A stretch of 64,000 bases of DNA. It comes from Planctomycetota bacterium. Lineage in GTDB: Bacteria; Planctomycetota; SZUA-567; H5-PLA8. The stretch is taken from contig JBBRPR010000022.1 in assembly GCA_038227875.1 (NCBI GenBank), positions 32,001 to 96,000 on the forward strand, written 5' to 3'. Below, in pieces: positions 1 through 64,000 of this stretch. A model generated the notes under the pieces. It did no database searches and was not told the origin of the DNA. It worked only from the letters and a program-made list of their open reading frames with translations. The first letter of the stretch is position 1. Each line of letters begins with the position of its first letter. Both the position numbers and the translations under genes were made by a program.

Positions 1-210
1 GGCGGCCGCGTTATCGTCATCGCCAGCCACGACGACACAGAGATCGCCAGCAAGGTCGACGACGTGATCCGCATCCACGACGACCGCGGCATCATGAATT
101 CCATCGTCGCCACGATTCCGCTGCAACTGCTGGCGTACTACATTTCCGTCGCCCGCGGCTGTGACGTCGACAAGCCGAGGAACCTCGCCAAGAGCGTGAC
201 GGTGGAATAG
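1..210 (+). CDS. glmS: Glutamine-fructose-6-phosphate aminotransferase, C-terminal fragment (5' truncated by window)
   Basis: Frame 1 reads ...[31 protein letters not shown], the signature GlmS C-terminus; not in the ORF track. Confidence 0.97.
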
Positions 211-367
211 CAGCCGGACAGTGTTTCAGCCGACGTGACAGCGCGGTGCTATTTTTAGTCACGATATTGGTTATTAAGAATTTTTGAAGAAAGACGTGAC
301 TAGTTTGCGTCGAAATGTAAACTACTGTGTTTGCGCACCGGAGTTGGCGCGCGTTTCAAGGAGTCGT

Positions 368-1165
368 ATGGCAGGCACTGGGGTGACAGGCGCGGAGCGG
401 GAACGTTTGGAACCGCTAATCCGTCTGTCGAAAGTAACCAAAGAATACAACTCCGGAGCGAACCTCGTGAGAGCTGTTCGCCCCGCGTCGCTCACACTTG
501 AAGCTGGAGAATTTGTACTCCTTCAAGGTATGTCCGGCAGCGGCAAGACGACGCTGCTCTCCATTATGGGCTGTCTACTCAAACCGACCGCCGGCCAGAT
601 TTTCATCTGCGGCAAAGACGTCACGCGGATGAGCGAAGGACACCTCCCCGGACTGCGACTCAAGCACATCGGTTTCATCTTCCAGACCTTCAATCTCTTT
701 CCCGCCCTAACCGCGTTCCACAACGTCGCTCTCGCACTCAAGCTGAAAGGCTACGGCTGGGGCGAACGGCGCCGACAGTCCAAGCGCCTGCTCGAACGCG
801 TCGGGCTGTCCTCTTGCATGAACCGCAAGCCCGGCGAACTTTCCGGCGGCCAGCGCCAGCGCGTCTGCATCGCGCGAGCGCTCGCCGGCAACGTCGACTT
901 GATCCTCGCCGACGAACCGACCGCCGCGCTAGACACAACGACCGGTCTCTCGATCATGGAACTGCTGAAGGAAGAAGTTCACTCCGGCAACAAAGCCGCC
1001 TTCGTCGTCACGCACGATCCTCGATTGGAACGCTTCGCCACCCGCGTCGACCGCATCACCGACGGCATCCTGACGATGGGCGGTCCGGTCAAACCGCAAG
1101 CACAGTCCACCAGCACGGACTCGGGAGTCTTTCCGAATCCGACTCTGGAGCACGTGCCGGCGTGA
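368..1165 (+). CDS. ABC transporter ATP-binding protein (LolD/MacB/DevA-like)
   Basis: Walker A GMSGSGKTT, signature LSGGQRQR, Walker B LILADEPT, H-loop VTHD; ATG at 368 follows AAGGAG. Confidence 0.92.
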   Translation: MAGTGVTGAERERLEPLIRLSKVTKEYNSGANLVRAVRPASLTLEAGEFVLLQGMSGSGKTTLLSIMGCLLKPTAGQIFICGKDVTRMSEGHLPGLRLKHIGFIFQTFNLFPALTAFHNVALALKLKGYGWGERRRQSKRLLERVGLSSCMNRKPGELSGGQRQRVCIARALAGNVDLILADEPTAALDTTTGLSIMELLKEEVHSGNKAAFVVTHDPRLERFATRVDRITDGILTMGGPVKPQAQSTSTDSGVFPNPTLEHVPA

Positions 1166-1188
1166 TCGGGTAGTTTTGAATTTTGAAA

Positions 1189-1614
1189 TTAGTTTTGAGT
1201 TGCGGCTGTAGCTCGCGCAGCATTCCTAATTCGCCTGCGTAAGATGACTTCAGAAACCACGACTGTTCCCACCAGTATTCCCAACCACATTGAAACTTCT
1301 GTGGCGACGAAGACGAGCCATTCGTTGTAGTACCGTTGCTTTAACGGATACCATCTCAGGATCATCGTGTCCGTCACGTGAACTCTAAATAGCGTTTCCT
1401 GGTAGTCTTTTGACTTCCTGGAATTAATCACGACGCTGTTCATCGGCCAACCATACAATTCGCAAACACCATCACTTTCCGGTGGGCCATCATGAAGCGT
1501 TGTTGGAATGAGATTCAATCCGACGATGCCACCTGTCACGATCGTCAGCGCCACGACTGTGCTCAGGTGAATCTGAAACCAACGTCGCTTCTTCGCTGGA
1601 GCGGCGGTTTTCAT
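1189..1614 (-). CDS. Hypothetical two-TM membrane protein
   Basis: 141 aa; N-terminal RRWFQIHLSTVVAL then a hydrophobic helix, YGWP motif, second TM near the C-terminus; visibly AT-richer than its neighbours. Confidence 0.7.
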   Translation of the reverse strand: MKTAAPAKKRRWFQIHLSTVVALTIVTGGIVGLNLIPTTLHDGPPESDGVCELYGWPMNSVVINSRKSKDYQETLFRVHVTDTMILRWYPLKQRYYNEWLVFVATEVSMWLGILVGTVVVSEVILRRRIRNAARATAATQN

Positions 1615-1624
1615 TGGTGAGTTC

Positions 1625-2374
1625 TTAGAAGCCTCGGCCGCCTGGTCGGAAACCGCGCCGGGATCGCGGTGGGCCGAAGATTTCCAGCATCACAATCGCT
1701 TGCCGCGCGGCGTCGCGTTTGTCGGCGGGCGGAGCTGTGCGGATGGCTTGGAGCAGGTCGGGGATGGCGAAGACCTGCGCCTGAGCGGGCTGTTTCTTGG
1801 CCTGTGCGCGGATGGGCTTCACTTGCGCGGCCGGCGCTGACACGGGAATCGCCGCGATCACCGGCGGCGGCGCGGTCTGCAAGGGGCGCCGGCTTAAGTT
1901 CTCGGCCTGCCGGCGCTGCTTGGGGGTCTGTTGTTGCTGCTGTCGCTGCTGGGGCGTGGGGCCGGAGATCGATTCGAACGGCCGGTTCGGTTCTTCCGCG
2001 TTGACCGGGCGACCCACAACCGTACGGATCGTCGGCGTCGTGGATTCGGATTCCGTATCGAGCACCGTCCGGGTCGTTGGCGGCGGCTGCGTGGATTGGA
2101 TCGGCCGCGGCGGCGATGGACGCATCGTGCCGCCGCTCATGCCACTGCCGCCACCCCCGCCCTCGTCGCGTCGCTGCGCGGCCTGGCGCCGTGCCTCTTC
2201 CAGAATTTCTTCGAGCGTCTTGGGCGCACCGCCCGATTCGTCACCATACGTGTACGCGCCACGATCCTTCCGCAACGGCGGCTTGCGATTGAGTCTGGTC
2301 GTGTCGACCGTCTTCTCCGGATCCCCGAAGAAGGCTTTGAACAGCCATACGATCAACTCAATCAGAATTTCCAT
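1625..2374 (-). CDS. YqfB-like Pro/Gln-rich protein downstream of floA
   Basis: N-terminal hydrophobic anchor, disordered middle, C-terminal ARQAIVMLEIFGPPRS resembling the RQAI..SEILGPP tail of floA-associated proteins. Confidence 0.65.
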   Translation of the reverse strand: MEILIELIVWLFKAFFGDPEKTVDTTRLNRKPPLRKDRGAYTYGDESGGAPKTLEEILEEARRQAAQRRDEGGGGGSGMSGGTMRPSPPRPIQSTQPPPTTRTVLDTESESTTPTIRTVVGRPVNAEEPNRPFESISGPTPQQRQQQQQTPKQRRQAENLSRRPLQTAPPPVIAAIPVSAPAAQVKPIRAQAKKQPAQAQVFAIPDLLQAIRTAPPADKRDAARQAIVMLEIFGPPRSRRGFRPGGRGF

Positions 2375-2384
2375 GTCGACGGAT

Positions 2385-2416
2385 AGGACTGAGGTCTGAG
2401 GACTGAGGACTGAGGA
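2385..2416. repeat. Heptamer tandem repeat (AGGACTG)x4.5
   Basis: AGGACTG AGGTCTG AGGACTG AGGACTG AGGA. Confidence 0.85.
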
Positions 2417-2559
2417 TATCAGCCCGCGATCACCAGCTCACTCCCGTCTCCAAACCGTGCAGTGAAGTCCACGGAACGTATTCGTTATTAGCCATTCGTC
2501 GTTTGCTGTTCGGCGTTCGGATTTATCACTCATCAATCCTAGTTCATCCTTCCGAGAGA

Positions 2560-3585
2560 TCAACCGGACGACGCGCGCTGATTCTGCCCGCCGCCGCCGA
2601 TCTGCTCGCGCATATTGGTGTCGGCCTGGATGTTCTTCATGTTGTAGTAGTCCATCACGCCCATATTGCCGCTCTGCAGGGCGTGAGCCAGCGCGCGTGG
2701 CACTTCCGCTTCGGCCAGCACGACCTTGGCGCGATTTTCGACGACCATGGCGCTCATTTCCTGTTCCTGAGCGCGGGCCATCGCGGCGCGTTTTTCGGCT
2801 TCGGCTTGCGCCATGCGCTTGTCGGCTTCGGCCTGATCGGCGCGCAGTTTCGCGCCGATGTTCTGGCCGACGTCGACGTCGGCGATGTCGATAGAGATGA
2901 TTTCAAACGCGGTCTGTGCGTCGAGGCCCTTCTCCAGCACCGTCTTGGAAATGCGGTCGGGATTCTCGAGCACTTCCTTGTGCGAAGGCGACGAACCGAT
3001 CGCCGTCACGATGCCTTCGCCGACGCGCGCGATGATCGTCTCTTCCGTCGCGCCGCCAACCAGGCGGTCGATGTTGGTGCGTACCGTCACGCGGGCTTTG
3101 ACCATCAACTGAATGCCGTCCATCGCCACCGCGTCGATGGTCTGGCGGCCTTTCGCCGGGTCGGGGCAGTCGATGACCTTGGGATTCACGGAGGTGTTCA
3201 CCGCGTCGCGGATGTCGCGGCCGGCAAGGTCAATCGCGCAGGCGCGATCGAACGAGAGCTGAATGTCGGCCTTGTGCGATGCGATTAACGCTTGAACGAC
3301 CGGCACCACGTTTCCGCCGGCCAATGCGTGAGCTTCCAGGCGGTCGGAGGAGATGTCGATGCCGGCCTTTTTGGACATGATGCGCGCGCGGGTGATCATG
3401 CGCGGATCGACGCGGCGCAACTGCATCCCGATCAGATCGAAGATGCTGATTGGCGCGCCGGAAAGCAGCGCCTGAATCCACAAACTTCCAAACCGCCAGA
3501 GTACCGTGAAGACCACCAGCATGATAATGCCGGCGACAATCAGCAGCAGCAGCCACATGCCCGTTTCGTTATTGCCATTACCCAT
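2560..3585 (-). CDS. floA: Flotillin-like protein FloA (YqfA)
   Basis: [75 protein letters not shown]. Confidence 0.95.
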
Positions 3586-3639
3586 GAACGTTCTCCGTAG
3601 TTACAGACACGCCCCATCGCACAAGAATTGGAAACTGCA

Positions 3640-4335
3640 TCAGAAATCGAAAAACTGGCCGGGCTTCAGGACCATGCATTTGTTGCCCTGCTTTTCAATT
3701 TTGAACGCGAACGTTTTCACATCGACCTTGATCAGATCAAATGTGTTGTAGTGCATCGGCACGCAGCGTTCCGCTTTCAGGAACTCGTTGGCGCGCGCGG
3801 CGTCTTCGACGCCCATTGTAAAGTTGTCGCCGACCGGCAGGCACGCCACGTCGATCTTGGTCTTCTCGGAAATCAGTGCCATGTCCGAAAACAGCGCCGT
3901 ATCGCCGGCATGATAGACCACTTTTTTGCCGAAGGTGATCAGGAATCCCACCGGCGTGTTCGGCGGCGGAGTGCTGTTGTCGGGCTGCAGGTCGCCTCCG
4001 CAGCCGTGGAAGGCCGGCGTCACTTTCACGCGGCCGAATGGAAAGTCATGCGCGCCGCCCGTCGACATCGGATGGACTGTGACGCCCTTCGGTTCCAGGT
4101 ACTGGCAGAGCTCCCACGTCGCGATGATCGTGGCTTTGTGGCGCTGCGCCAGCGGGACGGCATCGCCGAGATGATCGGTGTGGCCGTGCGTCACCAGGAT
4201 ATAATCGCACTTCTTGATCTCCGCGGACTTGATCGCCGCCAGCGGATTGCCTGTGAAGTAGGGGTCGATCAGGATGGAAAATTTCTGGTCGTGGATCTGA
4301 AATGCGCTGTGGCCGTAATACGTCAACGTCGGCAT
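3640..4335 (-). CDS. Metal-dependent hydrolase, metallo-beta-lactamase fold (UPF0173/YtkL-like)
   Basis: YGHSAF, THGHTDHLGD (HxHxDH), YHAGDT, LPVGDNFTM, PMHYNTF. Confidence 0.92.
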   Translation of the reverse strand: MPTLTYYGHSAFQIHDQKFSILIDPYFTGNPLAAIKSAEIKKCDYILVTHGHTDHLGDAVPLAQRHKATIIATWELCQYLEPKGVTVHPMSTGGAHDFPFGRVKVTPAFHGCGGDLQPDNSTPPPNTPVGFLITFGKKVVYHAGDTALFSDMALISEKTKIDVACLPVGDNFTMGVEDAARANEFLKAERCVPMHYNTFDLIKVDVKTFAFKIEKQGNKCMVLKPGQFFDF

Positions 4336-4473
4336 GTTCGTCTCCCTCTCATGCGGGCGACTGGCGAAATTCCTGTGAATTCGTCGTAACTGCCCCGATT
4401 ATTGACCCAGCGTCTGCACAATGCAATTAAAAGTGCATCATAGGTTGATATTCGGGAAGAATGCGTCAAACTG

Positions 4474-5061
4474 ATGATCATGTTGAAGTGGCTTATTCTC
4501 TTCGCTCTTGCTGTCGCCCTGGTCGATCCCTTTCTGCTTTACTACATCTATACGCAAGTGGGTGGATGGACGTGGGCGGTCTTTCTCGGTCCGATTTTCG
4601 TCGGCAATTTGCTCTCCAATCATCTCCGCATGAAAGCCGCCGCGGGCCAGGTCGATCCACTCAGCGCGATGGCCGAAGCGATGCTCGGCCCCATTGCCAA
4701 GATGATGCTGTGGTACCCCGGCCCGATTTCTTCGCTGTTCGGACTGCTGCTGCTCTTCCCCCCGACTCGAAAACTGGGCATCAAGATCGCCATGCGGCGA
4801 GCCATCTCGGCGTTCTCCGGGCCGAACGGAATGGCCGGCATGAACGGCATGAGCATGAATGGAATGGGGGGGATGAATGGATTCGGCGGACAAGTCAACA
4901 TGTGGAATGTTGGTGGCGCACCCAGTCAGAACAATCCGTTTCAAGGCATGAACGCCGGCGGATTCCGCAGTGCGCCCGTGCCACCCGGACAACTCAAGCG
5001 CACGGATGCCCGTGTGGTCGACGACGATGAACCACCTGTACGACCCCTGCTCCCCGAGTAA
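4474..5061 (+). CDS. FxsA-like membrane protein with low-complexity G/M/N tail
   Basis: Several hydrophobic segments and YPGPISSLFGLLLLFPPTR resembling the FxsA PGF.TD..GLLLL.P.TR motif. Confidence 0.6.
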   Translation: MIMLKWLILFALAVALVDPFLLYYIYTQVGGWTWAVFLGPIFVGNLLSNHLRMKAAAGQVDPLSAMAEAMLGPIAKMMLWYPGPISSLFGLLLLFPPTRKLGIKIAMRRAISAFSGPNGMAGMNGMSMNGMGGMNGFGGQVNMWNVGGAPSQNNPFQGMNAGGFRSAPVPPGQLKRTDARVVDDDEPPVRPLLPE

Positions 5062-5064
5062 TCG

Positions 5065-5922
5065 ATGCTGACACGTTCGTTTTTACACATTCCAAGCATT
5101 GGACCCCGGCGCGAGCGGTCCATTTGGAACGATGGCATATTGTCATGGACCGATATGTTGAAGGACCGCGACCTCTTCGACGACGGTCCGGCTCCCGCGA
5201 TCGAAACCGCACTCGTCACGTCCCGTCAGAAACTGGCTGATGGCGACGCGCATTGGTTTGAAGCCGCTCTGGGCGCATCGGAATCCTGGCGCCTGGCCGC
5301 GGATTTCGACGACGGCCGCATCGCCTATCTCGACATCGAAACCGATGGCGGCGACGCCACGCAATCCCGCGATGGCGAAGAGCCCGGCGGCACGACTGTC
5401 TGCGCTGTCTGGGACGGCATTGAAGCGCGCGTCTTCCTGCGCAACCGTGATCTCGACCAGCTTCCGCAGTACCTCGCGAAGTACAAAGTGCTCTGCACAT
5501 TTAACGGGAAGACTTTCGACATTCCGTATCTGGAAGGCCGCTTCGGGAAAGATTTCTTTCCCGGCGCGCATCTCGACCTGCGCCCGATCACCGCGCAAGT
5601 CGGGCTGACCGGCGGCTTGAAGAAAATTGAGAAGCAGATCGGCATCGAGCGCCCGGCGAACATCCGCCGCTACACCGGCTACGACGCCGTGAAACTCTGG
5701 GGCGCTTACCGCCGCGGCCGCAAAGACGCACTGGAACCGCTGGCGCGTTACAATCTCGCCGACGCAGTCAATCTGCAAGCCGTGCTGCGCGTTGGCTACA
5801 ACTGGGCCGTCGCTCAGGACGAACTGCCGTTCCGCCGCCTCGATCCCACGCCGGCCGATCAGGTGCTCGAAGGCACGGAGCGCGGGATCAAGGAACTGAT
5901 GAGCGGCGTGCTGCGTCGGTAA
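5065..5922 (+). CDS. RNase H-like (RNase_H_2/YprB-type) DEDD exonuclease
   Basis: YLDIETDG, TFNGKTFDIPYL, HLDL, GGLKKIE, YNLADA; N-terminal HhH-like IPSIGPRRE. Confidence 0.85.
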   Translation: MLTRSFLHIPSIGPRRERSIWNDGILSWTDMLKDRDLFDDGPAPAIETALVTSRQKLADGDAHWFEAALGASESWRLAADFDDGRIAYLDIETDGGDATQSRDGEEPGGTTVCAVWDGIEARVFLRNRDLDQLPQYLAKYKVLCTFNGKTFDIPYLEGRFGKDFFPGAHLDLRPITAQVGLTGGLKKIEKQIGIERPANIRRYTGYDAVKLWGAYRRGRKDALEPLARYNLADAVNLQAVLRVGYNWAVAQDELPFRRLDPTPADQVLEGTERGIKELMSGVLRR

Positions 5923-5925
5923 ACT

Positions 5926-8142
5926 TCACGCGATCGTGATCGCGCCCGTCACCATGTCCGCATCTACTTTCACGCCGTTGTACTGAATGCTCACGCGATT
6001 TCCGCTGCGTTTCAGGTCGGGGAGTTCGCCGTTGACGGCGATCACCGAAAGGAAACGTCCCGCCGAACCGCTCGGCACATCCCAGCGCATGTGGTACTGC
6101 GTCGGGAACGTGACGTGATTTTCCTTGGCCACGCCTTCGTTCAGATCGACGCCGAACTTGTCGGTCATGCTGTACGCCGGGCGCGTTTCCGGGTGGAGCA
6201 CCACCATCTTCAGCGACGCCGGCGCGCGCTCAATGGAAATCACGCCATCGTTATCCGTCGGCGCTGAGAGCGCATGCGCCAGCCACGAGAACGATGCGGG
6301 CTTCGGCGTCTCGATGGCATCGTGGACGAGCACCAGGCCCGGGCGGATGAACGCGAATTTGCGGATGTACTTCGTCGACTGCGGATACGCGGCGGTGATG
6401 TCGACGGTGCTCGTCGCAAAGCGAGCGGTGTTCTCGAACGCGGTGATCGCTCCCGTTGCGGTGTGTTTCCGCGACGGCTGGCCTTCTCCATTAATCAGCA
6501 CGCAGTTGTGCGCGACGGTGTGATTGGTCCAGTCGAAGTGGTGCTTCGTGCCGTAGGTGAAGCCGAAGTAGCCGGTGGGCGAGATCAGTCCTTTTCCGCG
6601 GCTCATGATCGCAAAGCCGCCCTGGTCGGCGAGACGATGGCTGCCGTTGCCATACTTCGACGCGCGCACGAGCAGCGCAGTGTCATCGTCGGGATGCTGA
6701 ATGTCACTGTGCATCGAAACGAATCCCGAATCGCGAAATGCGCGGGCGTTCTCGACCGGTCCGGCGGCGTTGGGCCGCTTGGGCGCGTGGGTCGGCGGGA
6801 ACTGGTCGAGCAGATGAAGCTTGAAAATCTCCGGTACGCCGCACGTCCGCGCGAACTGTCGGGCAAGGTCCGGGCCAAAGCGCTCAGCGTAGACGCCGAA
6901 CGGATCCTGCGCATAGAAGCCCGGCCATTCCTCCGAATCCGGCAGCGACCAGTAGCCGTCGCAGAACGGATGGATCTCCCAGCCGGGAGGACTGAAGTGG
7001 GTGAAGAATTGCGAGACGTTCCAGTAAAACGGACTGTCGAGAAAGCTGAAGTTCGTCAGCCGTTCCACCGCGAAGAAAAACGGCAGGTACCACTTGGTGT
7101 AGCTGGTCGCGTAGAACGTGCCTTCCGCCCACCCGCCATCGCGCGTGCCGTAGTGCGGGAAGAACGAGCCGTAGACATCGAGCGCGAACTGCAACCACGA
7201 CGCGGAATCGGCAGCGGGAACGTGACCGTGCAGCACCAGCGCGATGTTGCCGAGGTACGCGGGCATGCGTCCAGCATGCGACGATCCGGGATTGGAGTAG
7301 AAGTTCATCGTTTCCAAGTGGCGCTTGATCGCCGCGCCCATCGATGCGAGTGTGTCGCGGATGTAGCGGTGTTCCTGCGGGGTGTAGAGATCGTACGTCC
7401 AGTCGTAGACCAGCGGCATGTTGCGCGCGTGGCTCAAACCCATTTCATCGCCCCACGGGCCGTCGACAGAGCACGGACCATCGGGATTCCAGTCGCACAT
7501 TTCCAGCAGCGTGGCGCGCGCGAACTGTCCGGCTTTCTTATCGCCGAGCAGGATGTAGCCCATGGCGCAGGACATCAGGTTGCGGTCGACGTAGACGCGG
7601 TGCCGCCCGACACATTCGCGGTCATTGAGCGCACCGGAGATCATCATGTCGTTGCGGTGAAAGTGCGGGCGCTGCACAAAGCCGTCCTTGTACGCCTGCT
7701 CGATGTTCCGCTTGAGCGTGGGAATCTTGTGTGCGTGGCGTTCGACGATCTGCGGGATGTCATTGGGAAAATACATCACGCGCGGATGCGAATTGGGAAG
7801 CTTGCCCAGGATTTCTTCCGCGGTGGGAACGATGCGCGGCGTCGCGTCGGCGGTCACTGTGAACGACCACCAGCCGCGGCTGCGCTCGCCGGCGCGGACA
7901 TCCCAGCGGTACTTTCCCGGCGGCAGAATCTCGCGTGGCACGAAGATGTTGTTTGGCGAGGTCGCGTCGAGCACCGTTTCGCCGCGGTCGTTCTCCACCA
8001 GCACGCGGTATGCGGAGACACAGTCGACCGCCAGCCAGACTAGCGGCGGCGGCGAGATCGGCATCACCGCGCCGTCTTCGGGCGTCGGAAACAGCGCGGT
8101 GGGATTAATGCGATCCTGCGGCAATACGGTCGACGTGCTCAT
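5926..8142 (-). CDS. DUF4962/heparinase II/III-family polysaccharide lyase (oligo-alginate lyase-like)
   Basis: HPRVMY, SSHAGR, DGGWAEGTFY, SKYGNGSHRLADQGGF, HNCVLINGEGQ; ATG at 8142 with a GAAAGGGA RBS; no obvious signal peptide. Confidence 0.8.
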   Translation of the reverse strand: MSTSTVLPQDRINPTALFPTPEDGAVMPISPPPLVWLAVDCVSAYRVLVENDRGETVLDATSPNNIFVPREILPPGKYRWDVRAGERSRGWWSFTVTADATPRIVPTAEEILGKLPNSHPRVMYFPNDIPQIVERHAHKIPTLKRNIEQAYKDGFVQRPHFHRNDMMISGALNDRECVGRHRVYVDRNLMSCAMGYILLGDKKAGQFARATLLEMCDWNPDGPCSVDGPWGDEMGLSHARNMPLVYDWTYDLYTPQEHRYIRDTLASMGAAIKRHLETMNFYSNPGSSHAGRMPAYLGNIALVLHGHVPAADSASWLQFALDVYGSFFPHYGTRDGGWAEGTFYATSYTKWYLPFFFAVERLTNFSFLDSPFYWNVSQFFTHFSPPGWEIHPFCDGYWSLPDSEEWPGFYAQDPFGVYAERFGPDLARQFARTCGVPEIFKLHLLDQFPPTHAPKRPNAAGPVENARAFRDSGFVSMHSDIQHPDDDTALLVRASKYGNGSHRLADQGGFAIMSRGKGLISPTGYFGFTYGTKHHFDWTNHTVAHNCVLINGEGQPSRKHTATGAITAFENTARFATSTVDITAAYPQSTKYIRKFAFIRPGLVLVHDAIETPKPASFSWLAHALSAPTDNDGVISIERAPASLKMVVLHPETRPAYSMTDKFGVDLNEGVAKENHVTFPTQYHMRWDVPSGSAGRFLSVIAVNGELPDLKRSGNRVSIQYNGVKVDADMVTGAITIA

Positions 8143-8179
8143 CAACAGTTCCCTTTCAAGGAGTGCGTTTTTCAGAAGT

Positions 8180-8731
8180 TCAAGATTTGAACCAGATGTA
8201 TTCGCCAGTCTCCGCATCGATGCGGCCGATCTGTTTGGCGGGCGTGCCGGCCATGATCGCGTAGTCGGGAGTCGGCTTGGTGATCACCGAGTTGGCGCAG
8301 ATCAGGTTGCATTTGCCGATGTTCGAGCCGGAGGTCACGGTCACACCCGACGCCAGCCAGCTACCGTCGCCGATCACGATTCCGAGGTCGTCCTTGGCGC
8401 GGTCGACAGTAAAGTTCTGCAGCTTGGGGCTGAAGAGATGGTTGCCGCCGGCGATCGAGCAGTGCGGTCCGATCAGAACGTTTTCACCGATCTTGACGAT
8501 GCCGTTGACGTAGCAATGCAGGCCCACGTAGGAGTTCCGGCCAATGCCGCCGGGCGCGCGAATGCGGATCACCGCGCCGGGCGCAATGCGGACGTCCTCG
8601 TTTTTGAAGCCGAGGATCAACGCGCGATTGCGGTTGTCGATGGCGTTGTCGGAACGGCTGCTGTACATCGTGAATTTTTCGAACTCTTCACGCGACAAGC
8701 CGGTCTGGGTTTCCCACGCGTCCACTTTCAT
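8180..8731 (-). CDS. Hexapeptide-repeat (left-handed beta-helix) acyltransferase
   Basis: IGENVLIGPHCSIAGGNH, IVIGDGSWLASGVTV, ICANSVITK, MAGTPAKQIG. Confidence 0.88.
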   Translation of the reverse strand: MKVDAWETQTGLSREEFEKFTMYSSRSDNAIDNRNRALILGFKNEDVRIAPGAVIRIRAPGGIGRNSYVGLHCYVNGIVKIGENVLIGPHCSIAGGNHLFSPKLQNFTVDRAKDDLGIVIGDGSWLASGVTVTSGSNIGKCNLICANSVITKPTPDYAIMAGTPAKQIGRIDAETGEYIWFKS

Positions 8732-8814
8732 GCTTAAAACTCCTTCTGATGTTCCCGGCGCTTGCTTCTCCACTTGCGATGATTTATCAATACCCGCTAT
8801 CAAGAGGGGAAGAA

Positions 8815-9705
8815 ATGGCGAAACAGCCGCTCGATTTGTCAAAATCGCTGATTCCAGATCCGGAGCCGGATGCGGCTGGCGGGCTCCTGACAGGTGCTCA
8901 GGGCGTTCAGCCCCTCAGTTGCCTCTACCTTTACCACGGCGTCGTCTCGTTTTCGCAGCGGCGCGAAGTGCCGCTGCACACACATCCGTTCTGGCATCTC
9001 GATATCCAGATGTTCGGTACCGCGACGCTGCTGAGCCGCAGCGGCAGGCGGCCAATTGCACGCGGCGCCGTCTACTTCATTCCCGCCGACGTACCGCACG
9101 GATTTTCGTACCCGGGGCGCCGCTCGGAATTCTTAACGCTAAAAGTAGCCGTGATGGGCCGCGCCGGTGGCACAGAGGCGCTCTTCGCTAAGCCGACGCC
9201 GACCGTACTGGGACTCCGTCGTGCGCTGGTCGATGCCACGCCGCGCACCGGCACACCCAGTCGCGCACAGCAGACGACCATCGAGCTGCTGACGTCAGCG
9301 CTGATTTCCCACTGCTACCCGGAGGCCCCCGCCCCGCCCGTCCATTCCACGCCGCTGGTCGCAGGCATCAAAGAATTTGTCAGCCGCGCGCAGGGGCGCG
9401 TGCCGAGCGTCAAGCAGGTCGCGCGGCACATGGGCTATTCGATCAGCCACATCGCGGCTCGTTTTCGCGAGAGCGAAGGCGTGGCGCTGAAATCCTGGCT
9501 CGACACAGAACGTTGCCGGCACGCCAGCTGGCTGATGGTGTATTCAGATCAGAGCGTCGGCGAAGTAGCGGAAGCGCTGGAGTTCGGCGACATCTACTCG
9601 TTCTCGCGGTTTTTCAAACGGCTGAGCGGCGCAAGCCCCACCGAGTTCCGGGCGAACATGCTGAAAAAGCTGACGAGCGAACAGGGCAATCAAGGGCAGC
9701 CGTGA
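8815..9705 (+). CDS. AraC-family transcriptional regulator with cupin sensor domain
   Basis: PLHTHPFWHL cupin motif; C-terminal VAEALEFGDIYSFSRFFKRLSGASPTEFR. Confidence 0.92.
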   Translation: MAKQPLDLSKSLIPDPEPDAAGGLLTGAQGVQPLSCLYLYHGVVSFSQRREVPLHTHPFWHLDIQMFGTATLLSRSGRRPIARGAVYFIPADVPHGFSYPGRRSEFLTLKVAVMGRAGGTEALFAKPTPTVLGLRRALVDATPRTGTPSRAQQTTIELLTSALISHCYPEAPAPPVHSTPLVAGIKEFVSRAQGRVPSVKQVARHMGYSISHIAARFRESEGVALKSWLDTERCRHASWLMVYSDQSVGEVAEALEFGDIYSFSRFFKRLSGASPTEFRANMLKKLTSEQGNQGQP

Positions 9706-9778
9706 TATTTGCAGGTTGTCGCAAATTCAACGGCGCTTAAGCTCAAGCCTCGCGTTCACGATGAATTTGGAGAGACGC

Positions 9779-10882
9779 ATGAAACCGATTCGCATGGCCC
9801 TGGTGGGCGGATTTCTGGGTGCAGGCAAGACGACGCTGCTGGCCAACGCCGGCAAGCGCCTCGCCGCTCGGGGGCTCAACGTCGGCTTCATCACCAACGA
9901 TCAGGCCGCCGATCTGGTCGACACGGCGCTGCTGAAAGAGACCGGTATCGAAGTGAAGGAAGTTGCCGGCGCGTGCTTCTGCTGCAAATTCGACGACCTG
10001 ATCTCGCGCACGGAAGAACTCTACGCCAACCTTAAACCTGACGTACTGCTCAGCGAACCGGTCGGCAGCTGCACCGATCTTTCCGCGACGGTGCTCCAGC
10101 CCATCAAGCGCTTCTTCGGCGAACGCTTCCGCGTCGCGCCGTTCACGGTCGTGGTCGATCCAACGCGCTTGAAGGAACTGTTCTCCGGCGTTGAGAGCAT
10201 CTTCAGCAGCAACGTCATGTACGTCTACTCGAAGCAGCTCGAAGAAGCCGACGTCATTCTGCTCAACAAGATCGATCAGCTCAGCGAGACGGAAACCGCG
10301 GCGCTGTTGCAGCAGATCACGGCGCGTTTCCCCAACGCGAGCGCGATGGCGATCTCGGGGCTGAACGGTACGGGGCTCGACGCATGGCTGGACGTGATGC
10401 TCTCCGACCGGCCGTCGGGAAAGAACATTCTGGAAATCGATTACGACCGCTACGCCGATGGCGAGGCGGTGCTCGGTTGGCTCAATGCGTCGGTGAAGCT
10501 CAACGCCGGAAATCCGAAGGCGTGGCGCGAATTCGCATTTGAGCTGCTGCGGACATTCAAGGCCGAATTCAAAACGCAGAACGCGGAGATCGCGCACCTC
10601 AAATTATTCCTTAACGCCGACGGTACCGGACTGGTCGGAAATCTGACCAGCACGCGCGGGATGCCGTTTGTGATGGTGACGGGAAAGTCCGGCGACCCGA
10701 CGAACGCGGCGCTGCTAATCCTCAACGCGCGCGTCCACGGCACGCCGCAGCAATTGCGCGCCACGGTCGAGCGCGTGCTGAACGCGCTTCCGGCGCAGGG
10801 GATCCAAGTTGAAGTGGTGAACATCGAATGCTTCAGCCCGGGAAGACCGATGCCAACGCACCGGCTCAAAGCGGAGGTTTAA
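9779..10882 (+). CDS. CobW/COG0523-like G3E GTPase (metallochaperone-type)
   Basis: GGFLGAGKTT, GACFCC (CxCC), EPVGSCTDL, LNKID. Confidence 0.88.
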   Translation: MKPIRMALVGGFLGAGKTTLLANAGKRLAARGLNVGFITNDQAADLVDTALLKETGIEVKEVAGACFCCKFDDLISRTEELYANLKPDVLLSEPVGSCTDLSATVLQPIKRFFGERFRVAPFTVVVDPTRLKELFSGVESIFSSNVMYVYSKQLEEADVILLNKIDQLSETETAALLQQITARFPNASAMAISGLNGTGLDAWLDVMLSDRPSGKNILEIDYDRYADGEAVLGWLNASVKLNAGNPKAWREFAFELLRTFKAEFKTQNAEIAHLKLFLNADGTGLVGNLTSTRGMPFVMVTGKSGDPTNAALLILNARVHGTPQQLRATVERVLNALPAQGIQVEVVNIECFSPGRPMPTHRLKAEV

Positions 10883-11105
10883 TTTTTTTCGCGGCGAGCC
10901 CTTTGTAGTCCGGGCGTCTCGCCCGGAGTCACATTTCATAGGTTAAATTGGCGATTGGTTCGATGGATTTTCTAGATTCGAAGCAGTTCGTCTTTGTGCT
11001 TCGCGGCAGAGAGTCGGATGTTGACGGGTCAGATATTTTTTGACTTCGGTTACGATTTCCGGGCGAGACGCCCGGACTACAAAGGGCGTCTCGCCGCGGA
11101 AAATT
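10881..11105. repeat. REP doublet (REPIN-like): two inverted GTAG-type REP units with a 130-bp spacer
   Basis: Perfect 30-bp inverted repeat at 10898-10927 and 11058-11087; each unit contains GTAG + TCCGGGCG-TCT-CGCCCGGA; imperfect extension to about 45 bp; lies between convergent genes. Confidence 0.85.
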
Positions 11106-11117
11106 ACGCTTACAACG

Positions 11118-11876
11118 TTACTTCTTCCCCGACGCCAGCTTGTTTGACGTGAGATACGCATAGCTGTCGCGCACGGCTTGCATCATGTCGGTGGCGCAGC
11201 GGTCGAGTTCGATCGGCAGCGCTGCGCAGTTGCCGGCGGCTTCCGCGGCGTGGATGCAGTCGGCGACAGGGACGTCACCTTTACCCACGGCGACCATGTC
11301 CAGATTCGGTTCGCGCTTGTTGGCCGGGCCGTCCTTGACATGGAGGAAGCGGATGCGCTTGCCGTAGCGCTTGATGTATTCCGCCGGCTTGCCACCGCCG
11401 CACTGGGCCCAGTAAATGTCGAGCTCCAGATGCGCGCGCGGGCAGAGTTCCAGCAACTTGTCGTAGCGCGGCGTATGGAACTCCCACCAGTGGTTGTGCA
11501 GCGAAACAGTGAAACCCTTCGGCACAAAATAATCGAGCGCCGCATTCAGATCGTCGGCGGTCTTCTTAAGAATCTCGTCGTTCTCAAAGACGTTCTGACC
11601 GTAGCCGTTGATCACATCTTTGACGCCCACCACGCCTGCGTCTTCGACCAGCTGCGGCCGCTTCTGCGCGTCGAGAATCGGACCCCAGAGCGCGCTGACC
11701 TTCAAGCCCAGCTCATCGAGCTCGGGCTTCACGGCCTTCGCGGTCTTGCCAAAAAAATCACCCATTTCCACATGGCCATACCCGATTTCTGAAATCGTCT
11801 TCAGCACCGAATGGTAGCCCTGCGTTTTGATCAGCTCACGAACGGTATAGAGCTGAATCGAGATCGGCAACGCCAT
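11118..11876 (-). CDS. Sugar phosphate isomerase/epimerase (xylose isomerase-like TIM barrel)
   Basis: ISIQLYTVRE, HNHWWEF, LELDIYW, LHVKDG, IELD. Confidence 0.9.
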   Translation of the reverse strand: MALPISIQLYTVRELIKTQGYHSVLKTISEIGYGHVEMGDFFGKTAKAVKPELDELGLKVSALWGPILDAQKRPQLVEDAGVVGVKDVINGYGQNVFENDEILKKTADDLNAALDYFVPKGFTVSLHNHWWEFHTPRYDKLLELCPRAHLELDIYWAQCGGGKPAEYIKRYGKRIRFLHVKDGPANKREPNLDMVAVGKGDVPVADCIHAAEAAGNCAALPIELDRCATDMMQAVRDSYAYLTSNKLASGKK

Positions 11877-12027
11877 CGTCTGCTCCTTAAAAGGTAGAAT
11901 TGGACAACAGGAATGCATAAAGCGTGTGCGCGAGCAGCTTCGGCGTCAAGCGACGCTTGAGCGGACACCTCGTGGCAAATTTGCGACAAGGTAAATCGCG
12001 TCAAATTCTTACATTGTGCGCGATTCC

Positions 12028-12049
12028 GTGGTTGCAAATTTGCAACCAC
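12028..12049. promoter_or_regulatory. Perfect 22-bp palindrome, candidate operator
   Basis: GTGGTTGCAAATTTGCAACCAC; a second GCAAATTTGC core at 11975-11984, both upstream of the epimerase. Confidence 0.55.
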
Positions 12050-12090
12050 CAAAAACCACTGAATTGCGGACACTGAGCTACGCGCTAGGT

Positions 12091-13545
12091 TCAGGGCGTC
12101 GGAGCCACAACCGAGACGGGAACGCCTTCGACCATTCGTTCATTGGGCGCGGCGACGACGTCGTCCTTCTCGTCCAGCCCGGCGGTCACGGTATAGGTCG
12201 AACCGAAATCGGTTTCGACGGTCACTTTCTGAAAGTGGACCTTGCCGTCGCGGACCGTGATGACCTGCGTGCCATCGGCGTTCACCACCAGCGTGCTGCC
12301 GGGGAGAATCAGCGGCGGCGTGGTGCTCAGCACGGCCAGCTTGACCTGCGCGTACATGCCGGCGAGGAGTTCGCCGCTCTTGTTGGGAATCTGGATTTCC
12401 GTGCGAAGCGTGCGCGACGCGATGTCGATGGCGTGAGCGGTGCGGACGACCGTGCCGGTGTACTTGTTCGCCGGGAATTCGCGGACGAGCAATTGCACGT
12501 TCTGCCCTTCCTTGACCGTCGGCGCGTACGCTTGCGGCACATCGAGGAAGACGCGGACGGGATCGGTGCAGGCGAGGTGGAAGAGCGGCTGCGCGTTGGT
12601 GCCGCTGCCGGCGGTGATCAGCGCGCCCTCTTCGGCCTGGCGCGCGGTGATCGTGCCGTCGAATGGCGCGGTCACGCGTTCGAACGATTGCAGCACTTCC
12701 AGGCGCCGCACGTTGGATTCGGCCGCGTTGACGTTGGCTTGCGCCGCATTGATGTTCGCCTTCGAGGCCACGATCGTCGCCTCGGCCGATTGCACGGCGG
12801 CCTCGTCGGCGTTCACGGCAGCCTTGGTGGTTTTCACATCGGTCTCGCGCTGGGAGATATCCTGCTCGGAAACGCTGTTGGTGCCGCGCAGATTTTCGTA
12901 GCGCTTCATCGTCACTTCGGCATTGCCGGCCGTCGCCTGCGCGTTGACCAGGTCGGCCTTGGAGCGCTCCAGCGCAGCGTTCGACTGTTCCAACGCCGCA
13001 CGCGATTGCTCCAGTGCCGCTCGCGTTTGCTGCAGCGAGGCGCGAGCCTGTTCCAATTGCATGTCCACTTCCGGTGAATCGATCTCGGCCAGCAGTTGTC
13101 CGGTCTTGACGCTGTCGCCGATGTCGACCTTCCAATGCTTCAAATACCCAGTGGTCCGCGCATAGAGCGTGGTCTCGCGGACGGCTTCGATCTGACCGGG
13201 CAGCAGCGCGTCGTTGCTGACAGGCGCGCGTTTGGCGTTGACTGTGGTAACGCGGATCGCCGCGGTCTTAATGTGCTCGGCGTCTTCCGTCAGGCGCGAT
13301 TCGCGCGCTTTCAGCGGCATCCAGCCCAGCATGAACAATCCACCAAATACGCCAAGCGCGACGATGAAAATCAGGAGAATCCAAACGGCTTTCGGACGGC
13401 TGGTTTTCTGCAGTGTGAAATCGGGTTCATGCTCCGTCGCGGCGTGTTTCTGCGCGGGAGCCTGAGGCGCCGGCGTGGCTGCCGCCGATGACGTATGTTC
13501 GGCTTCCGATTTCATCATCCGCACCGAAGAAGGACTATGCCCCAT
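12091..13545 (-). CDS. RND efflux periplasmic adaptor (MFP) subunit
   Basis: N-terminal TM, YARTTGYL...VDIGDSVKTGQLLAEID, long coiled coil, VTAPFDGTIT, LLAGMYAQV. Confidence 0.93.
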   Translation of the reverse strand: MGHSPSSVRMMKSEAEHTSSAAATPAPQAPAQKHAATEHEPDFTLQKTSRPKAVWILLIFIVALGVFGGLFMLGWMPLKARESRLTEDAEHIKTAAIRVTTVNAKRAPVSNDALLPGQIEAVRETTLYARTTGYLKHWKVDIGDSVKTGQLLAEIDSPEVDMQLEQARASLQQTRAALEQSRAALEQSNAALERSKADLVNAQATAGNAEVTMKRYENLRGTNSVSEQDISQRETDVKTTKAAVNADEAAVQSAEATIVASKANINAAQANVNAAESNVRRLEVLQSFERVTAPFDGTITARQAEEGALITAGSGTNAQPLFHLACTDPVRVFLDVPQAYAPTVKEGQNVQLLVREFPANKYTGTVVRTAHAIDIASRTLRTEIQIPNKSGELLAGMYAQVKLAVLSTTPPLILPGSTLVVNADGTQVITVRDGKVHFQKVTVETDFGSTYTVTAGLDEKDDVVAAPNERMVEGVPVSVVAPTP

Positions 13546-13568
13546 GGCTGAACTCCGTCAGAATTGAA

Positions 13569-16500
13569 TTATGCATGAACGGTCGTCGCTTTAGAAGCCG
13601 CTTCCTGCGCCTGCGCGACCTCCAGTTCCAGCGCGTCGGTCTTGTGCTGCTTGCGTCGAACGATGGTGTAAATCACCGGCACAAAAAACAACGTGGCGAA
13701 GGTTGCGCAGATCAGTCCGCCGATCACCGCGCGGCCCAGCGGCGCGTTCTGCTCACCGCCCTCCCCCAGCCCGAGGCTCATCGGCAGCATCCCCAGGATC
13801 ATCGCCAGCGCCGTCATCAAGACCGGGCGCAGGCGCGTGACGCCGGCGATCCACGCGGCATCCATCGCCGACTGGCCTTCGGCGCGTTGATCGTTGGCGA
13901 AGGTGACGAGCAAAATACTGTTGGCCGTCGCCGTCCCGATGCTCATGATCGCGCCCATCAGCGAGGGCACGCAGATGTTGGTGCCGGTGGCGAACAGCAT
14001 CCACAGAATTCCCGCCAGCGCGCCGGGCAAGGCCATCAGGATCACGAACGGATCGGACCACGATTGGAAATTCACGACCAGCAGGAGATAGACAAGCAGC
14101 ACGGCGAAGATCAAGCCGAACGACAAGCCGCGGAACGACGTCCGCATGCTTTCAACCTGGCCGCGGATGATGACCGTGGTGCCGCGCGGCAGCTTGGGGC
14201 GAACTTTCGTCACGGGATCGGGCGGGCCGCCGACTTCGTCGAGCACTCTGTCGACGCCGGCGGCGACGCGGCCGAGATCCTGGTCCTGCACGCCGGCGAG
14301 CACATCGAACGTCGGCGCCACGGCGTAGTGCGTGATGTTCACCGGACTGAAACTGCGTGTGACGGCTCCGAGGTTGCCCAGCAATTGCGGGTTGGCCTGG
14401 TTGCCGACGGTTACCGGCGTGTTATTGATGCCGGTGACGGAATTCATTTTGTACTGCGGCGTTTGCACGGCGAGGATGTACTGCACGCCGGTTTTCGGAT
14501 CGAGCCAGTAGTTCGGCGCGGCCTGTCCGCTGGAACTGAGCGAGACCAGTACGTCGCCGGCAACATCACGCTGCGACACGCCCAGCTGGCTGGCCATGGT
14601 GCGATCGACGTCGATATGCAGTTCCGGCGCGTTGGGAACCTGCTGCAGATGCGCGTCGACGGCACCCGGAATCGCGGACATCTTGTCGCGGATCAAATAT
14701 GCAAGCTTCAAGTTCTCTGGAATGTTGCGCCGCGGCCCGGCGATCTGGACGTCGATCGGCGCCGGCAGCCCGAAGTTCAAGACCTGCGTGCTGATATCCG
14801 GCGGCTGAAAGTAGACCACCAGTTCGGGGAACTGCTGCGCCAGCTGGGTGCGGATCTCCTTCACGTATTCGGCGGTTGGGCGGTGTTCTTCCGCGAGCGT
14901 GATCGAGATTTCGCCGTCAGCGCTGGAGATCAGCGAACCGTCGCTCAGAGCCAGATTGATGCCGCTGTTGGGAATGCCAATGTTGTCGAGTGCGGTCTTG
15001 AGCTCCGCGGGTGGAATGATCTTGTGGACGACGTCCTCGACTTTCGCGAAGTAGCGTTCGGTTTCTTCGATGCGTGTGCCGGGCGGCGCGCGGACGTGGA
15101 AACGGATCTGTCCGGCATCGACAGTCGGGAAGAAATCCTGGCCGATCAACAGCACCAGTCCGCACGACGAGGTGACGAAGAGCAGGAAGGCCACGATCAC
15201 GGCCGCGCGATGGTCCAGCGCCCACGCCAGCCAGCCGCCGTAGATGCGGCGCATGCCGTTGAAGAGCTGATTGAAAATGTCGTGAATGTGCCAGAATAGC
15301 GAGCGCTTGGGTTCGGAGTCCGCATTGCTGTGCGCCAGTTCGCGTTCCACTTCAGGTCCGAGCAGATAATGGATCATCGTCGGCACCAGCGTGCGGCTGA
15401 GGAAGTAGGAAGTCATCATCGCGAAGACCACGGACATGGCCAACGGGGTGAACAGGCTTTTCGCCGCGCCGCTGATGAAGACGACCGGCACGAAGACGAT
15501 GCAGATGCATAAGGTGGAAACAAACGCCGGCATGGCGATCTGCTGGGCGCCGTCGAGGATGGCTTGGATGATTGGCTTGCGCATGTGGATGTTGCGATGG
15601 ACGTTTTCGATTTCCACCGTCGCATCGTCGACCAGGATGCCGACGGCCAGCGCCATGCCGCCGAGGGTCATGACATTCAGCGTCTGGCCCAGCGCCGCGA
15701 GAATCATGATCGCGACGAGAATCGAGAGCGGAATGGAAATGCAGACGATGATGGTACTGCGCCACGAGCCCAGGAAGAGCAGGATCATCAGCGCCGTCAA
15801 TCCGGCGGCGATGCCGGCTTCCTTGACGACGCCGGAGATGGCGGCGCGCACGAAGATCGACTGATCGTTAACCAGGGAACAATTCAGTTCCTTGGGCATG
15901 GTCGCCTGTACAGCGGGGAGATTGGCTTTGACGCCATCGACGATGTCCAGCGTCGACGCGCCGCTCTTCAGCACAGGCTGGAGGACGCCGCGAGTGCCGT
16001 TGACGTTGACAATGTTGGTCTGCGGAATGGCGCCGTCGCGCACGTGACCGATGTCGCGGACGTAGACGGTGCGCCCCTTGATGGTCTTCACGGGGAGGTC
16101 GTTGAGTTCGTCGATCGTTTTCGTGCTGGAGTTCAAGCGGATCTGGAATTCCGTCATGCCGATCTTGGACGTACCGCTGGGCAGAATCAGATTCTGATTG
16201 CTCAGCGCAGTCGACACGTCCTGTGGCGAAAGGTTGAAGCCGTAGAGTTTCTCGGGATCGATGTCGACCATCACCTGGCGCTGCTTGCCGCCATACGGAT
16301 AGGGAATCTGCGCTCCTGGAACCGATGCCATGCCCGGACGCAGGACATTTGTGGTGAGGTCGAAGATCTGTTGCTCGGAGAGCGTGTCGCTACCCAGCGA
16401 GGCCTGCACGATCGGCACGTTGCTGGCACTGTAACGGATCACCAGGGGCGGAGTGGTTCCCGGCGGCATGCCGCGGATGACGCCCTGCGCAGCGGAGGTA

Positions 16501-16826
16501 ATCTGCGCGATTGCATTGGGAACATTGGCGCCGGGCTGCAGGTAGATTTTGACGATGGCTTCGCCGGAGATCGACTGACTTTCAATGTGTTCGATATCGC
16601 TGACCACGGAGACAAGAACACGCTCGAACGTGCCAGTGATGCGCGTCTCCATCTCTTCGGCGGGAAGGCCCTGGTAATTCCAGATCGTGGCGCAGACGGG
16701 GATGTCAATTTCCGGGAAGATGTCCTTGGACATCCGCGAAATGGTGAAAACGCCAGCGACCGCGATGAGCACGGCCATAACCACAAACGTATAGGGGCGT
16801 CGGAGAGCAAGTGCGACAATCCACAT
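13569..16826 (-). CDS. RND efflux permease (AcrB/AcrD/AcrF family)
   Basis: 1085 aa; DIFPEIDIP, AVGILVDDATVEIEN, RLRPVLMTALAMILGMLP. Confidence 0.95.
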   Translation of the reverse strand: MWIVALALRRPYTFVVMAVLIAVAGVFTISRMSKDIFPEIDIPVCATIWNYQGLPAEEMETRITGTFERVLVSVVSDIEHIESQSISGEAIVKIYLQPGANVPNAIAQITSAAQGVIRGMPPGTTPPLVIRYSASNVPIVQASLGSDTLSEQQIFDLTTNVLRPGMASVPGAQIPYPYGGKQRQVMVDIDPEKLYGFNLSPQDVSTALSNQNLILPSGTSKIGMTEFQIRLNSSTKTIDELNDLPVKTIKGRTVYVRDIGHVRDGAIPQTNIVNVNGTRGVLQPVLKSGASTLDIVDGVKANLPAVQATMPKELNCSLVNDQSIFVRAAISGVVKEAGIAAGLTALMILLFLGSWRSTIIVCISIPLSILVAIMILAALGQTLNVMTLGGMALAVGILVDDATVEIENVHRNIHMRKPIIQAILDGAQQIAMPAFVSTLCICIVFVPVVFISGAAKSLFTPLAMSVVFAMMTSYFLSRTLVPTMIHYLLGPEVERELAHSNADSEPKRSLFWHIHDIFNQLFNGMRRIYGGWLAWALDHRAAVIVAFLLFVTSSCGLVLLIGQDFFPTVDAGQIRFHVRAPPGTRIEETERYFAKVEDVVHKIIPPAELKTALDNIGIPNSGINLALSDGSLISSADGEISITLAEEHRPTAEYVKEIRTQLAQQFPELVVYFQPPDISTQVLNFGLPAPIDVQIAGPRRNIPENLKLAYLIRDKMSAIPGAVDAHLQQVPNAPELHIDVDRTMASQLGVSQRDVAGDVLVSLSSSGQAAPNYWLDPKTGVQYILAVQTPQYKMNSVTGINNTPVTVGNQANPQLLGNLGAVTRSFSPVNITHYAVAPTFDVLAGVQDQDLGRVAAGVDRVLDEVGGPPDPVTKVRPKLPRGTTVIIRGQVESMRTSFRGLSFGLIFAVLLVYLLLVVNFQSWSDPFVILMALPGALAGILWMLFATGTNICVPSLMGAIMSIGTATANSILLVTFANDQRAEGQSAMDAAWIAGVTRLRPVLMTALAMILGMLPMSLGLGEGGEQNAPLGRAVIGGLICATFATLFFVPVIYTIVRRKQHKTDALELEVAQAQEAASKATTVHA

Positions 16827-17124
16827 CGGTCAGCGACCTCATTCCCAGAGGTGACAAAGGCCGAGACTATTCGTCTCATGCTTGAGAATAATGTACCATA
16901 CGGTAGGCAATGTTCTATTAAAGTATACGTAAACGTACTAGTTTTTATAAATTACTGTCGGTCATATATTCTGCAAACTCTCGGTCAGTTATGTGTTTAT
17001 GCCAGGGTCCGCGCACCCGGCGTTGCAACCCTTGAGGTGGATTCGGAATGCGCTATGTTGAATGAAAATGACCATGGAGACCGTGGTCCCCATGGTTAGA
17101 AATAAGCAATTTTGTGATCGAAAA

Positions 17125-17982
17125 CTATATTGCGCGCAACACCGCTACCTGCTTCAACGTTTCGCTGGTGATCGCCAGGAAGTCTTCCTTGGTCAGCCCG
17201 ATACTCGTGGCCAGCTGATCGGGAATACTTACCTTAAAGGTGCGACGGTTATCGATCGCGGTGGACTCGACGCTGTGAGCCACGTGATCGGCGACGGCCA
17301 AAATGCGCCACGAATCCTTGGTTGAGGCGTCGCTGGGCTTGTCGTGGTGAGCGGCAATCGGCTTGACGACCAGGTCGGGAATCTTCCAGAACCGCAGCAG
17401 TTCTGCGCCGAGCGAGGCGTGTTGCGTACCGTAAATCTGCTGCTCGCGTTTCACCAGCTCTTCGCCAAAGAGTTGACCTTTGTTGCACAGTTCCAGATAG
17501 TCTTTTCCGGCCTGAGCCAGCAGGAGTTTGCCGATGTCGTGCAGAATTCCAGCGGTGAAGAAAAGGTCGGCGAAGCGGGGATTTAAGCGGCGGGCGAGTG
17601 TGCGCGCGAAGATGCCGGTCTTGAGCGAGTGGTCCCACTGCTCAGCGAAGAATTGTTCCATCTGCGGCGTGGTAGCCTTGAACATTTCTTTACCTTTGCA
17701 GGCGGCGGCGATCGACCAGATTTCGGTATAGCCCAGCCGCACGATGGCGTCATCAACGCTGCGGACAGTACGTACCGAGCCGTAGAATGCGGAATTGGCC
17801 GACTTCAGAATCTGTGCCGTCAGGCTGGCGTCTGACGAGAGCATGTCGACAAGTTTGTCGTTCTGCTGCTTGGCGTTGTTGAGCGCCTCAACCAGGCTCA
17901 GGAAGACGGTGGGGCAGACTGGAATTTTGATGTTGCGCTTCAGGATTTCTTCCAGCGTGAGCGGTTGCAGGGTTGAGACCAT
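17125..17982 (-). CDS. HDOD domain protein
   Basis: DASLTAQILKSANSAFYG, AIVRLG, WDHS, AGILHDIGKL, AAHH; GGAGG RBS before ATG 17982. Confidence 0.9.
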   Translation of the reverse strand: MVSTLQPLTLEEILKRNIKIPVCPTVFLSLVEALNNAKQQNDKLVDMLSSDASLTAQILKSANSAFYGSVRTVRSVDDAIVRLGYTEIWSIAAACKGKEMFKATTPQMEQFFAEQWDHSLKTGIFARTLARRLNPRFADLFFTAGILHDIGKLLLAQAGKDYLELCNKGQLFGEELVKREQQIYGTQHASLGAELLRFWKIPDLVVKPIAAHHDKPSDASTKDSWRILAVADHVAHSVESTAIDNRRTFKVSIPDQLATSIGLTKEDFLAITSETLKQVAVLRAI

Positions 17983-18029
17983 AACATCCTCCCGTGAGCA
18001 GAGACCAATGGCATCCTTCGCTTCCAGAT

Positions 18030-18056
18030 TCATCGGGGGGAAACGTACGAAATTCA
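18030..18056 (-). promoter_or_regulatory. Weak sigma28-like promoter for the HDOD gene
   Basis: Minus strand TGAA-N15-CCCGATGA. Confidence 0.35.
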
Positions 18057-18117
18057 GCCAGAAAAAATGTTCAGTGCGGAAATCCGTGCTGAACGCGAGG
18101 TTCAAAATGCGTCTGAA

Positions 18118-20205
18118 CTATTCGCCATCGTGTGCACTGGTGCCGTCGAGTACTTCGCGTACTTTGCGCACAAGTGCGATGGGGGTGAAGGGCTTTTCCA
18201 GGAAATGAATGGGCAGGCCCGGCAGGCTCTCGAGGTTCAACGCGCTGTCAGAATAACCCGACGTCAGCAGCACTTTGATCTCCGGATTTTTCGCGCGCAG
18301 CCGTTCCGCCAGTTCGTGGCCGCCCATCTTGGGCATCACGATGTCGGAGAGCAGCAACTGGATCGCTTCATTTTCCCGCTCGAAGATTTCAATCGCTTCG
18401 GTGCCGTTGGCGGCGACGAGGATCGTGTAGCCGTTGGATTCCAGCATCGCATGAACCAGTTCTCGCACGTTCTGATTGTCTTCGACCAGCAGAATAGTTT
18501 CACGTCCCGCAGCGGTTTTGACACTTGGAATTTGAACCGACGAAGAGGAGGCTTCTCCGTAGGAAATAGGCAGGTAAATCTTGAACGTCGTACCCATGCC
18601 CAGTTCGCTATAAACCTCGACTGAACCGCCGCTCTGCTTGACGATGCCGTAGACGGTGGAAAGCCCCAGTCCGGTACCCTTCCCCTGCTCTTTGGTGGTG
18701 AAGAACGGTTCGAAAATGCGCGCGCGAACGCCTTCTTCCATGCCGGATCCGGTATCGCTGACGGCCAGCATCACGTATTCGCCGGGGGTGACGTCCGGAT
18801 GCGAGCGGCAGTAATCCTCGGAAAGCGTGACGTTTCCAGTTTCGATCAAAATCCGCCCGCCGTTGGGCATCGCGTCGCGGGAATTGACGACCAGGTTCAT
18901 CAGCACCAGTTCGATCTGCCCGGGATCGACCTTCACGACTTTCAACGCCGGCGAGAGCTTGGCGGAGAGCGTGATGCTCTCGGGAATCAAGCGCCGCAGC
19001 ATCTGGTCCATGTTCGCGGCGACCTTGTTCAGGTCGAGAATCTTCGGTTCGAGAATCTGGCGGCGGCTGAAGGCGAGCAGCTGGCGCGTCAGCGAGGTGG
19101 CGCGATCGCCGGTCTTGCGGATCAGCTCCAGATACTGCTGCAGTTTGTCATCCGGGGCCAGGCTGTCGCTGAGTAACTGGCAGCAGCCGTTGATCACGGT
19201 CAGCATGTTGTTGAAGTCGTGCGCCAGGCCACCGGCGAGTTTGCCGACCGCCTCGAGCTTTTGCGAATGGTTGAGCTGCTCTTCGAGCCGCGTGCTGGCC
19301 ACTTCGGCGAGTTTGCGGTTGATGCCCAGCGCAATCGTGTCGGCGCTGGCGCCCAGCGAGGTCAGCAGGAATGGGCTGATCGACCGGGGCATGGTAATGC
19401 CCAGCACGCCGATCACGCGTTCTTCGACCATCAGCGGATAGCAGGCGACGGCCACGACGTCGGGATGGACCATCCAGGCTTCGTTGCGGCAGGCGGGGTG
19501 GCTTTGAACATCGTTGGAAAGGAATTTTTCGCGCGAGCGAGCCACTTCCCCGATGATCGTATGGCCCAGCGCAATGCTGGGGCAAATTTCGTCCTTCGCG
19601 CCGGCGCATCCTTGCAGTTCAAGCGTCGCATTGACATTGAGCGTCCAGATCGCGGCGGAGACTGCGTCGAGCTGTTCGACCAGAGAGGTCAGGCAGGAGT
19701 TCAGAATTTCTGCAAGACTGTTCTTGGCCGTGAGCACCGTAGCGACTTCGGCGGCGAGCGCGGCGACGGCGGATTTCTCCAGCACGGCGTCTTCGGCAAG
19801 TTTGCGTTCGGTGATGTCCTGTGAGACGCCGGCGATGCGTACGACCTTTTTGCCGGCATCGTCGAAAATTGGAAAGACGCGGTCCCAGACACAGCGCACC
19901 GATCCGTCGGGCCGGTTGATGCGGTATTCAAAATCGACGCGGCTTTCGGTGGATAGCGTCAGCGCCTGAATCCGGGCGCGGTCGCGGGGATGGACGGACT
20001 GCAGAAACGATTCGGGATGGTCGTAGAGACTCTGGCAGCTCCGTCCAAAAAGCTGCTCATAACCCGGGCTGACGTAGTGCATCACGTCGCGTTTGGGCGA
20101 GGACATCCAGAACACTTCGGTGACGACCTGTGAAAGCTGACGTAAACATTCGTCGCTTTCGCGCTGACGGTTGTGCTCCGAATTGCCGAGCGGAGTGGAA
20201 TCCAT
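18118..20205 (-). CDS. Cytoplasmic hybrid sensor histidine kinase, PAS-GAF-HisKA-HATPase-REC (CckA-like)
   Basis: AGGLAHDFNNML H-box, NLVVNSRDAM, FEPFFTTKEQGKGTGLGL, REC LLLSDIVMP; no TM segments. Confidence 0.93.
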   Translation of the reverse strand: MDSTPLGNSEHNRQRESDECLRQLSQVVTEVFWMSSPKRDVMHYVSPGYEQLFGRSCQSLYDHPESFLQSVHPRDRARIQALTLSTESRVDFEYRINRPDGSVRCVWDRVFPIFDDAGKKVVRIAGVSQDITERKLAEDAVLEKSAVAALAAEVATVLTAKNSLAEILNSCLTSLVEQLDAVSAAIWTLNVNATLELQGCAGAKDEICPSIALGHTIIGEVARSREKFLSNDVQSHPACRNEAWMVHPDVVAVACYPLMVEERVIGVLGITMPRSISPFLLTSLGASADTIALGINRKLAEVASTRLEEQLNHSQKLEAVGKLAGGLAHDFNNMLTVINGCCQLLSDSLAPDDKLQQYLELIRKTGDRATSLTRQLLAFSRRQILEPKILDLNKVAANMDQMLRRLIPESITLSAKLSPALKVVKVDPGQIELVLMNLVVNSRDAMPNGGRILIETGNVTLSEDYCRSHPDVTPGEYVMLAVSDTGSGMEEGVRARIFEPFFTTKEQGKGTGLGLSTVYGIVKQSGGSVEVYSELGMGTTFKIYLPISYGEASSSSVQIPSVKTAAGRETILLVEDNQNVRELVHAMLESNGYTILVAANGTEAIEIFERENEAIQLLLSDIVMPKMGGHELAERLRAKNPEIKVLLTSGYSDSALNLESLPGLPIHFLEKPFTPIALVRKVREVLDGTSAHDGE

Positions 20206-20452
20206 CCGTAGCCCTTTGTACGGCTAACAATCAACGGCTACTGACGGACGTAGCGACCTGGGGAATGGACAATTCCTAATTGTTGATTATGAAGCAACCT
20301 CTGTCGACTTTTCTGCACAATGCGATGTTTGAGCCGTTGGAAATTATTGTAGGTAACATTCTGAAAGTCAATAAAAATACATAAGCTCAAGGGAAGGCTT
20401 TTATTAAGACAGTATAAATCGGCTGTTATTGCCTTGCAGATCGAGGGGTTAA

Positions 20453-20809
20453 TCATGACTTGCCGGTCACGGCGATGCGTTCCATGGCCATTTTGCTCTG
20501 GAGCAGCTGCAGCGCCATCTGGTGGGTCATGGAGTTCTTGTTCATCTCGGCGAGTTCTTTTTCGACGCTCACATTGTTGCCGTCGGCTCGCGGCATGTCA
20601 GTGGTGTCATCCTTGACGGCGAATTGCGCGGTCTCCGGGTGGCCGGCGCTGACCGCATCGGCCAGTTCCTGTTCAAAGTTCACGTCCTTGCGCGTGTAGC
20701 CGGGAGTATCGACGTTGGCGAGGTTGTTGGAGAGTACCTTGTGCCGCATCGCGGTGGCGTCAAGGAGCTGCACCAGGGTTTGCGTGGCCACATCCATTTT
20801 CGTTTTCAT
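20453..20809 (-). CDS. flgB: Flagellar basal-body rod protein FlgB
   Basis: RHKVLSNNLANVDTPGYTRKDVNF, RADGNNVSVEKE; AGGAG RBS. Confidence 0.95.
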   Translation of the reverse strand: MKTKMDVATQTLVQLLDATAMRHKVLSNNLANVDTPGYTRKDVNFEQELADAVSAGHPETAQFAVKDDTTDMPRADGNNVSVEKELAEMNKNSMTHQMALQLLQSKMAMERIAVTGKS

Positions 20810-20834
20810 CGCGGACTCCTTTTCACAACCCAAC

Positions 20835-23066
20835 TCAACCGTGCGCTTTGGTGGCGGCCGGTACGGCGGGCAGTTCTTCGCGTTCCTTCTGCAGGTTGCT
20901 CAGCCACTTCAACTTTTCGACTTTCCATTTCGCATCGTGAAGGATGTCGGCAATCTCGGCGCCGGTTTCGTTGGCGTTGACGGTGAGCAGTTTTTCATAG
21001 CCCTTGATCGCGTCGTCCAGTTTTCCAGAGCGCTGGTCCATCAGCGCCAACTGGTACATGGCGATGGAGACCAGCATCGGGTTCTTCGGTTCGGTGGTGA
21101 GACCGGAGAAGATCTCGCGCGCTTCGCCATCGCGGCCCAGTTGCTGGAGCAGGAACGCGCGGCGGATTTTGATCTGCGCGGCCCGTTCGGAGTTGACGGT
21201 CATGTGGAGCATTTCGTCGTAAAGCGCCGCGCCGCGCTTGAGATCGGTGGAGCGTTCCTGGATTTCGGCGATCTTGATCATCGCCTGCGCCGAGGCCAGT
21301 GAGTTGGGCTGCGTGCGCATGATTTCTTTCAAGATCGCCACCGCTTCAGAACCCTTGCCGTTCTGGTCGAGCAGTTCGGCTTCCTCCAAGTCGGCGACGG
21401 TGGTCATGTCGCTGGCCGGCCAGTCGCGATGGAGCTGATCGAGACGCTTCTGCACGCCTTCCTTGTCGTTGCCCAGCCGCATCGCGCGGATGCCCGCGCA
21501 CAGCGCCTGGGGCTCGTACTGTTCGCGGGCTTCGTAGGGAGCTTCCAGCAGATTCTTGAGCAGAAGATTGACCTGGTCGTTGGCGTGATCCACCATTTCG
21601 ACGGCGAGGAAGCACTGCGCACACTTCAGGCGCGATTCGATGGCGAACGACGCCTTCGGATGCTGGTCGGCGGCGCTGGCGTAACTGCGCGCGGCGCTGA
21701 GCATGTCGCCTTCTTCGTCATAGGTGCGGGCGATGCCGTATTGGGCGGTGGCGTGAACGTTGTCGCTGTAACGCGGTCCCATCAGGCCCGTCAGCGTGGC
21801 GCGGGCGTCGCCGTGCTTGCCGGCGAGAATCTGCACCTCCGCGAGCTTCATCGCAATTGGCGTGTTCTGACTGTCGAGTCCCGCGGCGCGCGAGTAACAA
21901 TCGATCGCTTCGGAATACGCTTTGTTTTTGACGTGGATGTCGCCGGCATGTTCCGCTGCGGTGCGGGCGTACTCGGTTCCGGGATGGCCGCGCTCAATGG
22001 TGCGGTATTCGTTGAGCGCTTCCTTGGTTTTGCCCATCTGTGTCAGGCAGTCGGCGGCAGCCAGCAGCGCCGGACCCGCGTGGGAATCGTGCGGGAAGCC
22101 GTCGGCCAGCGTGAGGTACTCTTTGCGCGCCTCTTCGGGCTTGCCGGATACCATCAAGGCGTGCGCCAGGTTGGCGCGGGCGTCGAGGGCTTGTGGCACA
22201 TCAGGGAAGTGTTCCAAGATGTGCCGATTGGAGGCAATCACCTGTGGCCAATCTTCTTCCTGTTCGGCCAGCGACGCCAGACCTGTGTCGGCGTCGAGGA
22301 CCGCCGGCGTGTCGGCGTAAGTGCTGAGCACTTTCTGGTAGACGGCGCGGACATGATTGCGCAGGTCCTGTTCATACGGTGTGAATTTGGTGGTCGGCGC
22401 GATCTTGTGGTGCGCTTCATCGGTTTCATCGAGGAACTTTTCGAGGAAGCCGGTGGGTTTGGTTTCCGCCGCCGGCTCAGTCTGCGCGACAGTCTTCGCA
22501 CCGGAGTCCGGCGCAGGGAGCAGAGTAGTCACCGCCGCAGGAGCGGCAGGCGCAGGCGCTGGCTGCGGCAGATTGGCGCGAGCAGTCACCGATCCGGAGC
22601 GATGATCGTCCTTGGCGCGCTCGAGCATTGCGAGGCGTTTTTCAAACTGCTGGCTGGCGACAGCGACCTGCTGCTTGGTCTGCTGCAGTTGCGCGTCCAT
22701 TCCGGCGACTCTTTGCGTGACGTCCTGCAACTGCTTGTTCTGCGCTTCGGAGCTGGATTCAAACGTGCCGAATTTCTGTTCGACGGCATCAACGCGGTTC
22801 TGGATCTTGTCCTGCGTGTCAGCGATGTTCGCCATCAACTCCAGACTCTGATCGACCGCAGCCGACGTACCGGGGCGGGCCACATCGCGGGGCGGCGGCA
22901 GCGCTTCGCCGCCAGGGCGGACCTTGTACTTGGCTGCGGCTTCGGAAATGTCGCGGACCTGGGGTGTCTTGTGCGGCGGAGGCGCGGCCGCTTCGCGGTG
23001 TACGTTGCAGGACGTCTGCATCAGCAGCGCGCCCCCCGAGCACAGGATCAGCAATAAACGCTTCAC
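20835..23066 (-). CDS. Large TPR-repeat protein, probable lipoprotein or exported protein
   Basis: 743 aa; signal-like N-terminus ending LLMQTSC, coiled coil, Pro/Ala linker, many TPR-like helices (e.g. ALLAAADCLTQMGKTKEALNEY). Confidence 0.8.
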   Translation of the reverse strand: MKRLLLILCSGGALLMQTSCNVHREAAAPPPHKTPQVRDISEAAAKYKVRPGGEALPPPRDVARPGTSAAVDQSLELMANIADTQDKIQNRVDAVEQKFGTFESSSEAQNKQLQDVTQRVAGMDAQLQQTKQQVAVASQQFEKRLAMLERAKDDHRSGSVTARANLPQPAPAPAAPAAVTTLLPAPDSGAKTVAQTEPAAETKPTGFLEKFLDETDEAHHKIAPTTKFTPYEQDLRNHVRAVYQKVLSTYADTPAVLDADTGLASLAEQEEDWPQVIASNRHILEHFPDVPQALDARANLAHALMVSGKPEEARKEYLTLADGFPHDSHAGPALLAAADCLTQMGKTKEALNEYRTIERGHPGTEYARTAAEHAGDIHVKNKAYSEAIDCYSRAAGLDSQNTPIAMKLAEVQILAGKHGDARATLTGLMGPRYSDNVHATAQYGIARTYDEEGDMLSAARSYASAADQHPKASFAIESRLKCAQCFLAVEMVDHANDQVNLLLKNLLEAPYEAREQYEPQALCAGIRAMRLGNDKEGVQKRLDQLHRDWPASDMTTVADLEEAELLDQNGKGSEAVAILKEIMRTQPNSLASAQAMIKIAEIQERSTDLKRGAALYDEMLHMTVNSERAAQIKIRRAFLLQQLGRDGEAREIFSGLTTEPKNPMLVSIAMYQLALMDQRSGKLDDAIKGYEKLLTVNANETGAEIADILHDAKWKVEKLKWLSNLQKEREELPAVPAATKAHG

Positions 23067-24280
23067 TTGCGTTCCTCCTTCGAGCGGGACTGCGCGACCA
23101 GACGGATCATTTCAGCATACTTCAGCGATACCCGCGCACGTTCTTCCGAGCTGAGTCCACTGGCGTCGGAGACCCAGGGATTGATCAGGCGCTGCGCTTC
23201 GGCGAGATTTCCTTTTTCGACCGCGCGGCGAACCGAGGCCCACTGATCGTCAGGCACGTTCGGTTTTTCGACGGGCGTTTCTTTGGACATGCTGGGTTTG
23301 TCGTGAGCGACGGGCTTTTCTGGGGCCAGTTCGTTGAGGTCCAGCACTTCAGCGCGCACCAGGCCCTTGGTGTCTTCGCGCTTGGCGCGGTCAAGCTCCA
23401 CGCGCGCCAGTTCAACCAGAGCAGTGGCGTGAACGTCGCGGGGCGCGGGATTCTTGACGAGGTGCTCGAGTTCGTCGCGCGCTTCGTCGCGGCGGCCGAG
23501 GGCAAACATCGATTGCGCGCGCATCAGGCGAACTTCCTGAATGCGGTCGCTCTTGGGGAAGGTCTTCACGAACACGTCCATCGACTGCTGCGCGTCTTCC
23601 CAGCGGCCGAGGTGGGTCAGGCAGAGTCCGGCGCGGTACTGCGCCCATTCCTTGTCGGCAGCGGAGAGATTGGACGTGAGCAGCGAGGCGTAGGAGTCGA
23701 AAGCCTTCTGAAAGCGAAGCTGGGCCGGGAGCGCTTCGGCCTGGTAGGTTGCATCGGCGAGTTGCTTGATCCACATGGTGTCGTCGCGGCCCATGAGGTT
23801 CATGGCCTTCATCGCGATCATGCGGGCGTCATCGTAATTGCCGCGGGTGTAGAGATCATTGTAGCGGAGCTGGAGTTGCTGGACTTCGTCGAGGTCCTTG
23901 GCTTTCTCTTTCTTTTTCTCGTCCTCGATCTTCTTCAGTTCTTCGGGGCTCGGCCGCTTTTCTTCGGCCTTCTTCTCTTCCTTCTTTTCTTCCTTTTTCT
24001 CGTCCTTCTTTTCGCCGTCCTTCTTCTCTTCGCCCTTCTTTTCGTCCGCCTTCTCCCCGCCCTTTTCGGCGCCTTCCTTCTTTTCGGATTCAGGCTTGGC
24101 TTTGGCTTTGTCGGCGGCTTCTTCAGATTTGGCTTCGGCGATCTTGGGATCTTCGCCTTCGATCACAGGTGCGCTGTCGGCTGGAGCCTTCTTGGAGCCG
24201 ATGGCCATCAGGCCGACTCCAAAAATGAGAGCGCCGATCGCGAACGCGCCTCCTAAATTGATAATCATGTCCTTCTTCAT
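23063..24280 (-). CDS. Membrane-anchored TPR protein with Lys/Glu-rich linker
   Basis: N-terminal TM, roughly 80-aa K/E low-complexity tract, TPRs (AQYRAGLCLTHLGRWEDA...FVKTFPKS); overlaps the next gene (GTGA). Confidence 0.8.
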   Translation of the reverse strand: MKKDMIINLGGAFAIGALIFGVGLMAIGSKKAPADSAPVIEGEDPKIAEAKSEEAADKAKAKPESEKKEGAEKGGEKADEKKGEEKKDGEKKDEKKEEKKEEKKAEEKRPSPEELKKIEDEKKKEKAKDLDEVQQLQLRYNDLYTRGNYDDARMIAMKAMNLMGRDDTMWIKQLADATYQAEALPAQLRFQKAFDSYASLLTSNLSAADKEWAQYRAGLCLTHLGRWEDAQQSMDVFVKTFPKSDRIQEVRLMRAQSMFALGRRDEARDELEHLVKNPAPRDVHATALVELARVELDRAKREDTKGLVRAEVLDLNELAPEKPVAHDKPSMSKETPVEKPNVPDDQWASVRRAVEKGNLAEAQRLINPWVSDASGLSSEERARVSLKYAEMIRLVAQSRSKEERK

Positions 24281-24312
24281 GGGCAGTCACCCTTGTAATG
24301 GAGTGAACCATT

Positions 24313-24327
24313 GCAAAGGTGAGACCA
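24313..24327 (-). promoter_or_regulatory. Sigma54 -24/-12 promoter for TPR-TPR-flgB
   Basis: Minus strand TGGTCTCACCTTTGC (GG-N10-GC). Confidence 0.6.
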
Positions 24328-24457
24328 TCGGACACTGCAAAATTTGCCTGATGAACGAAAACCCACCGCTGGCAGGCTCCCTCGCGATCACAACTGATCA
24401 CGGCCAAGGGAGGATTTAGCCCAAAGCACGGGCCCCAAGCGACTTGCAGCGGTCTGG

Positions 24458-24964
24458 TTAGCGCAGATCGTCGAACTTCAGGACCATTTCGACGACCAGC
24501 TGATGGCCGGCAATGTCGAAGTAGCCCGCGCACCAATTGCCGCCCGAGAGGGTTTGGGTCGTATGATGCGGACCGACGACGACAGTCGGGACGGACATCT
24601 TCACGGCTTCGCCCACGCAGGACGAAAGCGTGGTCTTGAAGCTCCCGACCGTAATGTTGGCGATTTCGCCGACCGCGTCGCGGACTTCGTCGCTGATCTC
24701 CGCTGGCGGATTAGCCATCGGCGGCTCGCCAATCATCGCCAGCGAAAGCGTGTTGGCCAGCGCGCTGCTGCCGTGAAGAATCACGGTGCCGGTGAGCGCT
24801 GAGCCGGTCAGGACGATCAGTGCCGACACATCAGCAACGATGCGCTGCGCCTGACCCTCCTTCGTCTCCGTCAGCGTCGCCTGCAGACTGGTGGTGCTCT
24901 CAAGTACCTGCGAGACCGCCGACATCAGTCCGGTCGAGAGATCGATTCCGCTTGCCGTTTTCAC
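24458..24964 (-). CDS. cheX: Chemotaxis phosphatase CheX
   Basis: VRDAVGEIANITVG (E-x2-N motif), MSVPTVVVG. Confidence 0.9.
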   Translation of the reverse strand: MKTASGIDLSTGLMSAVSQVLESTTSLQATLTETKEGQAQRIVADVSALIVLTGSALTGTVILHGSSALANTLSLAMIGEPPMANPPAEISDEVRDAVGEIANITVGSFKTTLSSCVGEAVKMSVPTVVVGPHHTTQTLSGGNWCAGYFDIAGHQLVVEMVLKFDDLR

Positions 24965-24993
24965 AACGTCCTCCTCGCTCTAACTGCCCCGTG

Positions 24994-25827
24994 TTACTCC
25001 GCCTGGTAATAGACCGCCTTGCCACTTTGTGTCCGCGAGAACCCCTCGCAGACGTTGATCACTGTCTCGGCGCTGCCCAGAAAGAGCGCGCCCTTGGGAT
25101 TGAGACTGCCGCGCAGCTGCTCAAGGATCTGCTTTTTCAGCGGCAATTCGAAATAGATCAGTACATTGCGGCATAGAATCAGATCGAAGCTGCCCATCGT
25201 TTTCAGATTGCCCAGCAGGTTGAGCACCTGAAACCGCGGCATTGTGCGAATTTGGTCTTTCAACTGCCAGTCGCGGCAGTTCTGCGTGAAATGCTTCACC
25301 AGCAGCTGCGCCGGAAGGCCGCGGTTCACTTCCAATTGCGAAAATATCCCCTGCTGCGCCCGGGCCACCGCCTGCGTGGAGATGTCAGTCGCCAGCAAAT
25401 CAACTTTCCAACCGGGAAGTCCGCGGAAATGTTCCTGCAGGAGCATGCAGATGGAGTAGACCTCCTGTCCGGTGGAACACGCGGCGCTCCAGATACGCAG
25501 CGTTTTGCTCGCGGCATTGGCGGCGATGATTTTCGGGAGCAGATCGGTGCGCAGTGCTTCGAAAACGCTCTGGTCTCGGAAAAAGGACGTTTCGTGGGTG
25601 GTCAACGCGTCGACGACATCGTTGCGAAGCATCTTTTCCGAAGGAGTGCGAACCCGGCGAAGGACCTCGGTGCTGGTGGTGTTCAAGCGGCGTGCAAGAT
25701 CGTATAGGCGTGTCTCGACCAGATACTTTTTAGTCGTATCGAGTACGATTCCACACTCCGCGAAAATGAACTGTTGCACGAACGTCAGATCTGCAACAGT
25801 CAGCGCGCTATCGCCGACGACAAACAT
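24994..25827 (-). CDS. cheR: Chemotaxis methyltransferase CheR
   Basis: TTHETSFFRD, IWSAACSTGQEVYS, FDLILCRNVLIYF; start approximate. Confidence 0.96.
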   Translation of the reverse strand: MFVVGDSALTVADLTFVQQFIFAECGIVLDTTKKYLVETRLYDLARRLNTTSTEVLRRVRTPSEKMLRNDVVDALTTHETSFFRDQSVFEALRTDLLPKIIAANAASKTLRIWSAACSTGQEVYSICMLLQEHFRGLPGWKVDLLATDISTQAVARAQQGIFSQLEVNRGLPAQLLVKHFTQNCRDWQLKDQIRTMPRFQVLNLLGNLKTMGSFDLILCRNVLIYFELPLKKQILEQLRGSLNPKGALFLGSAETVINVCEGFSRTQSGKAVYYQAE

Positions 25828-26852
25828 CGTTCCACCTCTGCTGCCACGTTTTGAATCGGCACCACCACATCGGCCAGACCAGCTTCGACCACCACTCCGG
25901 GCATACCCCACACCACACTGGATTCCTTGTCCTGCGCTATGATCCGCGCCTTATGGCGGCGCAATTCCTGGACACCGAGCAGACCATCGCGTCCCATGCC
26001 CGTCAGAATCGCGCCCAACGCCGCCTGACCGTAGACTTCGGCCACGGAACGGAAGAGGACATCGACCGCGGGACGACAGGAATTCTCCTGCGGCCGCTGA
26101 TCCAGCGCGGTGAACACCTGTCCTCCCATGCGCTTGACCGTGAGATGGTAATTTCCGGGCGCGATGTACGCGGTGCCTGGTGTCAGTAGCATGCCAGCTT
26201 CGGCCTCAACCACGGAAATTTCTGAATCCGCGTCGAGGCGTTCGGCCAGCAGGCGCGTGAACATCGGCGGCATGTGCTGGACGATCACGATAGGCACAGG
26301 GATATCTTTCGGCAGCATCGGAAGGAGTGTCGCCAGCGCATTGGGGCCGCCGGTGGAGACGCCGATTGCAACAATCTGCCGCTGCACGCGCTTATTTGAA
26401 TCGCGCCAGGTCGGCCGGATCACAGCTTGCGGCGCCGGGACATGGACTTTGAACTGCTTGATCTTGGCGATCAGTTCATCTTTGATGTACGCCGTATTGG
26501 CAGCCACACTGCCAAGATCGGCACCCTTGGGCAGGAAATCTGCCGCGCCAAGCGCCATCGCTTCGAGAGTCTGGGCGGCGCCGCGTTCGGAATGGACGCT
26601 GAACACGATCACGCGAATGTGCGGATGCGTGGCCTTCAGCCGCCGCAGCACGCCCATGCCGTCCAGTTCCGGCATTTCCAGATCGAGTGTGATCACGTCG
26701 GGGTTAAGCTGAGCGACTTTCTGCAGCGCGATGTTGCCATTGGGCGCGGTGCCGGCGAGTTGCAATTCCGGATCGGCGGAAATCACGTCGGAAACGACAC
26801 GACGGAAGACCACGGAATCATCCACAACCAGTACGCGCAGCGGCCTGTTCAT
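25800..26852 (-). CDS. cheB: Chemotaxis methylesterase CheB (REC + esterase)
   Basis: REC LDLEMP; GVSTGG, VQHMP, LTGMGRDG. Confidence 0.97.
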   Translation of the reverse strand: MNRPLRVLVVDDSVVFRRVVSDVISADPELQLAGTAPNGNIALQKVAQLNPDVITLDLEMPELDGMGVLRRLKATHPHIRVIVFSVHSERGAAQTLEAMALGAADFLPKGADLGSVAANTAYIKDELIAKIKQFKVHVPAPQAVIRPTWRDSNKRVQRQIVAIGVSTGGPNALATLLPMLPKDIPVPIVIVQHMPPMFTRLLAERLDADSEISVVEAEAGMLLTPGTAYIAPGNYHLTVKRMGGQVFTALDQRPQENSCRPAVDVLFRSVAEVYGQAALGAILTGMGRDGLLGVQELRRHKARIIAQDKESSVVWGMPGVVVEAGLADVVVPIQNVAAEVERCLSSAIAR

Positions 26853-27235
26853 TGCTCGATGGCTCCCATCAGCATCTGCAGCTTTTCCTGGAGCGCTTCG
26901 GGCCCAAAGGGTTTCATCAGGTATTCGTTGGCGCCTTCGTTCAGCGCCAGGACCACTCCTGCCATTTCCGATTCCGACGTGACCATGCAGACGCGCACGT
27001 CTTTAAACCGCACGTCGGCGCGCAGGACACGCAGACATTGGATGCCGTCCATCACCGGCATGTTCCAATCGAGCAGGATAAAACCGATTCCCGGAACGCG
27101 GTTGAGCGTCTCCAGTGCCGTGCGGCCGTTGTCGGCTTCGTAGACTTCAACTTGCAACGCACGGAGGCTGTTGCCCACGATGCGCCGGATAACACGGGAG
27201 TCATCCACAACCAGGGCTTTCAAAGGTCCGCTCAT
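26849..27235 (-). CDS. cheY: Chemotaxis response regulator CheY
   Basis: Single REC domain VVDDS, LDWNMP, MKPF, inside the che operon. Confidence 0.92.
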   Translation of the reverse strand: MSGPLKALVVDDSRVIRRIVGNSLRALQVEVYEADNGRTALETLNRVPGIGFILLDWNMPVMDGIQCLRVLRADVRFKDVRVCMVTSESEMAGVVLALNEGANEYLMKPFGPEALQEKLQMLMGAIEQ

Positions 27236-27720
27236 GATTCTGATGGTCCTCCGACTTGGATGACGCGATTGACGTTCAGTGCGATAAGCAGCGTCGATTT
27301 CAGTTTGTATACGCCCTCAACCAGCTCACGCTGGACGCCTTTTAACATGTCGGGTGATTGTTCGAAGACATCAGCGCCAACTTCAATGACGTCACCGATT
27401 TCGTCGACCAGCAGCGAGACTGGACCGTCGCTGGTCTGCGCGACCAGGTTCATCACCGGTGCATCGGACTTGCGCGCCGCCAATCCCAGTCGCAGACGCA
27501 AATCAATCGCGAGCACAATCTGGCCGCGAAGATTGATCAGGCCGCTAACCACCGGCGTCGCCAGGGGCACGCGCGTCATGGCTTGAGCGCGGATGACTTC
27601 CTGCACGTGGATGACGTCGACGCCAAAAAGATGACCGCTGAGATAGAAGGTGACAAACTGCCGAGTCCCGACTTTCCCCGGTGCGTCGGCAGCCGAATTC
27701 TTTTCCATAGTTGCAACCAT
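27232..27720 (-). CDS. cheW: Chemotaxis coupling protein CheW
   Basis: VQEVIR, GLINLRGQIV, LLVDEIGDV. Confidence 0.95.
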   Translation of the reverse strand: MVATMEKNSAADAPGKVGTRQFVTFYLSGHLFGVDVIHVQEVIRAQAMTRVPLATPVVSGLINLRGQIVLAIDLRLRLGLAARKSDAPVMNLVAQTSDGPVSLLVDEIGDVIEVGADVFEQSPDMLKGVQRELVEGVYKLKSTLLIALNVNRVIQVGGPSES

Positions 27721-27745
27721 CTTCGGTACTCCTCAAAAGAGTTTC

Positions 27746-30490
27746 TTAAACCGAGGCCAGTTCCATAACCCGATCACGCTCGGTGGCGAGTTGCGATACA
27801 GCCTTCAGCAATTCTTCACGGTCAATCTTGACCAGATGACGGTCGAATCCGGATGAGGTCGAATGGCGGCGAACGTCATCGGACTCGAGACCGGAGAGCG
27901 CGATCAACGGCAGATGTTTGAGCTCCGGATTGGCGCGAATGGCTTCCGCCAGTTTCCAGCCGTCGACCTGCGGCATGTCGATGTCGCTGATGATGAAATC
28001 CACGGGATGAACAGAGAGGCGCTTCAAGGCTTCGGCGCCGTTGCTGGCTTCGTCCACGGTGTAGCCGGCGAATTCCAGGTACGAACGCGTGAGATTGCGG
28101 AAGAAGGGACTGTCGTCGACAAGCAGGATCTTGCGCACGCCTTTGCGCCCGGAGTTCTGGACAAACACCGGCTGCGACTGGCTGCGACGGAAAAACCCGG
28201 GGTTGGCCGCTTCGATCAGGGCGTAGGGATCCACGAACACCGTCGTCTTGCCCTGCACGATCGCAGTGCCAATGATTCCTGGCCGCTTGTTTTCCACCTG
28301 CGGACGGGCAGATTCGTCGACGATGTCCAGCAGCTTGTGCACGACCATGCCGATCGAGCGTTCGCCGTCGCTGAAGACGATTACCGGCAAGGTCGACGCA
28401 TCCGTCGGCGGAGTGACTCCGACGTGGCTGGCCATGCGCAGCAGCGGCATGACCTGACCGCGATACTGGACGACTTCCCCGTCGTTGGTGCGTTCGACGC
28501 GGGAGATCTGGAATTCCTCGAGACGCGAAACCATCGAGAGCGGCATCGCGAATCGCATCTGTTCGTCGAGTGTAAAGACCAGCAGTGTGGAGCGGTCGGC
28601 CTGTTCGACGGCGACCACTTCTGCCTGCTTGATTTCTTCCTTGTGTTCGGCGGCGTCGGCCGATTCCAACAGACCGGCGCTGTCGAGAATAAGCGCGACC
28701 TGGCCGTCACCCATGATCGTCGAGCCGGCGAAGGCGTGGATACTCTTCAGCGGCTTGACCACGATTTCTTCCGTGTCGTTGACGCTGTCCACGACCAGGC
28801 CGAAGACCTGGTTGTCGGCCGTGAGCACGACGATGTTCACGATCTCATCGCGCGCGGCTCCGTTGGAGAGGTTGGCTCCGGCCGCGTTGGATGTGGCACG
28901 GGTATCTTCCTCAAGCTTCAAAACACTGCGTAGACGGATCAGCGGCAGCAGGTTGCCGCGCAGGCGGTAGACTTCGATGCCCTGCATCCATTCGATACTC
29001 TTGCGTGCGGCTTCGCCTTCCAGACGCACCAGTTCGCGCAGATTGATCTGCGGGATGGCAAAGCGGTCGCCGTTGGCGGAGACGATCAGCGCGGGAATAA
29101 TGGCGAGCGTCAGTGGAATCTTGATCTTGAGCGTGGTGCCGTGTCCAAAGTTGTTGATCACATCCACTGCGCCGCCAATGCGTTCAATGTTGGTCTTGAC
29201 CACATCCATGCCGACGCCGCGGCCGGAGATCGACGTGATTTTCTCCGCCGTCGAGAAGCCGGGGCGGAAGATCAGGTTGACCGCTTCGCGTTCCGACATC
29301 CGTTCGGCTTGCTCTTCGGTGATCAGGCGCTGCTGAATGGCTTTGCGCTTGACGCGCTGAATGTCGATGCCGCCGCCGTCGTCGGCGACTTCAATGTTGA
29401 CCTGGCCGCCTTCGTGAAACGCACGCAGGCGGATTGTGCCACGGCGCGACTTGCCCTTGCGTACGCGTTCGTCGGGAGATTCCACGCCATGGTCGATGGC
29501 GTTGCGGACGATGTGAGTAAACGGATCCTTCACGGCCTCGAGGATGGTTTTATCCAGCTCGGTCTCCGCGCCTTCCACATGCAGGTCGACTTCCTTGCTC
29601 ATGGAATTGGAGACGTCGCGAACCAGCCGAGGCAGTTTGTTCCAGACGCCGCCGATGGGCTGCATGCGGGTCTTCATTACATTTTCCTGCAGTTCGGTGG
29701 TGATCAAGTTGAGTCGCTGCGAGGAATTCACGATGGCTTTGTTTTCCAGCGTCCCCGCGAACTGCAGAATCTGATTGCGTGTCAGCACCAGCTCGCCGAC
29801 GAGGTTCATCAGGCGGTCGAGCAGCGACACTTCGACGCGGATGGTGCTGTCCGCGGTGTTCGATTTGACGGCTTCGGCTGCCACGACATTGACGTCGCCG
29901 GAATCCTTTGGATGCGGTGCTTCGACATGTGGCACTTCAGTCACTGGCTTCGCCGGAGCAGGTACGACTGGAGCAGTCACGATGGGCGGCGTTGTAACAG
30001 GAGCCGTTACAATGGAAGGCGCTTCCATCGCTACGGTCGCCGCAGGCACCGCGGCCTTGATGGAAAGCCGCCGGGCGGGAGATGCGGCCGCGGACGAACC
30101 AGCTTCGGCCGGCGCGCCCTCCGCGATAGCTTTCAGCCGTTGAATAATCGGGGTGTAATCCTTGTCGCTCTCAGCGGAAGTCGCATCGATGGTGGCGAGG
30201 ACGTCCTTCACGGCGTCGACGCCTGCCAAAAGCGCGTCGATCGTCGCGGGGGTAGCCTTCATCTTTCCATCGCACATCTTGGCCAGAATGTCTTCGGCAA
30301 AGTGGCTGATGGAGACGAGTTTCGGAAAATTGAGAAAGCCGGCAGTACCTTTGATCGTATGGATCGTCCGGAAGATGCTGGCCAGCAATCCTGTGTTCTC
30401 AGGATCCTTTTCGAGCTGCACAAATTCTTGATCGAGACGCGATAGATTCTCGTTTGACTCAACCAGGAAGTCTCGTGTGATGTCGTCCAT
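27746..30490 (-). CDS. cheA: Hybrid chemotaxis kinase CheA (HPT-dimer-HATPase-CheW-CheW-REC)
   Basis: IFRTIHTIKG, HIVRNAIDHG, SGRGVGMDVV, two CheW-like domains, C-terminal REC (ISDIDMP). Confidence 0.97.
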   Translation of the reverse strand: MDDITRDFLVESNENLSRLDQEFVQLEKDPENTGLLASIFRTIHTIKGTAGFLNFPKLVSISHFAEDILAKMCDGKMKATPATIDALLAGVDAVKDVLATIDATSAESDKDYTPIIQRLKAIAEGAPAEAGSSAAASPARRLSIKAAVPAATVAMEAPSIVTAPVTTPPIVTAPVVPAPAKPVTEVPHVEAPHPKDSGDVNVVAAEAVKSNTADSTIRVEVSLLDRLMNLVGELVLTRNQILQFAGTLENKAIVNSSQRLNLITTELQENVMKTRMQPIGGVWNKLPRLVRDVSNSMSKEVDLHVEGAETELDKTILEAVKDPFTHIVRNAIDHGVESPDERVRKGKSRRGTIRLRAFHEGGQVNIEVADDGGGIDIQRVKRKAIQQRLITEEQAERMSEREAVNLIFRPGFSTAEKITSISGRGVGMDVVKTNIERIGGAVDVINNFGHGTTLKIKIPLTLAIIPALIVSANGDRFAIPQINLRELVRLEGEAARKSIEWMQGIEVYRLRGNLLPLIRLRSVLKLEEDTRATSNAAGANLSNGAARDEIVNIVVLTADNQVFGLVVDSVNDTEEIVVKPLKSIHAFAGSTIMGDGQVALILDSAGLLESADAAEHKEEIKQAEVVAVEQADRSTLLVFTLDEQMRFAMPLSMVSRLEEFQISRVERTNDGEVVQYRGQVMPLLRMASHVGVTPPTDASTLPVIVFSDGERSIGMVVHKLLDIVDESARPQVENKRPGIIGTAIVQGKTTVFVDPYALIEAANPGFFRRSQSQPVFVQNSGRKGVRKILLVDDSPFFRNLTRSYLEFAGYTVDEASNGAEALKRLSVHPVDFIISDIDMPQVDGWKLAEAIRANPELKHLPLIALSGLESDDVRRHSTSSGFDRHLVKIDREELLKAVSQLATERDRVMELASV

Positions 30491-30561
30491 ATGCGTCGGT
30501 TCCCTTTTTCAAAAACGCCAGAGTGCGAATATTTCCGGAGTCCTTACGGAATCCCTAGGTC

Positions 30562-30576
30562 GCAATGAGTATGCCA
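30562..30576 (-). promoter_or_regulatory. Sigma54 -24/-12 promoter for the che operon
   Basis: Minus strand TGGCATACTCATTGC, near-consensus TGGCAC-N5-TTGC. Confidence 0.8.
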
Positions 30577-30756
30577 TGGAAGGTGAGGGGCAGATTCTGC
30601 CCAGTCAGTAGTACGGCAAGATTGCTGATAAAAGGTGTGAAAGTTCTGCCGTCCCAACATTAGGACAGTGTCGCGCACGACTTAGGACGAAGAGTGCTGT
30701 CAAAAATAAGAATGCGCGCCGAAGTTGGCGCGCATCGCTGGGTGAACTTTCGCCAA

Positions 30757-32055
30757 TTAATTCTTGGCGGCGTAGGCCTTGGCTTCCGGCGACGGATCTT
30801 TCGTCAGCAACTTCTGGAGCAAGGTGTAAATCATCTGGCGTTCGTCTTCGCCGATCGGCGTTTCACCTTTGGTTCGCTGCACCTGTTCGATCACCTGCTG
30901 TACGCCGTTGTTTTCCAGATCGCGCGTGGAGGTTACGAATTCCAGGCGCCCGTCCATCAACACGAATCGTTCGATCACGTTTCGCAATTCGCGAACGTTG
31001 CCTGGCCAAGTGTGCTTCTGCAGTATCGCTTTGTTTTCATCGGTGAGCGTAGGGATTTCGCCGCTGATGTCCTTGGAGAAATGCTTTACGAAATTCTCAG
31101 CGAGCGGAATCACGTCGGCTGGGCGTTCTCGCAATGGCAATAAGTGAATTGGAATGACCGCGAGTCGATAATACAAATCTTCTCGGAAGCGGCCCTGCCG
31201 CACCGCGGCGGCCAGATCGACATTCGTGGCGGCGATCACGCGTGCTTCGAGCGGAATTTCCTGAGTGCCACCGACGCGCCGGAAGTTGCGTTCCTGCAAC
31301 ACGCGCAGCAGCTTGCTCTGCAGTTCCAGCGTCAGGTCGCCGATTTCGTCGAGGAAGATCGAGCCATCGCCCGCGGCTTCGAAGTAGCCCTTGCGCGTGG
31401 CTTTGGCGTCGGTGAACGAACCTTTCTCGTGTCCAAACAACTCACTTTCCACGAGCGTGACTGGGATTGCGGAGCAATTCACGGCGACGAAGGGCTTGTC
31501 GCGGCGGTCGCTGGACCGGTGCAATCGACGTGCAACGACTTCTTTTCCTGTGCCAGTCTCACCGGTTATGAGAACGGTGGTCGTGCGACTGCGGGCGATT
31601 GTGCGCAACTTCATGGCGACTTCGCGCATGGGATTGCTGACGGCCATCATCTCGTTGTCGGAATGGTTCGCGGGATCAGCGGTTTCCTTGGCGGGCGTTT
31701 TGGTCAGGCTGATTTTGCGGAGGATTTCAAGCAAGGTGTTGATGTTGAATGGCTTGGGCAGAGCTTCGAACGCACCGAGCTTCATTGCTCGCACGGTTTC
31801 AAGCACGCCGATCGAGCCGCTCACGATGATGATCTTCATGTCAGCCGAAACACGCTTTACGCGCTGAAGTACTTCAAAGCCGTCCATTTCCGGGAGATTG
31901 ATGTCGAGGAGCATCGCGTCGTACGTATTGTGCTCGACCATCTCGACAGCCTGCGAACCTGTGTTGGCGATGGTGACCATCCACCCTTGCTGCTGAATCG
32001 CCATCTGAAGCATGTTGCAACACAGTGGGTTGTCTTCCGCGACTAGGATATGCAC
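30757..32055 (-). CDS. Sigma54-dependent response regulator (REC-AAA+), no evident HTH
   Basis: REC LLDINLP, GETGTGKE, ELFGHEKGSFTDA, FLDEIG, WPGNVRELRN; C-terminal 60 aa lack a Fis-type HTH. Confidence 0.92.
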   Translation of the reverse strand: MHILVAEDNPLCCNMLQMAIQQQGWMVTIANTGSQAVEMVEHNTYDAMLLDINLPEMDGFEVLQRVKRVSADMKIIIVSGSIGVLETVRAMKLGAFEALPKPFNINTLLEILRKISLTKTPAKETADPANHSDNEMMAVSNPMREVAMKLRTIARSRTTTVLITGETGTGKEVVARRLHRSSDRRDKPFVAVNCSAIPVTLVESELFGHEKGSFTDAKATRKGYFEAAGDGSIFLDEIGDLTLELQSKLLRVLQERNFRRVGGTQEIPLEARVIAATNVDLAAAVRQGRFREDLYYRLAVIPIHLLPLRERPADVIPLAENFVKHFSKDISGEIPTLTDENKAILQKHTWPGNVRELRNVIERFVLMDGRLEFVTSTRDLENNGVQQVIEQVQRTKGETPIGEDERQMIYTLLQKLLTKDPSPEAKAYAAKN

Positions 32056-32121
32056 GGTCCCCCCTTTTTACCCTTCCGGGTGCGCAAAATATGCAAAATA
32101 CAAAGTTCGAGTAATTCTTAA

Positions 32122-32136
32122 GCAACAGGTATACCG
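32122..32136 (-). promoter_or_regulatory. Possible sigma54 promoter for the activator gene
   Basis: Minus strand CGGTATACCTGTTGC (GG-N10-GC). Confidence 0.45.
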
Positions 32137-32302
32137 ATGCCGGTCAAATGGGTCCAGCCACGTTACCTTTAATAGTAACGTGGCGTGCGTACATCTGACA
32201 CTTCAAACTTCCAAAACTATCTTTACGCCTTTTTACACCTTGAACACACGGCAAACTTTGCAGTCAAAATTGAGAAAATCACTCCAAAAGGCCACATCGT
32301 GT

Positions 32303-32317
32303 TGGCCTTTAAGTTGC
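32303..32317 (+). promoter_or_regulatory. Sigma54 -24/-12 promoter for the flgC-fliE operon
   Basis: TGGCCTTTAAGTTGC. Confidence 0.7.
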
Positions 32318-32386
32318 AATCGGACGCTATTGAAATCGATTGAGTACATTTCAGCGAAATTCTTGCGGAACTTCTGGAGTGCGAAC

Positions 32387-32815
32387 ATGAACGGGATCTT
32401 CGGCTCGATGGACATCAGTCTCTCCGCGCTACAAGCGCAGCGTAAACGCCTGGACGCGATCGCTTCCAATCTCGCCAACGCTGAAACGACCAGCACGCCT
32501 CAAGGCGGCCCATATGTACGGCAGCAGGCCGTCTTCGAAGCGGTGATGAACGATGCCATGAGCGGTGATGGCTCTCCGCAGGTCGGCGGCGTGCGCGTCG
32601 CGAGCATCTCGCAGGATCCGCGGCCTCCCATAGTAGTACACAATCCGGGCCACCCCGATGCCGACTCGAATGGCAATGTGATGATGCCCGACATTCGCCC
32701 CGCGGAAGAAATGGCCGATCTGCTCCAAGCGTCACGTTCTTACGAAGCAAATTCTGCAGCGCTCAAAATTTCACGTGCGATGTTTCTCAAGGCACTCGAC
32801 TTTGGCAAAGCGTAG
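32387..32815 (+). CDS. flgC: Flagellar basal-body rod protein FlgC
   Basis: RLDAIASNLANAETT, GGPYVRQ, PGHPDAD, ASRSYEAN. Confidence 0.96.
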   Translation: MNGIFGSMDISLSALQAQRKRLDAIASNLANAETTSTPQGGPYVRQQAVFEAVMNDAMSGDGSPQVGGVRVASISQDPRPPIVVHNPGHPDADSNGNVMMPDIRPAEEMADLLQASRSYEANSAALKISRAMFLKALDFGKA

Positions 32816-32841
32816 TCCACTGATTCACTAGAGGTGCGGTC

Positions 32842-33144
32842 ATGATTTCATCCATTTCAAGTTCACTGCCGCTCACAACGCCCCAGTTGCCGTCGACGCA
32901 GACGCCGAAGGATGCGGAACCGAAACAGAGCTTCACCCAAATGGTGTCGGATCTCCTGGAGCACACCAACGAAGCGCAGCTCAACGCCAACAAGTCGATC
33001 AGCAATCTGGCGTCAGGTAAGTCCGAGGACATTCATCAAGTCATGCTGGCGATGGAACAGGCGCGGCTCTCCATGCTCGCTGTCGTCGAAGTGCGCAACA
33101 AGATGATCGATGCGTACCAGGAAATTTCGAAGATGCCGGTCTAA
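32842..33144 (+). CDS. fliE: Hook-basal body protein FliE
   Basis: DIHQVMLAMEQA...VEVRNKMIDAYQEISKM. Confidence 0.96.
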   Translation: MISSISSSLPLTTPQLPSTQTPKDAEPKQSFTQMVSDLLEHTNEAQLNANKSISNLASGKSEDIHQVMLAMEQARLSMLAVVEVRNKMIDAYQEISKMPV

Positions 33145-33183
33145 AGAGCGCGAGACGGACTTGATTGAATCGGAGCAACAGGC

Positions 33184-34764
33184 ATGAACTTTTTCAACGA
33201 CTTTCTCAAGAAAGGCAAGAGCGTCTGGACGGCGATGGGCACCGGCACGCGGGTGACCTTCATCACGTTCCTCGGCGCCGCCGTTCTTCTGGTCTCGGTG
33301 CTCGGCGTCTGGTCTTCACAGCCTGATTTCGTCCTGCTCTATGGTGGCCTGACCACGGAAGACGCGGCCGCGATCAGCACACACCTCAGCGACGACAAAA
33401 TTCCCTTTCGCTACGAAGCCAGCCGAGGCGCGATTCTCGTTCCCGCGTCCAAAGCCGACAGCGCCCGTCTCTCGCTGGCCGGACAAGGCCTGCCCAAGAA
33501 CACCACGGAAGGTTTTGAAATCTTCGACAAATCCAGCTTCGGCATGACCGAGTTCGTCCAGCGCATCAACTACCAGCGCGCGCTGCAGGGCACGCTGGCC
33601 CGGAACATCCAGGCTATCGACGCCGTTGAAAGCGCTCATGTTTCGCTCTCGATTCCCGAAGACGAACTCTTCTCGCGCGAAAAGAAGGAAGCCAAGGCCT
33701 CGGTCGTCATCCGCCTGCGCTCCAACCGCACGCTCAGCAACGAACAAGTCGGCGCTATCAAGTATCTGGTCTCTTCCAGCGTCCCGAAGCTCGAAGCCAA
33801 GAACGTCACGCTGGTGGATTCCACCGGCAAGATGCTCACCCGCCCTCAGGAAGAAGACAGCATCTCCGCGGTGAGCGAAGAGCAGCTGGCAATTCAGAAG
33901 CAGGTCGAAAAGCACTTCACCGACAAGGTACAGTCACTCTTGGATCAGGTGCTGGGACCGAATCAGTCGGTGGTGCGCGTCTCGGCGCAGCTCAATCTCG
34001 ACCGCGTCGAACGGAACTCCGAAAAGATGGATCCTGATTCGGGCGTGATTCTTGAAGAGTCGGCGCACAGCGACGATTCCACTGGGAAGACCGGCGGATC
34101 TGCCGTGGCGCCGGGTGTGTCCGCCAACACGACGCCAAACGCCACCGTGACCGAAAGTGCCCTGGGCAGCAACTCCCGCAAGCAGAAAACAACGTCCAAC
34201 CGCTACCACTACAACACGATCTCCGAACGCGTAATCGCGCCAGTCGGCTCCGTACGCCGGCTTTCGGTCGCCGTGCTCGTGGCTCCGCATACCAAAACAG
34301 GCGGCAAAGATGCGAAGGACGCCGGCGCGCCGGCTCCGTTGCGCTCGCTGCAGGAGATGAACCAGCTTAACGAAATCGTACGCTCAGCGGTGGGTTACTC
34401 GGCCGAACGCCAGGACGTGATCAAAGTCGAAGAACTTCCGTTTACGGCTGAACCAGTGGACTCCGCCATTCCCGTTGTGGCGCCGACGGCCGTGTGGATG
34501 GATATGCTGATGCATAACATCGGCGACATTCTCGCCTTCATCGGCGTCGCGATTATGGCGCTGGTCTTCTACAAGCTTTTCAGCCGAACGGTCGTGCAAG
34601 CAGCCGCGCAGCGTGCGGGTGGCTTGACTTCCAGTTCGAGCACCTCCAACACCAATTCACTCCAGGAACGCCCGGTCAACGTGGTGATGCAGGAAGAAGT
34701 GAAGCAGTTGGTCTCGCAGAACAGCACGCAGGCCATCAATCTCATTCGCTCGATGATGAAGTGA
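33184..34764 (+). CDS. fliF: MS-ring protein FliF
   Basis: GFEIFDKSSFGMTEF, YQRALQGTL, RRLSVAVLV, two TMs. Confidence 0.96.
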   Translation: MNFFNDFLKKGKSVWTAMGTGTRVTFITFLGAAVLLVSVLGVWSSQPDFVLLYGGLTTEDAAAISTHLSDDKIPFRYEASRGAILVPASKADSARLSLAGQGLPKNTTEGFEIFDKSSFGMTEFVQRINYQRALQGTLARNIQAIDAVESAHVSLSIPEDELFSREKKEAKASVVIRLRSNRTLSNEQVGAIKYLVSSSVPKLEAKNVTLVDSTGKMLTRPQEEDSISAVSEEQLAIQKQVEKHFTDKVQSLLDQVLGPNQSVVRVSAQLNLDRVERNSEKMDPDSGVILEESAHSDDSTGKTGGSAVAPGVSANTTPNATVTESALGSNSRKQKTTSNRYHYNTISERVIAPVGSVRRLSVAVLVAPHTKTGGKDAKDAGAPAPLRSLQEMNQLNEIVRSAVGYSAERQDVIKVEELPFTAEPVDSAIPVVAPTAVWMDMLMHNIGDILAFIGVAIMALVFYKLFSRTVVQAAAQRAGGLTSSSSTSNTNSLQERPVNVVMQEEVKQLVSQNSTQAINLIRSMMK

Positions 34765-34800
34765 TCCTCTTTTACTCCTTTTCCATAGGAAGCGTTCACC

Positions 34801-35826
34801 ATGGCAACCGCAACGAAAGAACAGAAGGGCCCGACACTCACTGGTGTGCAGCGCGCCGCCATCGTCATCACCTCCCTGGGCCTGGAGAGCGCGGCGTCGG
34901 TGTTCAAGGGCCTTGAAGAAGAAGAAATGGAAGAGCTGACCACCGCGATCGCGGATTTGAAAAGTATTCCCGACGACGTCCGCAACCAGGCGCTGAAGGA
35001 ATTCGGCGAACAGATGAAGTCCGGCGCGGCCTCCAATGAAATGGTGAGTTTGCAGAACCTGCTCGAAAAGAGCATCGGCAAGGAAAAGGCCGAATTCATC
35101 CTCTCCAAGATTCAGACCGCCAAAGACGGCAAGCTGTTTGAAGCCTTCAACATTCTCGACCCCAAGCAGATTGTCGCCATGCTGCAGCAGGAGCGACCGC
35201 AGACGGTCGGGTTGATCCTCTGCCATCTAAATCCCAAGCGCGCCGCCGAAATTCTCTCCGTCTTCGATTCCGAATTCCAGGGCCAGGTGATCTGCTGCAT
35301 CGGCCACATGGACCGCATTTCGCCGGAAGTCGTGATCAAGATCGATGCCATCGTGAAGCGCAAGCTCAGCGGCATGCAGGGCAAACTGCGCGTGACCGGT
35401 GGACCCAAGACGATCGCCCAGATGCTCAATCACGTCGACCGCAGCTCGGAAAAACGCATCTTCGAAGTCCTCAACAAGAAGGACGAAGGCCTCGTCGGCG
35501 ACATCAAGCGCCTGATGCTCCTGTTCGAAGATCTCGTCTCGCTCGACGACAAGGCCGTGCAGCAGCTCCTGCGCGAAATTGACATGAACGACTTGGCGCT
35601 GGCCTTGAAGGGCGCGCCGCCGGAGATGAAGGCGCTGATCCAGCGCAATCTCTCCAAGCGCGCCGCCGAACGGTTGATCGAAGAGTCGGAATTGATGGGG
35701 CCCAAACCGCGCCAGGACGTGGAATCCGCGCAGCAGCGCATCGTCGCGGTGGTCCGCCGGCTGGAAGAAGAAGGCAAGTTGACGCTGGGCGGACGCGGCG
35801 GAGGCACCGATGAACTCGTCGCCTAA
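34801..35826 (+). CDS. fliG: Motor switch protein FliG
   Basis: QERPQTVGLIL, TGGPKTIAQMLN, MLLFEDL, NLSKRAA. Confidence 0.96.
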   Translation: MATATKEQKGPTLTGVQRAAIVITSLGLESAASVFKGLEEEEMEELTTAIADLKSIPDDVRNQALKEFGEQMKSGAASNEMVSLQNLLEKSIGKEKAEFILSKIQTAKDGKLFEAFNILDPKQIVAMLQQERPQTVGLILCHLNPKRAAEILSVFDSEFQGQVICCIGHMDRISPEVVIKIDAIVKRKLSGMQGKLRVTGGPKTIAQMLNHVDRSSEKRIFEVLNKKDEGLVGDIKRLMLLFEDLVSLDDKAVQQLLREIDMNDLALALKGAPPEMKALIQRNLSKRAAERLIEESELMGPKPRQDVESAQQRIVAVVRRLEEEGKLTLGGRGGGTDELVA

Positions 35827-36454
35827 AGGACAAACCGTCCACATCGGCCGCATTCTCCGGGGCGTTGAATACGTCGCGAAGTCGGTCGATGGCCAGCCCG
35901 AAAACGGCGCCAACGGAACAGGAAAGCCCGCGGGCCCGACCACCTCGCAGCTGATCGACGCGGCTTATGAACAAGGCCGCGCGAAGGGCCGCGAAGAGGC
36001 GCTGCGCGAACTGGCGCCGACGGCCGTGGCGCTCAAGCAGATGATGGACGTACTTACCCGCGAAACCAAGGATCACGCCGGCGCGATCGATCGCTTCGCG
36101 ACCCGCTTGTCACTGCGCATTGCCGCAAAAATTCTCGATCGCGAAGTCAGCGACCCCGCGGCGCTCACCCACATGATCGCCAGCGCGCTCTCGCAGATTC
36201 CGCTCTCCGGACCTCTGCAGATCCGCCTCAATCCGCTCGATGTCGTGGAACTCAACGCGTTTCTCGGCCAGGCGCTGAGCAAGAATGTGTTCCTGCCAAA
36301 AGAGACGGTACTTGTTGCCGATCCCAGCCTGCGGCGCGGCGGTTGCGTGATCGACAATGGCACCGGCCGGCTCGATGCCCGCATTGAAACTCAACTCAGC
36401 CTGATCGAAAAGGCGCTTGAAGCCTACCCAGACAAGGAGCGCGCCCGTGGTTGA
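35810..36454 (+). CDS. fliH: Export protein FliH
   Basis: AYEQGRAKG (GxxxG), IRLNPLD, DPSLRRGGCVIDNGTGRLDA; between fliG and fliI. Confidence 0.9.
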   Translation: MNSSPKGQTVHIGRILRGVEYVAKSVDGQPENGANGTGKPAGPTTSQLIDAAYEQGRAKGREEALRELAPTAVALKQMMDVLTRETKDHAGAIDRFATRLSLRIAAKILDREVSDPAALTHMIASALSQIPLSGPLQIRLNPLDVVELNAFLGQALSKNVFLPKETVLVADPSLRRGGCVIDNGTGRLDARIETQLSLIEKALEAYPDKERARG

Positions 36455-37772
36455 TGCCCCGCTCGATCTCAACTCCAAACTCAAACGCGTCCATGAAAGC
36501 TCCCGATTTGTGCGCATGGGTGTGATCAACTGCGTCTCCGGTCTGACGATCGAAACCTGCGGCCCCTTCGCGGCACTGGGTGAAATCTGCCACATCCATC
36601 TTCCGGATGGCACGCGCCGTCCCGCGGAAGTGGTCGGCTTCAAAGGTTCAAATCTCTTCCTGATGCCGCTGGGGGAACTCGATGGCATCGCTCCCGGACT
36701 GACCGTCACCGCCGAAGGCCGAGGCCTGACCATTCCCGTCAGCCGCCACATGCGCGGCCGCGTGGTCGATGGCCTCTGCCAGCCGATTGACGGCAAAGGT
36801 CCGATCACTCCTGAAGCGCACCAACCACTGGCCGCGCTGCCTCCCGATCCCCTCACCCGCCCCCGCGTGAAAGATGTGATGCCTCTCGGCATTCGCGTCG
36901 TCGACGGCATGCTCACCTGCGGCCGCGGACAGCGCATGGGTATTTTTGGCGGCTCCGGCGTGGGCAAGTCCACACTGCTGGGCATGTTCGCCCGCTATGC
37001 AAAATCGGACACGAACGTAATCGCCCTGATCGGCGAACGCGGCCGCGAAGTCCGCGACTTCATCGAACGCGATCTGGGCGAAGAAGGCATGCGCCGCTCG
37101 ATCGTTATCGTCGTCACCTCCGATCAGCCGCCGCTGCTGCGCCTGAAAGGCGCGCTGACGGCCTGCGCGCTCTCCGAATATTTCCGCGATCAGGGCCAGA
37201 ACGTACTGCTGATGATGGACTCGGTGACGCGTGTCTGTCTGGCGCAGCGCGAAATCGGCCTGGCCGTCGGTGAACCGCCGACGACACGCGGCTACACGCC
37301 GTCGGTCTATTCGATGCTACCCAAGCTGCTCGAACGGTCGGGCACATCTGAGAAAGGTTCGATCACGGGCCTCTACACGGTGCTGGTGGAAGGCGACGAC
37401 ATGAATGAACCGGTTGCCGATGCCACACGCTCGATTCTCGACGGCCACATTGTCCTCTCGCGCGACCTGGCCGGCGCCAATCACTTTCCAGCGATCGACG
37501 TGCTCAACAGCCAGAGCCGCGTGTTCACGGACATCGCCACACAGAAGCACCGCGCCAACGCCGGACGCATCCGCAATCTCATGGCCTCGTACAACCGCGC
37601 GCGCGATTTAATTGACGTCGGCGCGTACGTCCCTGGCAGTAATGCCGACACCGATGCCGCGATTCAGTCTCAGTCCAAGATTCAAAACTTCCTGCGGCAG
37701 GCGCCGGAAGAACATTCGACGTTTGAAACGACCACGAAAGCAATGGCCGGAATCACAGGGTTGGGTGAATAG
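36447..37772 (+). CDS. fliI: Flagellar export ATPase FliI
   Basis: GGSGVGKS, IGERGREV, MDSVTR, DGHIVLSR; GTG start after AAGGAG. Confidence 0.97.
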   Translation: MVDAPLDLNSKLKRVHESSRFVRMGVINCVSGLTIETCGPFAALGEICHIHLPDGTRRPAEVVGFKGSNLFLMPLGELDGIAPGLTVTAEGRGLTIPVSRHMRGRVVDGLCQPIDGKGPITPEAHQPLAALPPDPLTRPRVKDVMPLGIRVVDGMLTCGRGQRMGIFGGSGVGKSTLLGMFARYAKSDTNVIALIGERGREVRDFIERDLGEEGMRRSIVIVVTSDQPPLLRLKGALTACALSEYFRDQGQNVLLMMDSVTRVCLAQREIGLAVGEPPTTRGYTPSVYSMLPKLLERSGTSEKGSITGLYTVLVEGDDMNEPVADATRSILDGHIVLSRDLAGANHFPAIDVLNSQSRVFTDIATQKHRANAGRIRNLMASYNRARDLIDVGAYVPGSNADTDAAIQSQSKIQNFLRQAPEEHSTFETTTKAMAGITGLGE

Positions 37773-37853
37773 GAATTGGCTACGCGGTAACGCCTTTACT
37801 GCCAGGCGTTCACCGAGACATCGGCAGAATAATACCCTTCGATGGACTGCAAT

Positions 37854-38297
37854 ATGCGCTTCAAATTCCGACTGATCCGATTGCTCGAACTGCGCGACGC
37901 CGAAGTCGATCGCTGCGAAAAGGCGCTGGGTGTTGCAATTCAGGCGACGCAGGCTGCGACGATGGATATGCACCGCAATCAGCGTGAACAGCGCGAGTTG
38001 GATCGAGCCTGGGCAGAAGCGATGAAGACCTCGATCACGGGCGCCACCCTCATGGATTTCAATAACGAACGCCTGAAATTGTTCGCCGATTCGCAAATGC
38101 TCAACGACGCGCTGCTGAAATGCCGCCAGCAGGAAGATGTCTGCAAGAAGGAGCTCGAACGCGCAATGGCCAAGCAGAAGTCGCTCCAAAAACTGGAGGC
38201 TCGCGCGCGGTTGAAGCACGAAGCGGCCGAACGACTGCACGAACAGAATCAATTGGATGAGTTTTGCGTCACCAGCACAGCGAGGAAGAGCGAATGA
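37854..38297 (+). CDS. fliJ: Export protein FliJ
   Basis: MRFKFRLIRLLELR N-terminus, coiled coil, EQNQLDE C-terminus; follows fliI. Confidence 0.88.
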   Translation: MRFKFRLIRLLELRDAEVDRCEKALGVAIQATQAATMDMHRNQREQRELDRAWAEAMKTSITGATLMDFNNERLKLFADSQMLNDALLKCRQQEDVCKKELERAMAKQKSLQKLEARARLKHEAAERLHEQNQLDEFCVTSTARKSE

Positions 38298-38956
38298 GAC
38301 ACGGTTCTGGAAAAGCAATGGCGGTGGTGCTCTTCATCGTCGGAATTGCCGTCGGCCTGGCCATCGCCGTGGTTCCACGCGTGATGGGCAAGGACCTGTT
38401 CAAATCAATGGTGCCCGCGGAAGCTGCCGTCGCCACGAATCCCGATGAGAAGACCGAAGACAAAGCGGACGACAAAGATAAGTCGAAAAGCGGCGCCGCA
38501 CCCATGGTACATCCGAAGGAAGTGGAACTGCGCCGCATGATCGCCGACGTCTCCAAGCAGCGCGCGGCGCTCGACGAACGCGAAAAGCCGCTCGCTGTGC
38601 GCGAAGCCAAGATCAAGCAGGAACTCACCGCGCTGGAAGAATTGAAGAAGCAGATTGAAGACAACGAAGGCAAATTCAAGAAGGACATCGTCGAAGTCAA
38701 GACCGACGAAATCAAAAACACAAAGAAGCTGGCCAAGATCTGGTCGCAGATGGAACCCAGCGAAGTCGCCAAGATTGCCTCGGGGATGGACGTCGAACTG
38801 GTCGCCAAGATTCTTGGCGCGATGACCGAACGCCAGGCGGCGACGATCATGGGCTCGCTCACCGCGCTGCCCGATGCAGGCAAGCTCGCACCGGAACTGA
38901 TCGTGAAACTTAAGCAGATGAAGGTGGCCGCGCCGCCCGTCACGGAGGCCAACTGA
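38294..38956 (+). CDS. MotE/YlxF/FlbB-like flagellar protein (TM + coiled coil + MgtE_N-like)
   Basis: KKLAKIWSQMEPSEVAKI...ILGAMTERQAATIM; position between fliJ and fliK. Confidence 0.8.
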   Translation: MRHGSGKAMAVVLFIVGIAVGLAIAVVPRVMGKDLFKSMVPAEAAVATNPDEKTEDKADDKDKSKSGAAPMVHPKEVELRRMIADVSKQRAALDEREKPLAVREAKIKQELTALEELKKQIEDNEGKFKKDIVEVKTDEIKNTKKLAKIWSQMEPSEVAKIASGMDVELVAKILGAMTERQAATIMGSLTALPDAGKLAPELIVKLKQMKVAAPPVTEAN

Positions 38957-40995
38957 TGTCTACCGTCTCGACCAGTTCCACGGGTACGCCACCGCTCAGT
39001 GGCAGTCCGGTTCCCGCCTCTCCCGTCCCGGCCAATCCGAGCGATGGCGCACCGGCGCAGTCATTCAGCGACGTGCTGAACTCCATGCCAAATTCCGCGC
39101 CAACCTTGGCCGCGCCTGTCGCATCAACGGCGCCCGCTCCAGTGGCACCGCAAACGAACGGGCAGTCCGCCAAGTCTTTCAACTCCACGGCAGCGGCTGC
39201 CTCCAATACGACTGCAAACGAAACGGCCTCTTCCACGCGTTCTGATTATGTAGAGCCGAATGACATCTCGACGTTGCCTGACTCCGCGGCGAATGGTACC
39301 GACCTGGCGGCCTTGCCTGCCGCGTCCACCGTTTCTCCAGACGAAGACAACGCGAATCTGCAGGCGTCGGTTCCGGTAAATTCCAATGGAAGAATCACGC
39401 TATCCGCGGCCGACGCCAGGGCCGCGAATGCAAAAATCCTGCGCGCGCTGGCACTCACGAACGCGCCCGCTCCGCTACTCATCAATCCTCTTGCCGTCGC
39501 TTCGGATTCCAATGCGCAAAGCGCGCCCGTAACGGCGGCGGTTCCACAGGACAACAGCAAAAACAGCGACGATGATGCGCAGGCTGCCACGGATTCGCCA
39601 TCCACTTCCGAGCAGGTTCAAGCGCAACCGGTCGCGGTGCCGCCTCCCATGCAAGTATGTATTCCGCCGATCCCGGCGCCTGTCCAGGCCAGCTTCACTC
39701 CAACCACGAACACAAACACGGATGGGGAGAGTGACGCAGCTTCCGGAGAGCGCACACCCATCACCGCGTCATCCACATTTAACGCCAGCACCCAGCCTAC
39801 GCGCATCATGGTCAACGCCGCCACTGTGCGCGATCGGTATGCACAGACGGATTCAACGCCACACTCCAGCGACGCAGCTGCGCCAGATCAGGCCGCGAGC
39901 ACGCAGCTTGATCCGTTGCGAAACCTGTTGGATACCATGACTCCCGTCGATGCTGCGCCAGTCGCTCCTGCGTCCGATACCACGCTCTACAGTCAGAATG
40001 ACGCAGCGTCCATCGTTCCGGCGGACACGTTCACAATACGGACGACGACAACAGCCACCGCTGGCCAGAGTACGAAAGCCGGCGCCAAATCGAGCACTGT
40101 GGAGAATGCGTCGAATTCCACGGTGGTGGCTCATTCGAACACGCTCGCGAGTGCTCCCTCTATCATCCAAACCGCAGCGCAGTCGGCGGCACTGTCGAAC
40201 GACACGGTTTCAACGTCGAATGCGAGCGCCGCAGCGGCCACGATAGCAGCCGTCAGCACCGATACTCAAAACGCCCGCGGTACCAGCGAAACAGGTTCGA
40301 ATTTCCCAAAGAATTCCGCTCAACCCGCGTCGTTTTCGAACGATCAGTTCAATGTCGCCGCGCCCGTTGCTCCGGCCCTGTCCGCCGGATCGACCGACGC
40401 GAATGCAAACAATGCCGACACCGCGTTTGGCCACGACCGGCAAGCGTCTTCAGCTTCACAGCTCGACTCCGACGCGCCCGCAAGCGGCCCTGCCGCCAAT
40501 GGGTCGAAGGCTGAAACTTTTGCAGCGAATGCATTTTCTGCAGTCGCGCCCGGTGGCTATTGGACGGAAAAAACTCCGGATGCCGCGCCTGCGAAAACCT
40601 CCGAAGTTTTCAATCAAGTTCTCGACGTTCTTCCAAAGCCTTTGCAGGCAACGACCATAACGATCAAGCCGGAAGGCTATGGCGCGATCACCATCCGCGT
40701 AACCCCTCAGCCGCTGGACACCGCGTCGCCGTGGCGAATTTCCATTCGCACCTCCGATGCTTCGGCGCACGCCTTGCTTTCACAGAATGTTGCCGAACTT
40801 CGGCAAAATTTAAAAGGCGATCCTGCGCATGTGTTTGGATCGCTGAAACCGGCGCTGCAGGCCAGCGCCACTCAGGAAACGCCAATGCGCCAGGACAGTC
40901 AGAATTCAAAGGGCGGACAACGGCAGGATTTTGAGCAACGGCAGCGCAACAGGTCCCGCGGATTCGTCTTCGAATTACCGGAACTGGACGCGTAA
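38956..40995 (+). CDS. fliK: Hook-length control protein FliK (long, 679 aa)
   Basis: A/S/T/P-rich disordered body; C-terminal ITIKPEGYGAITIRV...LLSQNVAELRQNL; directly before flgD. Confidence 0.82.
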   Translation: MSTVSTSSTGTPPLSGSPVPASPVPANPSDGAPAQSFSDVLNSMPNSAPTLAAPVASTAPAPVAPQTNGQSAKSFNSTAAAASNTTANETASSTRSDYVEPNDISTLPDSAANGTDLAALPAASTVSPDEDNANLQASVPVNSNGRITLSAADARAANAKILRALALTNAPAPLLINPLAVASDSNAQSAPVTAAVPQDNSKNSDDDAQAATDSPSTSEQVQAQPVAVPPPMQVCIPPIPAPVQASFTPTTNTNTDGESDAASGERTPITASSTFNASTQPTRIMVNAATVRDRYAQTDSTPHSSDAAAPDQAASTQLDPLRNLLDTMTPVDAAPVAPASDTTLYSQNDAASIVPADTFTIRTTTTATAGQSTKAGAKSSTVENASNSTVVAHSNTLASAPSIIQTAAQSAALSNDTVSTSNASAAAATIAAVSTDTQNARGTSETGSNFPKNSAQPASFSNDQFNVAAPVAPALSAGSTDANANNADTAFGHDRQASSASQLDSDAPASGPAANGSKAETFAANAFSAVAPGGYWTEKTPDAAPAKTSEVFNQVLDVLPKPLQATTITIKPEGYGAITIRVTPQPLDTASPWRISIRTSDASAHALLSQNVAELRQNLKGDPAHVFGSLKPALQASATQETPMRQDSQNSKGGQRQDFEQRQRNRSRGFVFELPELDA

Positions 40996-41004
40996 GGAGC
41001 GATC

Positions 41005-41436
41005 ATGACGACCACTAACGCACTCGGCAGCACTTCGACTTCCAGTGTGGCCAACACGGCCTCGAACCTGTCCAAGAGCATGAATGCCGACACGTTCATG
41101 AAGATGTTCACCACCGAACTGGCCAACCAGAATCCGATGAGCCCCATGGACACGGCGCAGTTTCTCAATCAGTTCTCGCAGATTACCCAGGTTCAGTCGG
41201 TCACAGAATTGACCCAATCCATGGGTAAATTCCAGAACATCATGTCGTCACTGCTCAATTCGAGCAACGCCAACCAGGGCGTCGGACTTCTGGGAAAGAC
41301 CGTGAATTTCACCGACCCGAATGGCCAGCCGGCCTCAGGACTGGTGAGCGCGATGGCGATCGCGCCGGATGGCAGCGTCAAACTCAATGTCAACGGCGCC
41401 GCCGTTGATCTGACTTCCGTCACCCAGGTGAACTGA
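41005..41436 (+). CDS. flgD: Hook capping protein FlgD
   Basis: FMKMFTTELANQNPMSPMDTAQFLNQFSQ, LLGKTV. Confidence 0.93.
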   Translation: MTTTNALGSTSTSSVANTASNLSKSMNADTFMKMFTTELANQNPMSPMDTAQFLNQFSQITQVQSVTELTQSMGKFQNIMSSLLNSSNANQGVGLLGKTVNFTDPNGQPASGLVSAMAIAPDGSVKLNVNGAAVDLTSVTQVN

Positions 41437-41493
41437 CCACGCATTCGTCAACCGCGCCATTCCGGCGCCCGTTCGGAATAGGAGAAGAACAGC

Positions 41494-42402
41494 ATGTCCA
41501 TTGAATCGATGTATACCGCGGTTTCCTCGCTGCAGGCGCATCAGCAGTACCTCAGCGTGGTCGCGAACAATCTGGCCAATGTGGATACGATCGGATTCAA
41601 GGACAGCCGCGTGCTGTTCTCCGACGCCATCTCGCAGACGCTGCAGCAGCCCACCGCGTCGTCGGGCCTGAACCCCGGCGGCAATGGCTCGCAGATCGGC
41701 CTGGGTGTCGGCCTGAGCAGCATTACGCCGCTGTTCACGCAGGGCTCCTTGATGTCGACGGGCGTGCCCACCGATCTGGCGATCAGCGGCAAAGGCTTCT
41801 TCGTGGTGAAGGATCCGACCGTCGCTCCGGCCAGCACGTACTACACGCGCGCCGGCGCGCTTAATCTGCAGAATTCCTCCGTCGCCGGCATCCAGGGCTA
41901 TCTCGTCACGCCCACGGGCCAGCGCGTACAGGGTGCGGTCATCACCGCGCCGGCCACGGCCGCCGCCAATGGTGCCGCGCTCGCCGATGTCACCATCCCG
42001 ACGACGGCCGGCGGTCCTCCGGCGCTCAACGTTACTGACTACAACATCGATTCGTCAGGCCGCGTCAATCTGCTTCTCTCGGACGGCAGCAATGTGCCGT
42101 GGATGCAGATCGGTCTGCAGAATTTCCAGAATCCCGAAGCGCTCCTGAAGGTCGGCCAGAACTTGTACCAGGCTTCGCTGGCCTCCGGCGCGCTGTTCAC
42201 CGGCGGCGGCACCGATGTCTTCCAGACTCCGGGCACCAGCGGCACGGGCAATCTCCGCTCCGGCTATCTCGAACAGTCCAACGTCGACCTGGGTACCGAG
42301 TTCTCGAATATGATCCAGGCCGAGCGCGGACTGCAGGCCAGCGCCCGAGTCATCACGACTTCTGACGAAGTAATGCAAGAGCTCATTAACCTCAAGCATT
42401 AG
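41494..42402 (+). CDS. flgE: Hook protein FlgE (short form, 302 aa)
   Basis: VVANNLANVDTIGFK, TDLAISGKGFF, YYTRAG, LEQSNVDL; follows flgD. Confidence 0.9.
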   Translation: MSIESMYTAVSSLQAHQQYLSVVANNLANVDTIGFKDSRVLFSDAISQTLQQPTASSGLNPGGNGSQIGLGVGLSSITPLFTQGSLMSTGVPTDLAISGKGFFVVKDPTVAPASTYYTRAGALNLQNSSVAGIQGYLVTPTGQRVQGAVITAPATAAANGAALADVTIPTTAGGPPALNVTDYNIDSSGRVNLLLSDGSNVPWMQIGLQNFQNPEALLKVGQNLYQASLASGALFTGGGTDVFQTPGTSGTGNLRSGYLEQSNVDLGTEFSNMIQAERGLQASARVITTSDEVMQELINLKH

Positions 42403-42412
42403 CGTCCGATTA
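42386..42412 (+). promoter_or_regulatory. Sigma28-type promoter for motAB
   Basis: TTAA-N15-TCCGATTA overlapping the flgE stop; same geometry as the flgM site. Confidence 0.55.
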
Positions 42413-42503
42413 GCTAGTTAGACAGTGCTTCTGTTTGAGCAGCGCGCTCCGGCGCTGCTCCGCGTGGACTCGTGTACCTGTTCGACATCAGGAGCTGACC
42501 GCT

Positions 42504-43355
42504 GTGGTGCTTCCGGGACTCATAGTCGTCTTTGGTGCGATGATCGGCGGCTTTCTCATGGCCGGCGGCAATCCCCTTGGACTGATCCAACCCGCCGAGT
42601 TCATTACGATTGGCGGCATGGCGTTTGGTTCCATGGTCATTTCCACGCCCATGAAGATCCTCAAGCAGTGCTTTGCCAAGCTGCTGGGTTCGTTCAAAGG
42701 CGGTCACATCTCTAAACAACTGTACATGGACCTGCTCGTGATGATGTTCAAGCTCTTTTCCCTCGCCCGCAAGAACGGACTGCTGGCGCTGGAACCGCAC
42801 ATTTCGGAACCGGACAAGAGCGACATCATCTCCAAGTACCCCAAGATTTCGCACAACAAGATTCTGATCGAAATGATCACCGAAGTCCTCCGCCTGGTCG
42901 TCGACGGCAGTGCGCAGCCTGAGGAAATCGACAAGCTGATGGACGAGAGCATCGAAACGTTCGAAGCCGAAGGCCACATGCCCGTCGGCGCGTTGCAGAG
43001 CGTCGCGGACGGACTCCCGGGCATCGGGATCGTCGGCGCGGTGCTGGGCATCATCATCACCATGGGACATATCGATGGCAAGCCGGAAGAAGTCGGTCAT
43101 CACGTTGCTTGCGCGCTGGTCGGAACGTTTCTCGGCGTTTTCTGTGCTTACGGCGTACTGAGCCCCATGATCGCCAACATCTCCCAGGCCGAATCGGAAG
43201 AAGCCAAGTGCCTGGTCGTGATCAAGACCGCGATCACCGCCTACGTCAACGGCTCAAGTCCCGCCGTGGCGATTGAATTCGCACGCCGCGCCGCCTTCAG
43301 CTTCGACCGCCCGACCGCCGCGGAAGTGGACAAGGCCTGCAAGAGTGAAGGCTGA
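42504..43355 (+). CDS. motA: Stator protein MotA
   Basis: QPAEFITIGG, ARKNGLLALE, LPGIGIVGAVLG, ALVGTFLG; GTG start after AGGAG (approximate). Confidence 0.95.
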   Translation: MVLPGLIVVFGAMIGGFLMAGGNPLGLIQPAEFITIGGMAFGSMVISTPMKILKQCFAKLLGSFKGGHISKQLYMDLLVMMFKLFSLARKNGLLALEPHISEPDKSDIISKYPKISHNKILIEMITEVLRLVVDGSAQPEEIDKLMDESIETFEAEGHMPVGALQSVADGLPGIGIVGAVLGIIITMGHIDGKPEEVGHHVACALVGTFLGVFCAYGVLSPMIANISQAESEEAKCLVVIKTAITAYVNGSSPAVAIEFARRAAFSFDRPTAAEVDKACKSEG

Positions 43356-43437
43356 GTTTGAAATGATGAATTCTGATCGACGAATGTGCAATGCAACGCC
43401 ATCTGAAAATTGAAAACTGTCCGTAAAGGACGCTGTC

Positions 43438-44358
43438 ATGAGTGAAGAAGGCGCAGTCAACGAACGCCCGATTATCATAATCAAGAAAAAGAAGAAGGGT
43501 CACGCTCATCACGGCGGCGCGTGGAAGGTGGCGTTCGCCGATTTCATGACCGCGATGTTCGCGCTGTTTCTGGTGCTATGGATCCTCTCGCAAAGCCAGG
43601 AAGTCAAGGCTGCCGTTGCCAGCTACTTCCGTCATCCCACCGACTACGAAGGCAAGCCCGACGCCGATTTCCACGGCAACAACGGCCTGATGGAAAACCG
43701 TCAGGGCCGGCTGGATCACATTCCCAACGTACTTCAGATTGAAGGCAAGCAAGGTTCGGAAGGCGCCGGCCAGTCGCCTGAATCCGTCGCTGGAGGCACC
43801 GCTCCTGCCACAGCGGAAGCCGGCTTACGCCCGGAGATTGTCGAACGCGTCGAAGAACAGGAAAAAGATGAGACTCGTTCGTTCCTCAAGATCGCCGACG
43901 ACTTGTGGATGGTGCTGGGCATGGACGGCTCGTTCAAGCGCTTCAAAGACAACGTCCTGATCGAAGCGATCGAAGACGGCCTCGTGATCCAGCTCGTCGA
44001 CCAGCCTCGCGCGCCGCTGTTCGAAGAAGGCAGCACCGACTTCAAGCCCGCGATCAAGCGCGCCCTCTCGATCCTGGCCAAGGAACTTTCGAAGTATCCA
44101 AACAAGCTCGAGATCGACGGACACGCCACCGAAATGTCCAACGCGTACGATTCACGCAAAAAGTGGCTGGCCAGCAGTCTCCTCGCCGATCTGGCCCGCG
44201 GTGAATTGGAATTGCAGGGATTGAAAGCCAACCAGATCACCAAGGTCTCCGGCTGCGCCGACATGCGCCCGCTGAATCCCCAGTCTCCCTCCGACCCCGT
44301 CAACCGCCGCATTTCGATTCTGGTCCGCCCGCGTCAGTGGCGTCCCGAGCGATACTGA
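43438..44358 (+). CDS. motB: Stator protein MotB with degenerate OmpA-like domain
   Basis: HHGGAWKVAFADFMTAMFALF (ion-binding Asp kept), C-terminal IDGH...NRRISI. Confidence 0.95.
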   Translation: MSEEGAVNERPIIIIKKKKKGHAHHGGAWKVAFADFMTAMFALFLVLWILSQSQEVKAAVASYFRHPTDYEGKPDADFHGNNGLMENRQGRLDHIPNVLQIEGKQGSEGAGQSPESVAGGTAPATAEAGLRPEIVERVEEQEKDETRSFLKIADDLWMVLGMDGSFKRFKDNVLIEAIEDGLVIQLVDQPRAPLFEEGSTDFKPAIKRALSILAKELSKYPNKLEIDGHATEMSNAYDSRKKWLASSLLADLARGELELQGLKANQITKVSGCADMRPLNPQSPSDPVNRRISILVRPRQWRPERY

Positions 44359-44361
44359 AAG

Positions 44362-44464
44362 AGGCAGAAGTCAAAAGGCACTCAGCAGGAGCTAGATCGC
44401 GATGCATTCCGTGATCACGTCTAGGCGAAACTGCCTTCCGCCAACTGCTTTCTGCCTTCTGCTT
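44362..44464. repeat. Inverted degenerate heptamer arrays
   Basis: AGGCAGA AGTCAAA AGGCACT ... ACTGCCT TCCGCCA ACTGCTT TCTGCCT TCTGCTT. Confidence 0.6.
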
Positions 44465-44467
44465 AAT

Positions 44468-44482
44468 TGGAACGCCTCTTGC
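44468..44482 (+). promoter_or_regulatory. Sigma54 -24/-12 promoter for fliLMN
   Basis: TGGAACGCCTCTTGC. Confidence 0.75.
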
Positions 44483-44532
44483 GATAGGACTTTCATGCAA
44501 TCGGAATCCGGCAAAAAAGTGAGGATACTTCC

Positions 44533-45051
44533 GTGAGCGCCACTGAACAAGCTGCACCAGAGCAAGCTTCAGCACATGGAGCCCCTGCGAAACCAAAGTC
44601 CAAGATCATGCTGATGGGAATCGGTGGCGTCGTTTTCGGCGCGCTGGGACTCGGCGGGTACATGATGTTCTTCAAAGGTTCGGCCCATCAGCCGCCGCCG
44701 CAGGAGAAGACCGCGACACCCGTCGCCGCTGGCGAAGAAAAGCGCGCCAAGGCGCAAGTCATCACTCTGAAGCCGATCGTCGTCAACTTGCGTAACAGCA
44801 AAGGGACGCGGTACTTGAAGGTCACCGTGGCGATGGAAACCACCTCGAAAGAGGCGGCCGAAGAGTTGGGCACTTTAAGCCCGCAGATCAGCGACCTCTT
44901 CGTCGACAAGCTCAGCAACGTAGAAATCACGGACGTGGACAACTCCGCCGGCCGCAACCGGTTGAAGCGAGAATTGCTCTCGGGCATCAACGAACTCCTT
45001 GAAAAGGGTTCGATCAACACCATCTACTTCACCGAGTTTGTCATTCAGTAG
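44533..45051 (+). CDS. fliL: Basal body-associated protein FliL
   Basis: Single TM, IVVNL...RYLKV, IYFTEFVIQ. Confidence 0.93.
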   Translation: MSATEQAAPEQASAHGAPAKPKSKIMLMGIGGVVFGALGLGGYMMFFKGSAHQPPPQEKTATPVAAGEEKRAKAQVITLKPIVVNLRNSKGTRYLKVTVAMETTSKEAAEELGTLSPQISDLFVDKLSNVEITDVDNSAGRNRLKRELLSGINELLEKGSINTIYFTEFVIQ

Positions 45052-45067
45052 GAGCGGACGAGAAGCG

Positions 45068-46051
45068 ATGGCCAACCTGCTTTCTCAAAACGAAGTCGAT
45101 ACGCTGATGCAGGCCATCTCGTCGGGCACTGTTCCGGCGACCGAAGACAAGGCCAAGCAGCCCGTAAAAGTCCGCCGCGACGCCAAGCTCTACGACTTCC
45201 GCCATCCCGTCATGTTCCTCAAGGATCAGCTGCGCACACTGCAGATGATCCACGAGTCCTTCGCCCGCAACTTTTCCAATTCGCTGGCCTCGTACCTGCG
45301 CATGGGTGTGAAAGCCAAGTGCACCGGCGTCGACCAGATTTCCTACGGCGAATTCGCGCTCTCGCTGCCAGACCCCTGTACGATCGTGAACACCCGCTTC
45401 CATCCGTCCGAAGGCCGCACGCTGCTGGCGATTCATCCGGCCGTGGGCATCGGCGTAATCGATCGCGTCATGGGTGGAACTGGCGCGGGCGGATCGCTCA
45501 ACAGGCCGTTTACGGAAATCGAACAGACCATCATCGATGAACTCGTCAACATGACGCTCCGCGACCTGGAACCGGCGTGGAACCGCATCTTGAAAGTCTC
45601 CTTCACCGCGGAAGCCACTGAACAGAGCACGCAGTTCATCCAGATCGCCAACATGGAAGACACCGTCGTCTCCGCGACGCTGGAAGTGAACTTCGCCGAG
45701 ACCAGCGGCATCGTCAGTCTCTGCTATCCGTTCCGTTCGCTGAACACCGTTGCCGAACGTTTGAACGCCAAGCATTGGGTTGAAGAAGAACAGAAGGCAC
45801 AGGCCGCCAAGAGCAAGACCGCCGGCATGGCCTCGATCAGTCAGATTCCGCTGCAAATGGCTGCGAACCTTGGTGTTGCGCACATCACCATGCACGACTT
45901 AATGCAACTGAAGAAGGGCGACGTGCTGCTGTTGAACCGCGAGATCGATCAACCGATTGAATTGGAAGTCGGCGGCAAGGTCCGTTTCACGGGACGACTG
46001 GGTGCGCGCCACGGTCATACCGCCGTACAGATTGAACAACGCTCGATGTGA
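45068..46051 (+). CDS. fliM: Motor switch protein FliM
   Basis: LLSQNEVDTL CheY-binding peptide, LYDFRHP, MGGTG, FTEIEQ, C-terminal SpoA domain. Confidence 0.96.
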   Translation: MANLLSQNEVDTLMQAISSGTVPATEDKAKQPVKVRRDAKLYDFRHPVMFLKDQLRTLQMIHESFARNFSNSLASYLRMGVKAKCTGVDQISYGEFALSLPDPCTIVNTRFHPSEGRTLLAIHPAVGIGVIDRVMGGTGAGGSLNRPFTEIEQTIIDELVNMTLRDLEPAWNRILKVSFTAEATEQSTQFIQIANMEDTVVSATLEVNFAETSGIVSLCYPFRSLNTVAERLNAKHWVEEEQKAQAAKSKTAGMASISQIPLQMAANLGVAHITMHDLMQLKKGDVLLLNREIDQPIELEVGGKVRFTGRLGARHGHTAVQIEQRSM

Positions 46052-46077
46052 TTTGGAAGACTTAAGGGAGAAGAACC

Positions 46078-46827
46078 ATGGGTAATGCCGTCGCCACCGA
46101 TACGCTCAAAGCTCTGATCGTCGACCCCGACGAGAAGCGCGCGACCACGCTTGTAGATGCACTGAAGAACTGCGGCTATTCGCCCGTCACCGCCGAGGAC
46201 GAAATGTCCGCGCGCATGTTGGTGGACTCCGAGAAATTCGACGTCGTGCTCTGTTACGACAAAGTCGCCAACGGCACGGTGATGGAGGTTTTAAAGAGCC
46301 TCCACGAAGCCAATCCGGATCTGCCGGTGATCGTGTTGAGCGACGATCCCAAATCACCGCTCATCGCCGATGCCATTAAGGCAGGCGCCATTGACTCTTA
46401 TGCGACGTCGGAAAATTTAGCAGCGCTTTACCCCAAGCTGGCGGCGATTCAGGCTCAGCAGGAAGCGAAACACGAACATGCACATGCGCCTGCCCCCGCT
46501 GCGCCCGCCACGACGATTCATCCTGTCCGGTTGCCCCAATTGGGTGAAAGCGCCGCCAAGAACGAACCGGCCAACGTCGACCTAATCATGGATGTGCCCG
46601 TGGCCGTGAATGCGATCCTGGGCAACACCACGATGCGGATTTCCGAGCTGCTCCAGCTCGGGCCCGGAAGCGTCATCGAACTCGATAAACGCGCCGGCGA
46701 ACCCGTCGATATCTTCGTGAACGACAAGCTCATCGCCTTTGGTGAAGTCGTGGTCGTAAACGAAACTTTTGGCGTGCGAATTACAGAAGTGATCGACCCC
46801 AAGCAGCGCATCCAAGCGCTCGCCTAA
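46078..46827 (+). CDS. fliN: FliN with N-terminal pseudo-receiver domain
   Basis: C-terminal IMDVPVAV...LGPGSVIELDKRAGEPVDIFVN...GEVVVVNETFGVRI; N-terminal ~120 aa follow the REC pattern. Confidence 0.92.
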   Translation: MGNAVATDTLKALIVDPDEKRATTLVDALKNCGYSPVTAEDEMSARMLVDSEKFDVVLCYDKVANGTVMEVLKSLHEANPDLPVIVLSDDPKSPLIADAIKAGAIDSYATSENLAALYPKLAAIQAQQEAKHEHAHAPAPAAPATTIHPVRLPQLGESAAKNEPANVDLIMDVPVAVNAILGNTTMRISELLQLGPGSVIELDKRAGEPVDIFVNDKLIAFGEVVVVNETFGVRITEVIDPKQRIQALA

Positions 46828-46954
46828 TTCCTACGTTGTTCAGTTAATTCTATGAAGCTTCAAGTGTTAGGTATTGACCTTCGCGTCGAATATCCCTGCT
46901 GATTTCTCAAATGCAAAATTTGCCGACGGGAGAGCTAAAACTCTCCCGTCGAGC

Positions 46955-46969
46955 TGGCCTTCGGCTTGC
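46955..46969 (+). promoter_or_regulatory. Sigma54 -24/-12 promoter for fliO onward
   Basis: TGGCCTTCGGCTTGC. Confidence 0.7.
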
Positions 46970-47006
46970 ATCCTTCGGACATATCGGTTCATCCGGAGAA
47001 ATGTTT

Positions 47007-47699
47007 ATGCTGAAAGTTTCGAAAATCTGTGCGCTGGCGCTGATTTCTTTCTTCGCTCTGAACACACAGCCCCTGTTCGCCCAAGACGCCGAAGACATGG
47101 TGCTGAACCGCAAGGGCGAAGCGAACGCGCGTATCGACTTGAGCGTCCCGACAACGCACTCAGGCATGAACGCCTCGCGGGCCGAAAGCCTGGCGCTGCA
47201 GAGCTCCTCGAACATCCGCCTCGCCGGTCTCCTCCTGGTGCTGCTCGGGGCGTGCGGTGGTGCGACGGTGCTTTACTACAAGCGCCGCCGCGGCACTTCT
47301 TCCGCGACCGGCTCGCCCCGCTTGAACATTGTCGAACGCCTGCCCTTTGGACCCAACCGCGAATTCGTGCTCTTAAAGGCCTGCGACCGGATGCTGGTGG
47401 TCGCGGCGCATGGAAACCAGATCGTTTGCCTGACGGACATGGCCACCGATCTCGCTCCCGTGACTGCCGCGTCCATGCCCCACATGATGGAAGCTACCGG
47501 CCAGGCTCAAGATTACAGCGATGCAGCGCCGCTCTCCTACGAGTCGCTCTTCTCGCAGGTTCGCCGCCGCGCCTCGGGTGACGTGACCCCGCCGGCCCGC
47601 GCCAAGGCCCCGGCGCAGATGGCCAAAACCGCGCCTGTTCCCGTGCAGGTCGCCGCTCAAGAAAACGACTGGCCGGAAATTGAAGGAGCCGACAAGTGA
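47007..47699 (+). CDS. fliO: Export protein FliO/FliZ-like
   Basis: Signal-like N-terminus, TM, LNIVERLPFGPNREFVLLK...MLVV; directly before fliP. Confidence 0.8.
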   Translation: MLKVSKICALALISFFALNTQPLFAQDAEDMVLNRKGEANARIDLSVPTTHSGMNASRAESLALQSSSNIRLAGLLLVLLGACGGATVLYYKRRRGTSSATGSPRLNIVERLPFGPNREFVLLKACDRMLVVAAHGNQIVCLTDMATDLAPVTAASMPHMMEATGQAQDYSDAAPLSYESLFSQVRRRASGDVTPPARAKAPAQMAKTAPVPVQVAAQENDWPEIEGADK

Positions 47700-48484
47700 A
47701 CGTCCGCCGCTTACTTCCCTCAACCTGCACGCTGCTGTTGGCCGTCATGCTGGTGCTGATCGTTGTGGCGCCACACGCGATGGCTCAGGAAGCAGGCAAC
47801 ACCCCGACCGCCACGCCAGCGCCCTTTGAAGTCAAAGTCGGTGAAGACGGCCCGCGCCTCAGCGCCAACTTGAGCATCCTCATCGGCATGACGTTGCTGG
47901 CGATGCTCCCGGCCGCGCTGGTGATGATGACCTCGTTCACCCGCATCATCATCGTCCTGGGTTTCCTGAGAAACGCGCTCTCCACGCAGCAGACTCCGCC
48001 CAACATTGTGCTGATCGGCATCGCCATGTTTCTGACCCTTTTCATCATGGCCCCGACCATGGAACGCGTGCAGCAGAACGCCGTCGGACCGTACATGAAG
48101 GGCGATATCAACGCCACCGAAGCGATCGACAAGGGCCTGCTGCCGATGCGCGAATTCATGGGCAAGCAGACCCGCAAGAAGGACTTGGCGCTGATGGTTG
48201 ACCTCTCCCGCGCCAAGACGCCCAAGGACTTCAGTGAGATTCCAACCCTGACGCTGGTCCCAGCGTTCATGCTCAGTGAACTGCGCACCGCGTTTCAGAT
48301 GGGATTCCTGCTCTTCCTGCCGTTCCTGGTGATCGACCTGGTCGTCTCTTCTGTGCTGATGTCGCTGGGAATGATGATGGTGCCGCCGGCCAGCATCAGT
48401 CTGCCCTTGAAACTGCTCCTATTCGTCGCCGCAGATGGCTGGGACTTGCTCGTGAAATCACTCGTCGTCTCCTTTGGTGGATAG
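47696..48484 (+). CDS. fliP: Export gate protein FliP
   Basis: MTSFTRIIIV, QQTPPN, PAFMLSEL, MSLGMMMVPP, DGW. Confidence 0.97.
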   Translation: MNVRRLLPSTCTLLLAVMLVLIVVAPHAMAQEAGNTPTATPAPFEVKVGEDGPRLSANLSILIGMTLLAMLPAALVMMTSFTRIIIVLGFLRNALSTQQTPPNIVLIGIAMFLTLFIMAPTMERVQQNAVGPYMKGDINATEAIDKGLLPMREFMGKQTRKKDLALMVDLSRAKTPKDFSEIPTLTLVPAFMLSELRTAFQMGFLLFLPFLVIDLVVSSVLMSLGMMMVPPASISLPLKLLLFVAADGWDLLVKSLVVSFGG

Positions 48485-48494
48485 GTAAACAGTC

Positions 48495-48764
48495 ATGGAA
48501 TCGGCTTCGCTCCTGACGCTTCTCTTCTCCGTCTTCATGGTTACGGCCAAGATCGCCGCACCATTGCTGATCTGCGGCATGCTGATCGGCCTGGCGACGG
48601 GCTTATTCCAGGCCGTGACGCAGATCAACGATGCCACGTTCGCGTTCCTCCCCAAAGTTGTCGTGATGGCGCTGGTGCTGTGGCTGTGCCTGCCTTGGAT
48701 CCTGCAGGAGATGACTGGCTTCCTCGGCCGCACGTTCGAAATGATGGAGCATGTGACGCGATGA
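48495..48764 (+). CDS. fliQ: Export gate protein FliQ
   Basis: FQAVTQINDATFAFLPK. Confidence 0.95.
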   Translation: MESASLLTLLFSVFMVTAKIAAPLLICGMLIGLATGLFQAVTQINDATFAFLPKVVVMALVLWLCLPWILQEMTGFLGRTFEMMEHVTR

Positions 48765-49531
48765 CTGTTTCGCTGCAGATTGTCTATCTGTTCATGCTGG
48801 TCACGTCGCGCGTCAGCGGCCTGGTGACGCTCGGCCCGGTCTTCTCGAGCATGATGGTCAACGCGAAAGTGCGTATCGCCCTGGTTCTTTCAATCTCCGC
48901 CGTGCTCACCGCCTCACTTCCCGCTCAGAAAGAGATCAACCCTTCCATGATGTCGATGGGCTTCGCGATGGCCGGCGAATTCGCGACGGGACTGCTGCTG
49001 GCTGGCGGTTTTCGCCTGGCGATGACCAGCGCAAGCATCGCCGGCGAGCTGGCGGGATTGCAGATGGGCCTGGGTTCGGCCTCGCTCTTCGATCCGCATA
49101 CGGCGGCCAACTCCTCGGTGCTCCCCAACTTTTTCGTCCAGGCGTTCACGGTCCTCTTCATCGCGCTCGACGGCCACCACCACATGCTGCGCATCCTGAG
49201 CGAAAGCCTGACGGTGCTGGCCCCCAACGCGAAAATGGCGCTGCCTTCGATCGAATTCCTGCTCCGCCAGACCGCCGAAATGCTCGCCTACGGCTGCCGC
49301 CTCGCCGCGCCGGTCGTGATTCCGCTGCTGCTGATCACCATCGCCGTGGGCATGGTCTCCCGCGTCTTCCCGCAGGCGAACGTGATGTCGCTCAGCTACG
49401 CCGTGAGCATGACCGTCGGGCTGCTCCTGCTGGCCGTGATGATGACGGGGATCGATGGCGCCGTATGGCACCTGATCCAGGACGCGGACCGCTTCGCGCT
49501 CCGCAATTTACAAGCTCTTGCTGGCAACTAG
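48761..49531 (+). CDS. fliR: Export gate protein FliR
   Basis: AGELAGLQMGL..ASLFDP, LDGHH, RVFPQANV. Confidence 0.95.
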   Translation: MTVSLQIVYLFMLVTSRVSGLVTLGPVFSSMMVNAKVRIALVLSISAVLTASLPAQKEINPSMMSMGFAMAGEFATGLLLAGGFRLAMTSASIAGELAGLQMGLGSASLFDPHTAANSSVLPNFFVQAFTVLFIALDGHHHMLRILSESLTVLAPNAKMALPSIEFLLRQTAEMLAYGCRLAAPVVIPLLLITIAVGMVSRVFPQANVMSLSYAVSMTVGLLLLAVMMTGIDGAVWHLIQDADRFALRNLQALAGN

Positions 49532-49566
49532 TGAACAGGGTTGGACTGAACTAAGGGAACGGGCAC

Positions 49567-50658
49567 ATGGCCGAAGACGAACAGGGCGATCGAACGGAAG
49601 CCGCATCACCGCGCAAGCGCGAAGAAGCGCGCAAAGCCGGCCAGTTCGCGCGCTCCCCGGATCTCTCCGGCGCCACGGTGCTCTGCGCCGCGCTGATCGG
49701 CCTCGGTGCGTTCGGCGGCACAATGTTCACCGGCGAAATCTCCTTCATGAAGCAGTGGATCGGCAACCTCGACGGCAAGACCGACGTCGTCAAGATTCTC
49801 ACCAATCAGTTCCCCACCGGCTTTGCCGCCGTAGGTTGGGGACTGCTGGGCATGCTGATCATCGTCGAACTCGCGGCGCTGGGCATCGGCATCGTACAGT
49901 GCGGTCTCCACATTCACGAAGACATCATCCCGCTGCGCTTCGAAAGCCTAAACCCGATGAACGGCTTCAAACGCATCTTCTCGATGCAGACTGTGCTGAG
50001 CACCGCCTTCGGACTGACCAAGATTGTCGTCATCTCCATCTTCGCCTACCGCATCATCCACACGCTGATCGAAGCTGCGCCATTCTGGTGGCAGTCGTCG
50101 CTGAATAACCTCTTCGCGATGGGCTGCGCGCTGGCCAGCCAGCTGGCCTGGAGCATCGCCATTCCCATGCTGCTGCTGGGGATCATGGACTACGGCTACA
50201 AGTGGTGGAAGACCGAAAAAGACCTGATGATGACCAAGGACGAAGTGAAGCAGGAAAACAAGCAGAACGACGGCGACCCGCACGTTAAAAACCGCATCCG
50301 CCAGATCCAGCGTCAGCGCGCCGCCAAACGCATGATGAAGGACGTGCCGAAAGCCACCGTGGTCATCACCAACCCGACGCACGTCGCAGTCGCGCTCTTC
50401 TACGATACGAAAACATCTGGCGCGCCGGTGGTCATCGCCAAGGGCGAACACCTGGTCGCGCAGCGCATCAAGCAGATCGCCCGCGAACACAACATTCCCG
50501 TCATGGAAGAGCCGCCGCTGGCCCGCGCGCTCAACCGCACCACCGAAATCGGCCAGGAAATACCTGTTGAGTTTTACCGGGCAGTGGCAGCCATTCTCGC
50601 CCTGCTGCATCGAGCCAAAAACGCGGCCGTTAGAACGGTCGCCGGGAGGCAGGCGTGA
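49567..50658 (+). CDS. flhB: Export switch protein FlhB
   Basis: RTEAASPRKREEARKAGQ, DGDPHVK, NPTH autocleavage motif. Confidence 0.97.
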   Translation: MAEDEQGDRTEAASPRKREEARKAGQFARSPDLSGATVLCAALIGLGAFGGTMFTGEISFMKQWIGNLDGKTDVVKILTNQFPTGFAAVGWGLLGMLIIVELAALGIGIVQCGLHIHEDIIPLRFESLNPMNGFKRIFSMQTVLSTAFGLTKIVVISIFAYRIIHTLIEAAPFWWQSSLNNLFAMGCALASQLAWSIAIPMLLLGIMDYGYKWWKTEKDLMMTKDEVKQENKQNDGDPHVKNRIRQIQRQRAAKRMMKDVPKATVVITNPTHVAVALFYDTKTSGAPVVIAKGEHLVAQRIKQIAREHNIPVMEEPPLARALNRTTEIGQEIPVEFYRAVAAILALLHRAKNAAVRTVAGRQA

Positions 50659-52793
50659 GTACAGCAGCGGCAATTCGCCCCAGTGGCATTCAAGGATTGA
50701 TGCGGCACATGGATGTCGCGTTGGCCTGCGGCGTCATCGGCGTGATCATCATCATGGTCGTGCCGCTGCCCACGTGGAGCCTCGACATCTTCCTCTGCTG
50801 CCAATTGGCACTCTCGCTCTCGATTCTGCTGGGCACGATCTACAGCGCCGAACCTCTGGAATTTTCGGGCTTCCCTCCCCTGCTCCTGATGGTCACGCTC
50901 TTCCGCCTTGGACTGAACGTCGCCACCGCCCGTCTAATCCTGCTGCAAGGCGATGCCGGCTCGGTGATTACCGCCTTCGGACAGTTCGTGGTCGGCGGCA
51001 ACTACATCGTCGGCGTGACGATCTTCCTGATCCTGCTGGTGATTCAATTCGTGGTGATCACCAAAGGCGCCGGCCGCGTGGCCGAAGTGGCCGCACGTTT
51101 CACGTTGGACGCCATGCCCGGTAAACAGATGGCCATCGACGCCGACCTGAATGCCGGCCTGATCAACGAAGAACAAGCCCGTGCCCGCCGCCAGAAGATC
51201 GAACGCGAAGCCAACTTTTATGGAGCCATGGACGGCGCCAGCAAGTTCGTCCGCGGCGATGCGGTGGCCGCGCTGATTATCACCGTCATCAATCTCCTCG
51301 GCGGTTTGGCCATCGCCTGCCTGCAGCGCGGCATGTCGCCCGGCGACGCCCTGAAGCACTTCGCCCTGCTGACCATCGGCGATGGTCTAGTCACCCAGAT
51401 CCCCGCACTGCTGATCTCCACCGCCTCCGGCATCCTGGTCACCCGCGGCGCTTCCGACCTGAGCCTCGGCGAAGATTTCGGCCGCCAGTTGTTCATGCGC
51501 CACAAGGCGTTGCGCGTCACCGGCGTCTTCCTGGCCATCTTTGCCTTTATCCCCGGACTGCCCACGATTCCGCTGCTGCTGATGGCCGCCGGCGCCTTCG
51601 CGCTCTCGACGATCGTCAAGCGCGACGAAGCCGTCAACACCGCCGCCGCGGCGCGCAAGACGGCGCTGGCCGGCAAAGATACGCCAGCGGGCACCACGCC
51701 CGCTCCCAAACCCGACTCACCCGAAGCGCAGCTCCAGATGGACATCCTGGAACTGGAGCTCGGACCCTCGCTGCTCCCGCTGGTGGATAAGGGCGGCGGC
51801 GACCTGCTCAACCGCATCACGACGATTCGCAAGAAGCTCGCCGCCGAACTGGGCATCATCATTCCGCCAGTTCGCGTGCGCGACAATCTGCAGCTCCCCG
51901 GCCGCCAGTACCGCGTGAAGGTGCGCGGCGCGGTGGTCACCGACAACACGCTCCAACCCGACCGCCTGCTGGCGATCGATCCGGGTGGCGCGAAGACCGG
52001 TCTGGATGGCCTGCCCGCCCGCGATCCGGCGTTCGGACTGCCGGCCCTCTGGATCACGCCCAACCAGCGTTCCCGAGGCGAAGCCTACGGTTACACGGTC
52101 GTCGAACCCGTCTCGGTGCTCTCGACGCACGTTCACGAAGTCATGCGCGCCAACGCCGCGGATCTGCTCTCGCGCCAGGATGTGCAGAAGATCGTCGACC
52201 GCGTCAAAGAATCCGACCCGGGCCTGGTCAAGGACATCATCCCCAACGCGATCACGCTGGCCACCCTGCACCGCGTCCTGCAAGGCTTGTTGCGCGAACG
52301 CGTTCCGATCAAGGACATGGGCACGATTCTGGAAGTGCTCGGCGATTCCACCGGACAGAACCGGACACTGGAAGCTCAGATCGAAGACATCCGCATCGCG
52401 CTCGCTCCGTCCTTTGTCGGTGCAATGCTCGACGACTCCGGCAAACTCATCTCCCTGGCGCTCGATCCTGCCTTGGAAAGCCGCCTGATCCAGAGTCTGG
52501 TTCAGAACGACCGCGGCGCGATGCTGGTCCTGCCGCCGCAGCAGGTTACGGCGCTGGTGCGCCGCATCAACGACGATGTCTCGGCGCTGCAGCGCAAGAA
52601 GCTCAAGCCGGTGCTCGTCTGCTCCGGTGCACTGCGCAACCACATCCGCCGCCTGATCGAACGTTCGGTGGCGACGCTGCCGGTGATTTCGTACTCCGAA
52701 GTGCCACGCCGGGCCACGTTGGAAATCGTGGCTCAGATTCCGACCACAATCTTCAACCCCGCCGAAGCAACCAAAGCGGTGATCAAGGCCTGA
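50655..52793 (+). CDS. flhA: Export gate protein FlhA
   Basis: RVAEVAARFTLDAMPGKQMAIDADL, FYGAMDGASKFVRGD. Confidence 0.98.
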   Translation: MSTAAAIRPSGIQGLMRHMDVALACGVIGVIIIMVVPLPTWSLDIFLCCQLALSLSILLGTIYSAEPLEFSGFPPLLLMVTLFRLGLNVATARLILLQGDAGSVITAFGQFVVGGNYIVGVTIFLILLVIQFVVITKGAGRVAEVAARFTLDAMPGKQMAIDADLNAGLINEEQARARRQKIEREANFYGAMDGASKFVRGDAVAALIITVINLLGGLAIACLQRGMSPGDALKHFALLTIGDGLVTQIPALLISTASGILVTRGASDLSLGEDFGRQLFMRHKALRVTGVFLAIFAFIPGLPTIPLLLMAAGAFALSTIVKRDEAVNTAAAARKTALAGKDTPAGTTPAPKPDSPEAQLQMDILELELGPSLLPLVDKGGGDLLNRITTIRKKLAAELGIIIPPVRVRDNLQLPGRQYRVKVRGAVVTDNTLQPDRLLAIDPGGAKTGLDGLPARDPAFGLPALWITPNQRSRGEAYGYTVVEPVSVLSTHVHEVMRANAADLLSRQDVQKIVDRVKESDPGLVKDIIPNAITLATLHRVLQGLLRERVPIKDMGTILEVLGDSTGQNRTLEAQIEDIRIALAPSFVGAMLDDSGKLISLALDPALESRLIQSLVQNDRGAMLVLPPQQVTALVRRINDDVSALQRKKLKPVLVCSGALRNHIRRLIERSVATLPVISYSEVPRRATLEIVAQIPTTIFNPAEATKAVIKA

Positions 52794-52823
52794 AGTTCAG
52801 GCCGCTAACGGAGTGTCCGAGCC

Positions 52824-53753
52824 ATGCAGATTAAAACGTGCCAGGCTGAGAACTTGAAGGCGCTGATGGATAAGATGCGGAAGCTCTACGGCCCTCAGGC
52901 CGTGCTGCTCTCCGTTCGTCGACTGGCGGACGACGATCGCCGTACTTCGGCCTACAACGTAATCGAAGGCACGGTGGCGACCGAAACACCGGCCGTGGCT
53001 CCGGAGCAGCCCACAGTGGCCTCCAAGCCCCAGATCCAGGCTCCTCCGCTCGCGGCTCGGCCACACCCGGCGCCGCGTGAATCGGCAGCGCAAAATGTGC
53101 CGTCCGATTTCTCGCACACGGCCCCTTCTGCACCGTGCGAGAGCCTCGCGACGCTGCAAGCTGTGGCTTTGGTCGGTCCGATGGGCGCCGGCAAGACCAC
53201 CACCGCCGCAAAAATTGCCGGTCGTTTGGCGCAGATGCGCAACCAACCCGTTGGCGTGATCTCCACGGATACCGATCGCCCGGGCGGCTCGGCACTTCTG
53301 GCGGCTTACGCGCAGGAACTGCAACTCTCGATGACCACCGCGACCGCGGCATCTGATTTGCAGAATCGTTTGTCACGCTGGAATTGCCGGGGACCACTGG
53401 TCATCGATACGCGCGGATACAGCCCTCGAGATGGCATCGCGATCGAACGCCTGGGCGAACTACTGAGCACCAATACCATGAAGATGCAACGCTACCTGGT
53501 TTTAAGCGCCACTGAACATCCGGCTGTGGCGCGCGAATGTCTGGACGCCTACGCCGCGATCGGTCTGCACGGTGTCGTCCTGACGCGCGTCGATCAGGCG
53601 GCCGGCATCGGTCACTGCCTGGCGGAAGTACGCAAGTCCAACGTGCCGATTGCTTTCATCGGCACCGGCGAACGCGTCCCGATGGATCTGCGAGAACCCA
53701 GTTCGACGAGTTTGCTGGCCCTGGAGAATTCCGCTCGAAACGTTTTCGCTTGA
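52824..53753 (+). CDS. flhF: SRP-family GTPase FlhF (short, divergent)
   Basis: MQIKT N-terminus, GPMGAGKTTTAAKIA, DTDR, IDTRG, TRVD, GERVPMDL; between flhA and flhG. Confidence 0.85.
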   Translation: MQIKTCQAENLKALMDKMRKLYGPQAVLLSVRRLADDDRRTSAYNVIEGTVATETPAVAPEQPTVASKPQIQAPPLAARPHPAPRESAAQNVPSDFSHTAPSAPCESLATLQAVALVGPMGAGKTTTAAKIAGRLAQMRNQPVGVISTDTDRPGGSALLAAYAQELQLSMTTATAASDLQNRLSRWNCRGPLVIDTRGYSPRDGIAIERLGELLSTNTMKMQRYLVLSATEHPAVARECLDAYAAIGLHGVVLTRVDQAAGIGHCLAEVRKSNVPIAFIGTGERVPMDLREPSSTSLLALENSARNVFA

Positions 53754-53789
53754 TCTACAACCCGCAGCGTTGTGCCGGAGCCGTACTGC

Positions 53790-54644
53790 ATGATCCCTGC
53801 TCACGAAAATAACACCAACCGAGAGCCACACATCTTTGTCATCGTCAGCGGCAAGGGCGGCGTCGGCAAGACTAACACCGCCGCCAATCTCGCCGTGCTG
53901 CTCTCCATGGGCGGCAAACGCGTGCTCCTCTGCGACGCCGACTTCGGCCTGGCCAACGTCGACGTACTACTGGGCCTCTCGCCTCAAAAAACCATTCGCG
54001 ATGTAATCGAAGAGCGCTGTAACCTCTCCGAAGCCATGCTCCGCGGCCCGGCGGGCATCACGATTCTCACCGCCTGTTCCGGCTACACCGACATGGCGGA
54101 ACTCGACGCGCACAAGATGGACTGGCTGCTCGAGGAACTCAAGAAATGCGCGGCCGGCTACGACTTCGTGCTGATCGACGCCCCCACGGGCATCGCCACC
54201 AACATGCAGCGCGTGATCGAATTGGCCGACGAAGCCATTCTGCTCACCACCCCCGAACCCACGGCCGTAATGGACGCTTACGCGGTGCTGAAAGTGCTCT
54301 CGACACGCGCTCCGGATCTGCCGGTGAAACTCGCAGTGAACATGATCTCCTCGATGGACGCCGGCGAACGCATCGCCGCGGGCATCGATGAAGTTGCCTC
54401 CAAGTTCCTTAACCGGCGCATCGAAACCGTGGCGCAGATGCCCTTCGACCCGAATGTGCAACTGGCCGTCCGCCGCCAGATTCCGTACGCCTTGAATTTT
54501 CCCAACTGCCCCGCGTCGCGGTCGCTGCGCCTGATGTGCCAGCGCCTGCTTAACGGCATGCGGGAGCCGGTGTTGTCCACCGCCAGTCGCTTCAGCGCCA
54601 CGCTGAACCGGTCCACGTCCTGGCCTGGCCCCTTGAACGGATAA
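53790..54644 (+). CDS. flhG: MinD-like ATPase FlhG (FleN)
   Basis: SGKGGVGKT, DADFGLANVD, TTPEPTAVMDAY; start approximate. Confidence 0.93.
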   Translation: MIPAHENNTNREPHIFVIVSGKGGVGKTNTAANLAVLLSMGGKRVLLCDADFGLANVDVLLGLSPQKTIRDVIEERCNLSEAMLRGPAGITILTACSGYTDMAELDAHKMDWLLEELKKCAAGYDFVLIDAPTGIATNMQRVIELADEAILLTTPEPTAVMDAYAVLKVLSTRAPDLPVKLAVNMISSMDAGERIAAGIDEVASKFLNRRIETVAQMPFDPNVQLAVRRQIPYALNFPNCPASRSLRLMCQRLLNGMREPVLSTASRFSATLNRSTSWPGPLNG

Positions 54645-54650
54645 TCGACC

Positions 54651-55046
54651 ATGTCGCAAGCCGTCGCCACTCCTCCAGCGCCAGCCCCTGCTACGGCAGC
54701 ACCTGCAGCGCCACGCGTTTCAAACCCAAACGCAGCCGGTTCACTGGTCCGCGCGTTCGCTTCTGCTCCGAAGGGCGCTCCGCCCAAGCCCGTCGAAGAA
54801 GAAGCCCCACCCCCGGAACCGCGTTACAACCCCGTGGAGCTGGCGATTTTTCTGCGGCAGACCGTGCTGGTGATCTGTGCGATGGCGGCCGTGAGTTGCG
54901 CAGGCGCGGCGCGTTATGGCAACCGCAGCTGGTTGATGGCCGTGATGTGCGCCGCAGTCGCTGCAATCGTCTCTGGCGTCATCGGCATGGCGCTTGCACG
55001 TAGTTTTGCAGAACATTGTTTGACCGAGGACACGCCCGTTAAATAG
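54651..55046 (+). CDS. Hypothetical two-TM protein with Pro/Ala-rich N-terminus
   Basis: 131 aa, starts 6 bp after flhG, two hydrophobic helices. Confidence 0.65.
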   Translation: MSQAVATPPAPAPATAAPAAPRVSNPNAAGSLVRAFASAPKGAPPKPVEEEAPPPEPRYNPVELAIFLRQTVLVICAMAAVSCAGAARYGNRSWLMAVMCAAVAAIVSGVIGMALARSFAEHCLTEDTPVK

Positions 55047-55102
55047 GCAAACGCAGCCGGATGTCCTGGATCCCACGGTACTGAGCGGGAAGCCGGGTCT
55101 GA

Positions 55103-55954
55103 GTGAAAGGCAGTCTTATCGTGCTCGATTCAGAATCACACACTCACTCACACGCCCGAGGCCCCTCCGAGCCCCAGGTCTCCCCGCTGCCCTCACCTAT
55201 CCAGCAACTCTGGGCGCGCCGCACCGCCGATCCCACGGACGCCGATGCCGTTGAGCAGCTCGTCATTCATTACCGCCCGCTGGTCAATTCCGAAGTCCAC
55301 CGCGCCCGCGCCAAGTTTCCGCGCCATGTCGATCCCGATGAACTCGATGCCGCTGGATTGGAATCACTCTTCATGGCCATCGACGGTTACGACCCGTCGT
55401 TCGGCACCACGTTCGAAGGCTACGCGCGCCGGCGCATCTGGGGCGCGATTCTCGACCGCGTCCGCTCCATGGACGGCACCCCGCGGACCGTCCGCCGCGC
55501 CGCGAAGGTACTCAACGGCGCCACCAACAGCTTCCTCCAGCGCACCGGCCGCCAGCCTGGCATGGAAGAGCTGGCCGAGGAAGCGGAAGTTTCAGCCGAT
55601 GAGCTCAAGCATCTTGAACGCTACTCGCGCATGTCCGGCAAGCTCTCGCTCGATGCCGTCTCGTCGAATGGTCAGTCGGATCACGACGATTCCTACGCGA
55701 CCGCTGCCGGCCTCTCGAACGACAAGGTCCGCGATCCGCTCCAGCAGCTCACCGATGGCGAAACCAAAGCCGCGCTAGTCAAAGGGATTGAAGCCCTCCC
55801 CGATCGCGAACGCGCCATCCTAGTGCTGCACTACCACGAAGGCATCATGTTTAACGAAATTGCCGCCGCGATGAACGTCTCCGAATCGCGCATCTCGCAG
55901 ATTCACGGACGTGCGCTGGAACGACTGAAGCGGTTCCTCACTTGCCGCGAGTAG
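55103..55954 (+). CDS. fliA: RNA polymerase sigma28 FliA
   Basis: TFEGYARRRIWGAILD, region 4 EIAAAMNVSESRISQIH; start approximate. Confidence 0.93.
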   Translation: MKGSLIVLDSESHTHSHARGPSEPQVSPLPSPIQQLWARRTADPTDADAVEQLVIHYRPLVNSEVHRARAKFPRHVDPDELDAAGLESLFMAIDGYDPSFGTTFEGYARRRIWGAILDRVRSMDGTPRTVRRAAKVLNGATNSFLQRTGRQPGMEELAEEAEVSADELKHLERYSRMSGKLSLDAVSSNGQSDHDDSYATAAGLSNDKVRDPLQQLTDGETKAALVKGIEALPDRERAILVLHYHEGIMFNEIAAAMNVSESRISQIHGRALERLKRFLTCRE

Positions 55955-56017
55955 GCTCGTGGGGACCTTCAGGTCAATTGGCCTGATGGTTAGAAATCAA
56001 CACCTGCTGGGCCGCGT

Positions 56018-56356
56018 GTGGCGATGAAAAACTCCAACGCTACCGACCGCCGGACAACCTACCGACACCACTGCAATTCTGTCTGCCAGGTGGGCCTCAA
56101 CGCAGTCCTGCGCGACTTGAGTCTGGGCGGCGCGGCCGTCGAGCTCCCGTTTTGCGTGCCGCCGGGCGAACGGATTCTCCTGCGTATCTACGACAACGAT
56201 CCCAAACTGCGAAGTGTGTCTGCGGAAGTGCTCTCCACCAGCGGCGGACGAGTGCATGCATATTGCATGCACGTGCGCTTTTATAAGCTTCAGCCGGACG
56301 TGGAAAAAGCGCTGCAGCGCTACTTGCTTGCGCTGCAGGCGAATCGAGTGGCGTAG
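56018..56356 (+). CDS. Stand-alone PilZ domain protein (putative c-di-GMP receptor)
   Basis: RRTTYR (RxxxR) and DLSLGG (DxSxxG). Confidence 0.82.
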   Translation: MAMKNSNATDRRTTYRHHCNSVCQVGLNAVLRDLSLGGAAVELPFCVPPGERILLRIYDNDPKLRSVSAEVLSTSGGRVHAYCMHVRFYKLQPDVEKALQRYLLALQANRVA

Positions 56357-56451
56357 GTTTTGGTGCGGGTCGAGTCGGTCAGTGAGCACGTTGTGTTGTG
56401 GTATGGACTGGACAGTGTCCGATTTCTCGGACGCTTGCATCGGCTGGTGTG

Positions 56452-56658
56452 TTAGTCGCAGACAAAGTAATCTTTATGGCCACAGACACATTCGTATTCG
56501 AATCCCTTCACAGCGCCGTTCTCTTTCTTCAGTGTCAGCTTGCCGAATTCAGAATGCTTTCCCATAGGCTGAATCAGGACCGGCTGCGTCGCCACGGTAA
56601 CGGCGCTGGCCTTCAAGCAGGCGGTATTGCGGCGGATGATTGCGGTGCGATTTCCCAT
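56452..56658 (-). CDS. Small Cys-containing hypothetical protein (68 aa)
   Basis: GGAGA RBS before ATG 56658; C-terminus GFEYECVCGHKDYFVCD; fills the intergenic gap and has its own -24/-12-like site. Confidence 0.6.
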   Translation of the reverse strand: MGNRTAIIRRNTACLKASAVTVATQPVLIQPMGKHSEFGKLTLKKENGAVKGFEYECVCGHKDYFVCD

Positions 56659-56707
56659 TGTAAAATTCTCCGAGGTGTCCATTCACTGCGTTCCGTAGTG
56701 TTACATG

Positions 56708-56722
56708 GCAAATCAAAGGCCC
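56708..56722 (-). promoter_or_regulatory. Possible sigma54 promoter for the small Cys protein
   Basis: Minus strand GGGCCTTTGATTTGC. Confidence 0.5.
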
Positions 56723-56785
56723 ATTTTCTCAGCAGTGCTCAGGCATTTACTGCACATCCATTTCCTAACGATTCCCCGCAGGTTG

Positions 56786-56800
56786 TGGCAAGAGGATTGC
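56786..56800 (+). promoter_or_regulatory. Sigma54 -24/-12 promoter for the second cheY
   Basis: TGGCAAGAGGATTGC. Confidence 0.75.
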
Positions 56801-56875
56801 AATCTGTTCGGTGTCCGGCAAGCGTCCTAAAGTGCCCGGAAAATTTTGCGGCTGCCCTACTCGGAGATTTTCAAT

Positions 56876-57256
56876 ATGCGCGTTCTAGTGGTCGACGACT
56901 CCTCAACGATGCGGCGAATCCTCATCAACTGTCTGGCGAAGATCAAGGTGACCGACGTCGCCCAGGCAGGCGACGGCACCGAAGCGCTGACCGTGCTCGC
57001 CGCGCAAGGTCCCTTCGATCTGATGCTGACCGATTGGAACATGCCGCAGATGACCGGCATCGATCTCCTCAAGGCGGTGAAGGCCGACCCCAAGCTCACT
57101 GCCATGCCTGTGGTGATCGTGACGACCGAAGCGGAAAAGGAACGCATTGTCGAAGCGATCAAGTGCGGCGCGGCCAATTACATCGTCAAGCCGTTCACGC
57201 CCGAAACGCTGTACGAAAAGATCAAGAGCCTCGTGACGTTGCCCGCGCCGGCCTGA
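56876..57256 (+). CDS. cheY: Second CheY response regulator
   Basis: VVDDSSTMRRI, TDWNMP, VTTEAEK, YIVKPF. Confidence 0.93.
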   Translation: MRVLVVDDSSTMRRILINCLAKIKVTDVAQAGDGTEALTVLAAQGPFDLMLTDWNMPQMTGIDLLKAVKADPKLTAMPVVIVTTEAEKERIVEAIKCGAANYIVKPFTPETLYEKIKSLVTLPAPA

Positions 57257-57272
57257 ACGCGGGTCGGATCGG

Positions 57273-57299
57273 TCAACTGTGCGTCCTTAACAACGATGA
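57273..57299 (+). promoter_or_regulatory. Weak sigma28-like promoter for the second HDOD gene
   Basis: TCAA-N15-AACGATGA. Confidence 0.35.
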
Positions 57300-57315
57300 T
57301 TAAGGGAACCTGAAA

Positions 57316-58362
57316 ATGCTCAATTCGCTCCAGAACACCAAGGCGCCTTCGGCCACCGGCGCACCATCGGCCGGCGGTGACTCTCACAAATCGATCGCAG
57401 TGGCGGAAACGCAGAATCCGCCCAAACGCAAACTGCTCCAACCCGACAGTTTCAACGAGGTCAAGCTCGCGGAGGAATTCCGCGAGTCCACGAAGAACTG
57501 CAAGGCAATGTTCGCGGATCCCTCGTTCGATCTGCCCATGCTGCCGACCTCCGCGGTGCGCGTAATGAACCTGATCCAGGATCCCAACGCCTCGCCGAAA
57601 AAGATCGCCCACGCGCTCCAGACCGACACGGTGCTGACGGCTAAGTTCCTGCGCATGGCCAACTCGCCCTTCTATGCCGGCACGCGCGTGATCGACTCCG
57701 TCCATGTCGCCGTTGACCGACTGGGCATGGCCGTCACCAAGAATCTCGTCCTCAGTATTTCACTCAACGGCACGATTGTGCGCGAAAAGCGCCTGGGTCA
57801 CAGCGCCATGGGACTGTGGTCGCACGCCAACAACGCCGCGCTCGCCTCGCAGCTCCTGGCCCAGCGCCTGAGCATGCCACAGCAGGCCGCGTTCATGATG
57901 GGCCTGATGCACGACATCGGTAAACTCGCCGCGTGGGTCACCCTCAACAATATCCTGAGCAAGTATCCTGGCGTTCGGCCTGGCGTGCTCGAAATGCTGG
58001 TCGAAGAGAGCCATCTGGCCATGGGCGATGCACTGCTGACGATCTGGAAGATGCCGCTGGAAGTTCGCGTCGCTGCCGGCGCGCATCACAACATCGAATC
58101 CCTCAATACCGCGATGCAGTACGTGCTCGAGGTCTGTCCGGAAGTCAACGTCTCCGATTGCTCGGCCGTCGCCTCCACTGCCGCTTGTGTGATGCTCGCC
58201 GATCGCGCCTTGGGTGCGCTGGGACTGTCCGATGAAGAACTGGAGCTGGATGTGACCCAGCTGGAAGTGGCTGAAGAGATCGGACTGTCTCAGTCGCTTT
58301 TGATGACGTACCTGTCTCAATTGCCGAAGTATCTTCAGGACAACACGTTCCAGGATAAATAA
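57316..58362 (+). CDS. HDOD domain protein
   Basis: LPMLPTSA, LTAKFLRMANSPFY, WSHA, GLMHDIGKL, AHH. Confidence 0.9.
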   Translation: MLNSLQNTKAPSATGAPSAGGDSHKSIAVAETQNPPKRKLLQPDSFNEVKLAEEFRESTKNCKAMFADPSFDLPMLPTSAVRVMNLIQDPNASPKKIAHALQTDTVLTAKFLRMANSPFYAGTRVIDSVHVAVDRLGMAVTKNLVLSISLNGTIVREKRLGHSAMGLWSHANNAALASQLLAQRLSMPQQAAFMMGLMHDIGKLAAWVTLNNILSKYPGVRPGVLEMLVEESHLAMGDALLTIWKMPLEVRVAAGAHHNIESLNTAMQYVLEVCPEVNVSDCSAVASTAACVMLADRALGALGLSDEELELDVTQLEVAEEIGLSQSLLMTYLSQLPKYLQDNTFQDK

Positions 58363-58380
58363 AAAGTTGGAGTTTAGGGC

Positions 58381-58407
58381 TTAAACGCGGCATAATGGCG
58401 CCGATAA
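58381..58407 (+). promoter_or_regulatory. Sigma28 promoter for flgM
   Basis: TTAA-N15-GCCGATAA (perfect -10 element). Confidence 0.85.
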
Positions 58408-58428
58408 GCATTGCAGGAGAAGAGGAAT

Positions 58429-58764
58429 ATGCGAGTCGACGTCAACAACAGCATTAACGGCCCGGCACCGAAAGATCCCCGAGCCGAAGCGGCCAAGCAA
58501 GGCGAGAAGGCCGGCCAGGTGGTTCCCGCCAGCACGCCCGATATCGATCACGATGGCGATACCGACAGCGGAAGCAGCGACACCATTGAATTTTCGGCCG
58601 GTGCCCAGCAGCTGCTGGAACAGGGCAAGGGCGCTTCGGGCGCGGTTCGACCGGAGATGGTCGAGCGAGCCAAGTCGATTCTGCAGTCGGGTTCATACAA
58701 CGACAAGGGCGCGATTGAAAAGACCGCCGAAAAAATTGCCGACAGCTTTAGCGCTGAGGCATAA
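58429..58764 (+). CDS. flgM: Anti-sigma28 factor FlgM
   Basis: DTIEFS...VRPEMVERAKSILQSGSY...AEKI pattern; preceded by a sigma28 promoter. Confidence 0.85.
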   Translation: MRVDVNNSINGPAPKDPRAEAAKQGEKAGQVVPASTPDIDHDGDTDSGSSDTIEFSAGAQQLLEQGKGASGAVRPEMVERAKSILQSGSYNDKGAIEKTAEKIADSFSAEA

Positions 58765-58927
58765 CGGCGGACTCCGAGGTCTGGAGTCAGACTAGTTCCA
58801 TGCGCTGCGCAGATTGCGCACGCAAGTTCTGACTCCCGGCCACCAGCCCTTTGCCAGTTCAACACACCTCACCTCCCCCAATTAAATCCCAGGTTCTACC
58901 GTACGCGGCAAATTATCCCGCGTGTGG

Positions 58928-58942
58928 TGGCATTGGCGTTGC
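58928..58942 (+). promoter_or_regulatory. Sigma54 -24/-12 promoter for flgFGAHI
   Basis: TGGCATTGGCGTTGC. Confidence 0.75.
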
Positions 58943-58971
58943 TCTCTGTGTTACGTCACAGGAGCGAAGCC

Positions 58972-59712
58972 ATGACACCCGGAATTTACTCGGTAGTATC
59001 TGCAATGAACGCCCGCTGGACGCAGCAGACAGAAAATGCTGCCAACCTCAGCGGCTCGACCACCCTCGGCCACAAGCGCTCAGTCGTCGCGTTCGGCTCT
59101 TTCAATAAAGAGATGGCCGGCGCGCGCGAAGCGCAGGCAGCCAACGGCGTAAAAGTGCCGCCGCAGGATCTGGTCTACACCAAACCGGTCACCTACGATT
59201 GGTCGGGCGGACAGATGACGCCCACCGGCGCACCCCTCGACGCGGCCATTGAAGGCCCCGGCTTCTTCCAGATTCAGACGCCAGGCGGTCCGCGCCTCAC
59301 CCGCGCCGGCCACTTCATGCTCAATAACAACAAGGAACTGGTCAACGACGCCGGCTATCCCGTGCTCAGCGCCGGCGGCGGCACGATCACCGCCGAAAAT
59401 GGCGCAACGATCAGCGCCGACGGAACGATCAGCGTCAAGGGCCGCGAGATCAACAAGATCGCCGTCTTCAACGTCGACCGCACCGACGCGCTGAAGTCCG
59501 ACGGCGGCGCGCTTTTTTCCGCCAACGGCGCCAAGGTCACCGAGATCCCCGCCAAGCTCGCGCCCTCCCAGTTGGAAATGTCCAACGTCAGCGCACCGGT
59601 CGAGATGACGACCATGATCCAGAACCAGCACATGTACGAAATGTTGACCCGCGCTTTCCAGGCGCAGGACGAAGGTTTGAGCAAGGCGATCCAGGATCTG
59701 TCCGGATCGTAA
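58972..59712 (+). CDS. flgF: Basal-body rod protein FlgF
   Basis: TGAPLDAAIEGPGFF, LTRAGHF, LEMSNV; precedes flgG. Confidence 0.92.
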   Translation: MTPGIYSVVSAMNARWTQQTENAANLSGSTTLGHKRSVVAFGSFNKEMAGAREAQAANGVKVPPQDLVYTKPVTYDWSGGQMTPTGAPLDAAIEGPGFFQIQTPGGPRLTRAGHFMLNNNKELVNDAGYPVLSAGGGTITAENGATISADGTISVKGREINKIAVFNVDRTDALKSDGGALFSANGAKVTEIPAKLAPSQLEMSNVSAPVEMTTMIQNQHMYEMLTRAFQAQDEGLSKAIQDLSGS

Positions 59713-59750
59713 CGAACGCAGTGGTCACGAACTAAATTGGAGAACTACAC

Positions 59751-60533
59751 ATGATTCGCGCATTGATGGCCGCCGCCAGCGGCATGCAAGCTCAGCAGAT
59801 GAACGTGGACACGATCGCCAACAATCTCGCGAACGTGAACACCTCCGGCTTCAAGCGCAGCCAGGTGATGTTCCAGGACATGCTCTATGACACCATTCGC
59901 GCTCCGGGCGGCAATCAGGGCAACGGCGCCAAGACGCCCTCCGGCGTCCAGATGGGACTCGGCACGCGAATGGTCTCCATCTCCAAGGTCTTCACGCCGG
60001 GGTCGCTGCAGGTCACCAACCGCGATCTCGATGTGGCCATCAATGGCCAGGGCTTTTTCCGAGTTAAAATGCCCGACGGAACCCTCGCCTACACGCGCGA
60101 CGGATCCTTCAGCAAAAACTCCGAAGGCCGCCTGGTCAACTCCGATGGTTTTGAAATCGACGGCATCGACGCGCTTTCGCCCAACTCGACGGCCGTGACC
60201 ATCTCTGGCAACGGCACCGTCTCGGAAGTCGTCAACGGCACCACCGCCGACAAAGGCCAGATCAAACTCTACCGCTTCGTCAATCCGTCAGGCCTGCAGT
60301 CCCTCGGCCGCAACTTGATGCAGCCGTCGGCCGCCAGCGGCGATCCGCAGGAAGGCATTCCCAGCCAGGACGGCTTCGGCAGCCTGCAGCAGGGCACGCT
60401 CGAATCCTCCAACGTTCAAGTCGTCGACGAAATGGTGAACCTGATCGTCGCCCAGCGCGCGTACGAAATGAACACCAAGGCCGTCCAGGCCAGCGATGAA
60501 ATGCTCCAGGCCACCAACAACCTGAAGAGGTAA
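59751..60533 (+). CDS. flgG: Distal rod protein FlgG
   Basis: IANNLANVNTSGFK, FQDMLY, YTRDGSF, AQRAYEMN. Confidence 0.97.
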   Translation: MIRALMAAASGMQAQQMNVDTIANNLANVNTSGFKRSQVMFQDMLYDTIRAPGGNQGNGAKTPSGVQMGLGTRMVSISKVFTPGSLQVTNRDLDVAINGQGFFRVKMPDGTLAYTRDGSFSKNSEGRLVNSDGFEIDGIDALSPNSTAVTISGNGTVSEVVNGTTADKGQIKLYRFVNPSGLQSLGRNLMQPSAASGDPQEGIPSQDGFGSLQQGTLESSNVQVVDEMVNLIVAQRAYEMNTKAVQASDEMLQATNNLKR

Positions 60534-60539
60534 TCGACC

Positions 60540-61595
60540 GTGAAAATCTTCTCCACTGTCACACTGCTCTCTTTGGCGCTCGTCTCGTCCGCCCCGTCTC
60601 TCCGGGCGGGCGAGGCGGTGCTGGCCGAGCCGATTGCCGCTGTCGCGCCCGTCGCGATTCCGGCTTCCACTCTCTGCGTGACGCTGAAGTCCGACGCCAC
60701 GTCGACGGACGAACAAGTTTGCCTCGGCGATGTCGCCCAGATCACCGGTGTCTCCGATGCGGTCGCGACAGAGATGTACAAGTTCCCCGTCTGCCGCGCG
60801 GCCAATCCGGGACAGGTTCGCACCGTCACCGTCTCGGATGTGCTGATCGCGCTCCAGAAATTCTCGAAGTCCAAGACGAAACCCGATTTGAAAGGCAGCG
60901 ACGTCAAAGTGATGGCCTCCGCGGACGTCGTCAATGGTCCGCAGTTGGCTGAAGCCGCCGCGACGGCCGTGCGCAACGAACTCTCCAAAGACCAGGACTT
61001 CGACGTCCGCTGCGAATCCGTTGGCAACACCACCGACCAGATTATCCGCGCCGGCGCGTACGAACTGAGCGCCGATCTGCCTGAAGAAGGTGCGCGTCCT
61101 GGCAACCAGAGCGTCCGCGTGCGCATTCTGCAGAACGGAAAACGCGTCGCCGAGACGGTCTGCACCGTCAACGCGCACATCACCTGCACGATTCGCGTGG
61201 CTGCCGAGCACATTCCTTCGGGCGACGTGCTGGAAGCCAACGAAGTGAAATCGATCCGCAAGGAAGTCACAGCAAATGATCTCCGCGAACGCTGCGACGT
61301 GACCAAGCTCTACGGCATGCGCGCGCGCACATCGATCTCTGCCGGACAAATGCTGACACGCTCCGAATTCGCCTTGCCGTTCGTGATCAAGCGCGGCGAG
61401 GCCGTCCACCTGACGGTCCGGCGCGGCGCGCTGGAACTGACCGCCACGGGACAAGCGCGCGGCGACGCGGCGCTCGACGACCCGGTCCACATTTTTATCG
61501 CCGACAGCAACGCCGAAGTTGTGGCTCGCGCCTCCGGTTTGCGAGAAGCCTGCATGGACGATCCCAGCAACCCCAACGGCAAAGGCCAACGCTAA
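60540..61595 (+). CDS. flgA: P-ring chaperone FlgA (long form)
   Basis: Signal peptide, LGDVAQI, SAF-like domain, VIKRGEAV...ATGQARGDA; between flgG and flgH. Confidence 0.88.
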   Translation: MKIFSTVTLLSLALVSSAPSLRAGEAVLAEPIAAVAPVAIPASTLCVTLKSDATSTDEQVCLGDVAQITGVSDAVATEMYKFPVCRAANPGQVRTVTVSDVLIALQKFSKSKTKPDLKGSDVKVMASADVVNGPQLAEAAATAVRNELSKDQDFDVRCESVGNTTDQIIRAGAYELSADLPEEGARPGNQSVRVRILQNGKRVAETVCTVNAHITCTIRVAAEHIPSGDVLEANEVKSIRKEVTANDLRERCDVTKLYGMRARTSISAGQMLTRSEFALPFVIKRGEAVHLTVRRGALELTATGQARGDAALDDPVHIFIADSNAEVVARASGLREACMDDPSNPNGKGQR

Positions 61596-61625
61596 ATTTT
61601 CCGTTCAAGAGAGGAACCTTCGACC

Positions 61626-62303
61626 ATGCGCACCGCCATTCTCACTCTGATCTCCACGCTGGCACTCAGCGGCTGTGTGGCGCCCAAGGGCCGCCCGACG
61701 GCCGCGACGCTGCCGCAGCCGGTCAAGATCATCAGCTCGCCATCGGTCGTCAGCGATGGTTCGCTCTGGCAGGCCGATGCCCGCAACGATAATTCTCTGA
61801 CCGGAGACATCAAAGCGCGCAACAAGGGTGACATCGTCACCGTGCTCGTGATTGAAAAAGTGAACGCCTCCCACACACGCAATACCGCAACGAATAAGAC
61901 ACAGGGAACCGACGCCTCCGCGTCGCAGTTCTTCTTCCCCGGCGTGGGCACACTGAAAGGTGCGACACCGAACCTCAGCTACAAGTCGGCACGAACCTAC
62001 GCCGGCGGCGGTACGGTGACCGATTCGAATACCGTGACGGCGACCGTGAGCACCCAGGTGGTCGAAGTGCTGCCCAACGGAAATCTGGTCGTCAGCGGGT
62101 CGCGCGAAGTCACGCTCTCCGGCGAAGTCCAGACCGTCACTCTCACCGGCATCGTCCGCGAACACGACATCGCGCCCGATAACACCGTGCCGTCCACCGC
62201 GCTGGCAGAAGCCCGCGTCCACATCGCCGGTGCAGGCCCGCTGGATGACGCGCAGAAGCGCACCCAGGTCGCCCGCCTGCTGGACTGGGTCAACCTCTTC
62301 TAA
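61626..62303 (+). CDS. flgH: L-ring lipoprotein FlgH
   Basis: Lipobox LSGC, KARNKGDIVTV, VLPNGNL, GIVREHDI. Confidence 0.95.
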   Translation: MRTAILTLISTLALSGCVAPKGRPTAATLPQPVKIISSPSVVSDGSLWQADARNDNSLTGDIKARNKGDIVTVLVIEKVNASHTRNTATNKTQGTDASASQFFFPGVGTLKGATPNLSYKSARTYAGGGTVTDSNTVTATVSTQVVEVLPNGNLVVSGSREVTLSGEVQTVTLTGIVREHDIAPDNTVPSTALAEARVHIAGAGPLDDAQKRTQVARLLDWVNLF

Positions 62304-62339
62304 TTCACTCACTCTCGCGACAGAGAACGGACGGTGGCC

Positions 62340-63560
62340 ATGCGTAATCTCGTGATCGTGCTCCTGATGACCGTGCTCGTCGGACAAGCGCTGGGCGCGG
62401 AAGCAACACCGCCCACTCCTCCCACTCCTGTCGCTCCCCCCATTGCAGTCAAGGGGCCGGTCTCCAGTGCCTCACCGGTTATTGCGGAACGGCGCTCCAA
62501 TCAGCAGACGATCGAAGCGCCAACCGTGCGCATCAAGGACGTCGCGGACATTCAGGGCGTGCGCGACAATCAGCTCGTCGGCGAAGGCATCGTCGTGGGC
62601 CTCGACGGCACCGGCGACAAGCAGGGCACGCAGACGCTGCAGGTCCTTTCAAATTTTATCGCACATATGGGCGTCACCGTCCCGGCCGCCCAGCTCAATC
62701 CCAAGAACGTGGCCATTGTCGCCATCACCGCACAGTTGCCGCCGTTCATGAAGAAGGGCGCGAAGATCGACATCCAGGTCTCATCGATGGGCGACGCCTC
62801 CACGCTCCAGGGCGGCATCCTCATTCAAGCTCCGCTCAAGGGCGCCGACGGCCGAGTCTACGCCGTGGCTCAAGGCGCGATTTCCGTGGGCGGTTTTTCA
62901 GCCAACGGCGGCGGCGACTCCACCGTGCAGAAAAATCATACGCTCGTCGGCCGCATTCCCAACGGCGGTCTGATCGAACGCGAAGTTGAAACGACCTTTG
63001 CCCACAACGGCGTCGTCCGCATCATTCTGCGAAAAGGCGATTTCACCACCGCGCAGCGCATGGCCGAATGCATCAACACCCGCTGGGCCGATTCGGCCAA
63101 AGCGATCGATCCGATGACCATTGAATTCCGCCTGCCCTGCAATCCCAACGAACAGACCACCGTGATGGCCACGGTCGCGGAACTCGAAAGCCTGCTCTTC
63201 ACGCCCGATCTTTCCGCCCGCGTGGTGATCAACGAACGCACCGGAACAATCGTCGCCGGCGCACTGGTCCGCCTCTCACCGACCGTGCTCTCGCACGGAA
63301 ATCTGTACATTACGATCAAACGCTTGAACGCCGTCTCGCAGGCCAATTCCCTGAGCAACGGTACGACCGTCGTCACCACCGATACGGCGACCGAAACCGT
63401 CGAAGAGAACGGCCGTGCCATCGTCCTCGAACACGGCCCGACGCTGGCCGATCTGGCCGCGGCGCTCAACGCTCTAAAGGTAAAGCCGCGCGACATCATT
63501 GCCATCTTTCAGGCTCTGAAGGAAGTGGGCGCATTGAATGCCGAACTGGTGATCATGTAA
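62340..63560 (+). CDS. flgI: P-ring protein FlgI
   Basis: RIKDVA..QGVRDNQLVG.GIVVGLDGTGD, VVINERTGTIV, GALNAEL. Confidence 0.96.
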   Translation: MRNLVIVLLMTVLVGQALGAEATPPTPPTPVAPPIAVKGPVSSASPVIAERRSNQQTIEAPTVRIKDVADIQGVRDNQLVGEGIVVGLDGTGDKQGTQTLQVLSNFIAHMGVTVPAAQLNPKNVAIVAITAQLPPFMKKGAKIDIQVSSMGDASTLQGGILIQAPLKGADGRVYAVAQGAISVGGFSANGGGDSTVQKNHTLVGRIPNGGLIEREVETTFAHNGVVRIILRKGDFTTAQRMAECINTRWADSAKAIDPMTIEFRLPCNPNEQTTVMATVAELESLLFTPDLSARVVINERTGTIVAGALVRLSPTVLSHGNLYITIKRLNAVSQANSLSNGTTVVTTDTATETVEENGRAIVLEHGPTLADLAAALNALKVKPRDIIAIFQALKEVGALNAELVIM

Positions 63561-63563
63561 GGC

Positions 63564-63578
63564 TGGCACACCATTCGC
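63564..63578 (+). promoter_or_regulatory. Possible sigma54 promoter for flgJ onward
   Basis: TGGCACACCATTCGC. Confidence 0.55.
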
Positions 63579-63618
63579 CATCATGCTCAGTGAGGCGCTC
63601 GACCCGGGAGAATTTGCT

Positions 63619-64000
63619 GTGACACCCACAAGTTCAACGACTTCTGGCATTTCTTCCACCGGTACGATGCAGAACTCGGCCCTCGGTGCACTGCCCCGCG
63701 ATCCCAAAGCGCGTTTGAAGAAGGCCGCGCATTCCATGGAAGCCCTTTGGCTGACGGACATGCTGAAAGAAGCGCGCCCCAAGGGCGGCATGTTCTCCAA
63801 GTCGTTCGCCTCGTCCACCTTTCAAGACATGATGAGCCAGCAGCTGGCACAGAACATCGCCGACACCGGCCTGTTGGGACTTTCCGACAGCCTCAGCCGC
63901 CAGTTGCTTCACACCCAAAGTGAAATCAGCAAGACCCAGTCTGGCTTGGCCGGCGAGGGCTCCGACGCCTCACCCGCCAACTCGGCTTCACATCCCGCAG
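63619..64000 (+). CDS. flgJ: FlgJ rod-binding domain protein (3' truncated by window)
   Basis: Open frame from GTG 63619 (or ATG 63583): LKKAAHSMEALWLTDMLKEAR...TFQDMMSQQLAQNIA..GLLGLSDSLSRQL; not in the ORF track. Confidence 0.85.
   Translation, partial: MTPTSSTTSGISSTGTMQNSALGALPRDPKARLKKAAHSMEALWLTDMLKEARPKGGMFSKSFASSTFQDMMSQQLAQNIADTGLLGLSDSLSRQLLHTQSEISKTQSGLAGEGSDASPANSASHPA

Follow-up and report, generated by a model that had tools for sequence, protein, structure and literature searches.

A FliN variant with a predicted N-terminal pseudo-receiver domain in one family of Planctomycetota

The flagellar switch is among the best-studied signalling machines, and the only variants of its C-ring base that we know of are plain FliN and the CheC-bearing FliY. 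A gene in a 64,000-nucleotide stretch of DNA from a Planctomycetota bacterium (the whole stretch that was analysed, hereafter the window) raises the question of what a response-regulator receiver domain might do at this site, as its product—here termed REC-FliN—carries a receiver-like domain in front of a FliN domain. The gene is an ORF on the + strand (46078..46827) with an ATG start and 249 codons plus stop, preceded by a Shine-Dalgarno-like AAGGGAGA (46064..46071, +) that can be read in the sequence 6 bases 5′ of the ATG. It adjoins fliM (45068..46051, +; matched by the Pfam models FliM and FliMN_C, with ATG 45068 as the likely start), whose stop at 46051 leaves a spacing of 26 bases, and is followed by fliO (46911..47699, +; PF04347, 28 bits) within a flagellar export/switch operon of the order fliL-fliM-(REC-FliN)-fliO-fliP-fliQ-fliR-flhB-flhA. 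FlhF and FlhG are also encoded within the flagellar cluster of the window. Throughout the 9.3 Mb genome (G000, 88% complete), PF01052 (FliMN_C) matched two genes, REC-FliN and FliM; with no other FliN or FliY found there, REC-FliN fills the FliN role.

The sequence-only reading had described the protein as a receiver fused via a His/Ala/Pro linker to an intact FliN domain, and profile searches bore this out. Both Pfam domains scored above their cut-offs—Response_reg (PF00072) over residues 13–106 (35.8 bits, cut-off 30.2, E 1e-8) and FliMN_C (the SpoA domain, PF01052) over residues 169–239 (46582..46794, +; 94.9 bits against a cut-off of 23.8)—as did the NCBIfam fliN model TIGR02480 (106 bits against 84.05). 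The linker lies at residues 132–146 (46471..46515, +) and differs among family members in both length and sequence, with gaps in the family alignment. Between it and the SpoA domain sits a conserved segment, IHPVRLPQL (residues 147–155; 46516..46542, +), in which P149 and L152 are invariant in the family alignment. It aligns with the stretch preceding the SpoA domain in Salmonella FliN, and plain FliNs of class relatives have AQFPEL at the same position; by alignment, then, it is the counterpart of the FPEL-type segment at the N-terminus of ordinary FliN. TTG codons at L152 and L155 are possible internal starts, at which no ribosome-binding site for a receiver-less FliN was seen by eye in the sequence; some injectisome SctQ proteins are known to have a shorter form made from an internal start.

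Structure prediction spoke to the N-terminal part, for which failure to model as a (beta/alpha)5 fold had been named as grounds for rejecting the receiver assignment. An AlphaFold2 model of REC-FliN, built from a 38-row alignment, placed five strands (residues 10–15, 34–39, 56–60, 84–88, and 106–109) and five helices (19–31, 42–51, 68–78, 94–101, and 114–133) in receiver order, with block pLDDT values of 82–89 over residues 11–110 and 71–72 over 111–130. Foldseek matched this part to solved receivers, including Spo0F (6ifh), CheY (1u8t), and CpxR (4uhj), at target-normalised TM scores of 0.84–0.91 and rmsd values of 1.3–2.2 Å. Together with PF00072, the model thus assigns a (beta/alpha)5 receiver fold to residues 10–133 (46105..46476, +). 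Confidence fell below 50 for residues 133–165, which take in the linker, and was 56–72 in the FliN part; confident packing of the receiver on the FliN part was absent (pTM 0.47).

One might suspect an assembly or gene-calling artefact that joined a CheY-like gene to fliN, yet this is next to impossible: the fusion is a single open frame with the linker at a conserved position, and it recurs uninterrupted in seven genomes and in 42 protein clusters drawn from several sources. Moreover, a contig from an independent run (X2 record 12) crosses the junction, spanning 46259–46542 (receiver, linker, and the beginning of the FliN part), and shows 0 differences and 0 indels. All three runs compared with the locus consist of contigs, X2 and X3 leave parts of it uncovered, and a look for RNA data sets covering 45000–47700 found none.

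Compared with its known counterparts, REC-FliN resembles ordinary FliN in the SpoA domain, the conserved segment preceding it, and its place between fliM and fliO. Its FliN part is 57% identical to Achromobacter FliN, and the family profile matches the FliN chains of the Salmonella C-ring (8umd) with an E-value of 1.9e-32. However, the N-terminus of ordinary FliN is short and poorly conserved, whereas REC-FliN has a predicted folded domain of ~125 residues there; plain FliNs of the same class are open frames of 139–169 aa, compared with the 249 aa found here. FliY, which replaces or accompanies FliM/FliN in many species and has a FliN-like C-terminal domain (PMC7355467), follows the same principle in Bacillus and Thermotoga, with a signalling module placed at the switch by its position N-terminal to the FliN domain. 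There, however, the added module has a CheC/CheX fold rather than a receiver fold, and a phosphatase function is not implied for REC-FliN: no CheC/CheX Pfam match was found in it at E-values up to 1, and the FliY model NF005995 aligned through its FliN end only (255–376; 134 bits, below the cut-off of 218).

Could this receiver be phosphorylated? In the alignment with E. coli CheY, the acidic pair D12-D13 corresponds to D16-P17 (46123..46128, +), with the second acid lost. The phospho-acceptor D57 falls on the tyrosine of Y60-D61 (46255..46260, +), T87 on S88 (46339..46341, +), and K109-P110 on T110-S111 (46405..46410, +), removing the catalytic lysine. This is exactly the pattern that had been read from the letters, namely Tyr at the phospho-Asp position with an Asp next to it and T-S in place of Lys-Pro. 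Three of the five catalytic residues are therefore lost (D13 to P17, D57 to Y60, and K109 to T110) and two, D16 and S88, are kept, so that phosphorylation at the canonical site cannot switch the window's receiver as aligned. A recent review calls a receiver missing any of the five residues a pseudo-receiver and one missing the Asp an aspartate-less receiver (PMC12632262), and by this definition the alignment makes the domain an aspartate-less pseudo-receiver. Proteins such as FrzS, which has no phospho-acceptor Asp and does not bind Mg2+ (PMC1974792), and the N-terminal domain of FleQ have the same acceptor-less receiver fold and act by protein contacts; unlike REC-FliN, none of these is fused to FliN or resides within the flagellar rotor. 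The main text of the review contains neither "FliN" nor "FliM" (0 occurrences; PMC12632262).

Among 42 family representatives, the phospho-acceptor position is occupied by Q (22), H (6), D (4), N (3), Y (2), K (2), P (2), or C (1). In 34 of the 42, the residue after the lost Asp is acidic (E in 24, D in 10), and D16 and D18 remain in the window's protein, which might suggest that phosphorylation persists at the neighbouring D61 or via a non-canonical route. We consider this very improbable, given that the phosphoryl-binding catalytic Lys is absent from 38 of the 42 representatives (present in four) and the second metal-binding acid from 36, and that the neighbour is more often Glu than Asp.

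How widespread is the fusion, and where did it come from? The fusion is rare: we found 42 protein clusters with REC fused to FliN, and ~7 representatives among 1.84 billion. Within the genomes searched, the fusion was confined to one Planctomycetota family, in which all seven FliN-bearing genomes have it. Matching FliN-domain peptide patterns to genome contigs yielded 80 loci: ordinary FliN/FliY of other phyla in 79 cases and, in one (L015), the full-length fusion. Literature searches yielded no published description of REC-FliN, in line with the earlier remark that no characterised example was known and contrary to the idea that the architecture might be a common, described one; REC-FliN is an undescribed variant of FliN/FliY. 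Several candidates for other forms were discarded: P0226 and P0123 turned out to be multi-receiver kinases without FliN, P0222 and P0212 to be CheC-FliN, and P0036 to be a frame in a close relative that links the C-terminus of FliM to the receiver, while the apparently short or receiver-less P0246, P0035, and P0125 are truncated gene calls (P0125 lies on a 391-base contig, and the cluster of P0035 includes a 241-aa member).

The complete quintet (DD, D, T, K) is kept in four cluster representatives (P0038, P0039, P0121, and P0130) and in four genomes of the family (loci L006, L007, L008, and L009). These canonical REC-FliNs of sister genera share the fusion, the operon position (FliL-FliM-REC-FliN-FliO), and the FliN clade with the window's protein, from which they differ in the intact site; they scored 104–107 bits on PF00072, compared with 35.8. 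Judging by these residues, they are likely phosphorylatable, and they are themselves undescribed. In a tree restricted to the FliN columns, the 48 REC-FliN rows all fell into one group (SH-aLRT 98), in which the canonical rows together with rows keeping only DD (85) were sister to the degenerate rows (85). This topology argues for a phosphorylatable type of REC-FliN, which survives in sister genera, as the probable ancestor of the window's form.

A receiver that has lost its chemistry might simply be a functionless remnant, drifting and tolerated because the FliN N-terminus accepts additions. The receiver does evolve faster than the FliN part (mean pairwise identity of 0.43 compared with 0.72 among the 36 degenerate members), and its former active-site positions vary freely. 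However, a full-length, open receiver is present in all 36 degenerate representatives, the only receiver-less members being the truncated calls mentioned above; the fold is predicted at pLDDT 82–89; and the linker (residues 133–146) is far less conserved than the receiver, at an identity of 0.22. Conservation in the receiver peaks in a motif of helix alpha5, LYPKLAAIQ (residues 117–125; 46426..46452, +), which is nearly invariant among the 36, with L117 and L121 in 36, K120 and Q125 in 35, and P119 in 33; C32 and G33 in the alpha1–beta2 loop are also among the most conserved receiver positions. An identity above that of the linker, together with an alpha5 motif kept in 33–36 of 36 members, indicates that the domain is maintained and not decaying, and makes the remnant explanation quite improbable.

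What is being maintained, and does it relate to CheY? The window encodes a regular chemotaxis pathway: a hybrid cheA (27746..30490, −; Hpt, H-kinase_dim, HATPase_c, CheW, and REC by Pfam) and two canonical single-domain CheYs besides REC-FliN. Of these, cheY1 (56846..57256, +; phmmer against E. coli CheY 2.7e-33, NF007901 129 bits) encodes a product that keeps DD, D57, T87, Y106, K109, and K119, and cheY2 (26849..27235, −; identified by phmmer, NF007901 93 bits) lies between cheA and cheB. FliM retains its LSQxE CheY-binding peptide, as had been noted from the letters: MANLLSQNEVDTLM (45068-45109, +), from the likely start at 45068, is of the LSQxE(V/I)D type, and the N-terminal peptide is conserved in all six FliMs of the family.

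The REC-FliN receiver shares with CheY the (beta/alpha)5 fold, a location by FliM, Leu at 116 and 120, and Lys at the K119 position. The earlier description of the domain as "CheY-like" thus holds for the fold (TM ~0.85 to E. coli CheY) and does not hold for the subfamily. The best match of the family profile to a solved receiver was NtrC1 (1zy2, 1.4e-18); the CheY model NF007901 was not among the best 25 of 49 families for the window's REC-FliN. Likewise, two sister-clade receivers (P0121 and P0038) scored best against models of FixJ, NtrC, NosR, AtoC, and RssB, and NF007901 was not among the best 25 rows for either. By profile, therefore, the receiver is FixJ/NtrC-like and not of the CheY subfamily. 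Whereas CheY is diffusible and has D13/D57/K109, Y106, and K122, the REC-FliN receiver is tethered and lacks these.

The comparison of the FliM-binding face of CheY (alpha4-beta5-alpha5) is mixed. K120 of REC-FliN aligns with CheY K119, a position occupied by K or R in 41 of the 42 representatives; in CheY this lysine pairs with FliM D12 in a salt bridge (10.1101/781468; PMC3774744), and the matching acid is D or E in all six family FliMs. A further hint is that the FliM peptide persists in two sister genomes (G007 and G012, described below) in which no CheA, CheW, or MCP was found. Most other CheY residues that contact the FliM N-terminus are changed, with Y106 replaced by V in 22, I in eight, and S in six representatives, the K122 position being A in 32 of 42 and the K92 position S in 26 of 42. 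Complex prediction of the receiver (residues 1–135, 38 rows) with FliM 1–45 (six rows) scored 0.00 in both of two runs made without controls, a result that speaks neither for nor against binding. The sequence-only reading had proposed that a receiver in the C-ring could mimic or compete with CheY; the conserved lysine and the tether are the only positive hints that it may do so.

Taken as a whole, we favour, at roughly even confidence, a constitutive, phosphorylation-independent contact module at the base of the C-ring that acts through its alpha5 face and tunes the baseline of, or sensitivity to, CheY-P. The Salmonella ring consists of FliM:FliN3 units, and its FliN N-termini make inter-subunit contacts (PMC11302681). 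By homology to the Salmonella C-ring chains, REC-FliN would assemble with FliM_C, its SpoA domain and the preceding conserved segment building the FliM_C:FliN3 rotor base as in other bacteria, while the 15-residue linker would tether a receiver-fold domain to each FliN. For each FliM, up to three pseudo-receivers would then decorate the switch complex at its base, and their alpha5-centred face would make the contact—most likely with the FliM N-terminal peptide, otherwise with a neighbouring receiver. The pseudo-receiver would set a baseline state or sensitivity, on top of which diffusible CheY-P would act. Incorporation into the ring, stoichiometry, partner, and effect on switching are what we infer for REC-FliN. 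Should the Salmonella stoichiometry hold, ~3 receiver folds per FliM and of the order of a hundred per ring would stand where CheY-P acts.

The same conservation can be read differently. As alpha5 lies in the dimer faces of NtrC/FixJ-type receivers, its conservation fits receiver–receiver pairing equally well, and the pseudo-receivers may be a structural brace, pairing to stiffen or widen the FliN spiral or serving as an assembly or spacer element with no signalling. FliN works as dimers within FliM:FliN3 (PMC11302681); 15 solved pseudo-receiver structures are dimers although unphosphorylated, and members of the NtrC and FixJ families use alpha4-beta5 and alpha1-alpha5 faces to dimerise (PMC12632262). 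The NtrC1 match, the FixJ/NtrC-like receivers of the sister clade, and the peaks of conservation at alpha5 and the alpha1–beta2 loop (C32, G33) agree with such a brace, which nevertheless leaves the complete phospho-acceptor site in sister genera unexplained—a site whose retention there implies a signalling origin. We regard this explanation as possible, if doubtful.

A docking platform or sensor for some other regulator or small ligand, such as HDOD proteins, FlhG, or a nucleotide second messenger, in place of FliM or the receiver itself would accord with an HDOD gene directly after cheY1 (57316-58362) and with FlhF and FlhG in the cluster, and CheY-like proteins that bind c-di-GMP and then the motor are known (PMC5677366). 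A weak match to the FleQ N-terminal domain stayed below threshold (21.5 bits against a cut-off of 22), but this is what any receiver yields, and a ligand-binding motif was not identified in REC-FliN; we consider this role improbable.

Since the family has versions with a complete and with a lost site, it offers a natural before-and-after series for two questions: whether a tethered, non-diffusing receiver can act on the rotor, and what role a pseudo-receiver takes once phosphorylation is gone, the latter listed as an open problem in the 2025 review (PMC12632262). Being small and apparently soluble, the receiver domains should lend themselves to work in vitro on their phosphorylation, oligomeric state, and peptide binding, with no need to culture the organism.

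The canonical members also invite a bolder and rather unlikely interpretation, in which the response regulator is built into the rotor: the canonical C-ring would itself take the phosphoryl group, the receiver would grip the FliM peptide in cis, and the window's form would be a derived, built-in competitor. For canonical REC-FliN members, this would let a kinase reach the motor with no diffusible CheY in between; the window's form would pre-occupy or prime the FliM peptide with ~3 receivers per FliM, opposing the CheY-P pathway. If true, this would be a previously unknown way to set motor bias and gain. The interpretation fits two sister genomes (G007 and G012; 91–93% complete), in which the FliM peptide is kept and neither CheA, CheW, and MCP nor any REC above ~61 bits on the CheY model was found. 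A general absence of chemotaxis genes from genomes with canonical REC-FliN was ruled out, as CheA is present in G002 and a Che-like cluster (CheW/MCP) in G006, a congener of G012.

The gene 3′ of fliM in the window (46078–46827, + strand) reads as an open frame of 249 residues. Its start is separated from the fliM stop codon by 26 bases, and a AAGGGAGA stretch lies 6 bases 5′ of the ATG. In Pfam, its product matched Response_reg at residues 13–106 (35.8 bits, cut-off 30.2, E 1e-8) and FliMN_C at residues 169–239 (94.9 bits, cut-off 23.8), bearing out the receiver-plus-FliN architecture proposed in an earlier, sequence-only reading. The N-terminal search which that reading had suggested returned a receiver (PF00072), whereas neither CheC nor CheX was matched with E values up to 1. 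Among NCBIfam models, fliN scored 106 bits (cut-off 84); FliY stayed below its cut-off, its match limited to the FliN end (positions 255–376). An AlphaFold2 model built from a 38-row family alignment predicted five strand–helix units across residues 10–133 (pLDDT 82–89 for residues 11–110, 71–72 for 111–130), with values below 50 at residues 133–165 and of 56–72 in the FliN part. The FliN domain folds as an intertwined dimer, so the latter values are unsurprising. By Foldseek, the N-terminal part superimposed on solved receivers, including Spo0F (6ifh), CheY (1u8t), and CpxR (4uhj), with target-normalised TM scores of 0.84–0.91 and rmsd of 1.3–2.2 Å, and the family profile matched Salmonella C-ring FliN chains (1.9e-32) as well as the NtrC1 receiver (1.4e-18). 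Given these Pfam, NCBIfam, AlphaFold2, Foldseek, and profile matches, both halves are real, far beyond chance. A contig from an independent run (X2) spans 46259–46542, leading from the receiver across the linker and into the FliN segment, with zero differences, and the likelihood that the protein is an artefact is vanishingly small. The same run carries four extra bases (GTAA) behind 46047; read by eye, these recreate ATG TAA, leaving the FliM protein the same and lengthening the fliM–fliN spacer by 4 bases.

Residue equivalences were read from an alignment of the REC-FliN family with E. coli CheY, taken from the K-12 entry. CheY D12 corresponds to D16 of the window protein, D13 to P17, D57 to Y60 (followed by D61), T87 to S88, Y106 to S107, K109 to T110, and P110 to S111; the window protein has therefore lost three of the catalytic five, and the previously noted Tyr–Asp pair at the phospho-acceptor position and T-S in place of Lys-Pro both hold. 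By the definitions of pseudo-receiver and aspartate-less receiver in the accessible text of a 2025 review (PMC12632262), which we applied here, the window receiver classifies from its residues as a pseudo-receiver of the aspartate-less kind. Without the Asp, the Lys, and one of the metal-binding acids, the domain is very unlikely to be controlled through phosphorylation of the canonical site, and we regard phosphorylation-independence of this receiver as highly probable. Phosphorylation of a non-canonical kind, with D61 adjoining the aligned position, deserves very little credence.

The description of this domain as CheY-like stood for the fold, as seen with Foldseek, but not for the subfamily. 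For sister receivers that keep all five catalytic residues (canonical), the top models were FixJ, NtrC, NosR, AtoC, RssB, and ZraR; the CheY model was absent from the best 25 families listed for each of two of them (P0121, P0038), as it was from the best 25 of 49 families for the window protein. Searched against the window's genome, canonical sister receivers best matched the N-terminal receivers of 438–564-aa proteins, not the CheYs. Because FixJ/NtrC-type models and non-CheY receivers match best, "CheY-like" is true of the fold only. In sum, the window protein belongs with FliN and with pseudo-receivers, and falls outside catalytic receivers, the CheY subfamily, and FliY.

The gene lies in a large flagellar and chemotaxis cluster, comprising cheX, cheR, cheB, cheY2, and a cheA-cheW-REC hybrid; a sigma-54 response regulator gene; flgB/C, fliE, F, G, H, I, a FliK-like gene, flgD, and flgE; motA, motB, fliL, fliM, REC-FliN, fliO, P, Q, R, flhB, and flhA; and flhF, flhG, fliA, cheY1, an HDOD gene, flgM, flgG, and flgI. 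FliM, most likely starting at ATG 45068, has the N-terminus MANLLSQNEVDTLM, by its sequence a CheY-binding peptide of the usual type, so the claimed retention of this peptide was correct. The single-domain products of cheY1 and cheY2 both keep DD, D57, T87, Y106, K109, and K119 and scored 129 and 93 bits on the NCBIfam CheY model. Genome-wide (9.3 Mb, 176 contigs, 88% complete), FliMN_C matched in two places only; as the other is FliM, REC-FliN is the organism's FliN and no extra paralogue.

The window has further features. The CheA hybrid (27746–30490, − strand) combines Hpt, dimerisation, and ATPase domains with a pair of CheW-like stretches, and ends in a receiver. Two HDOD-domain proteins are encoded at 17125–18105 (− strand) and 57316–58362 (+ strand), with a PAS-GAF hybrid histidine kinase beside the first and cheY1 directly 5′ of the second, in the flagellar cluster. 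The protein at the fliK position (38956–40995, + strand; 679 aa) is rich in Ser/Ala/Thr/Pro and matches Flg_hook at sub-threshold level only (19.9 bits, cut-off 29.8). The hook-type protein 3′ of flgD (41494–42402, + strand) is short, at 302 aa, with N- and C-terminal rod/hook domains and one D1 domain, and a 131-aa frame between flhG and fliA (54651–55046, + strand) has no Pfam match.

A word-indexed search of 5.8 billion protein clusters found both domains in 38 of the 120 best matches listed (P0001–P0034, P0037–P0040), the sole organism-named fusion among them stemming from a Planctomycetota metagenome-assembled genome (MAG). When 1.84 billion representatives at 50% identity were searched exhaustively with an HMM, the best 150 matches included seven full-length fusions (P0009, P0030, P0037, P0121, P0122, P0130, and P0124, the last truncated C-terminally), four of them new, giving 42 representatives for analysis. 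Within the window's Planctomycetota family, seven of 17 species genomes had FliN matches at E up to 1e-12, all seven covering both domains, and the other ten had none at this threshold; flagella are patchy in the family. The 41 relatives counted include one unpublished genome (G017), solely as a row without a FliN match. Plain FliN occurs in other families of the class as open frames of 139–169 aa. Of 401 genomes sampled evenly across the phylum, 17 had matches at E up to 1e-25: four full-length, all from the window's family, and 13 to the FliN part only. A further full-length fusion (locus L015) sits in a record titled Planctomycetota MAG. Hence, the fusion is real, rare, and confined to one family in the genomes searched. 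Three candidate exceptions were rejected: P0125, seemingly a FliN lacking the receiver, is a truncated call on a 391-base contig; P0035, likewise, begins within helix alpha4 and belongs to a cluster with a 241-aa member; and P0246, a short look-alike, is a truncated call ending in the linker. As a separate observation, the window's FliN part (46516–46827) shares about 57% identity with Betaproteobacteria FliN and less (38–46%) with the plain FliNs that other families in its class carry (L010–L014); the flagellar cluster of this family may have a separate history.

All five catalytic residues are kept in four of the 42 representatives (P0038, P0039, P0121, P0130), whose kind scored 104–107 bits on PF00072; two (P0037, P0040) keep DD with Pro at the Asp position, and 36 lack both Asp and Lys (degenerate), the Asp position holding Q in 22, H in six, N in three, Y in two, K in two, and C in one. 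The seven family genomes divide into four with a canonical receiver (G002, G006, G007, G012) and three with a degenerate one (the window's own, G011, G013). A FliN tree was computed from the last ~105 residues, excluding receiver columns, on 62 rows: the 42 representatives, six proteins from family loci, an analyst-chosen outgroup of five plain FliNs from class relatives, and nine non-REC FliN/FliY proteins hand-picked from match lists. In this quick search over few columns, for which the program warned of long branches, all 48 fused proteins fell on one side of one branch (SH-aLRT 98), and canonical plus DD-only rows (85) were sister to the degenerate rows (85)—consistent with, albeit not proving, a single fusion event and a single main loss of the site.

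The 36 degenerate members are most alike in FliN, where pairwise identity averages 0.72, against 0.43 for the receiver and 0.22 for the linker. L13, C32, G33, L117, K120, L121, and Q125 are kept in at least 90% of them and P119 in 33; helix alpha5 (LYPKLAAIQ) is the best-kept receiver part, above most of the core. That the receiver is a functionless remnant, its site lost yet this helix retained, appears decidedly improbable. L117, K120, and L121 align with CheY L116, K119, and L120, and across all 42 representatives the first is always L, the second K/R in 41, and the third always L/I. According to the accessible text of two reports (10.1101/781468; PMC3774744), CheY K119 forms a salt bridge to D12 in the peptide of FliM; six of six family FliMs have D or E at the matching residue. 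Counting against this hint of peptide binding, other FliM-contact positions of CheY are lost in the family: V/I/S stand in place of Y106, and of the 42 representatives 32 have A for K122 and 26 have S for K92. Likewise, NtrC- and FixJ-type receivers use alpha5 in their dimer faces, as the available part of PMC12632262 describes, which weakens the FliM-peptide reading of its conservation; a purely structural, dimerising brace, the main rival, is nonetheless rather unlikely in our estimate. Use of the receiver as a docking site for another regulator or a ligand seems improbable.

The C-ring subunit is FliM:FliN3, with FliN N-termini providing inter-subunit contacts, as far as the accessible text of PMC11302681 goes. 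For the window protein the architectural part, a receiver fold joined to FliN, is nearly certain. Its SpoA domain would build the ring base as usual together with the IHPVRLPQL segment, which is conserved, and up to three receiver folds per FliM would hang from that base on 15-residue linkers. The pseudo-receiver would act through constitutive protein contacts centred on the alpha5 face, and would set the baseline or sensitivity on which CheY-P of the genome's complete Che pathway acts. Its partner would be the FliM N-terminal peptide most likely, and a neighbouring receiver next, an assignment we make tentatively. For the composite—a FliN carrying a phosphorylation-independent contact module that sets motor baseline or sensitivity through alpha5—we see roughly even chances.

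The family genomes compared here all keep the FliM N-terminal peptide, and differ in chemotaxis genes. A search with the CheY1 of the window matched nothing in G007 at E up to 1e-15, and in G006 and G012 only 33%-identical stretches in 236-aa frames. Best CheY-model scores were 100 bits in G013, 80 in G002, and 58–61 in G006, G007, and G012, the level of any receiver. The CheA dimerisation domain was found in G002 alone among G002, G006, G007, G012, and G011; CheW and MCP are present in G006 (one cluster), G011, and G013, and neither was found in G007 (91% complete) or G012 (93%). G007, paired with G012 (loci L006/L009), accordingly combines a five-residue canonical REC-FliN and the FliM peptide with no CheA, CheW, or MCP found, and motor input in this pair may run through the fused receiver. 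Resting on few, related, incomplete genomes, two of the four canonical ones having Che parts, this coincidence is a lead, not a finding.

The earlier finding is hence confirmed and sharpened. FliY, the closest known design, carries a CheC-like domain, not a receiver, on its FliN domain, according to the accessible text of PMC7355467. No description of a natural receiver–FliN fusion emerged from the main texts searched, most of them outside the subscription journals, and a domain census may mention one. "CheY-FliN" in the literature examined denotes binding between two proteins, not a fusion, PMC7957414 reports an engineered FliM_N-CheY, and the main text of PMC12632262 contains neither FliN nor FliM. 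Databases already hold REC-FliN sequences, named simply "FliN". The protein is relevant to motor and two-component specialists, and its mechanism is testable in vitro. Outside the window, the 405-aa metagenomic protein P0126 carries a TIR domain (PF13676, 73.8 bits) ahead of a pair of FliMN_C domains, and P0144 (213 aa, also metagenomic) looks like a shorter relative; here another unusual module is joined to FliN/SpoA domains, and it may be defence-related.
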